Part shown: positions 1-64,000 of the stretch, one piece after another
How positions within the stretch are numbered: the first letter of the stretch is position 1
Layout: the number at the start of each line of letters is the position of its first letter
Assembly: GCA_045837725.1 (NCBI GenBank)
Contig: JBEWZL010000102.1
Span: 62,001-126,000 of the forward strand
Length of the DNA: 64,000 nucleotides
Source: Vermamoeba vermiformis
Taxonomy: Eukaryota
Direction of reading: 5' to 3'
Program-made: the position numbers and the translations under genes
The notes under the pieces: model-generated
What the model was told of the DNA's origin: nothing
Database searches by the model: none
The model's input: only the letters and a program-made list of their open reading frames with translations

Positions 1-1377
1 GATGTTCTTGTATATCGTTATGGTGGTATTCTCCAGCACTTCCAATCCGTACAAATTGTTCGAGATCCGACTTTCGATAACGACGCACTCACAATTATTC
101 CGCACATCAATCCCCCGATCTGCGCTACGTTCAACGATACACCGCACTATCGACAAAGGCACAACGGACTTTCGAATGATAACACCTGACTCTATTCTGG
201 GTGAATGTACTGTCCATGATCGTTGATTCATCCACGTGACAATCTGACAAACGAAATCCAATGTCGTTTCGTTCGAATACTAATAGCAATACGTTAGTAT
301 ATAATTTCGTAATAAAAATGTTTCATCATAAAAATCCAGATCCGGTGCGTACTTGCCATGCAAATTTTTTTTTGTTCTAATGCAATTGATCTCTTTGCCT
401 TCTTGTACATTTATAATAGTATTAATGAGAAGTTATTTTACCTGATCTTCGTACGTGTACGATGCCATTGGACGTAGTGTAAAGACCAAACTTGGAGTCG
501 TAAAATCGGCAATTGTTTACAGTAACCTCAGAATTTCTAAATAGATAGGATATATGTATTAGATAACACTACAATACTAGTAATCAATTATGGTATTACG
601 CGATGTACAGGGCTGAACGCAGTTCTGCCGTAAACTCGCAATTCTCAATGTTGAAATCTGCGTCTTGTAACATGCAACAGGTATTGCCTTTCTCGTCTTT
701 TTTGCCAGCAACAAATGATATATTCTAAATAAGAATAAAAAAGAAAGTATTAGAGCTGGGGTGCGAAAAATTGGTCGTTAGATCCGCACCTGTATTCCGA
801 TTTTGTAGTCCGGTGTGTTGCCATAAAATACATAGCACAATAACCTATCACTATTGCAAATAAATGTCGTTTTCTGATTGGTTGATTTTTGAGACCAGGG
901 CGTGTCCCATAAACCACAAATATCGATATTAGGACGAAGTCGTAAGCCTTGTTGAAGAAGATAAGTGCCTGGTGAGAATATAAGCTTGTATCTATCGGTC
1001 TTTGATCGCCTCCAAGATTCTTTTGCGTGATCCACAGCATGCTGGACGGTCACAAACTCAATTGCTAAGAAAAATATTCGTTTCCAGTCTACAAAAAAAT
1101 CAGATAAATATTTTATAATATTCGGTATAATATTTAGATGCTATTAAATTGATTTATAATGCTTACCATGAATATTAGAGTCGACACAAATTATTTTCTG
1201 TTTTTCATTTTGAATTCTGTTTCTCCAATACCAAGAAGAGTTCGTCATCTCTTTAAACGCATGCGAGCACATTCCTAATTTTATTAGAGATGATGAATGA
1301 GCGTGGCTGACGACCTGTTCAATCATTTCCAAGGGCAGATCGAGAAGCGGAAACGTCATCACTTCATCGTCCGACAT
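1..1377 (-). CDS. F-box plus parallel beta-helix (CASH/PbH1) protein, FBXO11-like paralog A; runs off the window, with one apparent +1 frameshift near 193
   Basis: ATG at 1377 (MSDDEVMTFPLLDLPLEMIEQVV, F-box). Spliced exons include LIFSPGTY/NIDICGLWDTPWSQK and beta-helix repeats (ESGVII..RGIDV..NNLYGLEV). Clear paralog of the gene at 5264-7188. Confidence 0.75.
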
Positions 1378-1650
1378 TACGGTGGCTTGTATTCGATTAA
1401 ATCTTGCGAATTCTTTACTATTGATTAATATTTTAAATAAGGTTTGCCTCTGTTGTAGACAAAGATGAAGGAAATAAAATAAACTTGACAAAACACAGCT
1501 TTTTAAGACAAATGTGCTCCCGCAAATCACGCGTTCGCGATAATCATAGAACTATATAATATACAATATTGACGACATTCTACTCAATTAAGACGACTCA
1601 TCAAGAACGTTTAAAGCTTGGCATTGAGGCTCAGCACCACAGTCACTAAA
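1361..1650. repeat. ~290-bp imperfect direct repeat, copy 1 (partner 5038-5326)
   Basis: Shared blocks such as CGTCCGACATTACGG-GGCTTGTATTC-ATTAAATCTTGCGAATTCTTTAC and TTTAAAGCTTGGCATTGAGGCTCAGCACC-CAGTCACTAAA. Confidence 0.95.
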
Positions 1651-1764
1651 ATTTGTCTAATTTTCCACCGCCTCGTGCGACCTGCCAGGGCAGGGTCCAC
1701 CAGAGCTGTCAAAATCTCGGCTTTATCGTTTTGATGGTTCAGATAGGATGAATTCGGCATGGGT

Positions 1765-4700
1765 TTAGTCTTGATGGACGAGAAGTGCAAATGACGGCGA
1801 GAGATATTCCGCCAATTGACCACGTGACATGAGCACCAATCTCGGACACAAAGTCAACAATCTTTCGACACTCCATCGCTTGCCGGGCATTGGAGAATTT
1901 TGTTCATCGGACTGGACTGACGCGGACAATTGTTCTTGTTTGAGCTTCGCCAGCTGTTCGTCGTTCATGCCGTCGTAGTCAACAACTTTCGTGGTGTAAT
2001 AAGTGTACACGACATAAAATTGCGTATCGAGTTCGATGGCTGACACTTCTTGATACCACGCGTATATTTCCGACGCTTTGACGTTCGTTTTGGTGTGAGC
2101 GGAAAATTTCATCTGAGCCAAATTTAGCAGCTGTTTTTGGGAAACTTTTTGTTCTTTGCTTGGGCTGTCGCTTGATTTGACCACTCTCTTCTCTGAATAA
2201 CCATAATGATAACGATTAGAAAACTAAATTGGAATCATGAAAGTCATACTTGAGCCAGCAATCTCTTCCGTGACGAATTGGGTGTGCTCGTCGTGTTGTT
2301 GAGTTGCAATTGTACTGAGAGGAAGGACCGTTCTCACATCCACGAGAGGATTGTTGGCAGCACACGTGAATGATCCACTAATGTTCAGCAAGTCATCACG
2401 TGCCCATGTTTCAGCATATCGACCTTTGTGATTGGCATGGTGTTCTTTCGATATCCAACAGTGGTCCTCCTTGGCCGCTGAAAATTTTGTCGGCAGTTCG
2501 ATCAGAAGATTTTTGATCTCGTTGCTGGCCACTGCTCCGCACCAAATATCTGCAAATCGAAGGACAACGCTCCGATTGCAATAATCTGGCCACCTCTTGA
2601 TAGGACATGAAAAGCAGCTTCAAGAAACAGGGCTCCAAGTCTTCTAATTGCTGCCACGTCATCGTTTTGGCCGGCTCAGTGAAAGCGCTAGCAACATCTG
2701 GGGCGCCTTTTTGAACTAAATTTGCAGCAAAAAAGTATGGAATTTGCAGTGCATTATTATCAGCGATATAGAGGGCTCCGGCGTTGAGCAAGTCGGTAAC
2801 CACGTGACCTTCACGTCCTTGTGTCCAAAATTAGAGTTTACCAGCAATATCGGTTTAATATATGTTACCTGGTAAGGTTGTAAATGGCGCATCGAATCCT
2901 GGCAAAGAGAGTTCCAAATTTGGTTCGACGGACAATTCAACGGTAGTAGTTTTACTCGATTCATCTTTGCTGAGCAATTTGCCACGAAGTAAAAAGCAGA
3001 GGAACGGAAGAGGCTGCGGAAATCGCGATTCGTAACCGTTGTACTGAGAAAAGTATTAATTTTCTTAAATAAATAAATAATAGATAGCAATTAATGTTAT
3101 CACCTTCGCAATTACTTCGATGTTGGTCTTGAATAGAGGCACGGTCGTTTCAGCAATCAAATCCCCGGTGGTATTTACGTTGTCTGGCAAGCCTTGTAAC
3201 GCGGCGGTGAGGACAGATCGCAGTTCACTAGGATTGATAGGAAGTTTACAAAGTTATTGATTTTAGGAAAGTAAAGTAATAACTTACTTGACGTGGCGCG
3301 GAATTCCGTGCGTTGCCTTCAATAACACTTTGAACTTTTCGCTCGCCTTTATCTTCACGCCGATCTGCTCAGGTACATTCGACAGCACGATTTGCAGTTG
3401 CTCGTCGTGATTAAGTGGCGTCAAATCGAGTTTGGTCACGTGATAGCTTGGCATGTTCAAGAACGACGAAAAAGAGAGAGTGGTGCCCGTGAAGAGAGGG
3501 ACAATAGGAACTTTGGCTCCATTTGCTTGCATTTCAATCGACAAATTGTCGACCAACAGTTTGCGAGCGGGTGACGGAAGATAATTAATTTCGTCAAAAT
3601 GAAGAATTACGCCTGGCCTTGAAGGATCTATAATATTATATTATGACGTTAGTTTAGATTCGATATGTGCTTGAGAACCAATTAATAATTACTTACTCTT
3701 GGATTTCCAATAATTCAGAACATTAGCCCAAAGTCAATCCTTGACTCAACAGCGGTTCAATACGCTGTTTGTAAATCTGGAAATTATTTTGTTTAATCTG
3801 TGCCAGCGATTTCTTCGTCATTAGGCGCATAAAAACTCTAATTGCAAGCTGCGCCAGAAATACATCTGGTTGATAATCCATAGGACCCATAAGATCGCCG
3901 CTTGAAAAATCGATGAAGGCGTAGCCTGCTAGCTTGTTCGCGAGGGTAATATTCGACGCAACTTTCCAACCTACGGTGGTCTTGCCAATTCCAGGGTACC
4001 CAATAACAGTACAAACATAATGATATCGTTTTGATGTTTGGCCTAAATTCTCGTAATTTTTTGACGATCGCGTTCTCGAGCTGTGCTCTGGCAGTTTCGC
4101 GGTGTAGCGCTGGTTCAGCCAAATAACAATGCCCAGTGAAAGTAATTCCTCCCGTCGTAGAAATAGTCGAAATCTTTTTCTTTCGTATCCAAGCGAACGT
4201 TGCATTTCGCGCAACTAACGTTATAAACGTCGTCTTCGTAATCCCGCAAAAAGTACGAAAAGAAGTCTGATAATATTAATATTATAGGCATTGCTAATAT
4301 AATATTATTACCTTCGATAGTAGGCTTTGGTAGTGCGTCAAACAATTGGTCGATGTCACCCAAATCCAGTCCGAGTTTGTGGAAATACTCTATCTTACGG
4401 CTGTCCAATTGGCACTTCCACAAGTAATGCCCATTCACCTTTTCGAGCGCGGAAATGACGCTCTTTGGCAAGTTCTTATTGATCGCCCATTGGGTAACAT
4501 CCTTTTGCGTCCAGTAGTAAAGTGGTGCAGCTACAAAATTACGGTTATTTTTTGTGCTGTTGTATCAGGCAAAAGATTTTTGATCCAGATTTGGATTCGA
4601 TTGTGGTTTTTACGGTTTTAGTTTTAACTTCTAGTGCTAGTTAGAACGATCGATTTATTATTAGTATTATTATTCATATTATATTGGTGCAAATGATCTT

Positions 4701-5054
4701 ACTGTGCATTGCTTGGTCAGGTTCCTCGTTGGAATCCATCAGACAAGATCCATTAGCAATTCGATACGGTGTCACTAAGCTTATGTTGTTGAGATAGATT
4801 TGACGATTAGTGTGAGATCTAATTATTTATCTCCACGACTTCGAAGATGAAATTCTAGGTATCGTTTGCAGATTTATCGGTCGTGGTACGAAAAGCTACT
4901 GAAAACGTTTGGAATTAGCAATCTGGTTCTATTTAGAGACGTTGAGTATTATGAAATCATAATTGGATTTTAGTATAGCTGCAATGTATTTTTTTTACCT
5001 TAAAGGCCGGATCCAGAAGCTGAAACGTCTTTCTGCCACTTCCTCGTCCGACAT
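1765..5054 (-). pseudogene. Crinkler/CR-like protein (header, SAM, P-loop NTPase, restriction-endonuclease-fold domain) with several frameshifts; pseudogene or assembly indels
   Basis: SAM-like WTQKDVTQWA..LGLDLGD. Walker A VIGYPGIGKT preceded by NYENLGQTSKRYH. Walker B-like VILHFDE, GIPRH, REase-like NNPLVD..LAQMKFS, and terminal LVLMSRGQLAEYLSPSF. Frame breaks near 4120, 4060 and 2580. Confidence 0.65.
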
Positions 5055-5326
5055 TACGGCGGCTTGTATTCAATTAAATCTTGCGAATTCTTTACGCCTG
5101 TTGCTTCATATTTAAATAAGGTCCTTTGTTGCAGACAAAGATGAAGGAAATTTGACCGAACCGTAGAAGTTAATCGCCTCCCGCAAATGTCACGTGTTCG
5201 CGATGATCATAGAGCGGCGTAATATACACTACTGCGTATCATTTTGATGACATTCTACTCGAATTAAGACGGCTCATCAAGAAAATTTAAAGCTTGGCAT
5301 TGAGGCTCAGCACCGCAGTCACTAAA
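5038..5326. repeat. ~290-bp imperfect direct repeat, copy 2 (last exon of paralog B, intergenic DNA and an MSDEEV start)
   Basis: Aligns by eye with 1361-1650. Confidence 0.95.
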
Positions 5327-7188
5327 GAAAATTTCATAAGTAGGCTCGTAGAATAATATATTTAAATCCGTACCAGTAAAACTGCGACACTGTCACAGTT
5401 GACAAGGCGTGGCCTAAGTGACATCTTTTGGCACAAACTACGCACACCGTTGAGTGACCGCACGTGTGGCATTCAAAGCTATAGAAATGATGCATTAGCG
5501 TACAGTCATTGGAGGGAATATATTAAATTAATTAATATATATATTAAAAGATAGCACCTCTCTTGTTGTGCTGGGTTGAGTTGAGTGGCTGCAAAAGTGC
5601 ACATGTAACGCGACACAGCCACCGCACAATTTTTGATAATGACTTCTGTTGTATCACCTGGCTGATATAATATCTCGTAATTTTGTCTTTTCGGATAAAG
5701 CACAATATCAATTTTGTTCTCGGAAATTGAATTGCTGCGGGATAGTTCTTCGACGGTAAATTGCGTGTTTGAGCATTGACTTGGCATTGATAAACCTAAT
5801 AAGACCAATATGAATATGGACCCTTTCGCCTAATTGATTAATACTTTATCTGTCGTACCAGTTACTCCGTTTTTCTTAATCTGGTTATCAGTAATAAAGT
5901 CGATGTTAACGTCGTATCTCATCACAACTCCATGGCGCTTATTGTTCAAAATGATGTTTTTTGAGAGCCTTACTGTCGAATTCTCGAAGACCGCCAATCC
6001 GACAGCATTGTTCGTTAATTGATTTTCGAAGAATAAACATTCGCTATTTGGCTTCATAGTGATACCTCGTTCTTCATTTCCAGCGAAACGACATTTTTTT
6101 ATGATCGAAGTTGCGCTCGATTTGGTCAGGATAACTCCGCTCTTGTTTTTCATGAACGAACAACCTTCCAAAATCATCGACCTTTTGCATCCTGTTGCGC
6201 GAATTCCAGTGGCATTTTTCGCAAACACTAGTAATATACTATTAGTCGTAAGATAGATATTAATACCGAGTTTATGATACATACCACATCCGGAGGCATG
6301 AATTTCGCTATCTTTCGCGCTAAAAATTCCGACGTGCGAGTCGCGAAAACGACAATTCTTAATTGTTACTGTAGCCTCCCTAATTTTAATATTAATTTTT
6401 TATGTTCAACTTTGATTGATTGCTTCTGCTTACACTATAAACAAGGCCGAAGCAAACCTTGATTGAAATTCGCAATTCTCGATAGCGAAATTGAATTTTT
6501 GCAAAGAACAGGCTACACGACCTTCTTTTCCCTTCTTGCATGTCTCTATGGTTAAATTCTATTTATAAAAAGTTAGCTATCACTTCGTTCGTGAATTAAA
6601 GTATAATACTTTTATCGAAACAGTTCTTCCAGGGGCTTCTCCTTGAGGATCGAAGCGAAATATACTTTTAGAACTACTAATGAGTTTCGTTTGTTGGCTT
6701 TCTGGTTTTTGAGACCAAGGAGTGTCCCATAGCCCGCAGATGTCAACGTTAGGCAAAAGAATTATCGTCTCGCTTAATGAATACACCCCTGGGGCAAATA
6801 TCAGGTTCCACCTCATCACTTTTGATAGCTTCCATTTGTCTTTTATGTAGTTCATCGCTTGTTGAAGCGTCAGAAATTGGATCGACTTGAAAAAAATTCT
6901 CTTCCAATCTATAATTGCAATTATTAGCTCAAAAAATACTGCATTATCATGTAGTATTTTATAATAATTTATACCTGTTTCATCTGCGGATATACAAATT
7001 ATTTTTTGTTTTTCTTTGTGAATTCTGTTTCTCCAGAACCCAGGCGAATTGGACATCTCTTTTAATAAGTGGGATGTTCTATATAAGCGTACGAGACATG
7101 ACGAATGTGCATGGCTGATAACGCGCTCAATCAATTCCAACGGTAGATCGAGAAGCGAAAACACTGCGGCTTGCTTCGTATGATCCAT
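5264..7188 (-). CDS. FBXO11-like protein: F-box, CASH/PbH1 repeats and C-terminal UBR-type zinc finger (paralog B)
   Basis: F-box LLDLPLELIERVI; beta-helix repeats (GNEERGI..NNAVGLAV..NNKRHGV). Spliced C-terminus CTFAATQ..FECHTCGHSTVCVVCAKRCHLGH..FYCDCGAEPQCQAL; stop at 5264-5266. Confidence 0.8.
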
Positions 7189-7495
7189 ATAGCTATATAA
7201 CTATGACCTTTATGTTATGATGACTTGGTTAATTGTTGTATTCGGTTAAATGTAAGCTCGCGAATCGTTACAATTTGAGGAGTTTTTTCGATCGAAAACG
7301 CAAAAATGGCGCAAAAATCTCAAAACAATTGTATGGACTCAGTTGAAAGGTAGGTGGATTTATTAATTATCACTCGCTCCTATCAACCAACGAGCAATAA
7401 AAGTCGGTGCAACAACACGCTGGGATAATTTGTTTCTTTATTTACAAAAAATCACTAGTTGTGACCAAAAAATAACGCTATTAATACGACCGTTC

Positions 7496-9176
7496 TTATT
7501 GTTGAGTAGTGGTAGGTGCGCTGTCAGTCGGAGCTTGTTGTTGTTGTTGTTGCACCTGATCCTCGGGCATTGGTGTAGGCGCACCTTCAACAGGCTGTTG
7601 TTGAGCTTGTTGTTGCTGTTGATACAACTCGGGGTGATCGCGCTTGTGCTGCTCTTCAATCAACTTCTTCGTCTCGCTCTCAATGCCCTCGACAGTACTG
7701 TCAACATTTTGTGACAGCGACTTGATTTTGTTGACACCAGACGACAACGTAGGATTCGATTCGACGAACTAAAATAAGATAGGTCGTTAGTACTAGGCAC
7801 CTTGTAGTATAATATCATATCGATAGTATTGAATGGTTATTAAGCTCTACTTACAGCCTTGGTTTTGTCAGCGACTGAATCGAAGACTTCACCGATAGTG
7901 GCAGCGATGCCAGTGAATGTGTACGCAACAACTTTAGCTTTGTTAGTGATGCCGAGCTTTTCGTCGACACCTGTAGCGGTCTGTTGAATGGTCTCTTTCA
8001 CCATCTGGGCCTTGACTGAGATCTAAAAATCAAAAAGTTTTAGTACGCGACTCTCTAACAATCCTCGATTAAAATCTTCTTTAAATATTAATTACGAGCA
8101 TAATAGTAGTATCGTTGGCATTATTAATAGGCCTTAACACTTACACCAAGCTTCTCGTCAATTTCGTCGACTTTGCCCTTGACTTTTTCAACACCTTGTT
8201 TGACGGTAGAGACCAATTTATCGCTGAAGCCAACGGACTCTATTATTATAATAATTATTCAGTTCGTAATTATTACGGCGCAAAGCGAAAAAAGAGGAAG
8301 ATAATTGATACGCAATGAAGGAATTTCAAAATTTACCAGATTATTTCAATAAAGCTCGAAATAAAAGGAAATTATGAGCGTATTAATCCATTAATATTGT
8401 TATTAATCAAACTTACCATCGAGGGCCTTGGCTTTTTCGAGAGCGTCTTGGCTCAATTTGTAACCAGCAGCCAACATGCTAGCGATAGCATGAGTAGCGT
8501 TCTAATTTATATTAAGTTAGTTACATATAAATCACTTATACGAGCGAATATTGATCTTAAAAGAAAGCAGTAGATCTTCGCAAATTTTTTGCAATATCGA
8601 AAACGGATTCGCAAATCGACGAAAAATTACGAAATAAAAAACTATAACGTACCTCTGGCAATGGGCTCTGATTGGCCTTTTCAATATGAGGATTGGGCGT
8701 TTCTGAAGGAGCAGGAATTTCAACTTGAGGTTGGGCTTGAGCAGGCAACACGGAGATTGTGCGCTCATAAATCAATGAATTGTTCAAAATTAATGCCATA
8801 CGAGCGGCTTTAAGAGAATCGAATACGACGACGGCTTGTTTAGTTCCATCTGGCAAGGTAGTCCTAAAATTCATGAAAATTAATTAAAAATTAGAATGAA
8901 CGGCGTTTATAATATATTAGTATTGGTGGACCAATATTTATGCAAATTTCGCGTGGACAAGCGAGGCATCTGTTAGGTAAAATTCATGAAAAATTTTTCT
9001 TACATAGACAAAGCTTCAATTCGACCGCAGAATGAGAAAAACTCGGCAATAGTGTTCTCGCCAGCATTAGGACCAATATTTGAAACAAATACGGCGCAGT
9101 TGGGGTTATCCTACAACATTAGAGTCAGATTTGGATCTACGTCATCAATGATTATTGGGCTTACAATAGATTCCAT
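7496..9176 (-). CDS. RRM protein, Vip1/BPA1-like, with a Q-rich tail
   Basis: MESI|DNPNCAVFVSNIGPNAGENTIAEFFSFCGRI..AVVVFDSLKAARMALILNNSLI. Downstream IASMLAAGYKLSQDALEKAKA and repeated xDEKLGI units. Confidence 0.75.
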
Positions 9177-9443
9177 TATGAGTTGAGTTGTGTTTGAGTT
9201 GTTGATATGATTGAATAAAATCGGTCGTTATCAAAAACAAAGTCCCTCAGCGCGTTTTTTTTCGAATTTTCGTTTTCTTCCACGATAGTTTTCACGCTGG
9301 TTCCGTTCTCAAAAATTCACTGCGCCATTATCGGGGACCAAGATATTGCGTAAATTCGATATTTTCGTTCCTGCTTCGGTTAGCAACAAGCTGGGAGCTA
9401 GATCTATTATTTATTTATTTTTTTAATTTACGTAGTTTACAAC

Positions 9444-10189
9444 CTACTTGGAGTTATTACTAGTAAATTCGGGCCAACGCATCAGCACACCAATTTTTGT
9501 ACCATGCGACCTCCTCTGGCATATACATAGAACAGCAATACAAAGGCCAACGGATCCCGCCAAGAAGAAGCTACCAGCAACAGTCAAACCAATAAACGTC
9601 GCATAATCCTCAGCTTGGCCATAGGTAATACGGAAATGATTATATCGGCTTTCATAATCGATGACGTCGCTGTCGTAGTAGCAGATTGTTTGGTTGGGGA
9701 AGAATATCGAGTCGATTAATTCCGTTGCTTGCTGTGTTGAGCGCATAGTCACTAAATGAATAATTTTAATCCATAATTTTAATCTTGCGCGCTTTACCTT
9801 CTGCAGTTCCCCAAACGTAAATCTCTGAAGGGGCAACGAAAGATGCCTACCCTCTCTTTAGTCGGTTGATAAATATGGTCTTATCTTACATTAAACGTAG
9901 CAAATACTGCGTCTTCGTGCTCGTCGACCCAACCATTGTACAGCGTACAATCGGCCTCTAAAATCATAATATTAAAAAATTATAATTTCGTATTGCAGCG
10001 CTTGCTTGTCTTACTCGAGTATGCACTTGAGTGCACGAGGTCATAAAAGGTCATGCTGCCAACTACTACCATCGGAATGCCTGCAGCGAGAAGTGACACG
10101 GACGAAACAATCATAAGGACAATCACGCATTGTTTACTCTTGAAGCACTCCGCGTTATCTTGTCCTGTAGTAGTCTTCGCCGAGTCCAT
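9444..10189 (-). CDS. Two-TM membrane protein, tandem paralog 1
   Basis: N-terminal TM (VIVLMIVSSVSLLAAGIPMVVVG), Cys-containing loop with NQTICYY, and C-terminal TM (YATFIGLTVAGSFFLAG). Confidence 0.65.
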
Positions 10190-10824
10190 ATCCGATTCGA
10201 GTAAATTGTACATTGTAATCGCATTAAATGTTCGTTATCGCGATCTGAGAATCAAAACCTCCTGATTGACAGCTGTTTCGCGAAAGGGTATATAGGTCTG
10301 AAACTTAATGCGTCAGTCAATTTGCGATCTTAACGCCTTACTTTATAACACTTAGTGAAATCAATTATATTCGATAACGGATCTAGTCCTGAATTCCAAC
10401 GCATAATCCATGCTGCTTTAATCTTCATATACTGTGGCCTTACCGATCCTTTCTACATTGAACTGGAATCAACTTAGGCAAGTTCAGCTCCATAGCGATA
10501 AAATCTAGACTAGATCTGGTTGAGATGAACTTTGACATTTTTGACTGTTATGTGAAGCGTCGAGGTCTGAAAATTGAACTCATCCGTTCTACCGACTTCA
10601 TGGTGATCCTTTGGCACCATACCCATTAGATTGTTGATTGGTTTATCTATTGTTCTCGTTGCGCTAGATCGCCTTCAGAACTGTGCTTTCTAGAGCTTCT
10701 CGCGATCAAATTTCTCGTTACGCAGTAAAACCAACGGCAGTCGTTGATTTATTCAAGAAATGAGAATCAGCACAAATGCAATTTCGCTTGTAATCGTGTT
10801 GGGCTGTCTTGGCAAATAGTGAGT

Positions 10825-11545
10825 CTACGTCGAAGATAGAGGCACATCTTTGTTCGCTGTTGACTCCATATCTTTGCGAGCAGTTCTCTTGCACCCAATA
10901 ATAGCTCCAATGCAAGACGCGACCGCTACGGCCAAAAAGACACTTCCAACCACAGCCAACGCCACATACGTTGCGTACAATTCGTCTCGATTATAGATAA
11001 GTAAGTACGAGTTGTTTTGGCTTTCAAAATTGAGTTTTTCTGGGACGTAATAGCAAGTCACTTGGTTCGAAAAATCTGTAGCATTAATGAATTCCCAAGC
11101 CTTCTTGACAGACTTCATACTTTCTAAATAGCACCGGTAAGCCGTAATTGTCTAATTAGATTAGAGTTTACCTTGTACTCTTCCCCATACTAGAGTTCCA
11201 GATCCGTGTAGTAACGACGCCTGACTCGTTTTTAGAAAGGGCATACTATTAATATTACTAAAAGAGCTCTTACGTTGATCATCAGCATATACTGAATACT
11301 CATTTTCGTCAACCCAAGCGTTGTAGAGATAGCAATTTCCGCCTGGATAAATGAAAAATAAGTTGAAATATTATATAAGCGTATTTATTGCCTATTTTCT
11401 TACCTAAATGAACTTCTAGATCTTCGTAATCCATATGATTTAGCGCAGAAACAATTACCATTGCCGCTCCACCTCCTAGAAATAAAAATGAAGCGACGCC
11501 AAGAATGCAAGTCAAACAACAAGTTCTGCTGCTTCTCGGATCCAT
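10825..11545 (-). CDS. Two-TM membrane protein, tandem paralog 2
   Basis: Same layout as paralog 1: ILGVASFLFLGGGAAMVIV..NQVTCYY..YATYVALAVVGSVFLA. Confidence 0.65.
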
Positions 11546-11835
11546 TTTATAGGGTACTACTATCGCATGCTTCGTCCGTTCATTGAAATAAAGTTATAAA
11601 TAAATTCTAGTTAAGACACGTACTGTCACTTTCGCGAAAAGGTATCGAGGTCTTAAAATTGATTTAGACAGCTAAAATAACTAAAATATATGTATACAAT
11701 ATCTTACCAAGATCGACCGGTCAAGTCCTTGTTCGATCTGAGCGACATCTGAAGGCGATTCTTTTGGCATCAGTCGAAGATGCCTGGATGCGATAAATTA
11801 TTTACATTTATTATAACAACGACATTACTATTCTA

Positions 11836-13198
11836 TCATTCGACTTCAGAGCCCTGATGATGCACTTCCTCTTCGTGTTCATATTCAATTTCCTCTTCTT
11901 CATCGTCATCATCGTCCTCGTCCTCGTCTTCCTCTTCTTCTTCCTCTTCGAACATCAGTTGTTCCTCTTCGTCCGTCAGCAGCTCGAGCATATCCGCGCT
12001 CTGAAGCAATTGCAGATCTTTGAAGACTTTGACCTTAATAACAATCGTGTCATTATAGCACGGCAGATTGGCCGCGTCTGCACCGAATATTGTCCAAGTG
12101 AAGCCAGTGCCGTCAAGCTCGAGTGTTTTGACGAGGAAAATGCCTGGTGGTCCTGAATAGAACGAGCGGATCTCGCGCATTGAAACTTTTTCGGAGTGTT
12201 TGTTGAAATGGAAATATATTGGCTGCTCATCACCTTCGACTAACAACTCTACTGTAGTATACACTTGATGCTTTCGCTTAATTTGTACTTGGATCTCGTC
12301 ACCGATGCTTGGCAGCGTTGAATTATTATCAATAATAACTGCCCAGATCTGCCCTTGTTGTTCTGCAAATGATAAAGACTAACGATTAATCGTAGTATTT
12401 ACATATAATAAGCTAATGCAAATCATTCTAATGGATAGGCAAAGATGGTGCAAATGAATGAAGGTCGATGTTCGAGGACTTACCCCAGCCTTTGAATAAA
12501 TATGCGCCATCTATAGTACCCGGATAATAGTTCTTAATGTCGGGCAGTGTCACGTGACTGCTTGGTTTGGGAATTATTTGTCGAATAGGCTCGTCACGAC
12601 CTTCAACAAAGTACGTGACACGCGTTTGTTCTAAAACACAAAAATTTAAATATAATTGCTCTTATAAGTTATAATATATGGTTTTAATATATACTTACGT
12701 CTTTCTATTATTTTTACTTTAATTAATAAGCTAGGGTCGTCGTAGGAAAGTACGGGTGAGTTATCGTCCGTCAACAAATTCCACGCGTAGTTCAAATTCT
12801 CGCCAAATTCATTTGTTTGAGATGGATTGTCCAAATCTAATAAATATTACGTTAAAATAAAGCAAAAATAGCAGATCTGAACGTAAACGTACGTGTCTTT
12901 CTAAGCCAATTTTCTCGTTACGAATTAAACATGACTTCAATCAAAATATTTTAAAATGACAGAACATAATGTAAGAGTATTATATCATTGTTAAACGGAA
13001 TTTTAGAATTAAATAAAAATTACTGCAGTATTTTTCGAAGATCATACCGATAGTTTTAACAAAGAACATGCACTGTGGTCCTTGGTAATATTTTTTAATA
13101 TCTCCTAGCGTAATTTGTGATGAAGGCTTTGCGAAACCGATTGGTGACGCATCTGTGTCCAAACCGTACCAGATTAGCGTAGTTTGAATAGCCGTCAT
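11836..13198 (-). CDS. Protein with three tandem DIX-like domains and an acidic C-terminal tail
   Basis: Four GT-AG-joined exons give three repeats: TLIWYGLDTDASP..ITLGDIKKYY..FFVKT..TDDNSPVLSY; TRVTYFVEGRDEP..VTLPDIKNYY..YLFKG..IDNNSTLPSIG; TTVELLVEGDEQP..VSMREIRSFY..FLVKT..DAANLPCYND. These resemble the Dishevelled/Axin DIX pattern. Confidence 0.7.
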
Positions 13199-13712
13199 GG
13201 AGCTATATTATCACACGTGTATATACACAATAATAACTACGTCTGCTGTTGCTATCGCATTAAGGTCAATTTAGACAACCGTTGAACAAAATTTTGGATC
13301 AGCACGATCTATTTCAGAAGAACGGGACTACACGAATACAAATTGGAGCTAACGAACAAATATCATACAAAGTGTGCTCTAATTTGGCATGACAGAAGCG
13401 GGATCTGGTCACATCTGGATCTCTGAAGAAAGTTACCGTATCACCAGCTCATTTACCAAACTACGACCTAATGCAGCAACATCGATCGAGCAAACATGCA
13501 TGTAAACGTTATACTGCAAATCAGATAGACATCCGAGTCATAAGAGATATGACTAATGCAAGGCGAGACTATTACAAAAAATAAACACGCAGTTTTTTTT
13601 GTCTGCGTTATTTTTTATCCTGTGAAGAAAAGTAGCGCAACTACATTTGGCCAGCATTTCTTCGGTAATATTATTTTGCATAGACAAATTCGGCCGAAAG
13701 AAAAATTGAGTT

Positions 13713-15687
13713 ATGGAACCTCACGACGGAGATCCTAACCAGAAGATCAATGATGCTAAACAGTTGCAAGCACAAGGAGGCGCACCGCTAATTCCTTCAT
13801 TGCCCGGTCATGCTTCATATTCATTGGGAGGTACACTGAACGCTGACAGCTTAGGCGCTGGCTTCGTTAGTGTTCCTTCTACCGCGACGGTCTACTTCAT
13901 CTTCGAAGATGACAAATTCGATAAAATAGAAACCCCGAACAAGATCGTCCTTGCCAAGGGTATTCCGACAGTCCAGGACTTCTGTGCTACTATCAAGTCC
14001 CTATTCTTCCCCATACAAGATGTGACGCTCACTTGCTCTTGGATTCAAAACAATGGTCGACACCAGTACCCAGAAGACAACCAAAACCCGATCCCTACTA
14101 ACGACCGCAACGTAGTACTGCTACTAAAGACAAGACGTAAGTTAAAACAAGCCCGCCAAGTCGAAAAGTTTTAACAAATCTGTTCATAGATAATGAAGGC
14201 ACTCTACCGCACCGTATGAACCCTCACAATATACAGAGTAAGTTGCATAGCACCTTTAGGAATTTTTTAGAATTTTTTCTAATTTTTTGCCAGTGTTGCA
14301 GTTTTTGCAGCATCTAGGTACAAATTACGGATGGGACATGTCTGAGCTCATCTCAATCTTCCAACATCACAAGATCAATATCGACAATATTAGAAACCTT
14401 AAAGAACAGCACCTCGAAGAGTTTGGAATAAAAGAAGTCGGTCTGCGGATGACACTGCTTGACGCCATCCAGAAATACTTCAGCTCTAGTAAGCACTCAA
14501 TACTATACTATACAATCAACATTATGCTAACGTATCTTTATCATAGTTACTATGCCCGCAGTTAATATGTCCATGGGAACTTCAATGCACTCAGATTCGA
14601 CGATCGGTGTTAAGCGGAAGCTTGAGAACGCCTCTTCACGTAAGTATCGTTAGTATATAGTACCATATACATACTTTTGCAAATTAGATGTTATTTGTAT
14701 GATGTAGAAATTTTCGACAGAGTCCAACACAATCCAAACCCATGTTGACCTAATGATAGGGCTGATCCAAATAACATCAATTTAATTATTCTTATAATAT
14801 TTTTGAATATTTTTATCGGTTAGATATTAATTAGTTCGTTGTTCTAGCTATGGCCAAGAAATCCAAGATCATGAACGGTAGCGGGCAGCTCAAGAAGAAA
14901 AACATCAAGTTCAAGGACCTCGACGAACTCATCAACGAGCCTACGATCCCTGTAGGTGTTGGCACGCAAGTCCACTGCTCCGGTAGCGACATCCGCGGCA
15001 TTGTGGTGCTGAACAAGCAACGCAAGGCCATGATCGATTACACGATCGACAATAAGAAGAAATTGGCTACTATTCCCCAGTTCTACAAGGCAGTCACTGG
15101 CATGCCTTTGCACGCTAAAGGTAACGTCTTGGAGCTCAAAAACAGATCCTCGAATCCGATCAGATGTGCTTACATTAGCTTTATTAGGTTCATCCTGGGC
15201 CAACATCTTCTTTACAGACCCTGCTACTGGTCAAGCGCGGAGCTTAGAGGACTTGAAGTACTTGTTCAAGGGCCCTAAGAAAGCCATTTCAGCCTTCTTG
15301 TTCTTCTCGAAGGAAGTGCGCGACACGATCGGCAAGGACTTGAACAACGAAGAGTTTGCTAAGCGATCGGGCGAAGAGTGGAAGACCCTGCCTGAAGAAC
15401 AGAAGAAGGTAAGCAACTGTTTTGAAATTTTTGTCTGGATTGCATCCGCAGATGTGGATCTTTGTTACGTTGTGTTCGATTGGTACTGATTCACAATTCA
15501 ATAGAAATATCGTATGAAGGAAGAGGCCGACAGGGACAGGTACAACAAGGAGAAGAGCGAGTGGATGGCTCTCACTGGTCAGTTGGAATCCACGCGACAT
15601 TTGGGCATTGGAACATCACCGGACGACGTGAATGGCTCACCGGAGATGGATATCAATCCCATTGAAGCCTCGCTGACATCGTTGTAA
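13713..15687 (+). CDS. Putative chromatin protein with SAM, RAMA-like and HMG-box domains
   Basis: SAM: LKEQHLEEFGIKEVGLRMTLLDAI. HMG box: PKKAISAFLFFSKEVR..GEEWKTLPEEQK|KKYRMKEEADRDRY. Middle domain LDELINE..TIPQFYKAVTG..SSWANIFF..RSLEDLK is RAMA-like (less certain). Confidence 0.75.
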
Positions 15688-16008
15688 TATAGATGCTATA
15701 GAATCGATGTCAATCAATGTAAATTTTGTGTTTTGGAAGCAGCCGGATTCGATCGAATTATTGGATTCGGATTTGCAACCAAATTTTGTAAAAAGTAGTG
15801 GTAATATAAAATCGAAGACGCAATACGAGTACCATTGCGATATTCTTGTAATTACGCGTTATTTTAGCTCAGCACGCTTTGGGTGGATTTTTTGACAGGC
15901 AGTTTGACGTTGATTGGTTGATGGATTATTTTTCATTTTGTCCCCTCGCTCGCGCCATTCAAGCACATCACTTAGTAAAATATTGAATTATATTTGACCA
16001 ATTTCACA

Positions 16009-18723
16009 ATGGCTGACCGTAAGAGAGACTTGATGCCCGTAAAGAACAGAAACAGATCCGTTTCAGTTGGCATCTCGCATCCAATTACTTTTGGTGTGCC
16101 CCAAAAAGAGCCAATGCCTGATCCTGCTTCTAACAATGCCAATGGCAGTAACACTAATGCGGCTGCGCCATCTAAAAAGAGAGAGCTGAAAAAATACTTG
16201 GATACGACAGAGCGAGTTGTAAAGGACGTGCAAGCTCCTGCCCGCGATAAATTAACGATAGAGCAACTATTCAAGGATGATAAAATCGACACTGACTTGC
16301 TGAAGGATCACCTGCGCCGAGAAGGTAATATTTTTTAATTAGATCTGTGTTAGAAAATTAATCTTTTTTCAAACCGACTTTTCAAATTGCAAAGATATCA
16401 TTCATAACTCTGTTATATTAGTATTACCTGAATTAATAACGTGCTGATTTTGTTTGATTTATCAATAGAATGTTCTATTTTAATGGAAATGTCACTCGAT
16501 CTGATAAAAAAATCTCGTTTATTTACGTGAATTTATCTTATTTATTTACTCATACGCATGACTATAATAACGTGCAAATGCTTTTAATATTTTAACGCTC
16601 GAACTACCAATTTTAATCAAAAATATTTCCACAGGTCGTTTGGAAGCAGATGCCGCCAAACTGATAATCAGCAAGGCTATGGAAATCTTCAAAAATGAGC
16701 CTAACGTACTAGAATTGGAGACACCTATTAATTGTAAGTCAATTTCTGATTCAGATCCTGAGATCACGAATTTAAAAATTGAAAAGATTTTGTTGTTGCG
16801 TAATTTCAACGCAATTCTTAAATTAACGTATTATTTTAGTATGTGGTGATATTCACGGACAATACTATGACCTTATCAATATTATCGAAAACGTTGGAGG
16901 AGCACCTGGAGAAAATCAATATTTATTTTTGGGTGATTATGTGGATCGAGGCTGCTTTTCTTGCGAAGTTTGCTTTTTGTTATTTGCTTATAAGATCAAC
17001 TTCCCTAAGCGATTCTTCATGCTTAGAGGCAACCACGAATGCCGCGTACTGACTGATTTCTTCAACTTTAAAAACGAATGTAAGTAGCAATTTAATAATC
17101 AGATCTGACGTTATTTTGTTAGAAATTGAAAATATAGATTATAATACATATATTCCGTAGTTTAATTCCGTATTCTAATTTTACGGACGGTTTTTCGGCT
17201 GTCACAAATTAATTTTTTTTTCTTGACATGTCAAGAGATTCGATCAATCAAATCGACTATTATTTCCATTTATAGTAAATGCATCTTCATTACAATCTAA
17301 TGCACCGTCCCATTAGGCACCTTCAAATACGGCTCTGAGATCTACGACTTGTTTATGAACAGCTTTGATTGCTTCCCTGTTGCTGCTTTGGTTAATGCCA
17401 AATTTGGCAAGTTCTTGTGCATGCACGGTGGTCTCTCGCCTAACATTCACACGGTACGGCAATTTAAAAAAGGAATAATTTTGTTCAAACTCGCATTCCA
17501 ATCGAAAATTATTAATCGTTAAGAAACCAACCCTAAAATATTATTTGGCACCTAAAATAAGATCCAAATGATGCTTAGTGGTCGTTATATTAATATCGTT
17601 GCGTTATAAGGAGCTATAATTAATTTTGTCGTTTAGATCGATGACATCCGAAAGCTGAATAGATTTATCGAGCCTCCAGAGTCCGGTCCTTTGTGGTACG
17701 TTGATATCTATATTAAATTATACGATTACAATATTATCTAGCAGAAACAAAGAGAAATAGTATTAATTTTTTTTATCAGCGACCTTTTGTGGTCAGATCC
17801 GATGAAAGAAGACATGGCCGAGGATATTTCAGACGAAGAGTGGCTTAATTCGTATTTCTTGGCCAATCCTGAACGAGGCTGCAGCTTCATTTTTGGCTAC
17901 AAAGGTACGTTCGAACGTGTCAAAGTGTCAAAAGTGTCATTCGGATCTGACCTCCGTTCGCATAGCCGTCGAAGAATTCCTCGAAAAGAACGATTTATTG
18001 GCGATTATCCGTGCACACGAAGTACAATCAGACGGCTTCTATTTGCACCGATTCTTGTTGAGCGAGGAATACAGAAGTTTCCCGCCAGTGATCACAATCT
18101 TTTCAGCCCCGAATTACTGTGATTTTTACAACAATAGAGCTGCCTTGTTGCACTTGGCCGAGAACAAATTCGAGTTGAAGCAAGTAGACTGCGTTGATCA
18201 CCCGTACTGGCTCCCGGATTTCATGAACGCGATCAACTGGAGTGTGCCATTCATCTTCGAACAAGGTACGCGTCATTAATTCATAATATTTCCTAATTTG
18301 GAAAAAAAATCAATCGACACGAGACTAATTTTTTTTTTTGCGTCAGTCTCCGATTTCTTAATGAATATCGTTAAGTTGGGTATTCAAGAAGACATTGACG
18401 AAGAGAAGGCTGAAGTTGAAGTTGAAGGCACACAGCGCGCACCAATCACTGACGAGGAGCGTAAGAAGGGCAAGTTGCAAGCCCTCGACCGATTGATGAA
18501 GTTGATGAAGCAATTGAGGTGCGTGTCACTTTTGTAGCGTCACGCAATGTACTAATTTGGCTATAGAGAGGAGCGCGAAAAAGAATTGCAAAGCAACCCG
18601 CAGTACTGCACGATGGCTGGCGGTAAAAAGTTGAGCTTCAAAGAGGCTAAGACGACGGACATTACCAACGAAAGACACCCTGCTACTGTCAAAGGTCCTC
18701 GCAGAAGAACAAAGTCTTTCTAA
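16009..18723 (+). CDS. Calcineurin A-like (PP2B) catalytic subunit
   Basis: Spliced [37 protein letters not shown] and SAPNYC motifs. CnB-binding [14 protein letters not shown], a CaM-binding-like helix, and autoinhibitory-like [16 protein letters not shown]. Confidence 0.92.
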
Positions 18724-18984
18724 ACGATTGATTCCTTGTGATATATATCTCATTATGCTAATTTATTACGTAATATATAACATTAGCAACAACTCCCTTG
18801 TAATTTTCTAATAAAACGAATTTTATGCTAATTGACGCATGGCACAAAACGATCTTAGACAGGGTGAAAACAAAAGTAGCGTACATCCTTGCGTACTAAT
18901 AGGCGATCAGCGTAGACCTAACAAAGGCGTGAGCAAAGAACAAGGACGAGAAACAGAGTGAAATCGTGAGATCTAATCACATAC

Positions 18985-19173
18985 CTTTTGTGACGCAGTG
19001 AAGACAACCACTTCAAGCACCTGCGACACTTCAGCCAAGAAATGTTCGAAGAAAGGTCGTTTGCGAACATGCACTTCATAAGACACTCCATCGAAAGGAA
19101 CTTCGAATGTCAAGTCTGGGTTTGGAATCGGATCCAAACTGCAATGAACGAGTGTTTCATCCAAGTCAAGAAC
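18985..19173 (-). pseudogene. Orphan copy of the catalytic exon of the CTDSPL2-like phosphatase
   Basis: [34 protein letters not shown] with intact AG/GT sites but no upstream exons. Confidence 0.85.
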
Positions 19174-19253
19174 CTGGAGTAAAACGATGGTCAGCCGTTG
19201 AGCAAAAAAGGAAGCAAACAAAGGAAGAGAGCCGAGCAAAGGCAAAAAACAAA

Positions 19254-19325
19254 TTCCGATACCGGGAGTCGAACCCGGGTTTCATGGGTGAGAGCCATGT
19301 GTGCTGCCGCCTACACCATATCGGA
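19254..19325 (-). tRNA. tRNA-Glu(CTC)
   Basis: Cloverleaf TCCGATA..CATGG-CTCTCAC-CCATG..GGTTCGACTCC..TATCGGA-A, followed by a T-run; identical to 24947-25018. Confidence 0.95.
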
Positions 19326-19769
19326 ATGGTTAAGCGTCGTTCCAACATCTTTATGCTCCCATCGTGTCGGCACCACTTTCAAGCTCTTTTCGCTCCCTTT
19401 GTTGCCCTCTAGTTCGTTATCTCAACGTGCTCTTTTGCCGCGATCGTTGCACGGTACTAGATTAACACTTCAGTTAAGATAACTAACCTTAGTTATGTTT
19501 TTAAACTACCAGTGTTAGTTCCTTTCAAACCTTGTCGTTCGACGAGGCTACGCCTTGAACTCATTGGGACGTATTGCGAACATTGTTTCTCAGCACCACG
19601 TGCGTTTCAGAGAAAGGTGTCAGAAAGTTACGCTCTATCATTTTTCGTTCCTTTTCGTAGGTGTCACCACAACTAACTACGTAAGCTACTTATTATTTGA
19701 TTAATTTTAGATTTTTTTAAGCTCAACTAATTGGTGCTTTCCGTCGTTCAGAGATCTGTAAAACAAATA

Positions 19770-20576
19770 ATGGCTCAATTTACTCGCCAGGAAGTTAATG
19801 CATTATTGGATAACGGCGATTACCAAGGTGCTGTAAATCTTGCAGGCACTAATTGGACCCCGCACGGAGAAACCATTCTGCATCTGCTCGCAACTCACGT
19901 TCCAAAACCCGAACATGAGACTATTTTCAAGGAAATCGTTAGTCAATTATGCACCACTATGGATTTTGAACGACCTGACTATTATGGCGCCACTCTATTT
20001 TATCGGGCAGCGTTAGCTAAAAATCACCCCGTGATCCAACTGCTTATTGAATTGAAGTCTGACCCAAGACAAGCCTCAGCATTTAGCGGAAAAAGAGCCA
20101 TCGATCAATATAGCACATATGAGCCATTAGTTACATATGTGACCATGTTTGAACAGCGGATCATGGAAAATCCCTACGCGAACTTTTATTATCGAATTGC
20201 TGAACATTATCGAACCTCTTATTATGCACTTCATCATCCCAACCCCAACTTTTATCAAGACTACCCAGTAGCACCAATGATCAAGCTCCATAAAGACGAT
20301 TGGCCAACCGTCAAACAGATGCTCGATCGCGCAGATCAAGCCTATCGTTATTACATCACTAACGATGTGCCAGAAAATCGCAAAATATGCTTAATATGCG
20401 ATTGCACCACATCAGACTATTGTCCAATGTGCCATATAGTCCATATGTGCCGAGAATGCGTTGTTAACGTTTTTCCAATCGTGGATCAGCGTCGTCAAAT
20501 CCACGTCAACAACTGTCGCACTGGCAAGTTTAAAGCATGGGCTGCTGCTCATCCTGAACCCAACTCGAGCAGTTAG
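19770..20576 (+). CDS. Single-exon ankyrin-repeat protein with a C-terminal MYND-like Cys/His finger
   Basis: GETILHLLA and YGATLFYRAALAKNHPVIQLLIEL; C-terminal CLIC..CPMC..CREC..H...C. Confidence 0.7.
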   Translation: MAQFTRQEVNALLDNGDYQGAVNLAGTNWTPHGETILHLLATHVPKPEHETIFKEIVSQLCTTMDFERPDYYGATLFYRAALAKNHPVIQLLIELKSDPRQASAFSGKRAIDQYSTYEPLVTYVTMFEQRIMENPYANFYYRIAEHYRTSYYALHHPNPNFYQDYPVAPMIKLHKDDWPTVKQMLDRADQAYRYYITNDVPENRKICLICDCTTSDYCPMCHIVHMCRECVVNVFPIVDQRRQIHVNNCRTGKFKAWAAAHPEPNSSS

Positions 20577-20737
20577 ACTGATACTAGCTCACTAGAGCTT
20601 GTATCTTCGTTTACTTTGAATAAATTCAACTTACGATGTTTTGAAAGCTGAGGTCGGAAGTTTTCTTTGGTCCGATATGGCTTGGATGTACACGTTACTA
20701 TGCCTCAAGGTGTCAAAAACGTTTAGTATCCTAAGGG

Positions 20738-22803
20738 TTAATTATTTACAGGAACAGTGCCATAGTTGGGCACTGATTGAAACTTTTTTTTCGACAGCCT
20801 TTGCTTGCGGTGCCAAGTCCTGTACATACGAGGTAGGAGGCTGAAGATGAATGGCGTTAAGGCAGTAGCGACTGCGGCTGCAATTGGCCCGATGTAATAC
20901 AACGTGTTGCCATGCGTCAGAGCATAGTACGCGAAAATCTTGCCAAAGATGTCTAGCAGAATCCAGGATACGTGCCAGGCCTTAAATGCATTGTGCATTA
21001 AGACGTGACGCGAGATAGTTAGTACCCAGGTACAACAGAGGGTGAAGCCAGCGGCAGGTAGGATCGCGGGAGCCGGAAGATAGTCTTTGAGGAGGAAAAG
21101 TAACGTAAGGACAAGGGTCTGGATCGTCAAGAGCCCCGAATGAAGGAGGTTATTAAGAAGAACCTCCGCTAAAGAGTCATAAGTCAGCGGATCGGATTAA
21201 GTTTTTTTTGGATACGTACTTGCATCAAAACATTTGACGCGTTTTATCTGGTGATCGAACGCAGTTAAAACATGACCTCTGTCGTCGAAGAAAGTATAGC
21301 CAGAGTAAGCTCCACCAAAAGGCAACTCGTAAGCGAACCATTGATGAAGCGTAGTCAGATCGCGAACATAAGCTGGGATCAACTCGACTTCATGATGGCT
21401 TGTCTTGAGTATCAGCCTCGATTTATAACTATAATACATATTTGGACGTTAAAACGGCAATATTTAAAAATAGGAAGATCAGACTTACCTTCCGGGAGCA
21501 TAGACGTAATCTGGCCGAGGGAAGAGAAGGAGCTTATTCTCAGCCGACAGACTTCCTCTATCAATGCTTTGCTTCCAGGAGTCAAGCTCTACTTGCGACG
21601 GAGGGTTGATCAGGAGATTCGGTTGATCGGAAAGCGAAACGAAACCAACATCGATCGCGAGCTGTCTGGCGGTCTGGAAGGTTGCCAATCGTTCTTCGTA
21701 GTTCCAATTAGGATACACTACACGAAAAGTTCGATTCCAGACGTCTTTGGAATGATATCCAGTAAGCAACTCTCGCCACGTGATTTCTTGTTGTTGCATG
21801 TTTGTAATGGAAATTTGAAATGAATGAACAGAAATTTGTCCTTTTGTAGTACGGTTTGGCGCGCAGCATGGAAACGAAGCTGATTGGCTGGCCTTCAGGT
21901 GTTTGTGGATCGTTTCAGTGTTCAGCCTGCAACTCAAGGCGTTAATATCATTCATATAGTATAGTACATGCCCAATAAAGTTGGCAAACAAATATTGCCT
22001 TCGGCTGAAGTAAGATCAAGAAAGGTTGCAGACTTACGACTAGTTTTTGTTACTGGTATTCGAAATCAATGACCAACAAGCAAGCTCTACACCATTAGAC
22101 TCGCTTGCAGTTCTACTTGCTATCTTTTGGTGTCTTTTGGCATTGATCGCGATAACGTTGAACGTGTACATCTCACCTCCAACAGGTTCGTGAGCTCGTT
22201 GACCATCTCCAAAGCGATGTACTTTGATAAAATGACCATCAGGGACATTTAGCAAGCTCCTAACGTGCGGATGTTCAAAGTCGTAACGAACACTGATTTT
22301 TAATGTATTCCTCGTGTCCAGAAAAATGTAATAATATGGCTAAAAATTACAATTGGTTAGCTAAAGTATCTTTTGATGCAAAATGCAGCTTGCAAAAACT
22401 TCCAAAGCTCAAAAAAAAATTTGTTGAGATTACCTACCAAACTTGCAACATAATCGTTCCAATGTTGTTCTACGAAGCTCAAATATGGTTGTACAGGATA
22501 TTGCCACAAGTTTAATAAATAACACATTAGCTCTGGTGAGTATTCGCCTGGATTCGTTTCTTTGCTCCAAAAATACAACAAGTACCCAAACTGTACTATT
22601 GTATTACCAAAAGCGCGTTTGTCACACTTATAATCATTTTGCACGAGCCATTTTATAAATTTATCAGCAAAAGCAGCGTAGAGTTTGCCTTGGTGAGGCC
22701 GGATGTTGAGTTTCGCTCGCGCAGCAAGATCCATTAACACACTTGTCGTACGATAAACTCTCTCATTCGATATCGGCTTTTTGAATTTTTTTCGTGCGCT
22801 CAT
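20738..22803 (-). CDS. Hypothetical multi-exon protein with C-terminal TM helices (possibly two genes; apparent frameshifts)
   Basis: ORFs 22357-22803, 22040-22255, 21485-21991, 21197-21439 and 20738-21130 can mostly be joined by GT-AG introns; the end is hydrophobic. No family recognised. Confidence 0.45.
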
Positions 22804-23094
22804 TTGTGTTTGTTTAGTTTTGCGCAGGAAAGGAATGAAAAAAAAGGAGCAAAGAACAACCTCAAGGCGGGACAAAGGCCGAAATTTGCGTGCACGTTAC
22901 TGCCTGCCTGGTGTGTTTAAAATCGCGCAATACCAGCACCATCAAAGCACAGGGACAGGTACCGCTGTCAATCGAAATCTCACCGGCAAAATTCGGAAAA
23001 ATAAGTGACATGATGTTGAAACTTCCAGATCAAAAAAAAGATGTAATTGAGCTGGTATTGCATTAAAATGCATGGCAAACGAGCAAAAAATGAA

Positions 23095-23167
23095 TTCCGA
23101 TACCGGGAGTCGAACCCGGGGCCCCTGGGTGAAAACCAGAAATGTTAACCGCCTACACCATATCGGA
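23095..23167 (-). tRNA. tRNA-Glu(TTC)
   Basis: TCCGATA..TCTGG-TTTTCAC-CCAGG..GGTTCGACTCC..TATCGGA-A with a downstream T6 terminator. Confidence 0.95.
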
Positions 23168-23534
23168 TTTGATTGTTCGCCCTCTCGCGACCTACTTGAT
23201 CTCGTCCGGAAGTAAAAAGAAAGAGAGATTTTTCCTTCTTCCCGCCACGCATTTTATGTTAGAATTTGCGCGATATCGTGCTGTTTTAATACTTATAGGT
23301 CCAATCGATGGTTTATCGTCGTTATTGTGTGGCCCAACTTTTTAGCGAAGAAAAAGTAACCGTTGTGGGAAATCATTTTGTTTTCCTTTTTTGAACAGAC
23401 TACCATACACCACGTTTGTTTAAAGAACCCAACGTATAGTTGTTATATAATTATTTGTACATAGTCAATCAGCTTGTATTATATTGTTTATGAAAACGAT
23501 CTAAATCAGACCAAATCTACAATCTACGCAAGAA

Positions 23535-25784
23535 ATGGAAGATATGCAATCGCCAACCAAGATAGCAACGAAAAAGAGGAAGCATGATGATATAGAGGAG
23601 GACACTGAAGAAACAAGTGCGAACGGAGGTGACATCGCGACCGCACCAGATTCACCAACTAAAAAAGCACTCAACATGATCGCAGCTTCATTTCATACAT
23701 TAAAAAAATTAGTGTGGTCCGATGGGGATAAAGACGAGGTAAGATTCGCCAGTTACTTTTTCTTTGCCCAAATCCACATCAACGATAAATTCAGAAGGTC
23801 TAATTTTCAGTCAACTTTTGAAAATTATTGAACGCATAAAATCCTTATTCAATCACATTGATGCAGTGCTGTCGTCAATTTCTTAGAATTTTATAAAGCA
23901 CAGAAGGCGTTCTGTGGATCGGATCCTACAGATCTACAAGCCATTTTTTGTATCTTTGTTGTTATTGCAAAATATTGTTTTATTTATTTCCTTAATCGCG
24001 AGTTTAAGAGTTAAAGACTGATTCTTTTCTTGGGGATTCAGGGATCTTCTCAAAATAATAATAATGTCGAGGCACACCCACCTCCTGCGAAGAAACAGAA
24101 GCGCGCTCATGCTACCGACGGAGCTAGCTTCATTACTTCTAGTCCACAAAAGGTTAAGAAAGTTACTCAGGTCCAGACAGGTAACTCCGAATCTTTTTAA
24201 TTTATCGGTCCCATTAAGGTCAATATTAATGTATACTTTTTATATTAGTCGATGTAAATACAGTTAAGACGACGATAATACCGCCTGGAGAGGACGATGA
24301 AAATAGTTTAAGTTCGAGCATGGAAGAAACATTATTCTCGCCTGGCTTTAAAGCAATTACACAAAGAAAAGGTAACTAGAGAATTTTTATTATAAATGCA
24401 CGATAAATAATAACGACGGTGAATTACAGAAACTGAAAAAGTTAAGGCGGTCACGAAGACGGAGTTACAATCAACAGAAACATTAGCAGACTCCATCGGC
24501 GACAACGAGGAAGAAAATAGCGAAGAAAGTTTTAATATATTGCAGCCAGAATATATTGACGCATTGAGATCATTTACACAAACTGGCTACATCGAGGTTG
24601 AAGAGGAAGAAGAAGAGGAGGAATTTGATTCGTACGTAATCATCTGAAGCTATGAATATGACAATCGTAGTACTAATAATATGACTTTGATAATAGATAC
24701 ACATTCATTAAGAGTCTACCGCCGTACAAGCCGCAAAAGTTTTCACAGTTAGCTCTGCCGCCGAAACAATCGCAAGCCAAAGTGACCCTGGTAAGTGATA
24801 GACATGAGATATTAGTAACGTGCAACGATCGCGGCAAAAGAGCACGTTGGGATAACGAACTAGAGGGCAACAAAGAGAAGCGAAAAGAGATGAAAGTGGT
24901 GAGGACACGATGGGAGCATAAAGATGTGAAAACGACGCTCAACCATTCCGATATGGTGTAGGCGGCAGCACACATGGCTCTCACCCATGAAACCCGGGTT
25001 CGACTCCCGGTATCGGAATTTGTTTTTTGCCTTTTTGCTCGGCTCTCTTCCTTTGTTGCTTCATTTTTTTAACTCCTTTTCTTTTTGCTCATTAACTGAC
25101 CAATGTTTTGTTTCAGGTTCTTGACTTGGATGAAACACTTGTTCATTGCAGTTTGGATCCGATTCCAAACCCAGATGTGACATTCGAAGTTCCTTTCGAT
25201 GGAGTGTCTTATGAAGTGCATGTTCGCAAACGACCTTTCTTTGAGCACTTCTTGGCTGAAGTGTCGCAGGTGTTTGAAGTGGTTGTCTTCACTGCATCAC
25301 AAAAGGTATGTGATTAGATCTCACGATTTCGCGCTGTTGTTCGTCCTGTGGTCTTTGCTCACGCCTTTGTTAGGTCTATGCTGATCGCCTATTGGACATC
25401 TTGGACCCTAAGCGAGAACACATTCATCACCGCATATTCAGAGACTCGTGCGTCATTGTCAGTGGTAACTATTTGAAGGATCTCAACGTCCTTGGTCGAG
25501 ATCTGTCCAAAGTCATTATCGTCGATAATTCTCCACACGTATTTGGCTATCAATTAGAGAACGGTATCCCCATCGAGACTTGGTTTGACGATCCGACAGA
25601 TCGAGAGCTGCCGAAGCTACTGCCATTCTTAAAGAAGCTTGTGGATGTCGATGATGTTAGGCCGCATATTAAGAGTGAATTCAAGCTCGAAGACAAAGTC
25701 AAGGCTGCTAAGTGGACTCAGCTCTACACATTCGAATACGAGTCAGACGGATCAGATTCGGATAATCCGGGAGGAGAAGAATGA
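23535..25784 (+). CDS. CTD small phosphatase-like 2 (SCP4/CTDSPL2-like), FCP/SCP HAD family
   Basis: [13 protein letters not shown]..[44 protein letters not shown] and [11 protein letters not shown]. Confidence 0.92.
24812..25393 (+). repeat. Source copy of the inverted duplication (partner 18898-19459)
   Basis: Direct comparison with the reverse complement of 18898-19459. Confidence 0.95.
24947..25018 (+). tRNA. tRNA-Glu(CTC), nested in intron 24791-25116 of the CTDSPL2-like gene
   Basis: Full cloverleaf with anticodon CTC, followed by TTTGTTTTTT. Confidence 0.95.
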
Positions 25785-25969
25785 CTCTAATAACAAAAAT
25801 ATATTATATATAGTATTATCACCCACATTTTTGTTCCATACTGTAAATTTTGCCAATAGACGTCAGATGTGGCGTCAAAACGAAAAAATCAAATAAAGCT
25901 TGTAGCACGGTAAATTAACAGCATATAATAACTAATTTATTTACAAACAATGCAAGTTATGTCTACCGC

Positions 25970-27232
25970 TCAATCGTCCTCTTCTTTGGCCTCTAAGCGA
26001 TCGGATCGGTAAGTGACATTCGGTTGAATAAAGAAAAAAATTTGATCTTACCGTTCAACATGTGCACAATGCGCGGGAATGCAGCAACATCAGCTGGCGT
26101 TTGACCGTCGTTATTTTTAGCACTGACTGAAGCACCAGACTCGATCAGAATTTGTACCACTCGTTCTTGGCCTTCTGCGCTTGCAATGTGAAGTGGCGTC
26201 TATAAATATCCAAGCGTTAATTATGTGGACTTTAATACATTACTCTATATGCAACAATAACGAGGAAGATTTGAGAATTTTGTTCCCACGTACCTCGCCA
26301 ATTTTGTTCGCGGCACGAACTCGAGCACCCTTTTTGATCAAAAATGATACAATCTCCTCATCACCCTTCATCACCGCTCTAGTGTATTATAGTTAGAGGT
26401 GTCGGCTATGAGATATATCATAACTTGTTTACTATACCTGTGCAAGGCTGTGTTACCGAGGTCATCGGCAACATTGAGCTGCGCACCTGCTTGTACCAAC
26501 AATTTTACTATTTCTTTGTTTCCTAGTACAGTCATATTAGTATATACTATAATAGGCATCAAGTAATAATAAATAATTACCTTTGCTGCAAGCATAGTGC
26601 AACGCAGTCCTAAAAATAAATTGTTAGATCCGATCCAAGTTTGACCTCGAAATTTCTCAAATAGTAGTATTTAATGAATATATCTTATTATATATATTGT
26701 ACCTATGGTTATCAGTGAACTCTTCAACACTCGCGTTCTTGCTGAGCAATAATTTGATAACATTAAGGTGGCCAGCGCTCGCAGCTGAAATTAACGGTGT
26801 CCATCCTAGCAATTTTAATTAGTATATTAATTCTGACTCGTATTGGTAATAATTATAATTAATAAAAATGACCACGCAAAGTTTTGTCAGATCCAATTTC
26901 ATGAACAAGTGCTTCATACCTGATTCATCTACGACGTTGACATTTGCACCACGTTCTAATAATGCCTCGACAACGGTATTTTGGCCCTTTGCACAGGCCC
27001 AATGCAGTGCGGTGCGCTGATCGGCATCTGAAAATTTGTTAATTCAGCACAACAATTTTAGATAATTATACTAAGGCTATTTTACGCGTATTTGTTGCAT
27101 ATATATATAATATTTACCTTTGTCATCAATTTTGTATTTGTTGTTGTCGAGAGCTGAAATTATTCTCTCCACATCTCCCGTCTGAGCTGCGTCCCAGATG
27201 TTGCCAGGGTCTTTAACACCAAAAAATGACAT
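25970..27232 (-). CDS. Ankyrin-repeat protein, gankyrin/PSMD10-like
   Basis: Small exons: DADQRTALHWAC, DES|GWTPLISAASAGH, TALHYACSK, GNTALHR and GQTPADVA. Confidence 0.75.
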
Positions 27233-27496
27233 AAGTACACGTCTGTTACTCTGTATCGAAGAAAGAGCTGATTGGTAAATTCAAAAATTGAAGTTTGAAC
27301 CAGCAAGACTAGAAAAAAACCGCGAATTTGCAAATTTAAAATATTTTCTTTTTTCTTTTTTTTTCTTATATAGCCGCAATATTATTTTCGGAGTTGATCC
27401 TTTTGTAATCTTTTTCTTTGGAATATAGACCTGGTAATAAGTAAATCCTTCATTAATACAGAGCTTTTTCGAAAGATAATTTAATGAAGTACACGC

Positions 27497-27943
27497 TTAC
27501 AAAGACTTCTTATGAGTATCAATTACTTTTCGCTTTACCAGCCACCATGAGACGTGTCCCGGACCTCCAACTCCCTCCATGATAAAAGTTGGATCGACCA
27601 AAATTTGAAAATTCTGTTGGTTCTTCTCAAGCTCCGCTTTCGTGATATAAATATTATTCTCGAATAAGTGGCGGTGTCGCGACATTCTTTTGTAATCTTC
27701 GCTCGTATATTTAATTATTCTGTTCTCATAAAAAATGTATTTACCAAAGTAATCGGATAGCGGTGGTGTGAGTATGACTACATTGTCGCCAAAATGTCTT
27801 CCTTCTCCGTCGTATATACGCACTCTCCATTCATCTTGCAGTTCAACTTCGCTGGGCTGAGTCATCTGGGTGCAATCCTCGCTCGATCGCTCGAGCTCAC
27901 TAAGTGATGAGTTTGAAGAATAGCTAATTCTGTTGACTATCAT
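27497..27943 (-). CDS. Hypothetical protein
   Basis: 148-aa open frame with no recognisable motif. Confidence 0.45.
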   Translation of the reverse strand: MIVNRISYSSNSSLSELERSSEDCTQMTQPSEVELQDEWRVRIYDGEGRHFGDNVVILTPPLSDYFGKYIFYENRIIKYTSEDYKRMSRHRHLFENNIYITKAELEKNQQNFQILVDPTFIMEGVGGPGHVSWWLVKRKVIDTHKKSL

Positions 27944-29877
27944 TTCGTTGTTTAGAATAAGACTAGCACACTAGAATTTCCTCAAGTGCCGTTCAAGAAA
28001 ATGTTCTAACCGAAAATTGCCACGGGATGGAAAATTCGTGGTTTTAAAGCGCGTTTTGCCGTACAAATGTGCCACCGGTGGAAAAAATGCAGTACAAAAG
28101 CGAATTTGTACTCGTCGTCTTTCTATAGATAGAAGACGAAATTATTCGTAAATACATAGAGTCCTCTTAGGCGTCTCCTGTGCCCTTACTGCATCGATTA
28201 CGTACTATCTAACGCCCGCGGAGAAGATTCGACCTCTGCGTCGCATACAGCCGCTATTCAATTAACGGAGAGTGGTTCGTCCTACCAGATGTGCGCGATA
28301 TATGGAGTGCTGAGGCAACATGTGGGCGACAACTTTTAGTCTTCTGTGACTTCTGCTTGCGTAATACCTACGCTAAACTTCTTGCGAGCCTACTCGTGCC
28401 ATTCTTACGACGAAGAAGAGCGAAGGATCGTCACAGGCAGTTAGCATCGTCTCTTCTTTTGGCTAGTTGGACCTCGTTGAATGGAAGTGCATCCTCCAGG
28501 CTCAACCTGCTCGCTACCGTTTTGCTCGAACTGTTCCAATCGGAATAATGTCATTAGATGAATTAAACTCTACTACTTGTTTAGCAATATGATAGAATAT
28601 AATATTAGTACACTACGAGAAATTTTGTTGCGCACTGAATGGAATAGCTAAGATAGAGAATATTGCTTATAGTGGAAAGTTTAAAAATGTATCGAGGAAA
28701 CGCACTTAATTGCTTTTATCAACTCGCGGAGAATCTAAGATAGTTAATTCTAATGGAGGCCATATTGTATTAATCGAATTATTCAGATCTACGCGTTGAT
28801 GGCCAGAGGATGTCAAACTTCAACTCCGACTATCAGTTTCTAGGTTTGTAGTTGATTTTATATTCAGTACGGTATTAAGGAGATTAATCCGCATGCAGGT
28901 CAACCAGATTTGGAGGAAGCCGTTGTCTCCGATGATCATGACATTTCTTTCGCTCTGAACGAGGATTTCTGTAAGCTGATCTGTTCTAGTTAATTCAAAT
29001 TTTAAATTGATTAAACGTCCTCTGTCTCCAAAGGGCTCGAAATGGAGCCAAATCCGCTTAAGTCTTGCAATTTGGGCTTTGGCAATTTTAAAATATAGAT
29101 AATTGCGCATTCATCCTATCAAGTTATTTAATTTATATATATAAATTTACTATATTGTTCAGTCGGGTTGAGTTTTAATGGAAGCAATTGTCATAAAATT
29201 TGGGTCGGAGACCATCCCATCGGGCTGCTCTTGCTAAAACAGATAGATATGTTCATATATTTTATTGTTCGATGGTACATACTAGCCTTAGCTTCCGCTA
29301 TTGAAGGCAAGCGAGGGATCAGTATACGTTTCAAGTTGCCAATCAACGTGGCTATTATTCAATTGATGTTAAATAATACCTTTAAGTTGATAGCAGCAAG
29401 TGAGGTAGAAAGAGCATCGCCGGAACGAGCCTAACTTAATTTTGAATTTTGTCCGTAAATCGCAGATCCAGATGGGATACTAATCTGTTTTTACACGTCT
29501 GAACATTTTTTTTGCTTTTAGAAATTAGCTGGACAAATTGTTGTACCTCAATGAGGGAGCTAATTCTCTTTTAATCAAAATATTTTGCGATATTTGATTC
29601 CCAGCACGTAACAATTAGTGCTGGGTAGCTAGTGAGGTCCAATATTTGATACTTGAAGAGATTTAGATAATATCCACTGAGTGTAATTAAATTAAATTGA
29701 TAATCAATGAAAGTCGAGAAAGTTATTGGATGGCGGAGTAAAGCCAATTATTCGTAAATTTCAAAAGCCTGAAAAGTTAGCAATTTATACCTTTAAAACT
29801 CATTCCGACTTTAAAACAAAAGCGAGTACTAATACTTTTTACAGCAGATTTACCAAATCCGAACAGAAATTGCCAAT

Positions 29878-30735
29878 GTGAATGCTCTTCCTGGATCGAT
29901 GGTAAATACATACATACTATGTTTCATCTTCATTGTGTTAACAACTGAAATAGAACTGTCCAATGCAGCGGATGAAATTTCTACTTCCGGTTTCGCTTTC
30001 AACATCGATTCCTCTGCTGAATGCATTTGGCCAAGCTCTCAAAACACTGCAAACATGGAATTGCAATCTAACCTGGAGTACGTTGAGACGAATGACGCGC
30101 CGTTTGTCGGCTCCGAAGCCTCTCCCGTGCAACGTTGTTCCACCATGCCAGGCGTAGTAGGGCACTCTATCGCAACAGAATCAGTTCACTTGGATCGAGG
30201 AATGGGATACTTCACAGTTGCCCAGTTTGAGCACCTAAGGGCACAAAATGATCAAATCATAGCCCTGATCCAGAATCTCACTCAAAAAGTCTCCGTACAA
30301 CAAAGTTTGGAACAAATGCCATTCCCTATTGAAAGGGTTTGGACAAATTCAGAAGTTGACAGGTTGGTTTCGAATCCCAAAGCGCTTGATGAAGAAGCCA
30401 TGCCAGCGGAACCGAATGTATGTTTTTTGCGCAAGATAGGAAGAGCAAAACGTAAGTCATACATTCAATGGCACGACTTCAGTATACAGCTACACCGGAT
30501 TGTTTTATGTGGATTAGTCGAAGAAAAGATCCTTGGGGCAAAGCAACTTAACATCCACAAAGACTTGCGAGATAGCGAATACTGGGTGGTCTTAGATGAA
30601 ACCTCAGCAAAAGCATTCCGAGCGAAGGTCAGAAGAAGAGGTTGGTACTTTTCTCTCTTCTACCTTACCTCCGCAGGTGTCTTTAAGTCTCCATACTTTA
30701 ACATATGCAGCTCTAAGGCGACAGTTAGAACTTAA
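29878..30735 (+). CDS. Hypothetical protein (terminal exon; upstream exons unresolved)
   Basis: Long ORF with a coiled-coil-like segment (FEHLRAQNDQIIALIQNLTQK) and a globular C-terminus ending FKSPYFNICSSK. Confidence 0.5.
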   Translation: MNALPGSMVNTYILCFIFIVLTTEIELSNAADEISTSGFAFNIDSSAECIWPSSQNTANMELQSNLEYVETNDAPFVGSEASPVQRCSTMPGVVGHSIATESVHLDRGMGYFTVAQFEHLRAQNDQIIALIQNLTQKVSVQQSLEQMPFPIERVWTNSEVDRLVSNPKALDEEAMPAEPNVCFLRKIGRAKRKSYIQWHDFSIQLHRIVLCGLVEEKILGAKQLNIHKDLRDSEYWVVLDETSAKAFRAKVRRRGWYFSLFYLTSAGVFKSPYFNICSSKATVRT

Positions 30736-30792
30736 CAATGTACATTTGTAAATAGTTCAAACATTAAATTTTGGTTTTTATTGTTGACGGCA

Positions 30793-32838
30793 CTAGGTAC
30801 GATACAAAACACGCCTCTTAATATCCACGCTAAATCGTTCAGGCTGATATGTTAAGCTCCATTTTGTCACGAGTGGTACTCTGTCGCTGCACGAGAACTC
30901 GAATTGATGCAACAACCGAGCGGCTGTAACGCTCATGTCTATATCAAATGAATAATATTCCTATACTAAGAGGCACCTATAACGTAGTACTTACTTAGTT
31001 TAGCCAACTGAGTGCCAGCACAGACGCGTTTGCCAATGCCAAATGGCATGAACGCAGCGTCACTCTCGCTGTTGTTGATGAATCGTTCGGGCTTAAAAGC
31101 ACTGGGATCTTGCCACACCGATGGATTGTGACCGAGACCAGGAAAGTTAATCCAGACTACTGACTACAAAGGAATAAAAATTGGGTCAGATCCGCTGACT
31201 CGGTCGAGATCGTGAACTTACGTCTTTTGGAATATGATAGCCTTGTATCGTAGTGTCGCTAGATGTTAACCGAGGCAAGCCTAGTCCCACAGGCGTCATT
31301 CTCATGCACTGCAAATATTGATTAGAAACGCCGTGTAATCAGATTAACGTAAATTACCTCTTTGATTGCAGCTTCCAAATAAGGCAATTTAGCTTCGGTG
31401 AACGTGTTGAACTTAATCTCGTCAACGTCTTTAATAACAGTTCGAAGTTCTTGAGCGATTTTGTTCTGTGCTTCAGGGTGTTGACACAACAACAGTAAGA
31501 GCCACTCGATAGTCGCGGCGGTAGTGTCAGATCCAGCCAACACGACGTCTTTCAACAGGTACTTGATGTCATCGGGAGTCGCGAATAAGTCTTTCTCGGT
31601 CTGTTCGATATCCATGAGCATGTCAAGGAAGTCACGCGGTCTGAGATGAAGTGTCATTAGTTCAAGTGTCAAAGTGTCAAAGTGTCATTGTGAGGGTTGT
31701 ACGTACTTTGAATCTCCGCGAGTATCTTTGTGCTTTTTAATGATTTTGTCGAGAAAATCGTTTAATTTTCGATCAATATTGCGGATCTTCTGCAAATACC
31801 CTGAATCAGCCCCGATTAGCATGGCATGCTATTGCAACTAGTCTGATTGATATGTACCTTGTCCAATAGGCCCTGGCAAGTACTTCAATGGTCGAATGAA
31901 TTCAGCCAATGACGGCGCACCAATCACGACGAAGACTTCATCGATCAGTGCCAAGAACTCTCGGTCTTCAGCGGTGCTCGCTTTGTTGTGAATGTCACTC
32001 ACACGCATGTTGAAACATAGTCGTGTGATAATATTCAATGAATTTTGTTTGATGTCCTCGTGCAGTGTGGTCACCTAAACGGAACAAAAACTCAGATCCA
32101 CTTTAATTTACAAGCCCTATATTATCGATATCTTACCTTCTCGCCGCGCTCAGCAAGTTTGCTAAAGTGCGCGCAAGTTAGTCTAATCTCGTCGTAGATC
32201 TCGTGCTCGAGTTTCAAGATCGAAGACATGTTGAGCAGATGCTGGTGAGTCAATCGGCGATATCGCTTCCAGGTCTCGCCGGAGCCAAAAGACATGTCTA
32301 ATCCGTCTTTTATAAGAATTTCAAGCGCTAGGTTGATCGGTCGATTGCAAAAATTTTCGTACTGGTCAACGAATCTGTTTCCAAATTTAGAAAGTTTCTT
32401 TGAATTGATTGGCTCACACTTACGCTTCTTTTATGAACTTAGGATCGTTAAGCATAATATTGGGAGTAGATCCAAAGTTTAACTTAAAAATAGGACCAAA
32501 TTCATTCGTGTACTTAATCAGTGTTGCATAAGGATCCGCTCCTAATTGCGGAAGATTTCCTATTTAACGCGATTAGCAGTAGATTTATATGATAATATTT
32601 ATATTACCTAAAATTGGCACCGTTGATGGTCCTGGAACTGGTTTTCCAAACGCAGAGCTGCTGGATCTGCCTCCAAAAACCTAGGAAAATACTGTTATTA
32701 TTTTTTATAATATTTTGGCACGGGGTATGCCGAGCATTCGAATCTAAATTTCAAAAATAGCCAAAAGATTCTGAATTTTACCTTTTTGTAAAGGATCCAA
32801 GCAACCGCTGCGAGTGCGATGCCCAATAATGTGTTCAT
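30793..32838 (-). CDS. Cytochrome P450
   Basis: N-terminal anchor, PGPSTVPI hinge, I-helix LAGSDTT, ExxR across an intron, FKPERF and heme motif FGIGKRVCAG. Confidence 0.95.
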
Positions 32839-33243
32839 ATTGCTCGTGCTATGGTCTAAAATAAATTAGCAAGATTTGGTCGAATTACGAAACTTGATGC
32901 CCCAAAAGGCCAATTCCAGCTTTTCATAGTTGGGGTTCCAAAAATAGCGCTTACCCAACCTTTGTTCGGTTTGCTTTCCGCATCTAAGGTTGGTTGTCAT
33001 GTGATGAATTCTAGCATAAGACCAAATTAACGATAAGGAATTTACGCAATCAAAACTTTTAAGGCAGGGCGGATCTGGATTTCGAGCTATAAAACAATTT
33101 TACTTCTTTTTACAAGGTTTTTAAATATTAACATTAACCGTGGTACAGTATCCACGAGAAATTGTACAATTATTGGAATTTAAATCAGCAGATGTAGATG
33201 TACAAACTGTATGTACATTATATGGAGAGGTTACCGTATTATC

Positions 33244-35135
33244 TTAGTGGTTCAATAACGCCTCAAATACGGCTTGCAACGATCCATTATGAGAGTTCAA
33301 TAATTGAACGTTGACGGCTACATCCGTGAATCCAGCATCCAGAAGTTCGACCAATTGCGTCGAATAAGCAAAGTCAGCAGGCACCATATACTCCTCTTTA
33401 GAGACTTCTTGTTGGTGGTGCTCTTCAATCACAGGCGCAGAGGGCTCGCAGTGTACGGAGACTTGCATGCTGTGCTGTTCGTTGGTGCTCGAGACCACTA
33501 CAGTAGTGTTGTTATTAACAGCGTCGACATCAATAGTCACAGGCTGAGAGGCTGCGTATTGATCGACGTTGACGGAGTATTCTGATTGGTGCAATCGGTT
33601 CCACAAGTGTGGGAAGTACTCCTTGTACACGGGTGGCAATTCTGGCTTGCCTGCAGCTTGATTCTTATCTTCAGCGCTCATGAGTCTTCGTTCTTCTTGT
33701 TGGTCAATGATATTGCGCATTAAAGATGATTGCCAGCTGTTCGTCTCTTCAACTTGTCGATCTTGATCCACCGAGGAGTTGTTCATGTTGACATTGTTGT
33801 TGCTCTCGGCCATAGCCTCGTGCTCAGATTCATCTCCCAACAAGTGAGCACTCTCCTCTTCACGGTCTGAAGAGCTATCCAAGACCTCGTAGTCCACAGA
33901 GCCCTTCAACATGGTGAATTCATTGATCAACTGGTTGTCGGACGCAGACAAGTGCTCGAGTCCGTCGTTCGAAATCTCGATTTGAATAGCGTTGTTATTG
34001 TCTCGAGGACTATTCTTTGAGCTTCTTAAGTGCTTTCCAAGCTTGCTAATTTTGCTGAAATATTTCTCGATCGCCTTTTTGGATTTGCTGTGGTGCTTGA
34101 GGACTTTCTTCTCCCACTTCTGGAAATACTTCTTATTCGGAGCTTGTCCGATCTTTTTGAAGTATTTCTTCGAAGGCAGCAAGCCATATTTTTCAGGGAC
34201 TTTAACTTTCAGCAACATGTGGCTAGCTGGATGCACATCCGGAATTTGTTCGCACTTCTCGCACAAATCCTAAGTAACGAATCATTAGTAAACGATTATA
34301 TATCTCGTTATAAGGCTATACTTACATAGTCAACGCATTCAAAGCATTTGTAACGGATACCAAGGATTACATTATCGCACACGTGGCAGACGGCTTCATG
34401 ATGCGGCATTAAAGCATTGTTATTGTTAGGCGCTATAATGGCATCAATATTATTATCGGCCCTATTTTCAGGAATATTAGCGGGTTCTATCTTCATCTGT
34501 TGCTCGCGAAGCACGACATCCTCAATCTGGGCCATTGAACGAGGGCTGTGAGGGGCAGTAGCGGGTCCATCAACAATAGTAATCACTGTATATGTTGGTG
34601 GATCAACGACCATCCTATTTAAAATCATAAGAATACAAGAATAACGGATGAACTTCACTTGCGTCAGCAGAAACTATTCCATCCGGACGAAATTTGAAAT
34701 AATTAAGTGTAATATAAATAATATATGACATAATAATACGTAATTTACATACTCTTCGACGGCTACTGGCTTTTCTTCCGGATTTGCTTGGTGAAGACCA
34801 GTTCCGGTGAAATTTACATTATTGTTATTCGATTGGACTGGGCTTGCGCGAGTTACTTGTGGTGACCCAGAGGCATTAACAGATATACGTAATATTGGTG
34901 GAATTTTGGCCAATGAAAGCGTAATAGCGACTTTTAATTCTTCGTCAGAGTTGATGCTGAGCAATCTGCCGTCTTCGTGTTGATATTGAACCTCACAATT
35001 ATCACACTTTAATATTCTAGCCATATTCTCTTTCAAGTCCGCAAGGGTCACGTTCTTGTTAATGCTGATGCGACGCACATCTTCGCTACCAGCCAATCTG
35101 AACTTGACCGTGATCTGACCAGCCTCGTATTGCAT
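33244..35135 (-). CDS. p62/NBR1-like autophagy receptor (PB1, ZZ, LIR-like, UBA)
   Basis: PB1 VKFRL..DVRR..YQHEDG..INSDEEL; ZZ CHVCD..RYKCFECVDY|DLCEKCE..H..H; DYEVL; UBA QLVELLDAGFTDVAVNVQLL. Confidence 0.88.
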
Positions 35136-35517
35136 TCTATTGATATGATCGCAGAAATAATATGAGGTCTTGTGGTGCAGCTGTTTAAAAGAAAGGTTGA
35201 AACAAAGAAAACTCGCACAAAAGCAAAAATTCACGAAAAGAGGGAGGCAATTTCAGGCCCAATTCAGTACACGATCAAATTAACTGCTTTTGTTTACTCT
35301 GGGACCACTCTGATAATAACGATAGGACCCTGAGCTCAGTCGGTCTATCGTAACAATCGGTTTTGTTGCACCGTGCCCATCCGTAAACATTTTGCCGTAG
35401 TAACGCTTAGGATTGGCATTAAACCATCCTATTTCGCTTTGTGTGTTTCGTCTTGTGGAGTCGGGTGATGTAAATTGTAATCTTGGCTTTGACGTTTCAA
35501 ATTTACAAGCGCCAGAA

Positions 35518-37809
35518 ATGGAACACAACAAATCTGGGCAACTGCGCCGATCTTGGGACGACTTACCGCAAGACGCGCTATTCTTTATTTTTTCGTACTT
35601 GGAGCCAGTAGAATTAGCGCATATAGTGTCGAGTGTTTGCAGATCATGGAACGCGGTAGCGAATCACAACGAGATTTGGCGCCCGAAGTGTATAGAAATG
35701 TGTTTGCACAATCCCCTTAATTCTAGCAATGGATTACTATTCAAGGAGCAATATACTGCCTGGTATAAAGAGTTTTCACGTTACACAGATGTCTATCCCA
35801 CGATCAAGCCGCTGTTCGATCGCTTTCAAACTTGGGCAAGAGGACATATCCCAAGAATGCTAAAGACGTTTGAACCTGGCGCTACTGAAAGCCGTTTAGC
35901 TAAAGAAGAAGGACAAATTGCAAGCGATTTTAGCTTTCCGAAAGGTAAAAAAATTTACGAAAATTAATAATCAATAGCTATGTTCTGGCTAATACTAATT
36001 ATAATATATGCAATGATATTCTTATTGACACGAAAAATTCAAATTTATTGGATCGTTAGTAACAGATTTCTTCTAGATGTACGTTGTTGGCTTCGGCTGT
36101 CAGATGGTCAGCGCATGGATAGAGACGAAGATATTGGACTTGGCATGTTTGGTGAGTTATCCCGCCAATTTAATATCGCTCCAGCCAGATTTCCTTTGCT
36201 TGATCAAGGGACAGTTTCGCCAAAAGTCATTTTTGAAAATTTTTCCTCGCATTTGACGCTAATATAATATAATTATATTATACAAATTTATAATATTTAA
36301 TTTAGCCTAATAGTTCATTCCGATGTTTTATTTTTCGGATCGCGTGACACGTTAGATCTACAAACACTAATTGGGCTTGTATAGGCGGCTACTCTTTCTA
36401 CGATCACAAAGTATCATTGCACTTGTTGAATAGCGAACAAATTACCTCATTTCATAGCGTAAGTTCTCTTTATTAATGCTAAAACGATCCTCCAAGTCAC
36501 GAGTCAACACTTGTCCTCGGACAAAAAATTTGCCGTGCTGTCCAGTTCTAACAAATTTTAAACGCACGAGCCATTATATATTCATGTTAATATATATACA
36601 ATACTATTTTGTATCGATCAGCAATGGGACGTTTGATTAATTAATTTTTGTAGATCTTGCAACAAAAACTCGGCTCCAAACAGTGGATCAAGTGTGTAGT
36701 GCCGTTAGTCACTTCATTTAACAGTCGCAAAGTATATTTCATCGTCACCAAAGATTTGCCTAACGCTCCAAAGTACGTCATTCCTCATACTAAACTCAAA
36801 TTTACGTGCTTCAGTTCTTCTCGAATATTCCGCATAATATTGTTATAATAATAGCTATTAGAATTGATATAATATGTGCATATTATTAACGATTCGATTA
36901 TTTTTTAATTAGGGGCTCTTTGGTCGTACCAACAATGGGCTATAGAAGTTACATGCCGTTTGCCGAGTCATTTACCGGTACGCATTTACTAAATTCAAAA
37001 ATGTTAATAACAATTGATATTTATGGATCATATTGTCATATATTGGTTATAGCCTAATTTGGAATAGATAGTTGAATTTAACAATAATATTTTGCAGCGT
37101 TATTGGAAGATCATTTGGATCGATTAGAAAGCGGAGATTATAAGATTGAAGACGGCGAGATACAAATATTTCCTTTTTTGTCCGTCCCTGAAGCCGTCAC
37201 GCGCGGTGTTCGGATCAAGGCCAGTCCGCTGCTGATCTCTGAACGAACTCAACCCGAGACTGGAGAGTTCTTATGGGCCTATAGAATATTCATGTCTATG
37301 GACGAAGATCAAGACGCAAATGATAGTTGTCAATTAGTCTCGTAAGTAACATAATAATATTCATTAACAGATCTATTTATTTTTTTGATGCTCAATTTTA
37401 ATGCTTATATTTAGGCGCCATTGGATTATTACGGATGGCAATGGACATGTAGAGAATGTTCAGGGTCCTGGAGTCGTTGGTTTATATCCAAAAGTAAGTG
37501 TAGCAGATGCAGTCAGTTGCCGTTACACGAGTTTTCCTTATTTAGAAAATTTATCTAATTCAACTGTAGATGACTCCTGGAGCATTCTTCTTCTATGAAA
37601 GCTGTTGTCCGTTGAGCACGGTAAGCGGATCCATGGAAGGAACGTTCAAGATGCGCCGAAAAGACGGATTTGAGTTCGACGCGCAAGTTCCAAAGTTTGA
37701 ATTCAAGATTCCAAGCGTAATTCGATCAAAGAGGAAGGTAGATGCAATGAGCAATCAAGATAGTGGCTCTAATAATAACCCAAGTGCAGCTAAGAAACAA
37801 AAATTATAG
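35518..37809 (+). CDS. F-box, SMI1/KNR4-like and ApaG domain protein (FBXO3/SKIP16-like)
   Basis: F-box WDDLPQDALFFIFSYL; PGATE; ApaG AYRI..CQLVS|RHWIITDGNG..VQGPGVVGLYP..YESC..GSMEG. Confidence 0.88.
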
Positions 37810-38232
37810 GTAGATTTTAAATTTCCATTTTAGTTGTCGTGGATGTAATTAAAAAAAGTGCAACTCTGTAGAGGGTTGCGTTTCAATAATATCTTTATAT
37901 GCAAATATCAATATAATCGTGGCAAGTTTAGCAGATCCATGTTTTAAATCATTTCTCCAATTTAAACGCCGCGTAATAGTTCTTTTTCTCGTATTGCATT
38001 AACTAAAAATTAATCAACTGATCCTGAAATCACAATACATTTTTATTAAGCACCTCAGCTGTCACTCGTCAAGCTGTTAAAATTTAAAGCTCAACGCAAA
38101 TTTCCTCCGCAATTAAAATTATTCTGATTCAATACGCGACCACAAATCTCCTTCAATTATATTATCGCAATATACTACGCGAGTATAGGCACGAGGGTTG
38201 AAGGAGTTTAAGCGAATAGAGAATCGTTTCAA

Positions 38233-39560
38233 ATGTTAACCAGATCCAGCCTGATAGTACCACTTTTGCTCGTGGTCTTAGCATTGAGAAGTAAGTAGAA
38301 ACTTCCACTCATCTACTAATTTATAGTGCTTGCCACTGACTATTATTATAGTTAACTCGCAGCCTATTCCGAAGTCAGGATGGGAAGTTCTTAATGTCGC
38401 AAGTGTGCCCACAGGAGGATATCCGTTCGCTCGCGTAACGACTTTCAACAATGGTGATTATATTGTAGTTTATCCTATTGTCGATGTCGGTGCAAACTCG
38501 ACTATAGTCGCGCAAATATACGCAGCGAATGGAACCTCAATTTATGGGGAAATTAAAGTTAGCGGATCCGGCAATTTTACCGCCCCAAACGTAATCGCCT
38601 TCTCAGATAATACGTAAGAACCTTATTAATATACTCCTATAATTATATTTTCATAGTATTAATGTCTTTTTGTGTCAGGTTTCTTGTAGCTTGGCGAGAC
38701 AACGCAAAGAATAATATTCTAGGAGTTCAATGCAATCCTGACGGCGTCCAAAATACAGCAGTATATATATTGGACCATGTATCTTTACCACCTTCTACGC
38801 CTAATGTAAGTTTCTTATCTGAACTTTCAGATCGAGAGCACAAGGATAAATTTTTGAGTACTCAAGATTCGCAGGCAACGGCCCGAGAATTTTGTGCATG
38901 TATTTTCTATGCAATATCGATGTAAATCAACTTAAATTTACTTTGATTACTGATGATTTAATATTTAGGAACCTTTCGAGCTGTTACGCGTCGTTAATGA
39001 CGATTATATTATTGGCTACGTCAGTGGAACTCAACTCACTTACAAGCATTTCGCTTCTAAGCAAACATCGACCATTTATATCATGACTAATAGCGCTGGG
39101 TCCTTAACTGTAAGTCATTGCAACTATTTTTTTTTATCTCCAGATTTGGCGTTAATTAATTGATTCACAGAACCCTCACGCGACCATCATCGCGGATGCT
39201 TCCGGTCAAGTCGCCTATTACATTCATGAACGATCAAATTCAGGCACCGAATCGCTTTACGTGTTCCGCTACGTGGTCGCAGATCGCAACGGTCCATCGA
39301 TGGAAGTCGTGTTCAACAACGCCGTGCCGAGCTATCCTATTCCAGTAGTCACCACCGATCAGACTGTATTCTCAGCCCTATTCACTAACACCCCTACCAT
39401 TGGTGCTCGTACTGTTCAACGTAAGTGGTCAAAGTTTGGTCAACGTTCGGTCAAACAATGACTTGACACGTAACGCACAATAGCCTGTTAATTTGGTCAT
39501 TGTCCCGTCTCTTGCAGAATTTTATTACTTACATTTAAATGAATTTTAGTTTTTGGTTTT

Positions 39561-39592
<32 letters not shown>

Positions 39593-39596
39593 GGGG

Positions 39597-39633
<37 letters not shown>

Positions 39634-41496
39634 CTTGACTGTCAACATGTCAAAAATGTCACGTGTCAAACTAATTTTGGTTTATTATTGCAGATGTCAC
39701 AATTGACGTGCCTAATTACCGCGTGACTGGAAACTACACAATTGTCAGCAACAAGACGCAGAACAGCGATATGGGCCACGCGGTGCATTTGGGCCAAGAT
39801 TACATTATTGCCGCGTACCTTGGCACTCGCGATGGAACGACAGGTCTCATTTGTAAGTACAGCTCTCTTTGCATCCTTTGAATGCTTTCATAACGCATGC
39901 CATTAGATCGAACGACGCGTGTCATGAATGGCGGAGCTTATGCCGCAGTATACGGCCCCGAATTGATGGGTAAGTTTAGATACATTTTTAATTATTAAAA
40001 GTTTACTAAGGTGGTTATTTTATAGATTCAAATGTCAATGCTTATGGTCCTCGAATGATCGTGAGTGGATCTGACGTGATAGTCATTGCCAAAGATCGAT
40101 CGACAGGCAACATTATCCGTCGAGTGCTGACCTTCTGTGGCAACGGCATTGCTGACGCTGGTGAAGAGTGTGACGGCACTGAGTTCTGCAGCACTGAATG
40201 CAAGTGCACGATGGGCACAGCGGGCGTGAATGGCCAGTGCGTGCCACGTAAGTCACCGGTTGTCGCGTGTAAATAATATTAGCCACTAACTCGTGCGTAG
40301 AATGTGGCGATGGAGCGGTACTTGGCAGCGAAGAGTGCGACGGCGGTGACAAATGCACGCAATGTCACTGCGATGCGGGATACAAGCCCTACTCGCCCGC
40401 TCAAGCAGGATGTCAAGCACTGCCCACAGACTATGTCGGTAGTTTTGGCCCCGTTCTTGACTGCATTGACATCACGAGCACCACGTACAAGTTGTATTTT
40501 AGTTTCAACAATCAAGACGGCTTCTATCAAACTATTCCTTACGGCGACAAGAACCTCATCACACCATCGAGTTACGGCGTAAGTACCGCGCTTAAGAATA
40601 GTGCCTCGAACTTACTCTTGTGCTTCAGAGCGACAGACCAACGGGATTTCCAGCGGGTCAGAGTCTGACTTACCCGTCATCGCCTTACGTCCTCACGGTA
40701 CCTTCGTCACTCACTTCACTCGCTTGGCAACTGAACGATAAGCGATTGAATATTGATCTCACTGACGCACAAAAGTTGGCTTGCCCGACAAGTAAGTCAA
40801 GTTAGATCTTTAAGGTGTCACCTTTTAGTTTGACACGTGTCATTTTAAGGTGTCAAAGCAGCTATCAAACTAGAATCAGTGACACAAATCAACCAAGATT
40901 TCGTGTCAGAATTACTTATCAACTTGGCTGCCACGTAAGTACTGTCGTAAAAAATGGCCAATGGCCAGCTCGCTAACTTTGTGTATTAGTTACAATATCT
41001 CGCCTTCGAGATTAAGCGCTACTTACGAAGAGACTCCTACAAATAGATCATTGGTAACATACGGCTACGTAATTAATACTACGATCGACTCGGGTAAGTT
41101 ACAACCACACTCGATGTAGATCTGGATCTAACTGATCTTGCTTTTTTATAGACCCGAGCGGAGTATCATCAGCCGATGCCTTATCGTAAGTATATATAAA
41201 TATACATATAAGATGTAGGAATTAGCTAATTTCATGCCAGTAATTTGGTCGAAGATTTCAAGAACAGCTCGACAGCAGCAGATGTGAACGACAAGCTGAC
41301 TGAAGGCTTAGAAGAGAATAACCCTCGCATTAAAGAGATCACACCCACACCTATTGAAACACGTGGTACCTCGTATGAACCTGTCGCGTATTTGGCGCCT
41401 GTTGGAGTGGATGTAGCTTCGTCTTCTTCGACGTATTGTCCTTCAATAATCATGATCTTTGGTGCGATGGCGTTCTCTTTAATGCACTTATTGTAA
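38233..41496 (+). CDS. Secreted or surface-anchored protein with Cys-rich CGNG..EECD repeats
   Basis: Signal-peptide-like start, CGNGIADAGEECDG and CGDGAVLGSEECDGG repeats, hydrophobic C-terminus; many small introns. Confidence 0.65.
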
Positions 41497-41712
41497 AATA
41501 GAATGTAAGGAGTACAATGTAAATAAATACAAACTTTCAATTCATTAAGGTCAAACTTTGGTCAAACAAAAGGGTGTCTCAATCCTGTCAGTGTGAATTA
41601 CTATTAATTAAATATTATTGGCTGTTCCTACGACAACAATTCTTCGAATTTCTAAGGCCTGCGCACCACAAAAAGAATCGATCAGATTTGACATTTTAAC
41701 TTACTTCCGACA

Positions 41713-42572
41713 ATGTGGTCAAATCAACCGAATCAACCTAGAATAGTTATCAATATGGGTGGCAATAATGGCCAGCCACAGCAAGGCGGCTTTAATCCGT
41801 TCTCCGTCTTCGATCCAAATGGATTCAATCCGTTTGCCATGTTCAACAATATGCCGAATAGTCCTTTTGGCCAGAGAAATGTTCAAATAAATATGAATGG
41901 TCAGCCCTTCCCCAATATGAACGTCCAGATGCCTCAACAACAAAACTTCATGAATAATAACAATGTAAATCCGCAACAGCAAGCTCCTCAACAACCCTTC
42001 GCCGCTAATCAAGGAATGTCTATTAATCTCCCGAATATTTCCATCAACATTAATGGAAATGGCAACAATTCCAACCCTAACGTCGAAGTACCCGATCCAG
42101 TCCCCAATTCACCTTCGGAAGACTCGAGTTCTGATGATGCTGAACACACTCCCAACGTAGAACCAACCGATGATATTCCAGATGACGAAGATAGACCCAA
42201 TTGGGAGTTTTACAGAGGAGATCAAGAACCTTCCAACGCTGAGTTCAATTTCAACATTAATAGTGGGGTGCCTATTAACATCACTACGAATGGAAACGTT
42301 ACTTTCACGTCTAATGGTGTCGGCAATGCTCCCCATACCCATCATACGTCAATTCCAAAGAACCCAATGACGGATCCGATGAACCCCATGAACCCAACGA
42401 GTCCATTTAATCACTAATCCCCACTAATCCTAATAGCCCCTTAAATCCGAACAATCCTAATAGTCATCTTCATCCTAACAACCCGCACAACATGAATAAT
42501 CCGAACGGGATCTTCCAAAGCAATAGGCGTCATCACCAACAGCAGCAGCAGCAACAGCAGCAGCGGCAACAC

Positions 42573-42603
<31 letters not shown>

Positions 42604-42749
42604 GGCAACACCAACAACAGCAACAACAACAACAACAATTTCTTAGAAATCAGCAACAGATGAATCAAATGCACCAGCAGAACGCTCAACGGATGCACCA
42701 ACAAATGACAATGCCCAGACCTCCGCCACCTCCTGTTTTCCGAAAATAA
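41713..42749 (+). CDS. N/Q/P-rich low-complexity protein, paralog 1 (frame break at about 42412)
   Basis: NPxxP repeats, polyQ and terminal PPVFRK; the 8-nt duplication CACTAATC interrupts the frame. Confidence 0.6.
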
Positions 42750-42945
42750 GCCACAATCCTTTTGTATAATCCATGTTAGTATATTTGAGCATAAAGTATT
42801 CTTTAAATCCAGCCATGAGTTCAAGTTTAGAAATCTCCGAGACGATCCCATTCAATTTTTTCAGTCGCCTTTCTGTCACTTTGTGATTGAATAAATACGT
42901 ATTCATTGAAGGCCACAATTCAGCTATTATCGTTAAGTAATAGCT

Positions 42946-43736
42946 ATGGGCAATGTCAATGCTTCCTCGAATCGTGATCCGCTTGGAGGACGGCGCATTG
43001 TAATCGTGTCACAGAATGGCGCCGTCACTATTGATGGCCAGCCTATTACACCTGAACAATTTCAACAATTACAGCAAAATATGAATTTCAACGTTGCATA
43101 TCCGCCTAATAACAATAATAATTTTAATATTTCCAGTAATAATTTAGAACCTTCGGCACCAGCAGCAGATCAGGACTCAAACGATGATAGTGACAGCGAC
43201 AGCTATTATTCGGATAGTGATATTGAAGAAGAAGGCATTAATTATGCAAATTTTGTCGAAGAACCCAACGGTAATCCAGATTTACCTGAAGGCGTCAATG
43301 TAAATATTCATTTTGAAGAGCAACAACAACAACAGGCGTACCTGTTATTATATTCGGAAATTCCTCTACCTTCCACCGAACCCACCACCATCCGCGTCCA
43401 CCTCCAATCCACCGCCCTGCGCATATGGATCCTAACAATCCAAGCCATCCAAACCACCCTAATAATCTGAATAACCCCAATGGCGTGTTTCAGACAAACA
43501 TGCGAAATACGGAACGGCAACTACGCCAAGACAGGGAGCGCATTCAACAACAGACCCATCGCAACATCCAGCAAATGAACCAGACTCATCAACGAATCAT
43601 CACGGAGCGACTCAACAATGAGCAGTGGAATCGAGATTTTCAAGCGCAAACTCGTCGCATTCAACAGCAGAACAATCCATATCGCCCTCCTCCTGCGCCA
43701 AGACCAAATCCACCGCCAGTCTTCCGTCGACGATAG
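42946..43736 (+). CDS. N/Q/P-rich low-complexity protein, paralog 2 (frame break at about 43320)
   Basis: Shares RIVI, an acidic patch, GVP, NNPNG(I/V)FQ and terminal PPVFRR with paralog 1. Confidence 0.6.
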
Positions 43737-43942
43737 TTCTAAGAAAATCCATTGCTATACTATATAAATATAATGTAACGATTTGTATGTAATGTTAGTA
43801 AATAACAACTGTTAATAGTGTCAATAAGACTGGACGAGAAAACTCGAGGTGAGATCCGGCTAAACTCTAAGAGGATATTTAATACAGAACTAATAGTAAC
43901 AAGCATACCATGGCCTATATTAGGCACACTAGGCGGGCCTAT

Positions 43943-44971
43943 TTAAAAGCACGTCAAGCAGCAGCCATAAGTCGTGTTGCTGCATTGCGAGCCCAAGCAC
44001 CAAGAGCCACCAAAACGTTCCATTTGACTGCGCTTGTATCGCTCGACATTGTCACGAACCATCTCTTGGATCTGGGGATTAGAGTTCAGTCTGGGCTGGT
44101 AATCGGTCTTTTGGGGTGCGGGAGGCGTCACTGGACACAGGGTAGGTACGCCGAGACATCGGTCTGTCACGTATTGGGTGCATTGGCCGCACGAGCACTT
44201 GGTCGAGCAGAAACCAATTTGATTACAAATCTTATCGGCACTCTCGCCCACTATAGCGCACATTAGGTTATATGTATAAGGCTTTATACTAAGACTAGAA
44301 AAAAGCGTTGAAATTACGGATCGCGAAACAATTGAATTCTTTTAAGAATTTTACTTTGAATGTGCTCAATTTAATTATTATAATCTTGATGATATTTATA
44401 AGATATTTATACGTACTAGTAATCCATTTGACAATATCTTCGCAGACGTAGCCGATAATGAAATCGCAGAGGACGTCCAATGGAGGAGGAAGAGCCTGTA
44501 ACGAGCAAAAGTGATTAAAATCATCTTGTTTATCTTGTTATGATTATTGAGTAGTCTACTTACTTTGCAAGCAGCACTGCAACCGTAATCTGGAATAAAT
44601 AAAAAATTTATGATAATGGTTACGCTTAATTGTGCAATCAATATTACTAATATAATTATATTTGATTCATACAGTGCTCTTAGATCAACCAAAAATAATT
44701 CTATAAATATAGAAATTCATGTTGAGTATTTTACCTTCGACCATTCCAACTACTTCAACACAGCCCTCGCAAATATTAAAGCTTTGAAATTTAGTCTTGC
44801 TTAATTCCGCATATTTATCGACCTATTTATTTAGGTTAATCATTAACGTCGGATCTTTGGTCATGATCAAGCGCTTACAACGAGCTTTTGGCCTTCTAAT
44901 GTGCTTGATTGAGCACTATAAGTGCAAGCAACAATCACAATTAATGTAATGAATAAGGAGTATGAGGACAT
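43943..44971 (-). CDS. Secreted saposin-like (countin-like) Cys-rich protein
   Basis: Signal peptide; YGCSAAC, LDVLCDFIIGYVCEDIVKWI and GESADKICNQIGFC give saposin-B Cys spacing; extra Cys-rich tail. Confidence 0.6.
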
Positions 44972-45286
44972 TTGTGGTTGCAAACGTTCAAGAAAAATGA
45001 TCGACTGAAATTGCAACGAGAAGACAAAAATGTGCTCGGAGCTCCGGGATAAAGCCGTTAAATTGAATCGTGTACTATTAACTACATTAGGACACTATTC
45101 TTTCATGCATTTCATCGGTTAAAGTTGAAATTTTAATAAATAGTCTATGTACAGGTCAAGATCTTCGTTCTAAAACTACCGAAAAGATTACAAGTGATAT
45201 TAGTATATTATTACATTGGTATTGTATGTTCTTATGTACAAGTCAATACTGAATAGTGCGAGGTGGCATAAATAAAGTGGATCTAT

Positions 45287-46441
45287 CTACATGACTTCAA
45301 CCAAATGATGGTCAAACTTGATGTGGTGCAAGTTAAATACGGTGCCCCATGCAATCAACATCTGTATAATTATATGCGTTAATATAATTACATTGCAGAA
45401 GCGCGTGCCGAACATTAAAGAGGAAAAATTTTCCGATCGGAAAAACAAGCTTACCTGAGCGAGGTAGTACGTCGTTAAAATCATGCCGGAAGCATAAGGA
45501 ATCTCCTTAAAGAACATATCCCAAGCTAGGATGGAGTCTGCAAATAATTTGACGGTTAGAAAGTCGTTCTACCACATCCGACAGATCCGCGACCTCGTGC
45601 TTACCTGAAATTGCAAATAAGAACGCTCCAACAGCTACATAAGGATATTCCCGTCCAGCAGCAAGGTCAAAATTAATTGCCGTGACAAGCATGCCTATAG
45701 AGTTGAGTTAGTTAAGCTCGATCACGACGCTTCAGAGAAAAGGATCAGAACTTACAAGCAAGAATAATGCTGTAGATTAGGATTGGCACGAGGAACTTGC
45801 GACCTTTAGGCTTGCTTCTGAACGAATGAGTCAACACAGCAACATACGCGAGCAACACAGTCATAATTCCTCCGAGCAGGTATGGATGCATGACCCACGG
45901 AACCATCAACGTGAATCCAACGAAATATAAGACATGTCCAATTAAGAACGCGATCAAGCCCTAAATAAAAAATCAGAGGTTAATATTCTGAAAGTCTAAA
46001 CATTTTCGATCGCAAGGCTCATAATATTAGCCTTATACATGATAATTTGTAGTAAAACTGGCAATAATATGACCAAATGGAAACAATGGAAATCAATTTA
46101 ACGGGTAGACGTGAGGGTTCACTGAGTTTTCGGGGATTCGTCTCCAAGTTTAAAAAATAAATTCAGGGCTTTACCTGCAAGAAAAGCGTCGGGAATAATA
46201 GCAAAATATCTCCAATAAGTCCAAATATCAGGCCCGATACAATGAAAGTGTAGAGGAAAGTGTGGAAATTAACATTGCTGAAGAGGCGCATGATCAGCTC
46301 TATATTGAAGAGAGGCGAGAGCAAGATCATGATAGGGAGTGGCTTCGTATAGTAGTATGCCTTGGGGTAATAGACCTTTGAGAAGATCGACAGTGCGCCA
46401 GTGGGAATGATCAGAGCCAACAGATTAGTCCACTCAAACAT
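45287..46441 (-). CDS. YhhN/TMEM86 lysoplasmalogenase-like membrane protein
   Basis: TKPLP, GLIFGLIGDILL, GLIAFLIGHVLY, GAFLFAISD and TYYLAQMLIA motifs. Confidence 0.88.
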
Positions 46442-46911
46442 GGTGTAAGATCGTTATTTCTCCAGGGCAATTCTTCGTTTTGATCTTTTGTGGTCGCAAT
46501 ACTTTGAGGCGTAGTATAAATGATCACATTGCCCGCCTGTCTTTTTTTTTGCATGTCGTTCAAATTTTTTTTGCGCATTGTAAGCGTGAACGCGCAGTTG
46601 CTTTGCACACCATAGAACTTGTATAAATTTCGGCTGCAATTACTCGTGTATACACTGTTCTGCCATGTCTTATCGAGGCTTGCTATGTTATTTGTTGCTC
46701 CACGAATCTGTTGGTCTGATTGAGGATTGACTCGATTTATTTAATAATCGTGGTAGGTGTACGTGACTCGTAGAATTTTTATAAATATCAATCGCTAGAG
46801 CTCGTCGTAATAACTGTTCCTTACATCCCTCAAAAATATTTTGGATTAAAAATTGCTTTCTCACTTACAGCAATTTATACCGTTTTGTAAACAAATTACG
46901 TAAATTCCTAG

Positions 46912-49900
46912 GAGGACAGCAGGAAATTCTGCACGACGAATTGTCTCGTCAGGCGACAGAGCCGCTTTTAGAAGGACGTTAACCTTTTCTGGTCCGGGTA
47001 TTCGGGCCCACATTAATTTTTATCTACCGTCCGAGGAGAGAAGTCCAGAATTTCGTAATCCTTTTGCTTCGTACTCCGTTACACTAATTAAAAGGTGAAA
47101 GAAGCACCGCAGAGCGCTGGGCTAGTACGTCATTGTCCATCCGCGCCTGGTCAACGCAATGAAAGTACGCGATGCTCGTCAACTTTGGTCTTTGTATAGT
47201 TACTAACATCCCCTTCACTTAGGTTGGATCCAGCAATAAGCAAAGAGAATTAAACCGCTGTTTAATATGGTTATAATTGCAAATCTCCCGTAATCTCCAA
47301 AACAATCTTTGCCAAGATTTCAACGCTCCACGTGGCAGTTCGGAGGTTTGTATTAATCTATATATTGCGGTTACTTAACGGAGTATTAATTTTAAATAAT
47401 TTTGTAACAGATCAACACACGACAAGAGTTGGTACAATTATTTTAGTATTATTCAATTACTCAAACGGTTGGTGATGGAGCTTCATCAATATATTGAAAC
47501 GGTAAGCCATGAAAAACCAATCTTGTATCTATATTGTGTCACGTATTAATATTTTCTGATGAATATAGAAGCTACTATCGTCATTCGACTACGTGCACGA
47601 AATATTGCGGATCAACCTCAGCTCGGTCGAGACGGAAAATAAACTTCTCGTGCAATTGACGCAGTTTTACGAGAAGCATGATCGCTTGAATGATTTCATG
47701 CGGTGGTCAGTCATACAAGAAGTAGAGAATACTGGTAAGAACAACGACAAAAGATCACACTTTTGAATTGTCAAACCCCGATCTAACGAGCTTCGGATAG
47801 AAATCCCCGATGATTTGTTTCGCAAGGGCAGCATCGCCACGGGAGTGATGTTTCACTTCCTCTTTAGTGACTTGGGCAAGATCTACTTGAAGAATACAAT
47901 CTTGCCGACGATTCGACAAGTCGAAGAACTGACTGAAGATATGGTATGTATGCAGCATTGACACGATCTAAGAGATGCATGACATTTCAAAACCAATCTC
48001 GGAGTCTAGGGGAGGATTTGCCTCAATCATTGCCGACAATTCCATTCTGTTTCTAAATTTGGAAACATCTTAATTCTACCTCGACTCTCAGTCGAGAGTA
48101 TTTGAAGAGCGATACTAACGTAGCGATATATGATAGGAAGAAGACGATGATTTCAGTCCAAGTGTGATGCGCGACATTCTTAACGTGGCAGCGGAGTTTT
48201 TAACCACGTTGAACGATGAGTTGGCATCGTTCCCTCTGTAAGTTGCCAATAACTGCTTGGATATAATCCTTGGGGATACTATTTTAAGAATATTTATTGC
48301 CATTGCTCTTGGATTATTTAAACCTTTCCTAATGTGGATTCACTCCAGGCACATGCGAGAAGGTTTCTTAATTCTCGAGAAAGAGGTGGCACGCAAGTTT
48401 CCTTCGTTTGACAACGTCGTTGGCTCGGTGTTGTTTCTTCGTTTCATCTCGCCAACCATCCTTCAACCGCAAATCTACGAAATTTCGGACGAGCCATCCA
48501 ACCCGGCTTCTCTTCGTGCCCTGATCCTAATATGCAAAATAATGCAAGCCATCGTCAACAAGAGCCAAGTGGTATTGCCAGATGCTTCGGATGGTATCAA
48601 CGAGCAAATCCATCGCTTCATGGTTGCGCATGCAAAGCCGATGAGTTCCTTTTGCAGGAGATTAACGGTAAGATATTTTTCGAGATATACTATTGCGCCG
48701 CTATGGCTTAAAACAATTATCGAAGCTATTCCTGGTCCCTAAATTGCTTTTTCCTAATTTGGAAAGTAGGATTCCCAAGAAATCAACTTTTGTAAGAAAG
48801 TTATCGCAGCATCCGTGCGAGCTCAAGTTTTTTCCGATGAAGAGAAACGAGCAGCTATCAATAGCTTGATGGAGTTCCTTGACGAGAATGAAATGGAAGT
48901 CCCTACCACAGCGAGGCGGCCGAGATCGTCGTCGTTCCGGATAAGTTCTAGCGACCTGCTTACTTCGAAGTCGCTGCCAGTCAAACCTCTGTCCGCATCA
49001 GCCAGCTTCATTAGCGACACAGACGACACCGATACCGAAGATTCTTTCGAAAGTACTTCTTCGCGAAGTCGCAGTAACAGCATAGCGGACAAAAAGAAGC
49101 TCCGGAGATTTAGTGTGGGCTCAGAAGGGTCCAGTAGATCTGAGCCTGGTGCTCCCCGCGTCGTTGGAAGAATGCCCAAGTTCGTCCGAGAACGCGAAGT
49201 AGTTTCCTTAGATGGCGAAAAAGTCAAGCTTGAAACAATCTTTAAAGACAAGACTGTAGTATTAGTTTTGCTAAGACACTTCGGGTGGTAAGTACAATAA
49301 GTTGCCTATTCTTAAAAAGTACTAACGAGAACGTGTTGTAGATTGTTGTGTCGCAGATCGGCTTCCGAATTGACTCAGATCGAGCCGGTCTTGAATTCAT
49401 TAGGGGTAGAGTTAGTGGCTATTGGTTCAGGCACTGCTGCCATGGCTGCAGATTTCAAACAGGATTTCAACTTCACTGGTCAGATCTACGTGGATGAAGA
49501 ACGTTTAGTCTACGAAGATCTGCGGTGCAAGCGAGGCTGGAAGAATGCCTTGTTCAACTCAAACACATTAAAGTCTATCGTGTCGGCTTGGGAGAAAGGC
49601 TATCGACAAGGAAAGAAACAAGGAGACATGCTGTAAGTACTACTTAGAATCGCCAGATCTGCGTCGTGCCATAACTAACCTCGTTCTCGATTAGTCAATT
49701 AGGTGGTTGCTTCGTGATTAAGTACGACAAGGTCTACATGGAGCACTTGGATCGGTACGCAGGAGATTTTCCGAAAGTTTCAAAAATTCTGAAGGCCTGC
49801 GGTGCTGACGATGAGATGATACAAAAAGTCAGAATTAAAACACGAAAAGAGATGAAAAAAGAAGAAAAAGAAGAACGTAAAGCCAAGAAATTAGAATACA

Positions 49901-49947
49901 AACGAGCAAAAGAAGCGTTGAAGGCCGAACTCGCGGCAAAGAAGTAG
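46912..49947 (+). CDS. RasGAP fused to a PRXL2/SelU(AhpC-TSA)-like domain with an in-frame TGA (UxxC); probable selenoprotein. Exons upstream of 47569 are uncertain
   Basis: RasGAP arginine finger DLFRKGSIAT and FLRFISP. Intron 48668-48769 joins in frame to an S-rich linker and VLVLLRHFG-TG|A-LLCR (intron 49288-49341), then IYVDEER..Y and GDML|QLGG. Stop at 49945-49947. Confidence 0.88.
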
Positions 49948-50100
49948 ACCTTCAATCGCACTCATTGACATCGCTGTAACGGCACATGACATGACACAAC
50001 AAGTATGGTTCATCACTCTCCCGTTGTGGTTTGTAACGACTACCCCTGTTGCAAAATCGCTTCGTGGATGCAGCGGTGGATCGGGATTCAGAACAGAGAG

Positions 50101-50154
50101 ATGAAGACTACCAAACTAACTCCTACAACCTAACGGAGCTTTGTGTAGTCTGAA
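50101..50154 (+). promoter_or_regulatory. SECIS element, type II, in the 3' UTR
   Basis: ATGAA-GACTACCAAA-CTAA-CTCC-(11 nt)-GGAG-C-TTTGTGTAGTC-TGAA: tandem GA core, ~10-bp helix II, unpaired AA and an apical mini-stem. Confidence 0.88.
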
Positions 50155-50575
50155 CGACAAAGCGTGCACAATACAATATTTGTGCCGCTTGGTGCTGTCC
50201 TGTGTCTTGATCTATGGACCAGTGAAGTTGTGCACGTCGTGTGAGTCTGTGAATGCGATGCCGATGAACTTCATTGTAATATAATGTATATAAATATGTT
50301 GTATTTTTAATGCCACAAACATTTAGCCAGATGCGGAAAGTAAGGCTGTTAAGAGATCGAACAGCTTTGCAAAAATTTTATTGACAGCCATCAAATGACT
50401 ACGTTAATAAAGGTGTATAACCTAGTATAGTATACTGTCCAAAGAAGATTTTGGTGCCCGAGAAGGATTTTGGAATCGGAATATCAGTTGTTTTGAATGT
50501 CGAGAAGAGATGCACAACAACGCACAAATTAGTATTCAATAGCATATACTCGGTTCCCTGTCAATAGTTGAAAAT

Positions 50576-53500
50576 ATGAATAATTTCGACGAAACTGACC
50601 CTATAACAAACGAGGAGTAAGGAAGAGTTAATCCAACATCTATTATTATTGCAATTATTCAAACCTCAAAATTACCAATACCAACGTATTTAATCCATTA
50701 GGCCTAAACCGCGTAGGGGCAGTACAGCTAGTTTCCATAGAACGAAATCGGAAGGAAAAGCAGAGGAAACACACGTAAAAAGCGACAAAAGGTAAAGTTA
50801 CAAAGTGGATTTTGCAGCTAAAAATTTTACGCTTTGTATTATCGACCGCACGCGTATAACAAATTTAAAAACGAATGGATAACACTCGTAAAAGCCCAAA
50901 TGGCTTGCCCGGTCCAGCGAGAAGACAAAAATCCACTAATGTCCGTGGAGCTGGAGGAGATTTCTGCAAAGTTTCAGCAATCTGGAAAATTATTATTTAG
51001 TTCACAATCTGGAAATAGAAAACACAAAGCGACTTTTCTATTGGATCCACACAAATTTCCAGCTTATGAGATTCCGAAATTTTACTCGTTGCTCTGGGCC
51101 GGTTTCGGACTTAGCGATTCTTTTGCCCCATCCGTTCCTTAATTAATCTGACTTTATGGAATCCAGCACTTTCCCGAATGTCAACAAAACTTCGTTCTTA
51201 CTCTCTTATTACAAACGTAGGGACTCAGATCCAACACCTATGGATGAAGTCGACTTTTGGAAAAAGCAAGCATCACATTATCGAACAGAAGCAGAGAATT
51301 GGGAACGCATAGCATGTAGTTTAAAGGCTCGGTTAATAAGATTGGGCGAAATGTAAGTGATTTTAGAAAAATAATTGAGCGCGATCGCGAGTTTCGTTTT
51401 CTTTTCTACATTTTTATCGAAATATATGCCGGCTTGATCTCGACTCTATTAGAAATTTAATCGATCGGCGCATATATTTCGTAATTATTCGAAATGAATT
51501 CATTTTACTCGATCCAATCAAAAAATTTTGATTTTAAACGAAATCTTATTGGTATCATATTATTTTTGTAGTGATCGCACATGAAAGCTTCTGGGAATTA
51601 TATATTAACCATTATTATATAGCTGCAAATCTTTTTCTACTTCGTGGGAGAGGCTTCTTCACGGCGAGGAGACAGAATCGCTTGATTCGCCACGAGATTT
51701 AGATCTGATCAATTATCGAGCTGAATCCTTCGACGAGACATCAGTATTAGCTAAGAGGAGAATGTCAAAGCCTGAACCTTTACTAAAAGCGGTCAATTCA
51801 ACATCTGGATCGAGCAACGGAAACGCGACACGAACGATCTCTACTGACGCGATTCCGCCGTTTAGTAAGCGCATAGTGTTTATTTAGCTACTTTAAGTCT
51901 TATTTTTCAAAAATAACGTAACGCTGTGACACATCTAGTGCAGTAGTGTACGGGAATTAACGATGTGCATTAACATCAAAAATTCATCGATCTATATGTA
52001 TAACTCGCTAAAAATCGATGTGTCGGAAACAGTATTTGTGCGATATTTCCTAAATGGCACCTTTAAATTGCAAAAATTCTTGTTTTTTCATTTTAAATTT
52101 TATTTCGACATGTTGACAACAATATTCAGACAAAAAAAGAAGCCTACGACTGGTACTGAACGTTATCTTGAAGCAGGTTTTAGGCACTCCACTTCGGTGG
52201 GGGCCCTTGTCATGAGCAAGAGAACAAGCTATGACGATCTCGACACAATTATGCAATCTGGATCCCCTCGAGCTCTTACTCCAAATCATCACAACAGAAA
52301 CAAATCTGATCCCAAATCAACTACCAACGTTCAGCCAGCAACACAACCACTCGCGTTTTCGGATCCGCGGCCAGGCACTTTTCATCTTGACGAATCTAGT
52401 TCTACGTCAGATTCGGATGTTACAAACAACGCAGTGCACATCCAAATCGATCCGAAAGAAATGAAGATTATAGAGCAACCACATAAGAAGAAAAAGAAAG
52501 GGTTGTTCCATAGACGACACGGCAGCGCAAATTCAGACGAGCCAGAGTCAAATCCGGAGACCTCAATGGCAGAACAACGTCCTGAAGCTTCGCATAAAAA
52601 GAAAAATAGCACTACTGGTATAGTGAAGTCACTAGGAACGAGCAATTTATATCAGTGTAAGTCTCTAATAGCGCCGCTAATAACTTGGCCGATCTCAAAT
52701 TATCATCTTTGTCTTAAAATCGTTCACTCGCATGCCGTTTGATCTAATATATCACGAAATTTACGAATATTATTATACCGTTTCGTGCTGCCGGCAAGCT
52801 TGCACCATTTTCTTTGGATCTCACTCCTAAAAAGTATTTTATCAATTTTCTTTGGAATTTCTTCAACCGTAGACAAAAAAACTTACTTTATTTGTCGAGC
52901 ACGGTTCAGAGGAATCTTTTCGCGTGCTTCAAAAGTGCGGCAATAGAGTTCAGCCAATAATTAAATTTGGATGCGCTAGGAACTTTTAAGAGCTTTTGCT
53001 AATGTATATGTTATCAGCAGTGACTCAAGTGACTAAAGATAAGCAAGCAGTAGTCGCCCAGAAGAAAAAGCAGCCGCCTCAGATCTCGTTAGTGAGCGCG
53101 TACCGACAAGTCTCGGAGCTTAATGGATTTTTGGACGCAAAAGGCACCATTACAACATTATTATCAGATATTCCTAATCTCAAAGTCTCGGTAGGTTAAT
53201 TTCGGATTTCAAACTTAACCAAACTGCAATTTATTTTTCAACGGATGCAGCTCGTCAAATTATTCTATTTTACATCAATAATATCGACAATATACTATGA
53301 TTTCACGCCTTGCTATGAAACGAACAGAGCAAGGTCGATCAACCTCAAATTCTCGTGCAAAAGTTTGAAATTTCCGAACGCAAAAGCGATCGTTTGTGTA
53401 TTTTGCAATTGATCCGCTTACAAGATACGTACTAACGCTCTAAATATTACAATAGGACAAGTTTGGACAAGAGATTGGTACACTAAGGTCCGGCAAATCA

Positions 53501-55109
53501 AGCGAGAAAGCATTCGTGATCCCGAAAAAAGCTTGCGGCGTGACCACATCCACGTACCCTATGATCACAACAGGTGCGTATATGTTTGTATATGATTATG
53601 TTTCATAAGGGAGTGTGATTTACACAATTTAGATTCGCTACAGTATACTTTTTCTCCCTTACGGAGATTGCATTGGATCGCACAATTAAATAACTTTAAT
53701 ATTTTAGGCAAAGACCAGAAAAGCCTTCCAGTACGCTATGGCGATCCTAATTGCGATAGATTCGGTATTAAAGTCTACAAACACCGCATACTCGTTTGCG
53801 TAACAGACGGATGTGGCTGGGGCGAGAGATCATGTCGCGCCTCTGAAGTCGCAAACCACGCGTTCATGAACTACATCGAGAACCAACACGTTGCCGTAGA
53901 AGATACGCATTCGGCAGCGTTATTGATGCTAAAGTAAGTTTCGCAATGCGATCCGTATCTTAACACAGAAATTTGGTTCATGAAATCGTTGCTACGTCAT
54001 CGACCATTTATAGTAATAAATACCTTTCCGTTCACTGAACCGACGAACATCGATTTAATGGTCGGAATTCTTTGCAACAAATTAATTTTCTTCCAATTTC
54101 ATGAACAGTACTTGACCAACAAAATCTTTGTTACTAAAAATATTCTAGTGGCTAATAATAAACGCATTTAATAGGGGCCTGCAAGAAGCGCACGAAGCGA
54201 TCATTCAAAACGTGCAGAATCATTGGGAGGCCGGTACCACGACCCTGTGTGGTGGCATGTTGCTGCGTCTTGAAGACGACGATGAAGACGGACCGCGCTT
54301 TGGATTCTTGTGCGCGAACATTGGTGACTGCAAGGCCTATCTGTACAACACTGACGGACCCACGCAACGATCATCCGTGACCATTGTTAGTCCCAAAGAA
54401 CGCGAGATCTTGTCGGCCGGACCTAGCTCCGATTTTATTCCCTCTGCCATGAGCTCATCGAGCAACAATAATAATACCAATGTGAGCAAGGACACGAATG
54501 GCAGTGCGAACAAGAGCACGGCGAAAGTGATTGACATGACTCGTGGCAACCGAGGCATTGACGCACGACACACTGGAGGCTGTTTGGGACCAAAATTGGA
54601 AAAACTGAAGCCTCGTCTTGATAACTTGAAGATCACTTGGACTATCTGCAGACCTAGTAAGTAGATCCGCTACGTTAAATTTTACGTGTCAAAAGTGTCA
54701 AAAATGTCACACAAGTTCTTTACACAATTCAATTACTGATCGCTGATTTTAATCAATAGAGGACTTAATAGTGCTAGTCTCGGATGGTGTTCATGACAAT
54801 TTTGATCCTGAAGCCTTGGGCGAGCAGCCTGGCAGCCTTGGCTTGAGCCAGCCCACGTGGCTGAACGTGCCGCAAAAAGAATCGGTCGAGGCACGTGACA
54901 AGTACCGCGCGAACAGACTCTACGAGCAGATTGAAGGCATTAAAGACCCGAAGAAAGTGACGGACACGATCATTCGCTACGTCGTCAAAACTACGCACAA
55001 TCAACGCGAGTACTTGGAGAAGAACAAAGGCGGTCAAGTGCCCGATGACTTTGTCAATTACCCTGGCAAGATGGACCACTGCACTTGCGTCAGCTTCGTC
55101 GTCGGATAA
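50576..55109 (+). CDS. PPM/PP2C-like domain protein with a long low-complexity N-terminus
   Basis: STYP, GDPNCD, VTDGCGWG, AGTTTLCGG, ANIGDCKAY, GGCLGP, SDGVHDNFDPE and PGKMDHCT motifs. Confidence 0.8.
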
Positions 55110-55340
55110 TTCGGCGAAATTCTCCGATGCAGATCCAAACCAACAGTCGCTTTGAAGTTGAAAAAAATCATGCGAAAAAAACTGTAAATTTTGTTCATTT
55201 ATTCGCTTTGAAGCAACTATGTAAATAAAACCCTGTACAGTTCGAAAGATACGATCTCTTGGCAGTAATTGCTTTGACTCGATTTTCAGTGAACCGCAAA
55301 AAATTTAAATTTTGAAAACGGATTCGTGATCATTTGTCGT

Positions 55341-56574
55341 TTATTCATATTTGGAATTAGTAACTCTTACAATAAAACCTGATCGAATTCTATTAATCAA
55401 TTTGATGCTATTTACAACTGGATCTAAGCCTGGGTAACGGATCCTAGAGAAGATCTCGAGCCACAATTCTTTAGGCAGACCCATTGGCGGCTCATTACTC
55501 CAAGCGATATTATGTACTAACATGGCTATCTTATATAACATATCTGCCTGCAAATCTCGATTTCTTTTCAACTGTTTCAAGATCTGAATCGTTATTTTTG
55601 TACTGCTGAATATCTCTAAGTGCATAATTAACTTCTAATACGTTCTCTATAGCACTACAAAACTTAATATACGTATATATGTCATCAGGAATGTCAGCTG
55701 AGTATAGATCTACGAATGTCAATGAACTGTTGAGTCTTAATCCGGTGCAGATCAGATCCACTTCATTTTCTTCGCGCGGATTATAACAATTTGATAGCCA
55801 TAGTTTCCTTAATGTATTATTTACAGCCAACATGTCTTTCAGCGCTGTCAAACCATTGACACCGAGATCTGAATTATCGCTGAGGACTAGTGTTCTGAGA
55901 CTAGTGTTTGTTTTCAGTGAATTGCAAAGTGCAATTATTCCGCTCGATTGAATCTGATTTTGATCGAGATCGAGCTGCGTCAAGGTCTGATTATGTTTCA
56001 ATCCTTCAGCGAGGTACTTGCAGATCTGATGGTCAATATTGCAGTTGATTAAATTAAGCGTTGTTATATTCTTCTTAGTCTCTAATATTTCTTGTAAAAT
56101 TTTTGCGCCTTTTGCGTCGATCTGAACCACGCCTGATAAAATAAAACTTTCAAGCGAATTATTCTCTTTCACGGAACTAAATAGCACGTGAATCTCGTCT
56201 ATATTTAAAGGAGTGCTCCTTATTAATAGTGTGCGTATTGTTGTGTTTGATTTTAAGGCTTGAAAAATTTTCTTGTGCAGATCCGTTCCGTCTGGATCAT
56301 TTGAATCCAGTGTGAGATTAGGGACTCGCATAGTACTAATCATATACGCAAATAGATCTGCCTCTTTGATCGGTACTATATTTTTGACTAGTGCCAGCTC
56401 TTGCAGTGCATTGGTGTTTCTGAATCCGTTGGTGAGGGATCTGATGATTTCCGGTGTGAATGTGCTTTGGTTGATTTCAAGTGCTCTAATAAAATCTCCT
56501 TTTAGAGATATACAGAGTGATGCGGCGACATCTGCTGTAATTTTGTGGTGATAGGCTGATCGGCCGAGATCCAT
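55341..56574 (-). CDS. RNI-like leucine-rich-repeat protein with a C-terminal LPxELW (F-box/BC-box-like) motif; apparent +1 frameshift at about 55597
   Basis: Repeats of the type LKxNxTLxxLxLxxN; shifted tail LKRNRD..GLPKELWLEIFSRI; no introns seen. Confidence 0.7.
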
Positions 56575-56977
56575 GAAGATATTTTTCGTGTTAATTCTAA
56601 AATTCAAATCAATTCGAGAATAATATGACAAAATCATATAGCAATGCAGATGTCATATTAATAGTGTTAATAATTAGTAAGAAATGTCAAACAGAAATTG
56701 ATCCATATCCTTTAGGACGTCTAAATGGAATTTACCTGATTATAAGCCCTCACGTTCAATTTTGATTATAGATCAATGATTCTCCGTAAATTAATAATAC
56801 TAAAATTAGTTTTGTGGTTGTTAGAAGACGAAAGAACAACGAGGAAAATTTATCTGTCACCAGCACAACAGAAGTCTTTCAGCGATTGCAACCATGTGCC
56901 AACAATAATCACATTTTGCGACATTATATTATAACTTATAACTCTCTTCAAGTTGCGGAGTTTATTAAGGTTTCAGT

Positions 56978-59129
56978 TCAAGTTTTTTGCACCTTTTTTT
57001 GAAGGAATGCGTAACACTCCTTTTTGTGCATCATAGTGTACGTACGAACGTCTTGAGGGCATCCATTGTCATATAAATATTCTAAACATTTAACCGAATC
57101 TCTTTGGACAGCTGCGTACCAAGTCTCTTTGCTCCATCCGCTGCCATTTTCGTGCGCGTACTTCAAAATTTTTAGATTACCATTGCTTGCTGCTGCAGTG
57201 CACTCGTGATGGCTCCAAGGACACCCATTTTCACGCAAATATTTCAAGCACTTCAAATGAGAGGCACCCCGGCCATTAGCCGCTGACCGGCAGGCATTTG
57301 AGGTCCATGGCACGCCGTACTTGTGCGCTATTTTCATGCACATGAGGTGTCCATGGGAAGCAGCCACCGAGTGCACGAGAGAGCTGTATCCACAGCCGTT
57401 CTTGAGCGCGTACTCGAGGATATCTGCTCGGTCAAATTCGGCTGCTAACATCGTCACGCTATCATCCCACTCGAAGCCCATTTCGTGAAGATATTTTAAC
57501 GCGTCTAATGCACCTGTTCTAGCCGCTGCACTCAGAATCGCTGGCTCGCACTCGCCTAGTCCCACAGCATTAATAAGGCCCCTTAAAATTATCGTGGTCG
57601 TGTTGTACTTACATCCGAGATCAAGGAGGTACTTCAACATTTCAACGTCGTTGTTCGACACAGCCACATTGCACAGTGAGACGTCGCTAGTGTCAAGCTC
57701 GTAGCCGCATTCGAGAATGTATTTCAAGCACTGCAAGTTCTGGTATTGTACTGCTTTGAATGCCATCGTTTGCGATGGTAAAGACGACGTCGTCATCGAA
57801 ATTGTTGTCGTAAACATCATCGTAATCGTCAATCTTTCCGTCCCATCGAAAGCCATTCTCGTGCAAGTACTTCAATATCTCTAAGTTGCCAGCAGCGTTT
57901 AAGCACGCGATGTTTGTGCTGGGCTTGGGACACCCAGCTTCGAGCAAATATTTTATCATTTGCACATCGCCGAGTTGAGCTGCATTGTCGTATTCTTTGC
58001 CACACCATTTAGCCCCGTGTTCTCGCAAGAGCCTATTAGATTTGTTAACATAGGTGCGGACAGAGGGTCGCTCCAAGTGTGACACTTACTTGACACATCC
58101 GATGTCGCCGGAGCTCACTGCATCCTCTATTGGTGACATTGAGCCATCTGTGTCTATATGCGCGGTATTGCCGTTCAGCAGCGCGTATTTGACGCACTCC
58201 AAGCTGCCACTCCGAGCGGCATTGTTCATCGTTTCACCCCACTCACAGCCGTTCTCGTGGGCAAATTTCAAACAGTCCAAGTGCCCTCCAAGCGCTGCCA
58301 TTTCACAGCTGACATTCAAGACGTATTTTGCTTCGTAAAGATATTTCAAGCACTCCAAATTACCGCCTGCAGCAGCTGCGTTGCAAAGACGAGCTGTCCA
58401 TGTAATTTATCGGGCAGCCATTGGCCAACGCGTACTTCAAACAGTCAAGACTCCATGCTGCTGCCTCTCTTAATAGTAGTGAGTTCCATGGGCAGCCATT
58501 CTCGTGCAAATACTTCAAGATCTCGAGGTGGTTGTGACGAGCCGCAGCTTCCGTAGCGAGTTCGTCCCAAGGAAATTCGTTCTCGTGCAAATATTTTAGG
58601 CACTCAAGGTGACCGTTGGCAGCTGCATTTGAGCATGCGAGACTGTCAAAGTCGCAGTCGTTGTCGTCTAGAAACTTGATCGCTTCGATCTGACCCTTGC
58701 GAGCAGCAGCAGCGATAGTTGTAGCGTCCCATTCCATTCCAAGAGCACGGCAATATTGTAAGCACGATATTGCGCCCATTTCTGCGAAATACTGCATTAT
58801 ACGGCCAATTGGCTTTTTTGAAGTTGATAGTTTTGGATTGCAGATCTTAAAAATGTGCTTGTTTGCTGTTCGTAGCAACAGTACGTCATATACAACAAGA
58901 TCGTCTAATATATGTGTCCATACGTCGGTTGGTAAATCTAGCAATGTTAAATCCTACAACGAAACGTCAGTTCCATCCAGAAAAAATAAAGAAAATTACA
59001 AATTAATGTGGATCATCACAGTGGAAGTGATTTTAATGGTAGGTATATTACATTAATATTCTTATTTTTATGCAAGAATGGATATTAAATTACTGGCCAG
59101 TAAATTGCGACAGAACTTACTCCTTCCAT
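56978..59129 (-). CDS. F-box plus ankyrin-like repeats of the AAxxGHLECLKYLHENGCPW type; two apparent +1 frameshifts
   Basis: MEG|DLTLLDLPTDVWTHIL followed by many repeats. Real GT-AG intron at 58014-58089; frame breaks near 58405 and 57780. Confidence 0.75.
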
Positions 59130-59335
59130 TTTCTAACGGTCGATAAACCAATCCTTTTTATTGCTGAAGGTGCTGGAATATTGTTTGGTTCTAAATTAAC
59201 CGCTGTTGTGGACACAGATCGAGGAAAATAAAAATAAAAAATAGGCCTTAGGAAATCGCGAACAAGCCCTTGCAAAAATAATGTCCTATATGTTACGTCA
59301 ATCGTACTATAATACTACTAGGACATGCTATGCTT

Positions 59336-61415
59336 TTATTGTGCAGGCAAGTTCTCGATCCACCAGAGATGTTCGCGCTTCGAGGGCTTCAACAAATGAT
59401 GCACAAACTGACGTCCTTTAGCGCCGATGCCAGTCTCAGTGATGTCCAAATATAGTAAGTGCGACTGTATGATCGTGCTCATGTTCATTATGGCTTGGTC
59501 GTTCACGTTTCTGCACCGCTCGAGTCGCAAGTCACGCAGTTGCGTCAATTCATCGAGCTGTTTGGTCGTTTTTTCATTCAACTCTTCCATATTAAATAAC
59601 ATTAGGACCGTCAAGTACTTCAATCGCGTCAAGGGCTTGAAAGTTGTCGCTGTAATGTTACTCATAGAACCGATGCCCAAGCTGAACAATTGTTTGCATT
59701 GCGCTATGTTGGTGATGGCTTGACTTGTGAGCGAATAGCCGTTCAATGCCAAGTGTCTAAAGACCAGATGAAGATTAGATTATATAGTCGATGGCAAGCT
59801 TGAGCTGTGGTCAAAGTGTCATTGCCAAATAAGGCAAGTGTGGCTTACCGCAAATGTTTGAACTGGTGGATGTCAGCTAAGTTCGTGAACCCTCCCCAGC
59901 CAAATCCAAACGACAAAGTGTGCAGGCCAGTGGCGTGTTTCAGATAATTAATAGCCTCGTCCGTCAAACCTGGCTCATGCCGCTTCGCCATCACCAAGTC
60001 CGGTCGGCAGCACAAAAAATTCTTGGAGTTTTGCAAGGCCGTGCAATTCTTCCAAGTTTTGGTTTTTCGGATACGCCACAACGCTTAATGATTCCAAATT
60101 TAGGCATGAATGGAGTCCTGCAAAGCTTCTAGTGCGGAAGTTTTTGATCTTTTTGATTGTCGGTGGAAAAGCTGCTTTGTGGCAGTCCCAATCTTCTGAA
60201 TTAGGAGCATTATAGGCCCAATAAAATCGATCCACTCGCGGGTATTCAATAACTTCTAGCTTTGTAAACGTCGAGACGATTTCGTTGAGCTTTGGTGCGT
60301 AATTGCTAAATCTGGGATACGCCTGCAGGATCCTTAACTGTTTTAAATTTTCCAATGAAGACAAGTTCAGCTGCATCCATTGATCTGCATTCAAATTCAA
60401 AGTAAATGCCAGTGATTCGAGCTTGCGTGCTTGCTGAATGACCATTTGCCAGCCAGCCGCATACCTAGGGAGAGTAAATTGGTCATGAACGGAGCTCAGA
60501 TCCGACGTCACTCAGTTCGTTTGGGTATGAGTTTCATATGCGCGATACTTACATTGGAACGTGCAGTACCAGCCTCTTGAGATTCGCCAGCATAAAACAG
60601 TGTTCAGGCGATAAATTGCCGAGTTCGAGTGATTGTAAGTTGTGTTAGATGCGTGAATCCGACGAACATTTTGCTCGGCGCTTGCATCTCTCGGACTTTA
60701 ATCTCGATAAATCTCGTTAAATGCTCTTGAATGGACACCAGAAATGACTCTTCGCTGCAGTTCTGTAGCTTTGTTTCTAACGAAATTGAAGTCAAGCTCA
60801 TGCACGCGCGTTCCAGATCCAGCGCCTCGGCCAATTCTGAACCTGTCATATTCATATGCTGTACAATCAATTAATAACGTCAGTATGCAGCGCTAGTATA
60901 TGGGTCGATTATATTCAACAGATCTCCGGTGGCTTACCGTCCTCAGTGATCGTAATCCATGCGCCTTTTCGAGTAATTGCTTCATTTGTTTAGCTTTTGG
61001 CAATTTTGAGGCTGGAATGTAAGTCAGATCAAGAGCTCTTCGGCCTTTCCAACAAAGCCGCATCCACTTTTTGGACACGAGGCGAAACCTAATGCTGCAT
61101 TTAGTACCAAAATCAAACTAAAATGTAGACTGTAGAATTAAAATTTGAATATGAATCATAATGCTATTTGGAGCGGAAAGAAATAAGAATAATCTCGTCA
61201 TTTAATTTAAATGATTTTACTCACTGCAGAAACGTTGGAGTTGTCATAGAATCGATAATGGCATTCATAATATCGATCGGTAAATCATTAAATGAATAAT
61301 TGAATATTTTTGGTGGCTTTTTCGCTTTAACAGGCGCAGATCTGCTTTGTTTTGGCGCATCGCTTGAAGATTGTCCTTTACTTTGATTTTTAGAGTTCTT
61401 CTTTTTAGTTGACAT
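59336..61415 (-). CDS. F-box/LRR protein; two apparent +1 frameshifts
   Basis: F-box FNDLPIDIMNAII..FRLVSKKW; LRRs such as LRDLRLERCRNVND; breaks near 60625 and 59980. Confidence 0.7.
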
Positions 61416-61469
61416 TGTGTTCTTGTCAAATCGTTTTTGATCCAAAAAAATCGTTTGAAATGTTTTGTT

Positions 61470-63349
61470 TTATGTAAGACCGGCTATCAATAGACAACAG
61501 ACTACAAGCATCATATTTACAGTATTAGCGACGGAATCGCCTCTAGTGAATAACACAAGATTAGGCGAACTAGTATCTAACATCACGATCACTGCTTGGG
61601 TCGCTTTTCCGAGCAGATCTTCTTCGACTTGAGCAGGTTGATAGGTCGGATTTTTTGACAGTATTTGTGCAACGGCACCTATTATACGGAAATGTTATAT
61701 ATGGAGTCATTGGATCATTACGAAAACGTGCACACCTGTCACAAATGGGACTGACATGCTGGTACCGGAAATAGTTTCTGTCGCAGTGTCAGAAGTACTG
61801 TAGCTCTAATAATATAATATATAAGCCGTATAATACTAATATAAGAATGAGTAACAAATACTCACCGAAAGTATATCAGTGCCTGGCGCGAAGAGGTCAA
61901 CGCACTTGCCATAATTAGAGACTAAATGAAATAGCCGTATTAGGTAATCTATAATTAAGTAACGGTAAAATATTAAAATATTGAGGACTTACATGGAGCT
62001 CTATAATCGTTCTGATTAATCGCACCGACTGTCAAAGCTTCGGTAATGGAGCTTGGCGAGTAGTTGCACGCGTCCTATCAATGCATTAGCTTAATGAAGA
62101 TCTCTATATTAGTGATATATATTCATACACTGTTATCATTGCCCGCTGCAACAACGACAGTAATTCCTTCCAACACGAGTGCGCGTACAAAATCACCGAG
62201 GAAATCGCTGGCATCTCCCTCTGCGATTAAATTAATATCATTGGGCGTATTTAATAGTAATATTGGTATTTACCGAATGACATGGACACGACGGCAGGTT
62301 TGATGTAATTTTGACGAATCCAGCTGACGCCCGCCAAGATAGTTGAAGTAGTGCCAATGCCTTGACAATCAAGCACTTTGACTGACCACAGCGTGACATT
62401 TTTTGCAACTCCATAAGTCTTGCCTCCTATAGTACGGTGTTATTGAAACGAGTTCACGAACAGATTCAGGGAGATGTGGATCGAGACGATTTAGAGGTAA
62501 AGTATGAAAGTATCTTGTGTACTAACCGATAATGCCTGATACGTGCGTTCCATGCCCTAAATTAACCGCAAATCAGACACCTTTTGAAATTACATCTAGT
62601 TTTCAAACAATTTTCCGACACTCAAATGACCTCCGTACCATTGCAATCATCCGCGTTATCAAGGGCTGTATATGCATAATTGGCTCTTCCTTCAAACTCT
62701 GAATGCGTTATTCTAATGCCTGAGTCCAAAACATAAACATTGACATTAGATCCGTCGCTGTCATCGATGTATTTTAGGTCTAACGGCTTCAATCGCTGAT
62801 CCACTCGATCTATAACACGTCAATAAATATTTATACATACGACAATAATTTTTGGGACCATACCTAAGCCCCAAGGAGGATTATTTTGGATGCCAGCTAA
62901 AGTGTACTCTTGATCTTGCTCGAATGACTCTACTAGGCCACTATTTAACGAGTCCAACGTAGTGTTCGCTACAACTTGAATATTTGCAAACTGGTTCTTG
63001 TCTTTCCAGCTTTTCAAAACCCGACCCGAGGCGCCATCCGTCAGATTGGCCAATGTTGACTCGACATCGCTCTGTTGGACGCCTACAATAATAAATATTA
63101 GCGACTTAGATTCATATTTCCTATTTAGAAAATAATTTACTAATTCAAGAAGCGGTTTGTCAAGATCGTTAGAATTTGTTCAATTTTAATGAATTCTCTC
63201 TTACCCTCTTTGAAGCGAATCAGATATTGATTAGGAATCTTCTTGCTCTTGCCCTTTGAATTTCCCTTCTTACTAACAGCCCCGATAATAAGCAGTGCCA
63301 AGATCAGTAGCACAAACAGTCGCCGAGATGCGCTACTTAGTCGAGTCAT
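61470..63349 (-). CDS. Subtilisin-like serine protease (proteinase K/S8 family) with an I9-like prodomain and hydrophobic C-terminal tail
   Basis: Signal peptide, IPNQYLIRFK, PWGL|DRVDQ, YVLDSGI (Asp), GHGTHVSG (His), VAAGN and SGTSMSVP (Ser). Confidence 0.92.
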
Positions 63350-63650
63350 TGGTGGTGTTCTGTGTTAATTTGAATAGAAGCTATGAATAAATTAAATTTC
63401 CAGGCGGTAATCGCCACCACAGAAAACGAAACGAATCACGTGTCTAAATAACGATTGGTGATTCAAAACAAAAAGGTTGCACGATTCGGATACGTTATTG
63501 AAGCATATTAACCGAACTGTATTTAAAGCCTAGATCGCCATCAGCTTTCGACTTTCATCGATAATGACTAATTTGGTAAGATCTCCGCAGATTATTAAAA
63601 TAAATTTGAAACGACTCCGGATAATTCGAAAAGAAATTTAAAAATAAAAA

Positions 63651-63998
63651 GACTGAGCCAGGAGTAGTCTGAATTGAGTTACGGCCACAGGACTTGTGGT
63701 CCTGCACACCGCCTTGCGTATTGAACTTAACTTAGTAAGCCACTGTAGCGTGTTCCAGCAGAAGTTGCGCGACTAACCATCACTCGCAGACCCGTCGCTG
63801 CTGGGAAGGTTCCCAACACGAGAAGCCCCCGAGGTCTCGCGGATCGAACGCCGCGCAACCATGACCATTTCTGGTTCTACTAGTGTCCCCTCTAGGAGAC
63901 TCCCTCCAAGGGAATACGGCTCCTCAGACCTTCCCAAACACGTGTGTAATGCGCGAGTATTCGTATGTGAGTGTCTAAACACAAGCTCCGGCCCAGTC
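63651..63998 (-). ncRNA. Nuclear RNase P RNA
   Basis: Minus strand has CR-I GGGAAGGTCTGAG, CR-V AACTCAATTCAGACTACTC (P4 pairing GTCTGA/TCAGAC), TGGAACA and AGTTCAAT. P1 is GACTGGGCCGGAG/CTCCTGGCTCAGTC, followed by a T5 Pol III terminator. Confidence 0.93.
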
Positions 63999-64000
63999 CA

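Follow-up and report, generated by a model that had tools for sequence, protein, structure and literature searches.

A candidate selenocysteine-containing RasGAP–PRXL2 fusion in Vermamoeba vermiformis, with a UGA codon assembled by splicing

Ras signalling is influenced by oxidants, and selenoproteins are, to our knowledge, nearly all small redox enzymes. The members of the SELENOU/PRXL2 family known so far are small and single-domain. Selenocysteine (Sec) forms of this family are reported from fishes, birds, some fungi and other eukaryotes (10.1101/2025.05.29.656587; 10.1101/314781), and the fungal SELENOU cases described in the second source have a SECIS element in the 3' UTR, 40 to 420 nt past the stop codon (10.1101/314781). 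Here we analyse a gene in a stretch of 64,000 nt of V. vermiformis (GCA_045837725.1, contig JBEWZL010000102.1, positions 62,001 to 126,000; hereafter the window, to which all coordinates refer). Its redox domain shares with SELENOU1/PRXL2A, SELENOU2/PRXL2C and SELENOU3/PRXL2B the thioredoxin fold and, in the same column, the U-x-x-C or C-x-x-C motif. Unlike the SELENOU/PRXL2 proteins known so far, it follows a RasGAP as C-terminal module, and it lies in a clade of protist multidomain proteins. We consider it probable that this is one gene, joining a RasGAP to a PRXL2/SelU-type redox domain, in which a UGA made by splicing is read as Sec via a SECIS-like hairpin.

The gene has eight exons on the forward strand (47475–49947), separated by seven canonical GT..AG introns with GTAAG or GTATG donors and YAG acceptors. 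The clean splicing described in the initial annotation was thus recovered, including the junctions 48667/48770 and 49287/49342. The spliced frame has 1818 nt (605 codons), and its sole internal stop is a TGA at codon 425, assembled over intron 6 as TG/A. Exon 1 (47475–47501, MELHQYIET) starts at the first in-frame ATG (47475) ahead of a GTAAGC donor; it is a tentative first coding exon and 5' end because it lies outside transcript contig coverage. Exons 2 (47569–47734, N-terminal RasGAP region) and 4 (48137–48237, mid RasGAP domain) were delimited by open frame and splice sites, and neither matched Pfam when taken alone. The RNA genes of the 64-kb window are three tRNA-Glu and one RNase P RNA; no tRNA-Sec was found there.

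Exon 5 (48349–48667) encodes the RasGAP core. It matched the Pfam RasGAP profile (PF00616) over positions 141–207 of 207, with an E-value of 4e-10 and 40.3 bits (cut-off 28.3). Its PDB matches, with E-values from 8e-7 to 4e-6, included p120GAP/RASA1 (8e-7) and neurofibromin (NF1, 2e-6). The FLR motif with the second arginine (48434–48442) falls in FLRFISPTILQP, aligned to FLRLICPAILNP of p120GAP. Two further elements align with p120GAP and neurofibromin, namely the P..L.P segment after the motif and a conserved lysine (in ...LICKIMQ...). Where an arginine finger would be expected, the window gene has LFR, within the putative motif DDLFRKGS of exon 3 (47801–47943; Arg codon 47821–47823). Here the profile match is weak: exon 3 alone covered RasGAP positions 16–55, a span that includes DDLFRKGS, with 15.3 bits and an E-value of 0.019, under the cut-off, and as a PDB query it gave no RasGAP match. 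Both motifs that had been reported for this gene are present in the sequence, the FLR with a structural counterpart and the putative finger in an exon of low score. The Protein Atlas gave nothing beyond the family names RasGAP and AhpC-TSA_2. The RasGAP part has about 290 residues; SH2, SH3, PH, C2 and Sec14 modules were not found in it, and the redox domain stands there instead. Judging from these similarities, the protein is a putative GAP of the p120GAP/neurofibromin type, with predicted GAP activity and GTPase specificity.

The two domains are linked in exon 6 (48770–49287), whose 172 stop-free codons carry one open frame from the RasGAP tail, through an S/D/T-rich linker like the one first described, to the first thioredoxin-fold strands (...VVSLDGEKVKLETIFKDKTVVLVLLRHFG) and the RHFG motif. 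The exon ends in TG. We compared four sequencing runs (X1, X3, X11 and X13) from the 13 listed, with shares of 0.05–0.17 that carry no expression-level information. One X1 contig, 351 nt long, has a joint at 48666/48769 (a cut one nucleotide later fits equally well), with GT..AG borders and 85 nt on its shorter side. It therefore removes intron 5 (48668–48769, 102 nt) and joins exon 5 to exon 6, as expected from the proposed 48667/48770 junction. X1 contigs cover exon 5 with 0 differences, exon 8 is covered by X1 and X3 contigs, and transcript contigs also confirm the 3' UTR. Among the coding differences listed for X1, all eight are synonymous; six precede the TGA, all at third positions of exon 6 codons, and two follow it in exon 8. 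X11 and X13, raw RNA-seq from a related organism, contributed five reads and one read, respectively. Three X11 reads lie on an A-rich stretch (49837–49869), their loose ends being poly-A.

These data bear on whether, in place of a fusion polypeptide, the locus makes a RasGAP and, from an internal start or promoter, a separate PRXL2-like protein. Numerous relatives of the redox domain do stand alone, and positions 49035–49713 are left uncovered by the transcript contigs. Against this, the RasGAP tail and the first redox strands share one exon and one stop-free frame, the RNA-derived contig splices RasGAP exon 5 to exon 6, and past the linker an in-frame ATG occurs only once, downstream of the U-x-x-C motif. 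We regard two separate products as highly improbable.

Intron 6 (49288–49341, 54 nt; GTAAGT...TACTAAC...TAG) splits the TGA in phase 2. The predicted Sec codon consists of 49286–49287 plus 49342 and is followed by LLC, with its Cys codon (TGT) at 49349–49351. Reading over the junction gives ...LLRHFG, TG/A, LLCRR. Downstream, 181 codons stay open up to the TAG at 49945–49947, including QIYVDEERLVY and GDML/QLGG; this agrees with the RHFG-TGA-LLC-R motif, the roughly 180 further codons and the IYVD..Y and GD..QLGG motifs of the initial annotation. Exon 7 (49342–49632) encodes the PRXL2/AhpC-TSA_2 core, and exon 8 (49695–49947) the end of the domain (QLGG..AGD), a Lys/Glu-rich tail in open frame and the stop codon. 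Exon 7 matched Pfam AhpC-TSA_2 (PF13911) with an E-value of 2.6e-11 and 44.3 bits (cut-off 27), so that in the HMM search that had been suggested as a check, run here on single exons, both RasGAP (exon 5) and AhpC-TSA_2 passed their cut-offs. In the PDB it matched prostamide/PGF synthase (5e-5). The AhpC-TSA_2 domain lies on both sides of the TGA, and the redox motif VVLVLLRHFG-U-LLC-RR follows the first beta-strands, its Cys aligned to Cys 47 of a prostamide/PGF synthase (chain 9us9_A).

The TGA occupies the position of the first Cys of CxxC in homologous proteins. We found 202 homologues of exon 7 at E ≤ 1e-3. In the best 150 of them, this column holds Cys in 54 and Trp in two; another 79 are ORFs that begin beyond it, 26 of which start with the very next residue, and 15 could not be aligned. 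Public metagenome ORF fragments 95% identical to exon 7 likewise begin at LLC or LC. In a relative 84% identical (P0167), the exon 6 ORF is kept and ends in ...LLRHFGW, and the DNA there reads ...GGG TGG TAA, i.e., the GTAAG donor is conserved. A closer-alignment scan of metagenomes matched 266 stretches, none of them a relative, and the source contigs of two of the homologues (P0003 and P0005) are therefore taken to be absent from the collection scanned.

The UGA exists only if intron 6 is cut at its GTAAGT donor, which the gene probably uses. An upstream donor (GG/GTGGTA, exon end at 49284), if joined to the intron 6 acceptor, keeps the frame and would give RHFG-LLCRR, a UGA-free domain with one cysteine and no selenium. 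The two would differ in the junction sequence, ...TTCGGGTG followed by ATTGTTG for GTAAGT and ...TTCGG followed by ATTGTTG for GTGGTA. The joints and contigs listed for X1, X3, X11 and X13 do not discriminate between them, as none spans 49287/49342, and the single X13 read that begins around 49341 and continues into unlike sequence is compatible with both. GTGGTA is, however, a poor donor beside a perfect GTAAGT: the gene's seven donors are without exception GTAAG or GTATG, and those of introns 6 and 7 are the identical octamer GTAAGTAC. Its product would be one residue short in G-C/U-x-x-C, a motif kept by the 54 Cys homologues, and the relative described above conserves the GTAAG donor. Cutting at GTGGTA is thus very unlikely.

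A reassigned code, with UGA as an ordinary Trp or Cys, would also let the frame continue, and two public homologues (P0005 and P0147) are annotated with Trp at this position. The gene itself uses TGG three times, TGY seven times and TGA once. Freeing TGA gives 74 ORFs of at least 150 aa in the window, against 44 for TAG, but the two trinucleotides number 2366 and 1526, and the gain from freeing TGA is no more than their frequency predicts. Trp at a catalytic Cys column is probably better explained by gene callers reading TGA as W. We give very little credence to reassignment.

The 3' UTR had been said to contain a SECIS. Around 155 nt past the stop codon we found a SECIS-like type II hairpin (50101–50154, forward strand), with AUGA at 50101–50104, UGAA at 50151–50154 and an unpaired AA at 50118–50119. 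Its helix pairs 50105–50111 with 50145–50151 and 50112–50115 with 50140–50143, and a 4-bp mini-stem (50120–50123/50135–50138) lies above. Helix 2, apical AA and mini-stem are present, and the hairpin fits the core consensus UGAN/KGAW, as given in PMC3753652. Even when 71 nt were searched, the Rfam SECIS models gave no match to the element at E ≤ 10, while that library gives 27.3 bits to the SECIS of another member of the family (L118, see below). The basal helix is not contiguous, its 3' GA and closing helix being separated by a 37-nt hairpin. What stands of the earlier claim is therefore a SECIS-like hairpin with the core consensus, unrecognised by Rfam and with a non-canonical basal helix. 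Taken alone, the hairpin has an unremarkable stability (z -0.5). We also devised a loose SECIS-shaped pattern; it had five matches in 128 kb of both strands, which puts the chance of one within about 400 nt past this stop codon at roughly 1–2%. A SECIS-shaped match at 46242–46308 (forward strand) was taken as chance, being without an upstream coding frame on that strand.

The hairpin is part of a structured and conserved block (50046–50214, forward strand). A three-way junction closed by the helix 50077–50096/50195–50214 holds it together with a second hairpin (50157–50193), and a further hairpin lies on the 5' side (50046–50076). The block has a minimum free energy of -62.6 kcal/mol (z -4.68), none of 200 shuffles was equally stable, and its centroid and minimum free energy structures coincide. 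X3 metatranscriptome contigs have seven differences in 49948–50024 and none in 50025–50247; by our own arithmetic, were seven differences scattered at random over these 300 nt, all of them would land among the first 77 with a probability of about 7e-5. For the X1 contig, 12 of its 16 differences are listed, and the remaining four may fall near its 3' end (50123), within the hairpin. We rejected a C/D box small RNA, for which only archaeal sR15/sR17 scored, at around 10 bits against cut-offs of 36–40. The likeness comes from the shared kink-turn sequence GAUGA...CUGA, and the interior is a stable hairpin.

With the conserved column and the 3' UTR block in hand, one can weigh whether the UGA simply ends translation. 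The gene would then make a 424-residue RasGAP that closes with a useless redox stub, exons 7 and 8 being the untranslated remnant of a decaying fusion. In favour of this, Rfam finds no SECIS, and read-through of the UGA is so far a prediction from sequence comparison. Against it, exon 7 alone keeps 44.3 bits for AhpC-TSA_2 and remains 93–95% identical at the protein level in strains that differ at about 9–13% of the adjacent 77 nt of UTR. Neither of the differences listed in exon 8 changes an amino acid, the UGA falls exactly in the Cys/Sec column, and the 3' UTR block is conserved. An ordinary stop is thus unlikely, and the UGA at the catalytic Cys position is most likely read as Sec.

We also looked for Sec forms elsewhere in the family, the initial annotation having proposed Cys or TGA in the same column of orthologues as a check. 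Besides the Cys homologues, TGA occurs at the DNA level in all 55 bacterial loci, taken from species-representative genomes, and in the eukaryote-like L118. In the bacterial loci the frame stays open for a median of 65 codons before the TGA and 136 after it. The bacterial AhpC-TSA_2 proteins differ from the window gene: they are single-domain (about 180–200 residues), read RHFG-U-MFC-RE, form a separate starred clade and would rely on bacterial Sec decoding. Among metagenome loci, 39 of 64 are family members with the TGA column. L118, on a eukaryote-like metagenome contig, reads LLRHFG-TGA-LLCRR, identical to the window gene, and matches AhpC-TSA_2 at 3.5e-20. Of nine loci in which a eukaryotic SECIS was sought, only L118 has one (Rfam SECIS_1, 27.3 bits, E-value 0.0015). 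It lies in the 3' UTR, as does the SECIS-like hairpin of the window gene, and is a type II SECIS with AUGA, a 10-bp helix, AAAA, a 4-bp mini-stem and, unlike that hairpin, a contiguous basal helix and recognition by Rfam. L118 has no GAP domain, and its N-terminal region is without Pfam match; in its sister cluster, which has Cys, a PH domain is present (P0168). In the tree, which sampled no animal PRXL2 and so does not bear on kinship with SELENOU1–3, the redox domain of the window gene groups with L118 in a starred clade (95/88) that comprises 21 multidomain proteins of eukaryote type. The nearest named relatives are from Amoebozoa.

In the same clade lie PRXL2-RapGAP fusions, of which we verified 12 with Pfam, from Amoebozoa and metagenomes. 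Their carriers include Soliformovum irregulare, Cavostelium apophysatum and Protostelium nocturnum (EukProt transcriptomes). These PH/DEP/RGS - AhpC-TSA_2 - Rap_GAP proteins also place a redox domain (RHFG-C-x-x-C-R) in a GAP for a Ras-family GTPase. They carry Cys where the window gene has its predicted Sec, and the Rap_GAP, whose fold differs from that of RasGAP, sits C-terminal to the redox domain, whereas the RasGAP of the window gene sits N-terminal. No paper on them was found in the openly searchable literature.

No other protein with RasGAP and AhpC-TSA_2 was found in the public proteins searched. Exon 5 compared by BLASTP with the N-termini of three homologues (P0018, P0016 and P0021) gave at best an unconvincing E-value of 0.007 over 30 residues. 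In a local BLASTP, the spliced N-terminus matched, among 165 retrieved proteins, only the window's own exon 6. A word-index search of longer proteins with exons 7 and 5, weak evidence by the nature of the tool, had no match, and one with exon 6 returned only two close fragments. Public collections contain nothing of the gene but fragments, unnamed or labelled "hypothetical protein", some of which end in ...RHFGW and others begin at LLC. We found no paper on a RasGAP-PRXL2 fusion in a search whose scope excluded subscription journals and supplementary tables, and a listing in a selenoproteome supplement is possible. The initial suggestion that the fusion was undescribed thus applies to RasGAP-PRXL2; fusions of PRXL2 with RapGAP, PH, DEP and RGS domains are already in public protein sets.

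We propose that a single eukaryotic gene with short introns would give a four-part product of about 605 residues, running from an N-terminal RasGAP through a disordered linker rich in Ser and Asp to a C-terminal thioredoxin fold of the PRXL2/SelenoU type and a Lys/Glu-rich tail. Splicing would create the UGA (TG/A) as the first redox residue of U-x-x-C, and its reading as Sec would be helped by the SECIS-like kink-turn hairpin in the large conserved three-way junction. The selenol/thiol pair, on meeting a peroxide or disulfide, could form a selenenylsulfide and the GAP would be switched or relocated, whereby oxidant signals would tune Ras-GTP levels. Given that the protein exists, a selenenylsulfide-switched GAP is our best guess at its function, held with somewhat less than even confidence. 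As the main alternative, the redox domain may be a tethered enzyme, a reductase or peroxidase whose substrate would be Ras itself or membrane lipids close by.

The way public gene calls break this gene into fragments shows how such proteins drop out of databases. If functional, the 3' UTR element would widen the accepted shape of the eukaryotic SECIS to include one missed by current search models. Sec within a Ras regulator, if true, would be a rare signalling selenoprotein. Together with the dozen PRXL2-RapGAP fusions, the RasGAP-PRXL2 fusion would be a natural, genetically encoded link between oxidants and Ras. It is possible, and we suggest it only tentatively, that PRXL2-type domains are a built-in, as yet undescribed regulatory module of Ras- and Rap-inactivating proteins of amoeboid protists, upgraded here with Sec to a selenenylsulfide-switched RasGAP with a three-way-junction SECIS.

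We delimited the exons by three-frame translation and joined them with a coordinate-based script. The region is eukaryotic in character (G+C around 40%), with short introns that have GTAAGT-type donors and TACTAAC-like branch sites. The gene model has eight exons on the + strand: 47475-47501 (a tentative start), 47569-47734, 47801-47943 (carrying DDLFRKGS), 48137-48237, 48349-48667 (RasGAP in Pfam), 48770-49287, 49342-49632 (AhpC-TSA_2 in Pfam), and 49695-49947, which ends in TAG. The seven introns (54-193 nt) all start with GTAAG or GTATG and end with TAG or CAG. The spliced frame has 1818 nt, i.e., 605 codons and the terminal TAG, and contains exactly one internal stop, a TGA at codon 425 whose TG (49286-87) and A (49342) lie in neighbouring exons. 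The predicted junction forming this TGA (49287/49342) would read ...TTCGGGTG followed by ATTGTTGTGT. The joined frame reproduced the splice junctions of the initial annotation, its sequence motifs, and its estimate of about 180 codons downstream of the TGA (we counted 181). It is unlikely that UGA has been reassigned to sense in the code of this organism: the gene uses TGG three times, TGY seven times and TGA once, and freeing TGA lengthened ORFs no more than the frequency of the trinucleotide predicts.

Both proposed domains were recovered above the Pfam cut-offs when the exons were searched singly. Exon 5 matched RasGAP (4e-10, 40.3 bits, cut-off 28.3), and could be aligned with the structures of p120GAP and neurofibromin, including FLRFISPTILQP opposite FLRLICPAILNP and a later conserved Lys. 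The arginine finger, initially described as kept, is likely present in the DDLFRKGS of exon 3, which falls in positions 16-55 of the RasGAP profile, but this match was weak (E 0.019) and a PDB search with exon 3 alone returned only spurious repeat proteins. Exon 7 matched AhpC-TSA_2 (2.6e-11, 44.3 bits, cut-off 27) and could be aligned with prostamide/PGF synthase (PRXL2B), where the Cys of our gene corresponds to chain residue 47. Because the UGA lies three residues before this Cys, it matches the first Cys of the CxxC of prostamide/PGF synthase, which we take to be the catalytic Cys44.

The open frame of exon 6 and a contig spanning exons 5 and 6 place the RasGAP and the first strands of the redox domain in one GT-AG spliced frame, as the initial annotation had it. 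Exon 6 stays open throughout its 172 codons and encodes, in this order, the C-terminal end of the RasGAP, the S/D/T-rich linker, and the first thioredoxin-fold strands up to ...VVLVLLRHFG. Bacterial homologues have matching strands in their upstream halves (for example ...PVVLVFLRHFG), and the arrangement is kept in a relative with 84% identity in exon 6 (P0167). The contig, from run X1 (351 nt, identity about 97%), bridges 48666 and 48769 across a GT..AG intron; a sequence derived from RNA therefore shows exon 5 of the RasGAP spliced to exon 6, which bears out the junction annotated at 48667/48770. The listed coding differences of X1, six in exon 6 and two in exon 8, were all synonymous third positions. 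Exon 8 and the 3' UTR as far as 50310 are represented in contigs from X1 and from X3, a metatranscriptome, and the interval 49035-49713 with the TGA junction is outside their coverage. One read from the RNA-seq of a related organism (X13) begins around 49341 and runs on into unlike sequence, which fits the use of the acceptor and leaves the donor unspecified.

We studied the TGA column in the family with an exhaustive HMMER search using exon 7, which gave 202 homologues (E ≤ 1e-3), and placed the best 150 on the domain. Among these 150, 54 have a Cys in the column (RHFGC/RQFGC...C), two have a perfect motif except for a Trp at this position (P0005, with 61% identity, and P0147), and 15 could not be placed. 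In the other 79 the ORF starts past the column, in 26 at the next residue and in six one residue later; an ORF with its start directly behind a catalytic column is typical gene-caller output at an in-frame stop. The TGA itself was found in 55 species-representative bacterial genomes, as HFG-TGA-MFC-RE with an open frame on either side of the TGA (medians of 65 codons before it and 136 after it). Cys and TGA both occur in this column among the homologues, as anticipated for a Sec site. The bacterial motif lies within an AhpC-TSA_2 gene in Anaerolineales, Acidobacteriota, Myxococcota, Gemmatimonadota, and others (loci L001-L055). Many public ORFs of the bacterial family, of about 135 aa, begin at the Met that directly follows the TGA. 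Among metagenome contigs, 64 contain L-R-H-F-G-TGA-x-x-C-R-R, and tblastn identified 39 of these as encoding relatives.

One metagenome contig with the TGA, L118 (1-1162, - strand), looks eukaryotic; its frame of 314 codons contains LLRHFG-TGA-LLCRR and an AhpC-TSA_2 domain (3.5e-20). The 3' UTR of L118 has a type II SECIS that scored 27.3 bits with Rfam SECIS_1 (E 0.0015), below the gathering score of the family (35). L118 is apparently a Sec member of the PH-PRXL2 group that lacks annotation. We placed 44 domains in a maximum-likelihood tree. There, the domain of our gene belongs to a starred clade (95/88) made up of 21 multidomain proteins of eukaryote type, and its nearest relative in this clade is a Cys protein (P0008; 89/84, not starred). 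L118 is in another branch of this clade, beside a Cys sister (97/87), and the bacterial forms, with Sec and with Cys, group apart in a starred clade of their own. Hence the family alternates repeatedly between Sec and Cys. Passages of two earlier studies already describe such alternation for SELENOU (10.1101/2025.05.29.656587; 10.1101/314781).

The 3' UTR SECIS of the initial annotation corresponds to a SECIS-like hairpin. An AUGA (50101-04, about 155 nt past the stop codon) is followed on the + strand by a lower helix (50105-11/50145-51), a one-base bulge, a second helix (50112-15/50140-43), and an apex with an unpaired CUAA (AA at 50118-19), a 4-bp mini-stem and an 11-nt loop; the 3' core is UGAA (50151-54). 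Folding gave the same layout as in type II SECIS, and the hairpin conforms to the core UGAN/KGAW presented in a passage of PMC3753652. Our own loose pattern-plus-fold scan found five such shapes across the two strands of the window (together 128 kb), which puts the chance of one within about 400 nt past this stop codon at 1-2%. The hairpin lies within a segment of 176 nt (50040-50215) predicted as one fold (-62.6 kcal/mol, z -4.68, none of 200 shuffles as stable, centroid identical to the MFE), in which an interrupted closing helix of 18 bp (50077-96/50195-214) leads to a three-way junction enclosing it and a second hairpin (50157-93). This structured block is conserved: compared with the window, X3 has seven differences in 49948-50024 and is invariant over 50025-50247, and X1 has one listed difference in the block, at the unpaired 50088, and four unlisted ones near its contig end that may fall in 50094-50123. 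Yet, the Rfam SECIS models, which did score L118, gave no match at E ≤ 10 on 701, 111 or 71 nt, the stability of the hairpin alone is ordinary (z -0.5), and the predicted fold has no contiguous basal helix. In this fold the 5' side is canonical (helix, the four bases AGAG, AUGA), and the 3' side has the extra hairpin inserted. The sole Rfam matches were archaeal C/D sRNAs (around 10 bits), which we rejected because the likeness comes from a common kink-turn sequence. The scan also returned a hairpin at 46242-46308 (+) with ATGA...GA and an 11-bp helix; no coding frame lies upstream on this strand, and it is probably a chance occurrence.

The window encodes a full-length nuclear RNase P RNA (63652-63997, - strand; RF00009, 103.9 bits, E 9e-29) and three tRNA-Glu within 6 kb, two CTC and one TTC (19253-19326 and 23095-23167 on the - strand, 24946-25019 on the + strand). 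No tRNA-Sec, nor any other tRNA, was found in these 64 kb. Neighbouring ORFs with Pfam domains (5833-6399, 6583-7200, 34677-35252 and 55534-58953 on the - strand, 35404-35964 on the + strand) encode Beta_helix/NosD, F-box-like, PB1, F-box, LRR_6, and ankyrin repeats, a content typical of a eukaryote with many protein-interaction modules. The segment 42001-44000 shows a strong strand asymmetry (GC skew -0.206, AT skew +0.195) that sets it well apart from the remainder of the window, and its ORFs had no Pfam match.

Protein searches with exons 5 and 7 and the fetched relatives revealed no second protein with RasGAP and AhpC-TSA_2, and no RasGAP could be demonstrated at the N-termini of P0016, P0018, and P0021, which are longer relatives. 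AhpC-TSA_2 is combined with Rap_GAP in 12 fetched proteins (P0017, P0022, P0025, P0026, P0028, P0059, P0062, P0093, P0097, P0107, P0115, P0133), often with further domains that vary between members (PH, DEP and RGS, protein kinase, KHA); named sources are amoebozoan transcriptomes of Soliformovum, Cavostelium, and Protostelium. All 12 have a Cys whereas our gene has the UGA. The PRXL2-type domain recurs as a module in signalling proteins. The public record of our gene consists of unnamed or hypothetical fragments (P0003 and its cluster, P0159, P0166) that either begin at LLC/LC or finish at RHFGW. In a search of openly accessible main texts, we found no paper on the AhpC-TSA_2-Rap_GAP architecture, nor one describing a Sec RasGAP-PRXL2 fusion.

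At the level of sequence, these comparisons establish the predicted architecture, the position of the UGA, and the use of Sec in the family. The comparative evidence makes a selenoprotein fusion the probable reading of the gene, with RNA data that flank the TGA junction and a non-canonical SECIS candidate. The UGA would be decoded as Sec via the 3' UTR element, and the U-x-x-C pair would cycle between selenol/thiol and selenenylsulfide. Since fusions of this domain to GAPs that act on Ras-family GTPases recur, it would most likely be a redox switch, or a module that targets the GAP; it might alternatively be a tethered reductase or peroxidase. The gene would then place a Sec domain of the SELENOU/PRXL2 type in a signalling setting that is new for it, together with an atypical SECIS candidate.

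What the first reader, a model, noticed from the sequence alone, without database searches (positions are those of the whole stretch)
50101..50154. Canonical type II SECIS hairpin 154 nt after the stop codon
The A-UGAA/UGAA non-Watson-Crick core, a ten-pair helix (GACTAC-CAAA with TTTG-t-GTAGTC), unpaired AA about 13 nt from the core, and a CTCC/GGAG apical stem are all visible. It lies on the sense strand, in a 3' region that is GC-richer than most intergenic DNA here. It independently supports reading the TGA as Sec. I could not identify helix I with confidence.
Basis: partly seen in the sequence, partly recalled or inferred. Interest (0 to 1): 0.8.

Follow-up and report, generated by a model that had tools for sequence, protein, structure and literature searches.

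The report
Branched SECIS of RasGAP-fused selenoprotein
This hairpin is very probably a real selenocysteine-insertion signal in a protist mRNA, with a predicted extra side branch at its base, and it serves an unusual gene that joins a Ras-regulating domain to a selenium-bearing redox domain.

Summary
The hairpin at 50101-50154 is there as described and is very probably a real type II SECIS (about 0.92). It follows a spliced gene encoding RasGAP + AhpC-TSA_2, whose UxxC UGA is split by an intron. Relatives carry Cys at that site. The genome encodes tRNA-Sec, SepSecS, SPS and eEFSec. All 5 UGA-bearing AhpC-like paralogues have such a hairpin; none of 7 Cys loci has a convincing one. A covariance model trained without this element ranks it first in the window (19 bits, E 0.047).

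It is not fully canonical. [quoted passage not shown] This three-way junction was seen in 0 of 12 other SECIS candidates of this genome. It is a folding prediction (about 0.7) without covariation proof.

The Sec domain also sits behind a second RasGAP and a RasGEF. Verdict: new variant of a known kind.

The parts
47475..49947 (+). Host gene model, 8 exons (47475-47501, 47569-47734, 47801-47943, 48137-48237, 48349-48667, 48770-49287, 49342-49632, 49695-49947): 605 aa, RasGAP - Ser-rich linker - AhpC-TSA_2 (UxxC) - Lys/Glu-rich tail. The start codon is tentative.
   Evidence: One open frame with a single internal UGA at codon 425. Introns 47502-47568 and 48668-48769 are seen as joints in contigs of runs X2 and X1, and 47944-48136 as a loose end. 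The other four introns are inferred from donor, branch and acceptor consensus.
48349..48667 (+). RasGAP C-terminal exon with the FLR motif
   Evidence: PF00616 E 8e-10; aligns to p120GAP and neurofibromin, E 8e-7 to 7e-5
49286..49342 (+). Sec codon split by a phase-2 intron: TG at 49286-49287, intron 49288-49341, A at 49342; motif RHFG-U-xx-C
   Evidence: All 5 in-frame AG acceptors within 400 nt give UGA. NF040769 positions 4-36 and 39-135 match the two flanking exons. No read joint was seen for this intron.
49342..49632 (+). AhpC-TSA_2 / peroxiredoxin-like 2 exon behind the UGA
   Evidence: PF13911 E 3.5e-11; nearest solved structure is prostamide/prostaglandin F synthase, E 2.7e-20 with profile A1
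49945..49947 (+). TAG stop codon
50077..50096 (+). Predicted helix I, 5' arm (18 pairs with probability >=0.58, two single mismatches, several G-U)
50101..50105 (+). [quoted passage not shown]
50106..50150 (+). Helix II (50106-50115 / 50140-50150, bulged U50144), unpaired AA 50118-50119, apical stem 50120-50123 / 50135-50138, 11-nt loop
50151..50154 (+). 3' half of the core (UGAA)
50161..50189 (+). [quoted passage not shown]
   Evidence: -14.9 kcal/mol, 3 of 1000 dinucleotide shuffles as good; pair probabilities 0.95-1.0
50195..50214 (+). Predicted helix I, 3' arm
50265..50315 (+). AT-rich stretch, likely 3' end region of the mRNA (inferred; the next transcript is covered from 50501)
   Evidence: sequence; X1 record 6; no poly(A) site was observed

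Best explanation
The element is a functional eukaryotic type II SECIS of about 140 nt (50077-50214), not 54 nt. After splicing, TG|A forms an in-frame UGA in the RHFG-U-xx-C redox motif. The tandem G.A/A.G core kinks and binds an SBP2-type protein, and eEFSec delivers Sec-tRNA, giving a 605-aa RasGAP-AhpC-like selenoprotein; termination at the UGA would give a 424-aa RasGAP without the redox domain. Helix I closes the internal loop with a normal 4-nt 5' strand, but its 3' arm lies 40 nt downstream because a stable hairpin is inserted in the 3' strand. The result is a three-way junction, with the extra arm on the side that SBP2 footprints least. Shown: sequence, frame, machinery genes, paralogue correlation, transcription through the 5' arm. 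Inferred: the UGA intron, Sec insertion (about 0.92), the branched fold (about 0.7), and any redox control of the GAP domain (speculative, about 0.3).
For: Machinery: tRNA-Sec with UCA anticodon, SepSecS, SPS with its own UGA and a SECIS candidate, eEFSec domain III. Cys homology: 50 of the 57 representatives (of 150) that span the motif have CxxC at the UGA column; a metagenome relative has an unsplit UGA there, as does paralogue L015, whose close relative L016 has Cys (102). Correlation: 5 of 5 UGA loci have the hairpin, 0 of 7 Cys loci a convincing one (Fisher p 0.0013, or 0.0022 counting the duplicate L012/L013 once). Eight hairpins of the same build lie behind Rdx, Sep15, GPx and deiodinase genes, and the Cys GPx has none. 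Hold-out model R1 (5 other elements) puts this element first in the window, 19 bits, E 0.047, next 12.4. Contig X1 record 4 runs from 49714 through the stop into the 5' arm, to 50123. Branch: 149-nt fold z -5.55, MFE equals centroid; same fold at 20-45 C, and 0 of 600 flank controls in each of two sets reach its energy; the one listed X1 difference in the arm (50088) turns a mismatch into a G-U pair. [quoted passage not shown]
Against: No Rfam SECIS hit. No read joint across the UGA intron, and no transcript evidence 3' of 50123. SBP2 was not recognised among the 5 of 9 L7Ae matches that I read. R1 missed 4 descriptor-found candidates (L038, L041, L042, L051) at E<=1, so its silence on Cys loci is of limited power; weak descriptor hits do occur in Cys loci L008, L011 and (antisense) L017. 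The helix I duplex alone is only moderately better than shuffles (34 of 1000). A long enclosing helix by pair count arises in 104 of 600 and 214 of 600 controls. The folding bounds were chosen after seeing the fold. No orthologous 3' arm was obtained, so there is no two-sided covariation.
Confidence: 0.68

Rival explanations
1. A real, functional SECIS, but the distant helix I and side hairpin are incidental folding of a GC-richer UTR; the element works with a weak or transient local helix I.
For: Helix I duplex alone p about 0.03; enclosing helices of similar pair count are common in controls; the GPx candidate L042 also showed no enclosing helix in the same test; helix 1 is described as variable and a minor determinant of efficiency (PMC2761289, passages).
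Against: Local alternatives are very weak (-2.3 kcal/mol); 11 of the 12 other elements have a clear helix I starting 0-5 nt before the core, as the predicted one does here (4 nt); pair probabilities near 1 in four contexts up to 621 nt (59).
Confidence: 0.24
2. A decaying relic: the gene descends from a selenoprotein, but the insertion has disabled the SECIS, so the UGA now acts as a stop and the product is a RasGAP alone.
For: The internal loop is a known determinant of SECIS strength (PMC2761289), and this one is far outside the 3-10 nt of all four SECISearch patterns.
Against: The 180 codons behind the UGA are intact; related strains keep the post-UGA exon at 93-95% identity; core, AA and helix II are perfect; in X1 the stretch 50025-50113 shows 1 listed difference against 9 in 49948-50024 (p 0.006, but 0.16 if the 4 unlisted differences all fall there).
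Confidence: 0.05
3. A chance hairpin; the UGA is an artefact of my splice model and the real mRNA encodes another residue, or the AhpC exons are a separate gene.
For: SECIS-like patterns occur 10-22 times in this window; the UGA intron is not seen in reads; no contig bridges 49034-49714.
Against: Every in-frame acceptor gives UGA; the same intron position gives Cys or Sec in the paralogues, matching absence or presence of the hairpin; exon 48770-49287 is one open frame from the RasGAP side to RHFG, and paralogue L006 repeats the RasGAP-AhpC order.
Confidence: 0.03

Closest known systems
Eukaryotic type II SECIS (SECISearch3 definition, PMC3753652; human set, PMC2761289)
   Same: AUGA/GA core fitting UGAN/KGAW, ten-pair helix II, bulged AA 12 nt from the core, apical mini-stem, 3' UTR position.
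   Different: [quoted passage not shown]
Dictyostelium and Ostreococcus SECIS elements (PMC2375036, passages)
   Same: Type II with lineage-specific traits; long apical parts are on record there.
   Different: No UGUA before the core and no U-U mismatch; the passages read mention no branch at the base.
AhpC-like / SELENOU (PRXL2) selenoproteins (PMC3753652 Fig. 4 and S6; PMC13134290; NCBIfam NF040769 SelL-related redox protein; Pfam PF13911)
   Same: Thioredoxin-fold domain with RH(F/L)G-U-xx-C and Cys homologues.
   Different: Here fused behind a RasGAP domain. The AhpC survey's list of Sec carriers names no amoebozoan. The subfamily (PRXL2A, B or C) was not resolved; no tree was built.
Amoebozoan PH-AhpC-RapGAP proteins (database entries P0013, P0018 and others)
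   Same: The same redox module joined to a regulator of a Ras-family GTPase.
   Different: They carry Cys, and the partner is RapGAP; 0 of 164 retrieved proteins had a stretch like this RasGAP, though a UGA would cut such proteins in databases.
Fusion selenoproteins of algae: SELENOM-pVHL, SELENOM-ShKT, GST-MSRA (PMC7539508, passages)
   Same: Selenoprotein domain fused to an unrelated domain.
   Different: No GTPase-regulator fusion is named; 'GAP' has 0 occurrences in its main text.

Membership tests
Eukaryotic SECIS, type II | Core UGAN/KGAW with tandem GA, preceded by a purine | tested here: met
   A-UGAA / UGAA (definition)
Eukaryotic SECIS, type II | Helix II 7-15 pairs, bending <=2, apical region 8-30 nt, energy below -4 (SECISearch3 structural filter) | tested here: met
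   10 pairs, one bulge, 24 nt, -14.4 kcal/mol, counted by hand
Eukaryotic SECIS, type II | Unpaired AA 10-13 nt from the core, followed by an apical mini-stem | tested here: met
   AA at 12 nt, 4-bp stem
Eukaryotic SECIS, type II | Helix I closing the internal loop | tested here: inconclusive
Eukaryotic SECIS, type II | Match to a curated covariance model | tested here: inconclusive
   Rfam: no SECIS family at E<=10 on 48000-52000. Genome-specific hold-out model: top hit, E 0.047. The SECISearch3 Infernal and Covels models were not available.
Eukaryotic SECIS, type II | Lies in the 3' UTR of an mRNA with an in-frame UGA | tested here: inconclusive
   In-frame UGA upstream; one spliced-run contig joins the coding end to 50123 (13); the 3' arm is not covered
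Eukaryotic SECIS, type II | Host encodes the Sec machinery | tested here: met
   tRNA-Sec, SepSecS, SPS, eEFSec; SBP2 not recognised; PSTK not searched
Eukaryotic SECIS, type II | Binds SBP2 and directs Sec insertion | not testable with these tools
   needs binding and reporter assays
AhpC-like / SELENOU (PRXL2) selenoprotein domain | PF13911 domain with UxxC aligned to CxxC of homologues | tested here: met
AhpC-like / SELENOU (PRXL2) selenoprotein domain | NF040769 curated cut-off (120 bits) and subfamily placement | tested here: inconclusive
   Single exons score 33 and 20 bits; the joined domain was not scored and no tree was built
RasGAP (active) | FLR motif and downstream Lys | tested here: met
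   aligned with p120GAP
RasGAP (active) | Arginine finger | tested here: inconclusive
   An LFR motif lies at model residues 70-72 (71), like the finger loop as I recall it; the exon alone did not hit any GAP structure; paralogue L006 has Lys there

The most novel reading that the evidence does not exclude
[quoted passage not shown] This one controls a selenium-dependent redox module that this lineage has attached to both sides of the Ras switch (two RasGAPs and a RasGEF with Sec, RapGAPs with Cys), so that selenium supply or oxidant level tunes Ras signalling directly, and UGA termination versus read-through yields a GAP with or without its redox sensor.
Probability: 0.25. Interest if true: 0.78.

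Novelty: new variant of a known kind. Interest (0 to 1): 0.55.

Why it matters
SECIS elements and AhpC-like selenoproteins are known, so the hairpin alone is ordinary. Two things go beyond that. First, if the branched base is real, the internal loop of a SECIS tolerates a 30-nt hairpin on its 3' strand. That defines which face the recoding machinery reads and suggests that pattern searches limited to a 3-10 nt loop lose or mis-draw real elements; this genome supplies a dozen unbranched controls. Second, a Sec-bearing thioredoxin-fold domain fused to RasGAP and RasGEF domains would link selenium redox chemistry to small-GTPase signalling within one polypeptide, and the Sec and Cys paralogues make the question directly testable. 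Neither point turned up in ten full-text searches, which cover open-licence papers only.

Tried and rejected
Rfam scan: three chance hits, no SECIS. Raw-read runs X9 and X11 do not hold this gene: their matches are mostly A-rich stretches under 90% identity, so they give no 3' end; 4 of 11 listed runs were laid. Word-index protein searches with the AhpC exon and the RasGAP exon found nothing. A plain MAFFT alignment of 12 hairpins was unusable. Pair counts on A7 show strong covariation (score 0.80, 0 of 500 shuffles), but the rows are different genes aligned to the model's own structure, so I do not use them as proof for this element. A ciliate-type code was rejected: no in-frame TAA or TAG in 605 codons. 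PPR hits for the 47770-47958 exon are spurious. The TIGR00475 candidate on C179 is eIF2-gamma-like by my reading, not eEFSec. No SECIS candidate was found by the descriptor for Rdx locus L040 and deiodinase locus L046, whose Sec or Cys state I did not determine. A genome-wide search for all SECIS elements with the model was not done, so other branched elements may exist. Earlier findings of this scan: none returned.

Full report
Observation. It begins 154 nt after the TAG at 49945-49947. It folds at -14.4 kcal/mol (z -3.85, 0 of 200 shuffles). The pattern alone is not rare: my implementation of the SECISearch loose pattern finds 22 sites on both strands of the window and my folding descriptor finds 10. 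Rfam reports no SECIS family here.

The gene. The element follows an eight-exon gene on the + strand. The model from the tentative ATG at 47475 gives 605 codons with one internal stop, a UGA at codon 425. The N-terminal half is a RasGAP domain (PF00616; FLR motif aligned with p120GAP) and the C-terminal part an AhpC-TSA_2 domain (PF13911), nearest to prostamide/prostaglandin F synthase among solved structures. The UGA is split by the intron 49288-49341, and all 5 in-frame AG acceptors within 400 nt give UGA. It stands at the first position of an RHFG-x-xx-C motif: 50 of the 57 representatives (of 150) that span this motif read CxxC. Two introns were seen as joints in contigs of runs X1 and X2 and a third as a loose end; the UGA intron itself was not seen. 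The named eukaryotic relatives are amoebozoan, so the host is probably an amoebozoan; this is an inference.

Is the UGA selenocysteine? The genome (43 Mb) has tRNA-Sec, SepSecS, SPS with its own UGA and eEFSec domain III. SBP2 was not recognised in the 5 of 9 L7Ae matches that I read. Twelve AhpC-TSA_2 loci exist: five have UGA at the motif (this gene, L006, L007, L014, L015) and seven have Cys, two of these being near-identical copies. All five UGA loci have a hairpin with an RUGA core, 9-10 pairs and AA at 12 nt. The Cys loci gave only three weak descriptor hits (UUGA or antisense, 8 pairs, AA at 11) and no model hit at E<=1; on 55.5 kb of longer Cys loci the best score was 12.7 bits, E 2.2. 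Fisher p is 0.0013, or 0.0022 without the duplicate. Eight further hairpins of the same build follow Rdx (2 of 3 loci), Sep15 (1 of 1), GPx (1 of 2; the other has Cys) and deiodinase genes (4 of 5), and a candidate follows SPS. A model built from five other elements ranks this one first in the window (19 bits, E 0.047, next 12.4). That model is not very sensitive: it missed 4 descriptor-found candidates and gave one probable false hit. A contig of run X1, about 96% identical, runs from the last coding exon to 50123, so at least the 5' arm is in the transcript.

Helix I. No helix closes the loop at the usual distance: the best duplex of the 22-nt flanks is -2.3 kcal/mol, the weakest of 13 elements. 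With longer flanks one fold dominates. Bases 50077-50096 pair with 50195-50214, leaving 4 nt before the core on the 5' side, while the 3' strand (50155-50194) holds a hairpin at 50161-50189. Most pairs have probabilities of 0.85-1.0 in four contexts up to 621 nt, the fold is the same at 20-45 C, and the 149-mer has z -5.55. Of the 12 other elements, 11 have helix I with a 3' strand of 2-11 nt and no branch, and one gave no enclosing helix. The single X1 difference listed in the arm, at 50088, falls on a mismatch and makes it a G-U pair, if the partner base is unchanged.

Limits of the branch. Its energy exceeds 600 of 600 controls in two sets, but part of that comes from the side hairpin. The helix I duplex alone is matched by 34 of 1000 shuffles, and a long enclosing helix by pair count appears in 104 and 214 of 600 controls. 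The folding bounds were chosen after seeing the fold. X1 is one contig at depth 6 with 4 of its 16 differences unlisted, and it ends before the 3' arms. No orthologous 3' arm could be fetched. I put the branch at about 0.7.

Mechanism. After splicing, the core forms a kink-turn-like motif that recruits SBP2 and eEFSec with Sec-tRNA, and the UGA is read as Sec (established knowledge; definitions in PMC3753652 and PMC2761289). [quoted passage not shown] The internal loop also sets SECIS strength (PMC2761289), so the arm may tune read-through. Termination at the UGA would leave a 424-aa RasGAP without the redox domain. That the UxxC domain regulates the GAP is speculation from the architecture: exons for a second RasGAP (L006) and a RasGEF (L007) lie directly upstream of Sec paralogues, PH and RapGAP exons flank Cys paralogues, and Cys PH-AhpC-RapGAP proteins occur in other amoebozoans. 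The paralogue fusions are inferred from exon order, not from transcripts.

Comparison with what is known. It works like, and on the features testable here belongs to, the eukaryotic type II SECIS class: it passes the SECISearch3 structural filter by hand count but not the default pattern. Long apical parts are on record for Dictyostelium and Ostreococcus (PMC2375036). AhpC-like selenoproteins are known (PMC3753652), as are other fusion selenoproteins (PMC7539508) and a single Acanthamoeba SECIS (PMC8038987). Ten searches listed no paper on a branched eukaryotic SECIS or on a Ras-regulator selenoprotein. They cover open-licence text only, and I judged most listings by title and abstract start. 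One low-ranked Seblastian candidate shown is drawn with a 3-bp hairpin in the same strand, so small inserts have been drawn before.

What I saw of each paper. PMC3753652: passages, plus supplement 2 parts 1, 4 and 72 and term searches (file 1 not searchable, parts 5-71 seen only as hits; these could hold further amoebozoan or branched candidates). PMC2761289, PMC1874613, PMC2375036, PMC7539508, PMC8038987 and PMC13134290: passages only. The RasGAP arginine-finger motif and the labels of the L7Ae and eIF2-gamma-like matches are recalled, not tool results.

Verdict. A real SECIS (about 0.92), canonical above the core and probably branched below it (about 0.7), serving a RasGAP-AhpC-like selenoprotein from a small expanded family. 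New variant of a known kind; interest 0.55.

Noticed in passing
L006/L021, L007/L022, L014/L023, L015/L024: Four more UGA-bearing AhpC-like paralogues with SECIS hairpins. L006 lies behind RasGAP exons and L007 behind RasGEF exons; L014 and L015 showed no fused domain in the ORFs scanned.
   Followed up: partly
L011/L027, L017/L030, L012-L013/L028: Cys paralogues with PH and RapGAP exons (PH only for L012/L013); similar PH-AhpC-RapGAP, DEP-RGS-AhpC-RapGAP and AhpC-RapGAP-kinase proteins occur in databases.
   Followed up: partly
L045, L047, L048, L051, L038, L039, L041, L042, L036: A sizeable selenoproteome: four deiodinase-like, two Rdx, Sep15, GPx and SPS genes with SECIS candidates, many with 7-11 nt apical loops.
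   Followed up: partly
L006:2714-2745: The SECIS of the other RasGAP paralogue has an 8-nt bulge in the 3' arm of helix I, a possible small side hairpin.
   Followed up: no
P0003, P0137 and 41 of 150 representatives: Gene callers mis-read this family: two entries show Trp at the Sec column (one matches read-through into the intron of L006), and 41 begin just behind that column, as expected for unrecognised UGA codons or introns.
   Followed up: no
window 50025-50065: A second predicted hairpin in the same 3' UTR, upstream of helix I, in the stretch with few listed X1 differences.
   Followed up: no
window 50501-51350 and 46400-46506: Neighbouring transcripts: a spliced gene covered from 50501 (intron 50617-50701) and a more deeply covered transcript ending near 46506.
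   Followed up: no
window 5833-7200 (-), 11839-12378 (-), 34677-35252 (-), 53596-53934 (+), 55534-58953 (-): F-box next to a beta-helix domain, a weak DIX match, a PB1 domain, a PP2C-like piece, and ankyrin/LRR genes.
   Followed up: no
L012 and L013; L047 and L048: Near-identical copies on two contigs (L012/L013) and a tandem deiodinase pair (L047/L048): possible haplotype duplication or recent gene duplication.
   Followed up: no
L060-L068: No clear SBP2 among the 5 of 9 L7Ae matches read, although the other Sec machinery genes are present.
   Followed up: partly
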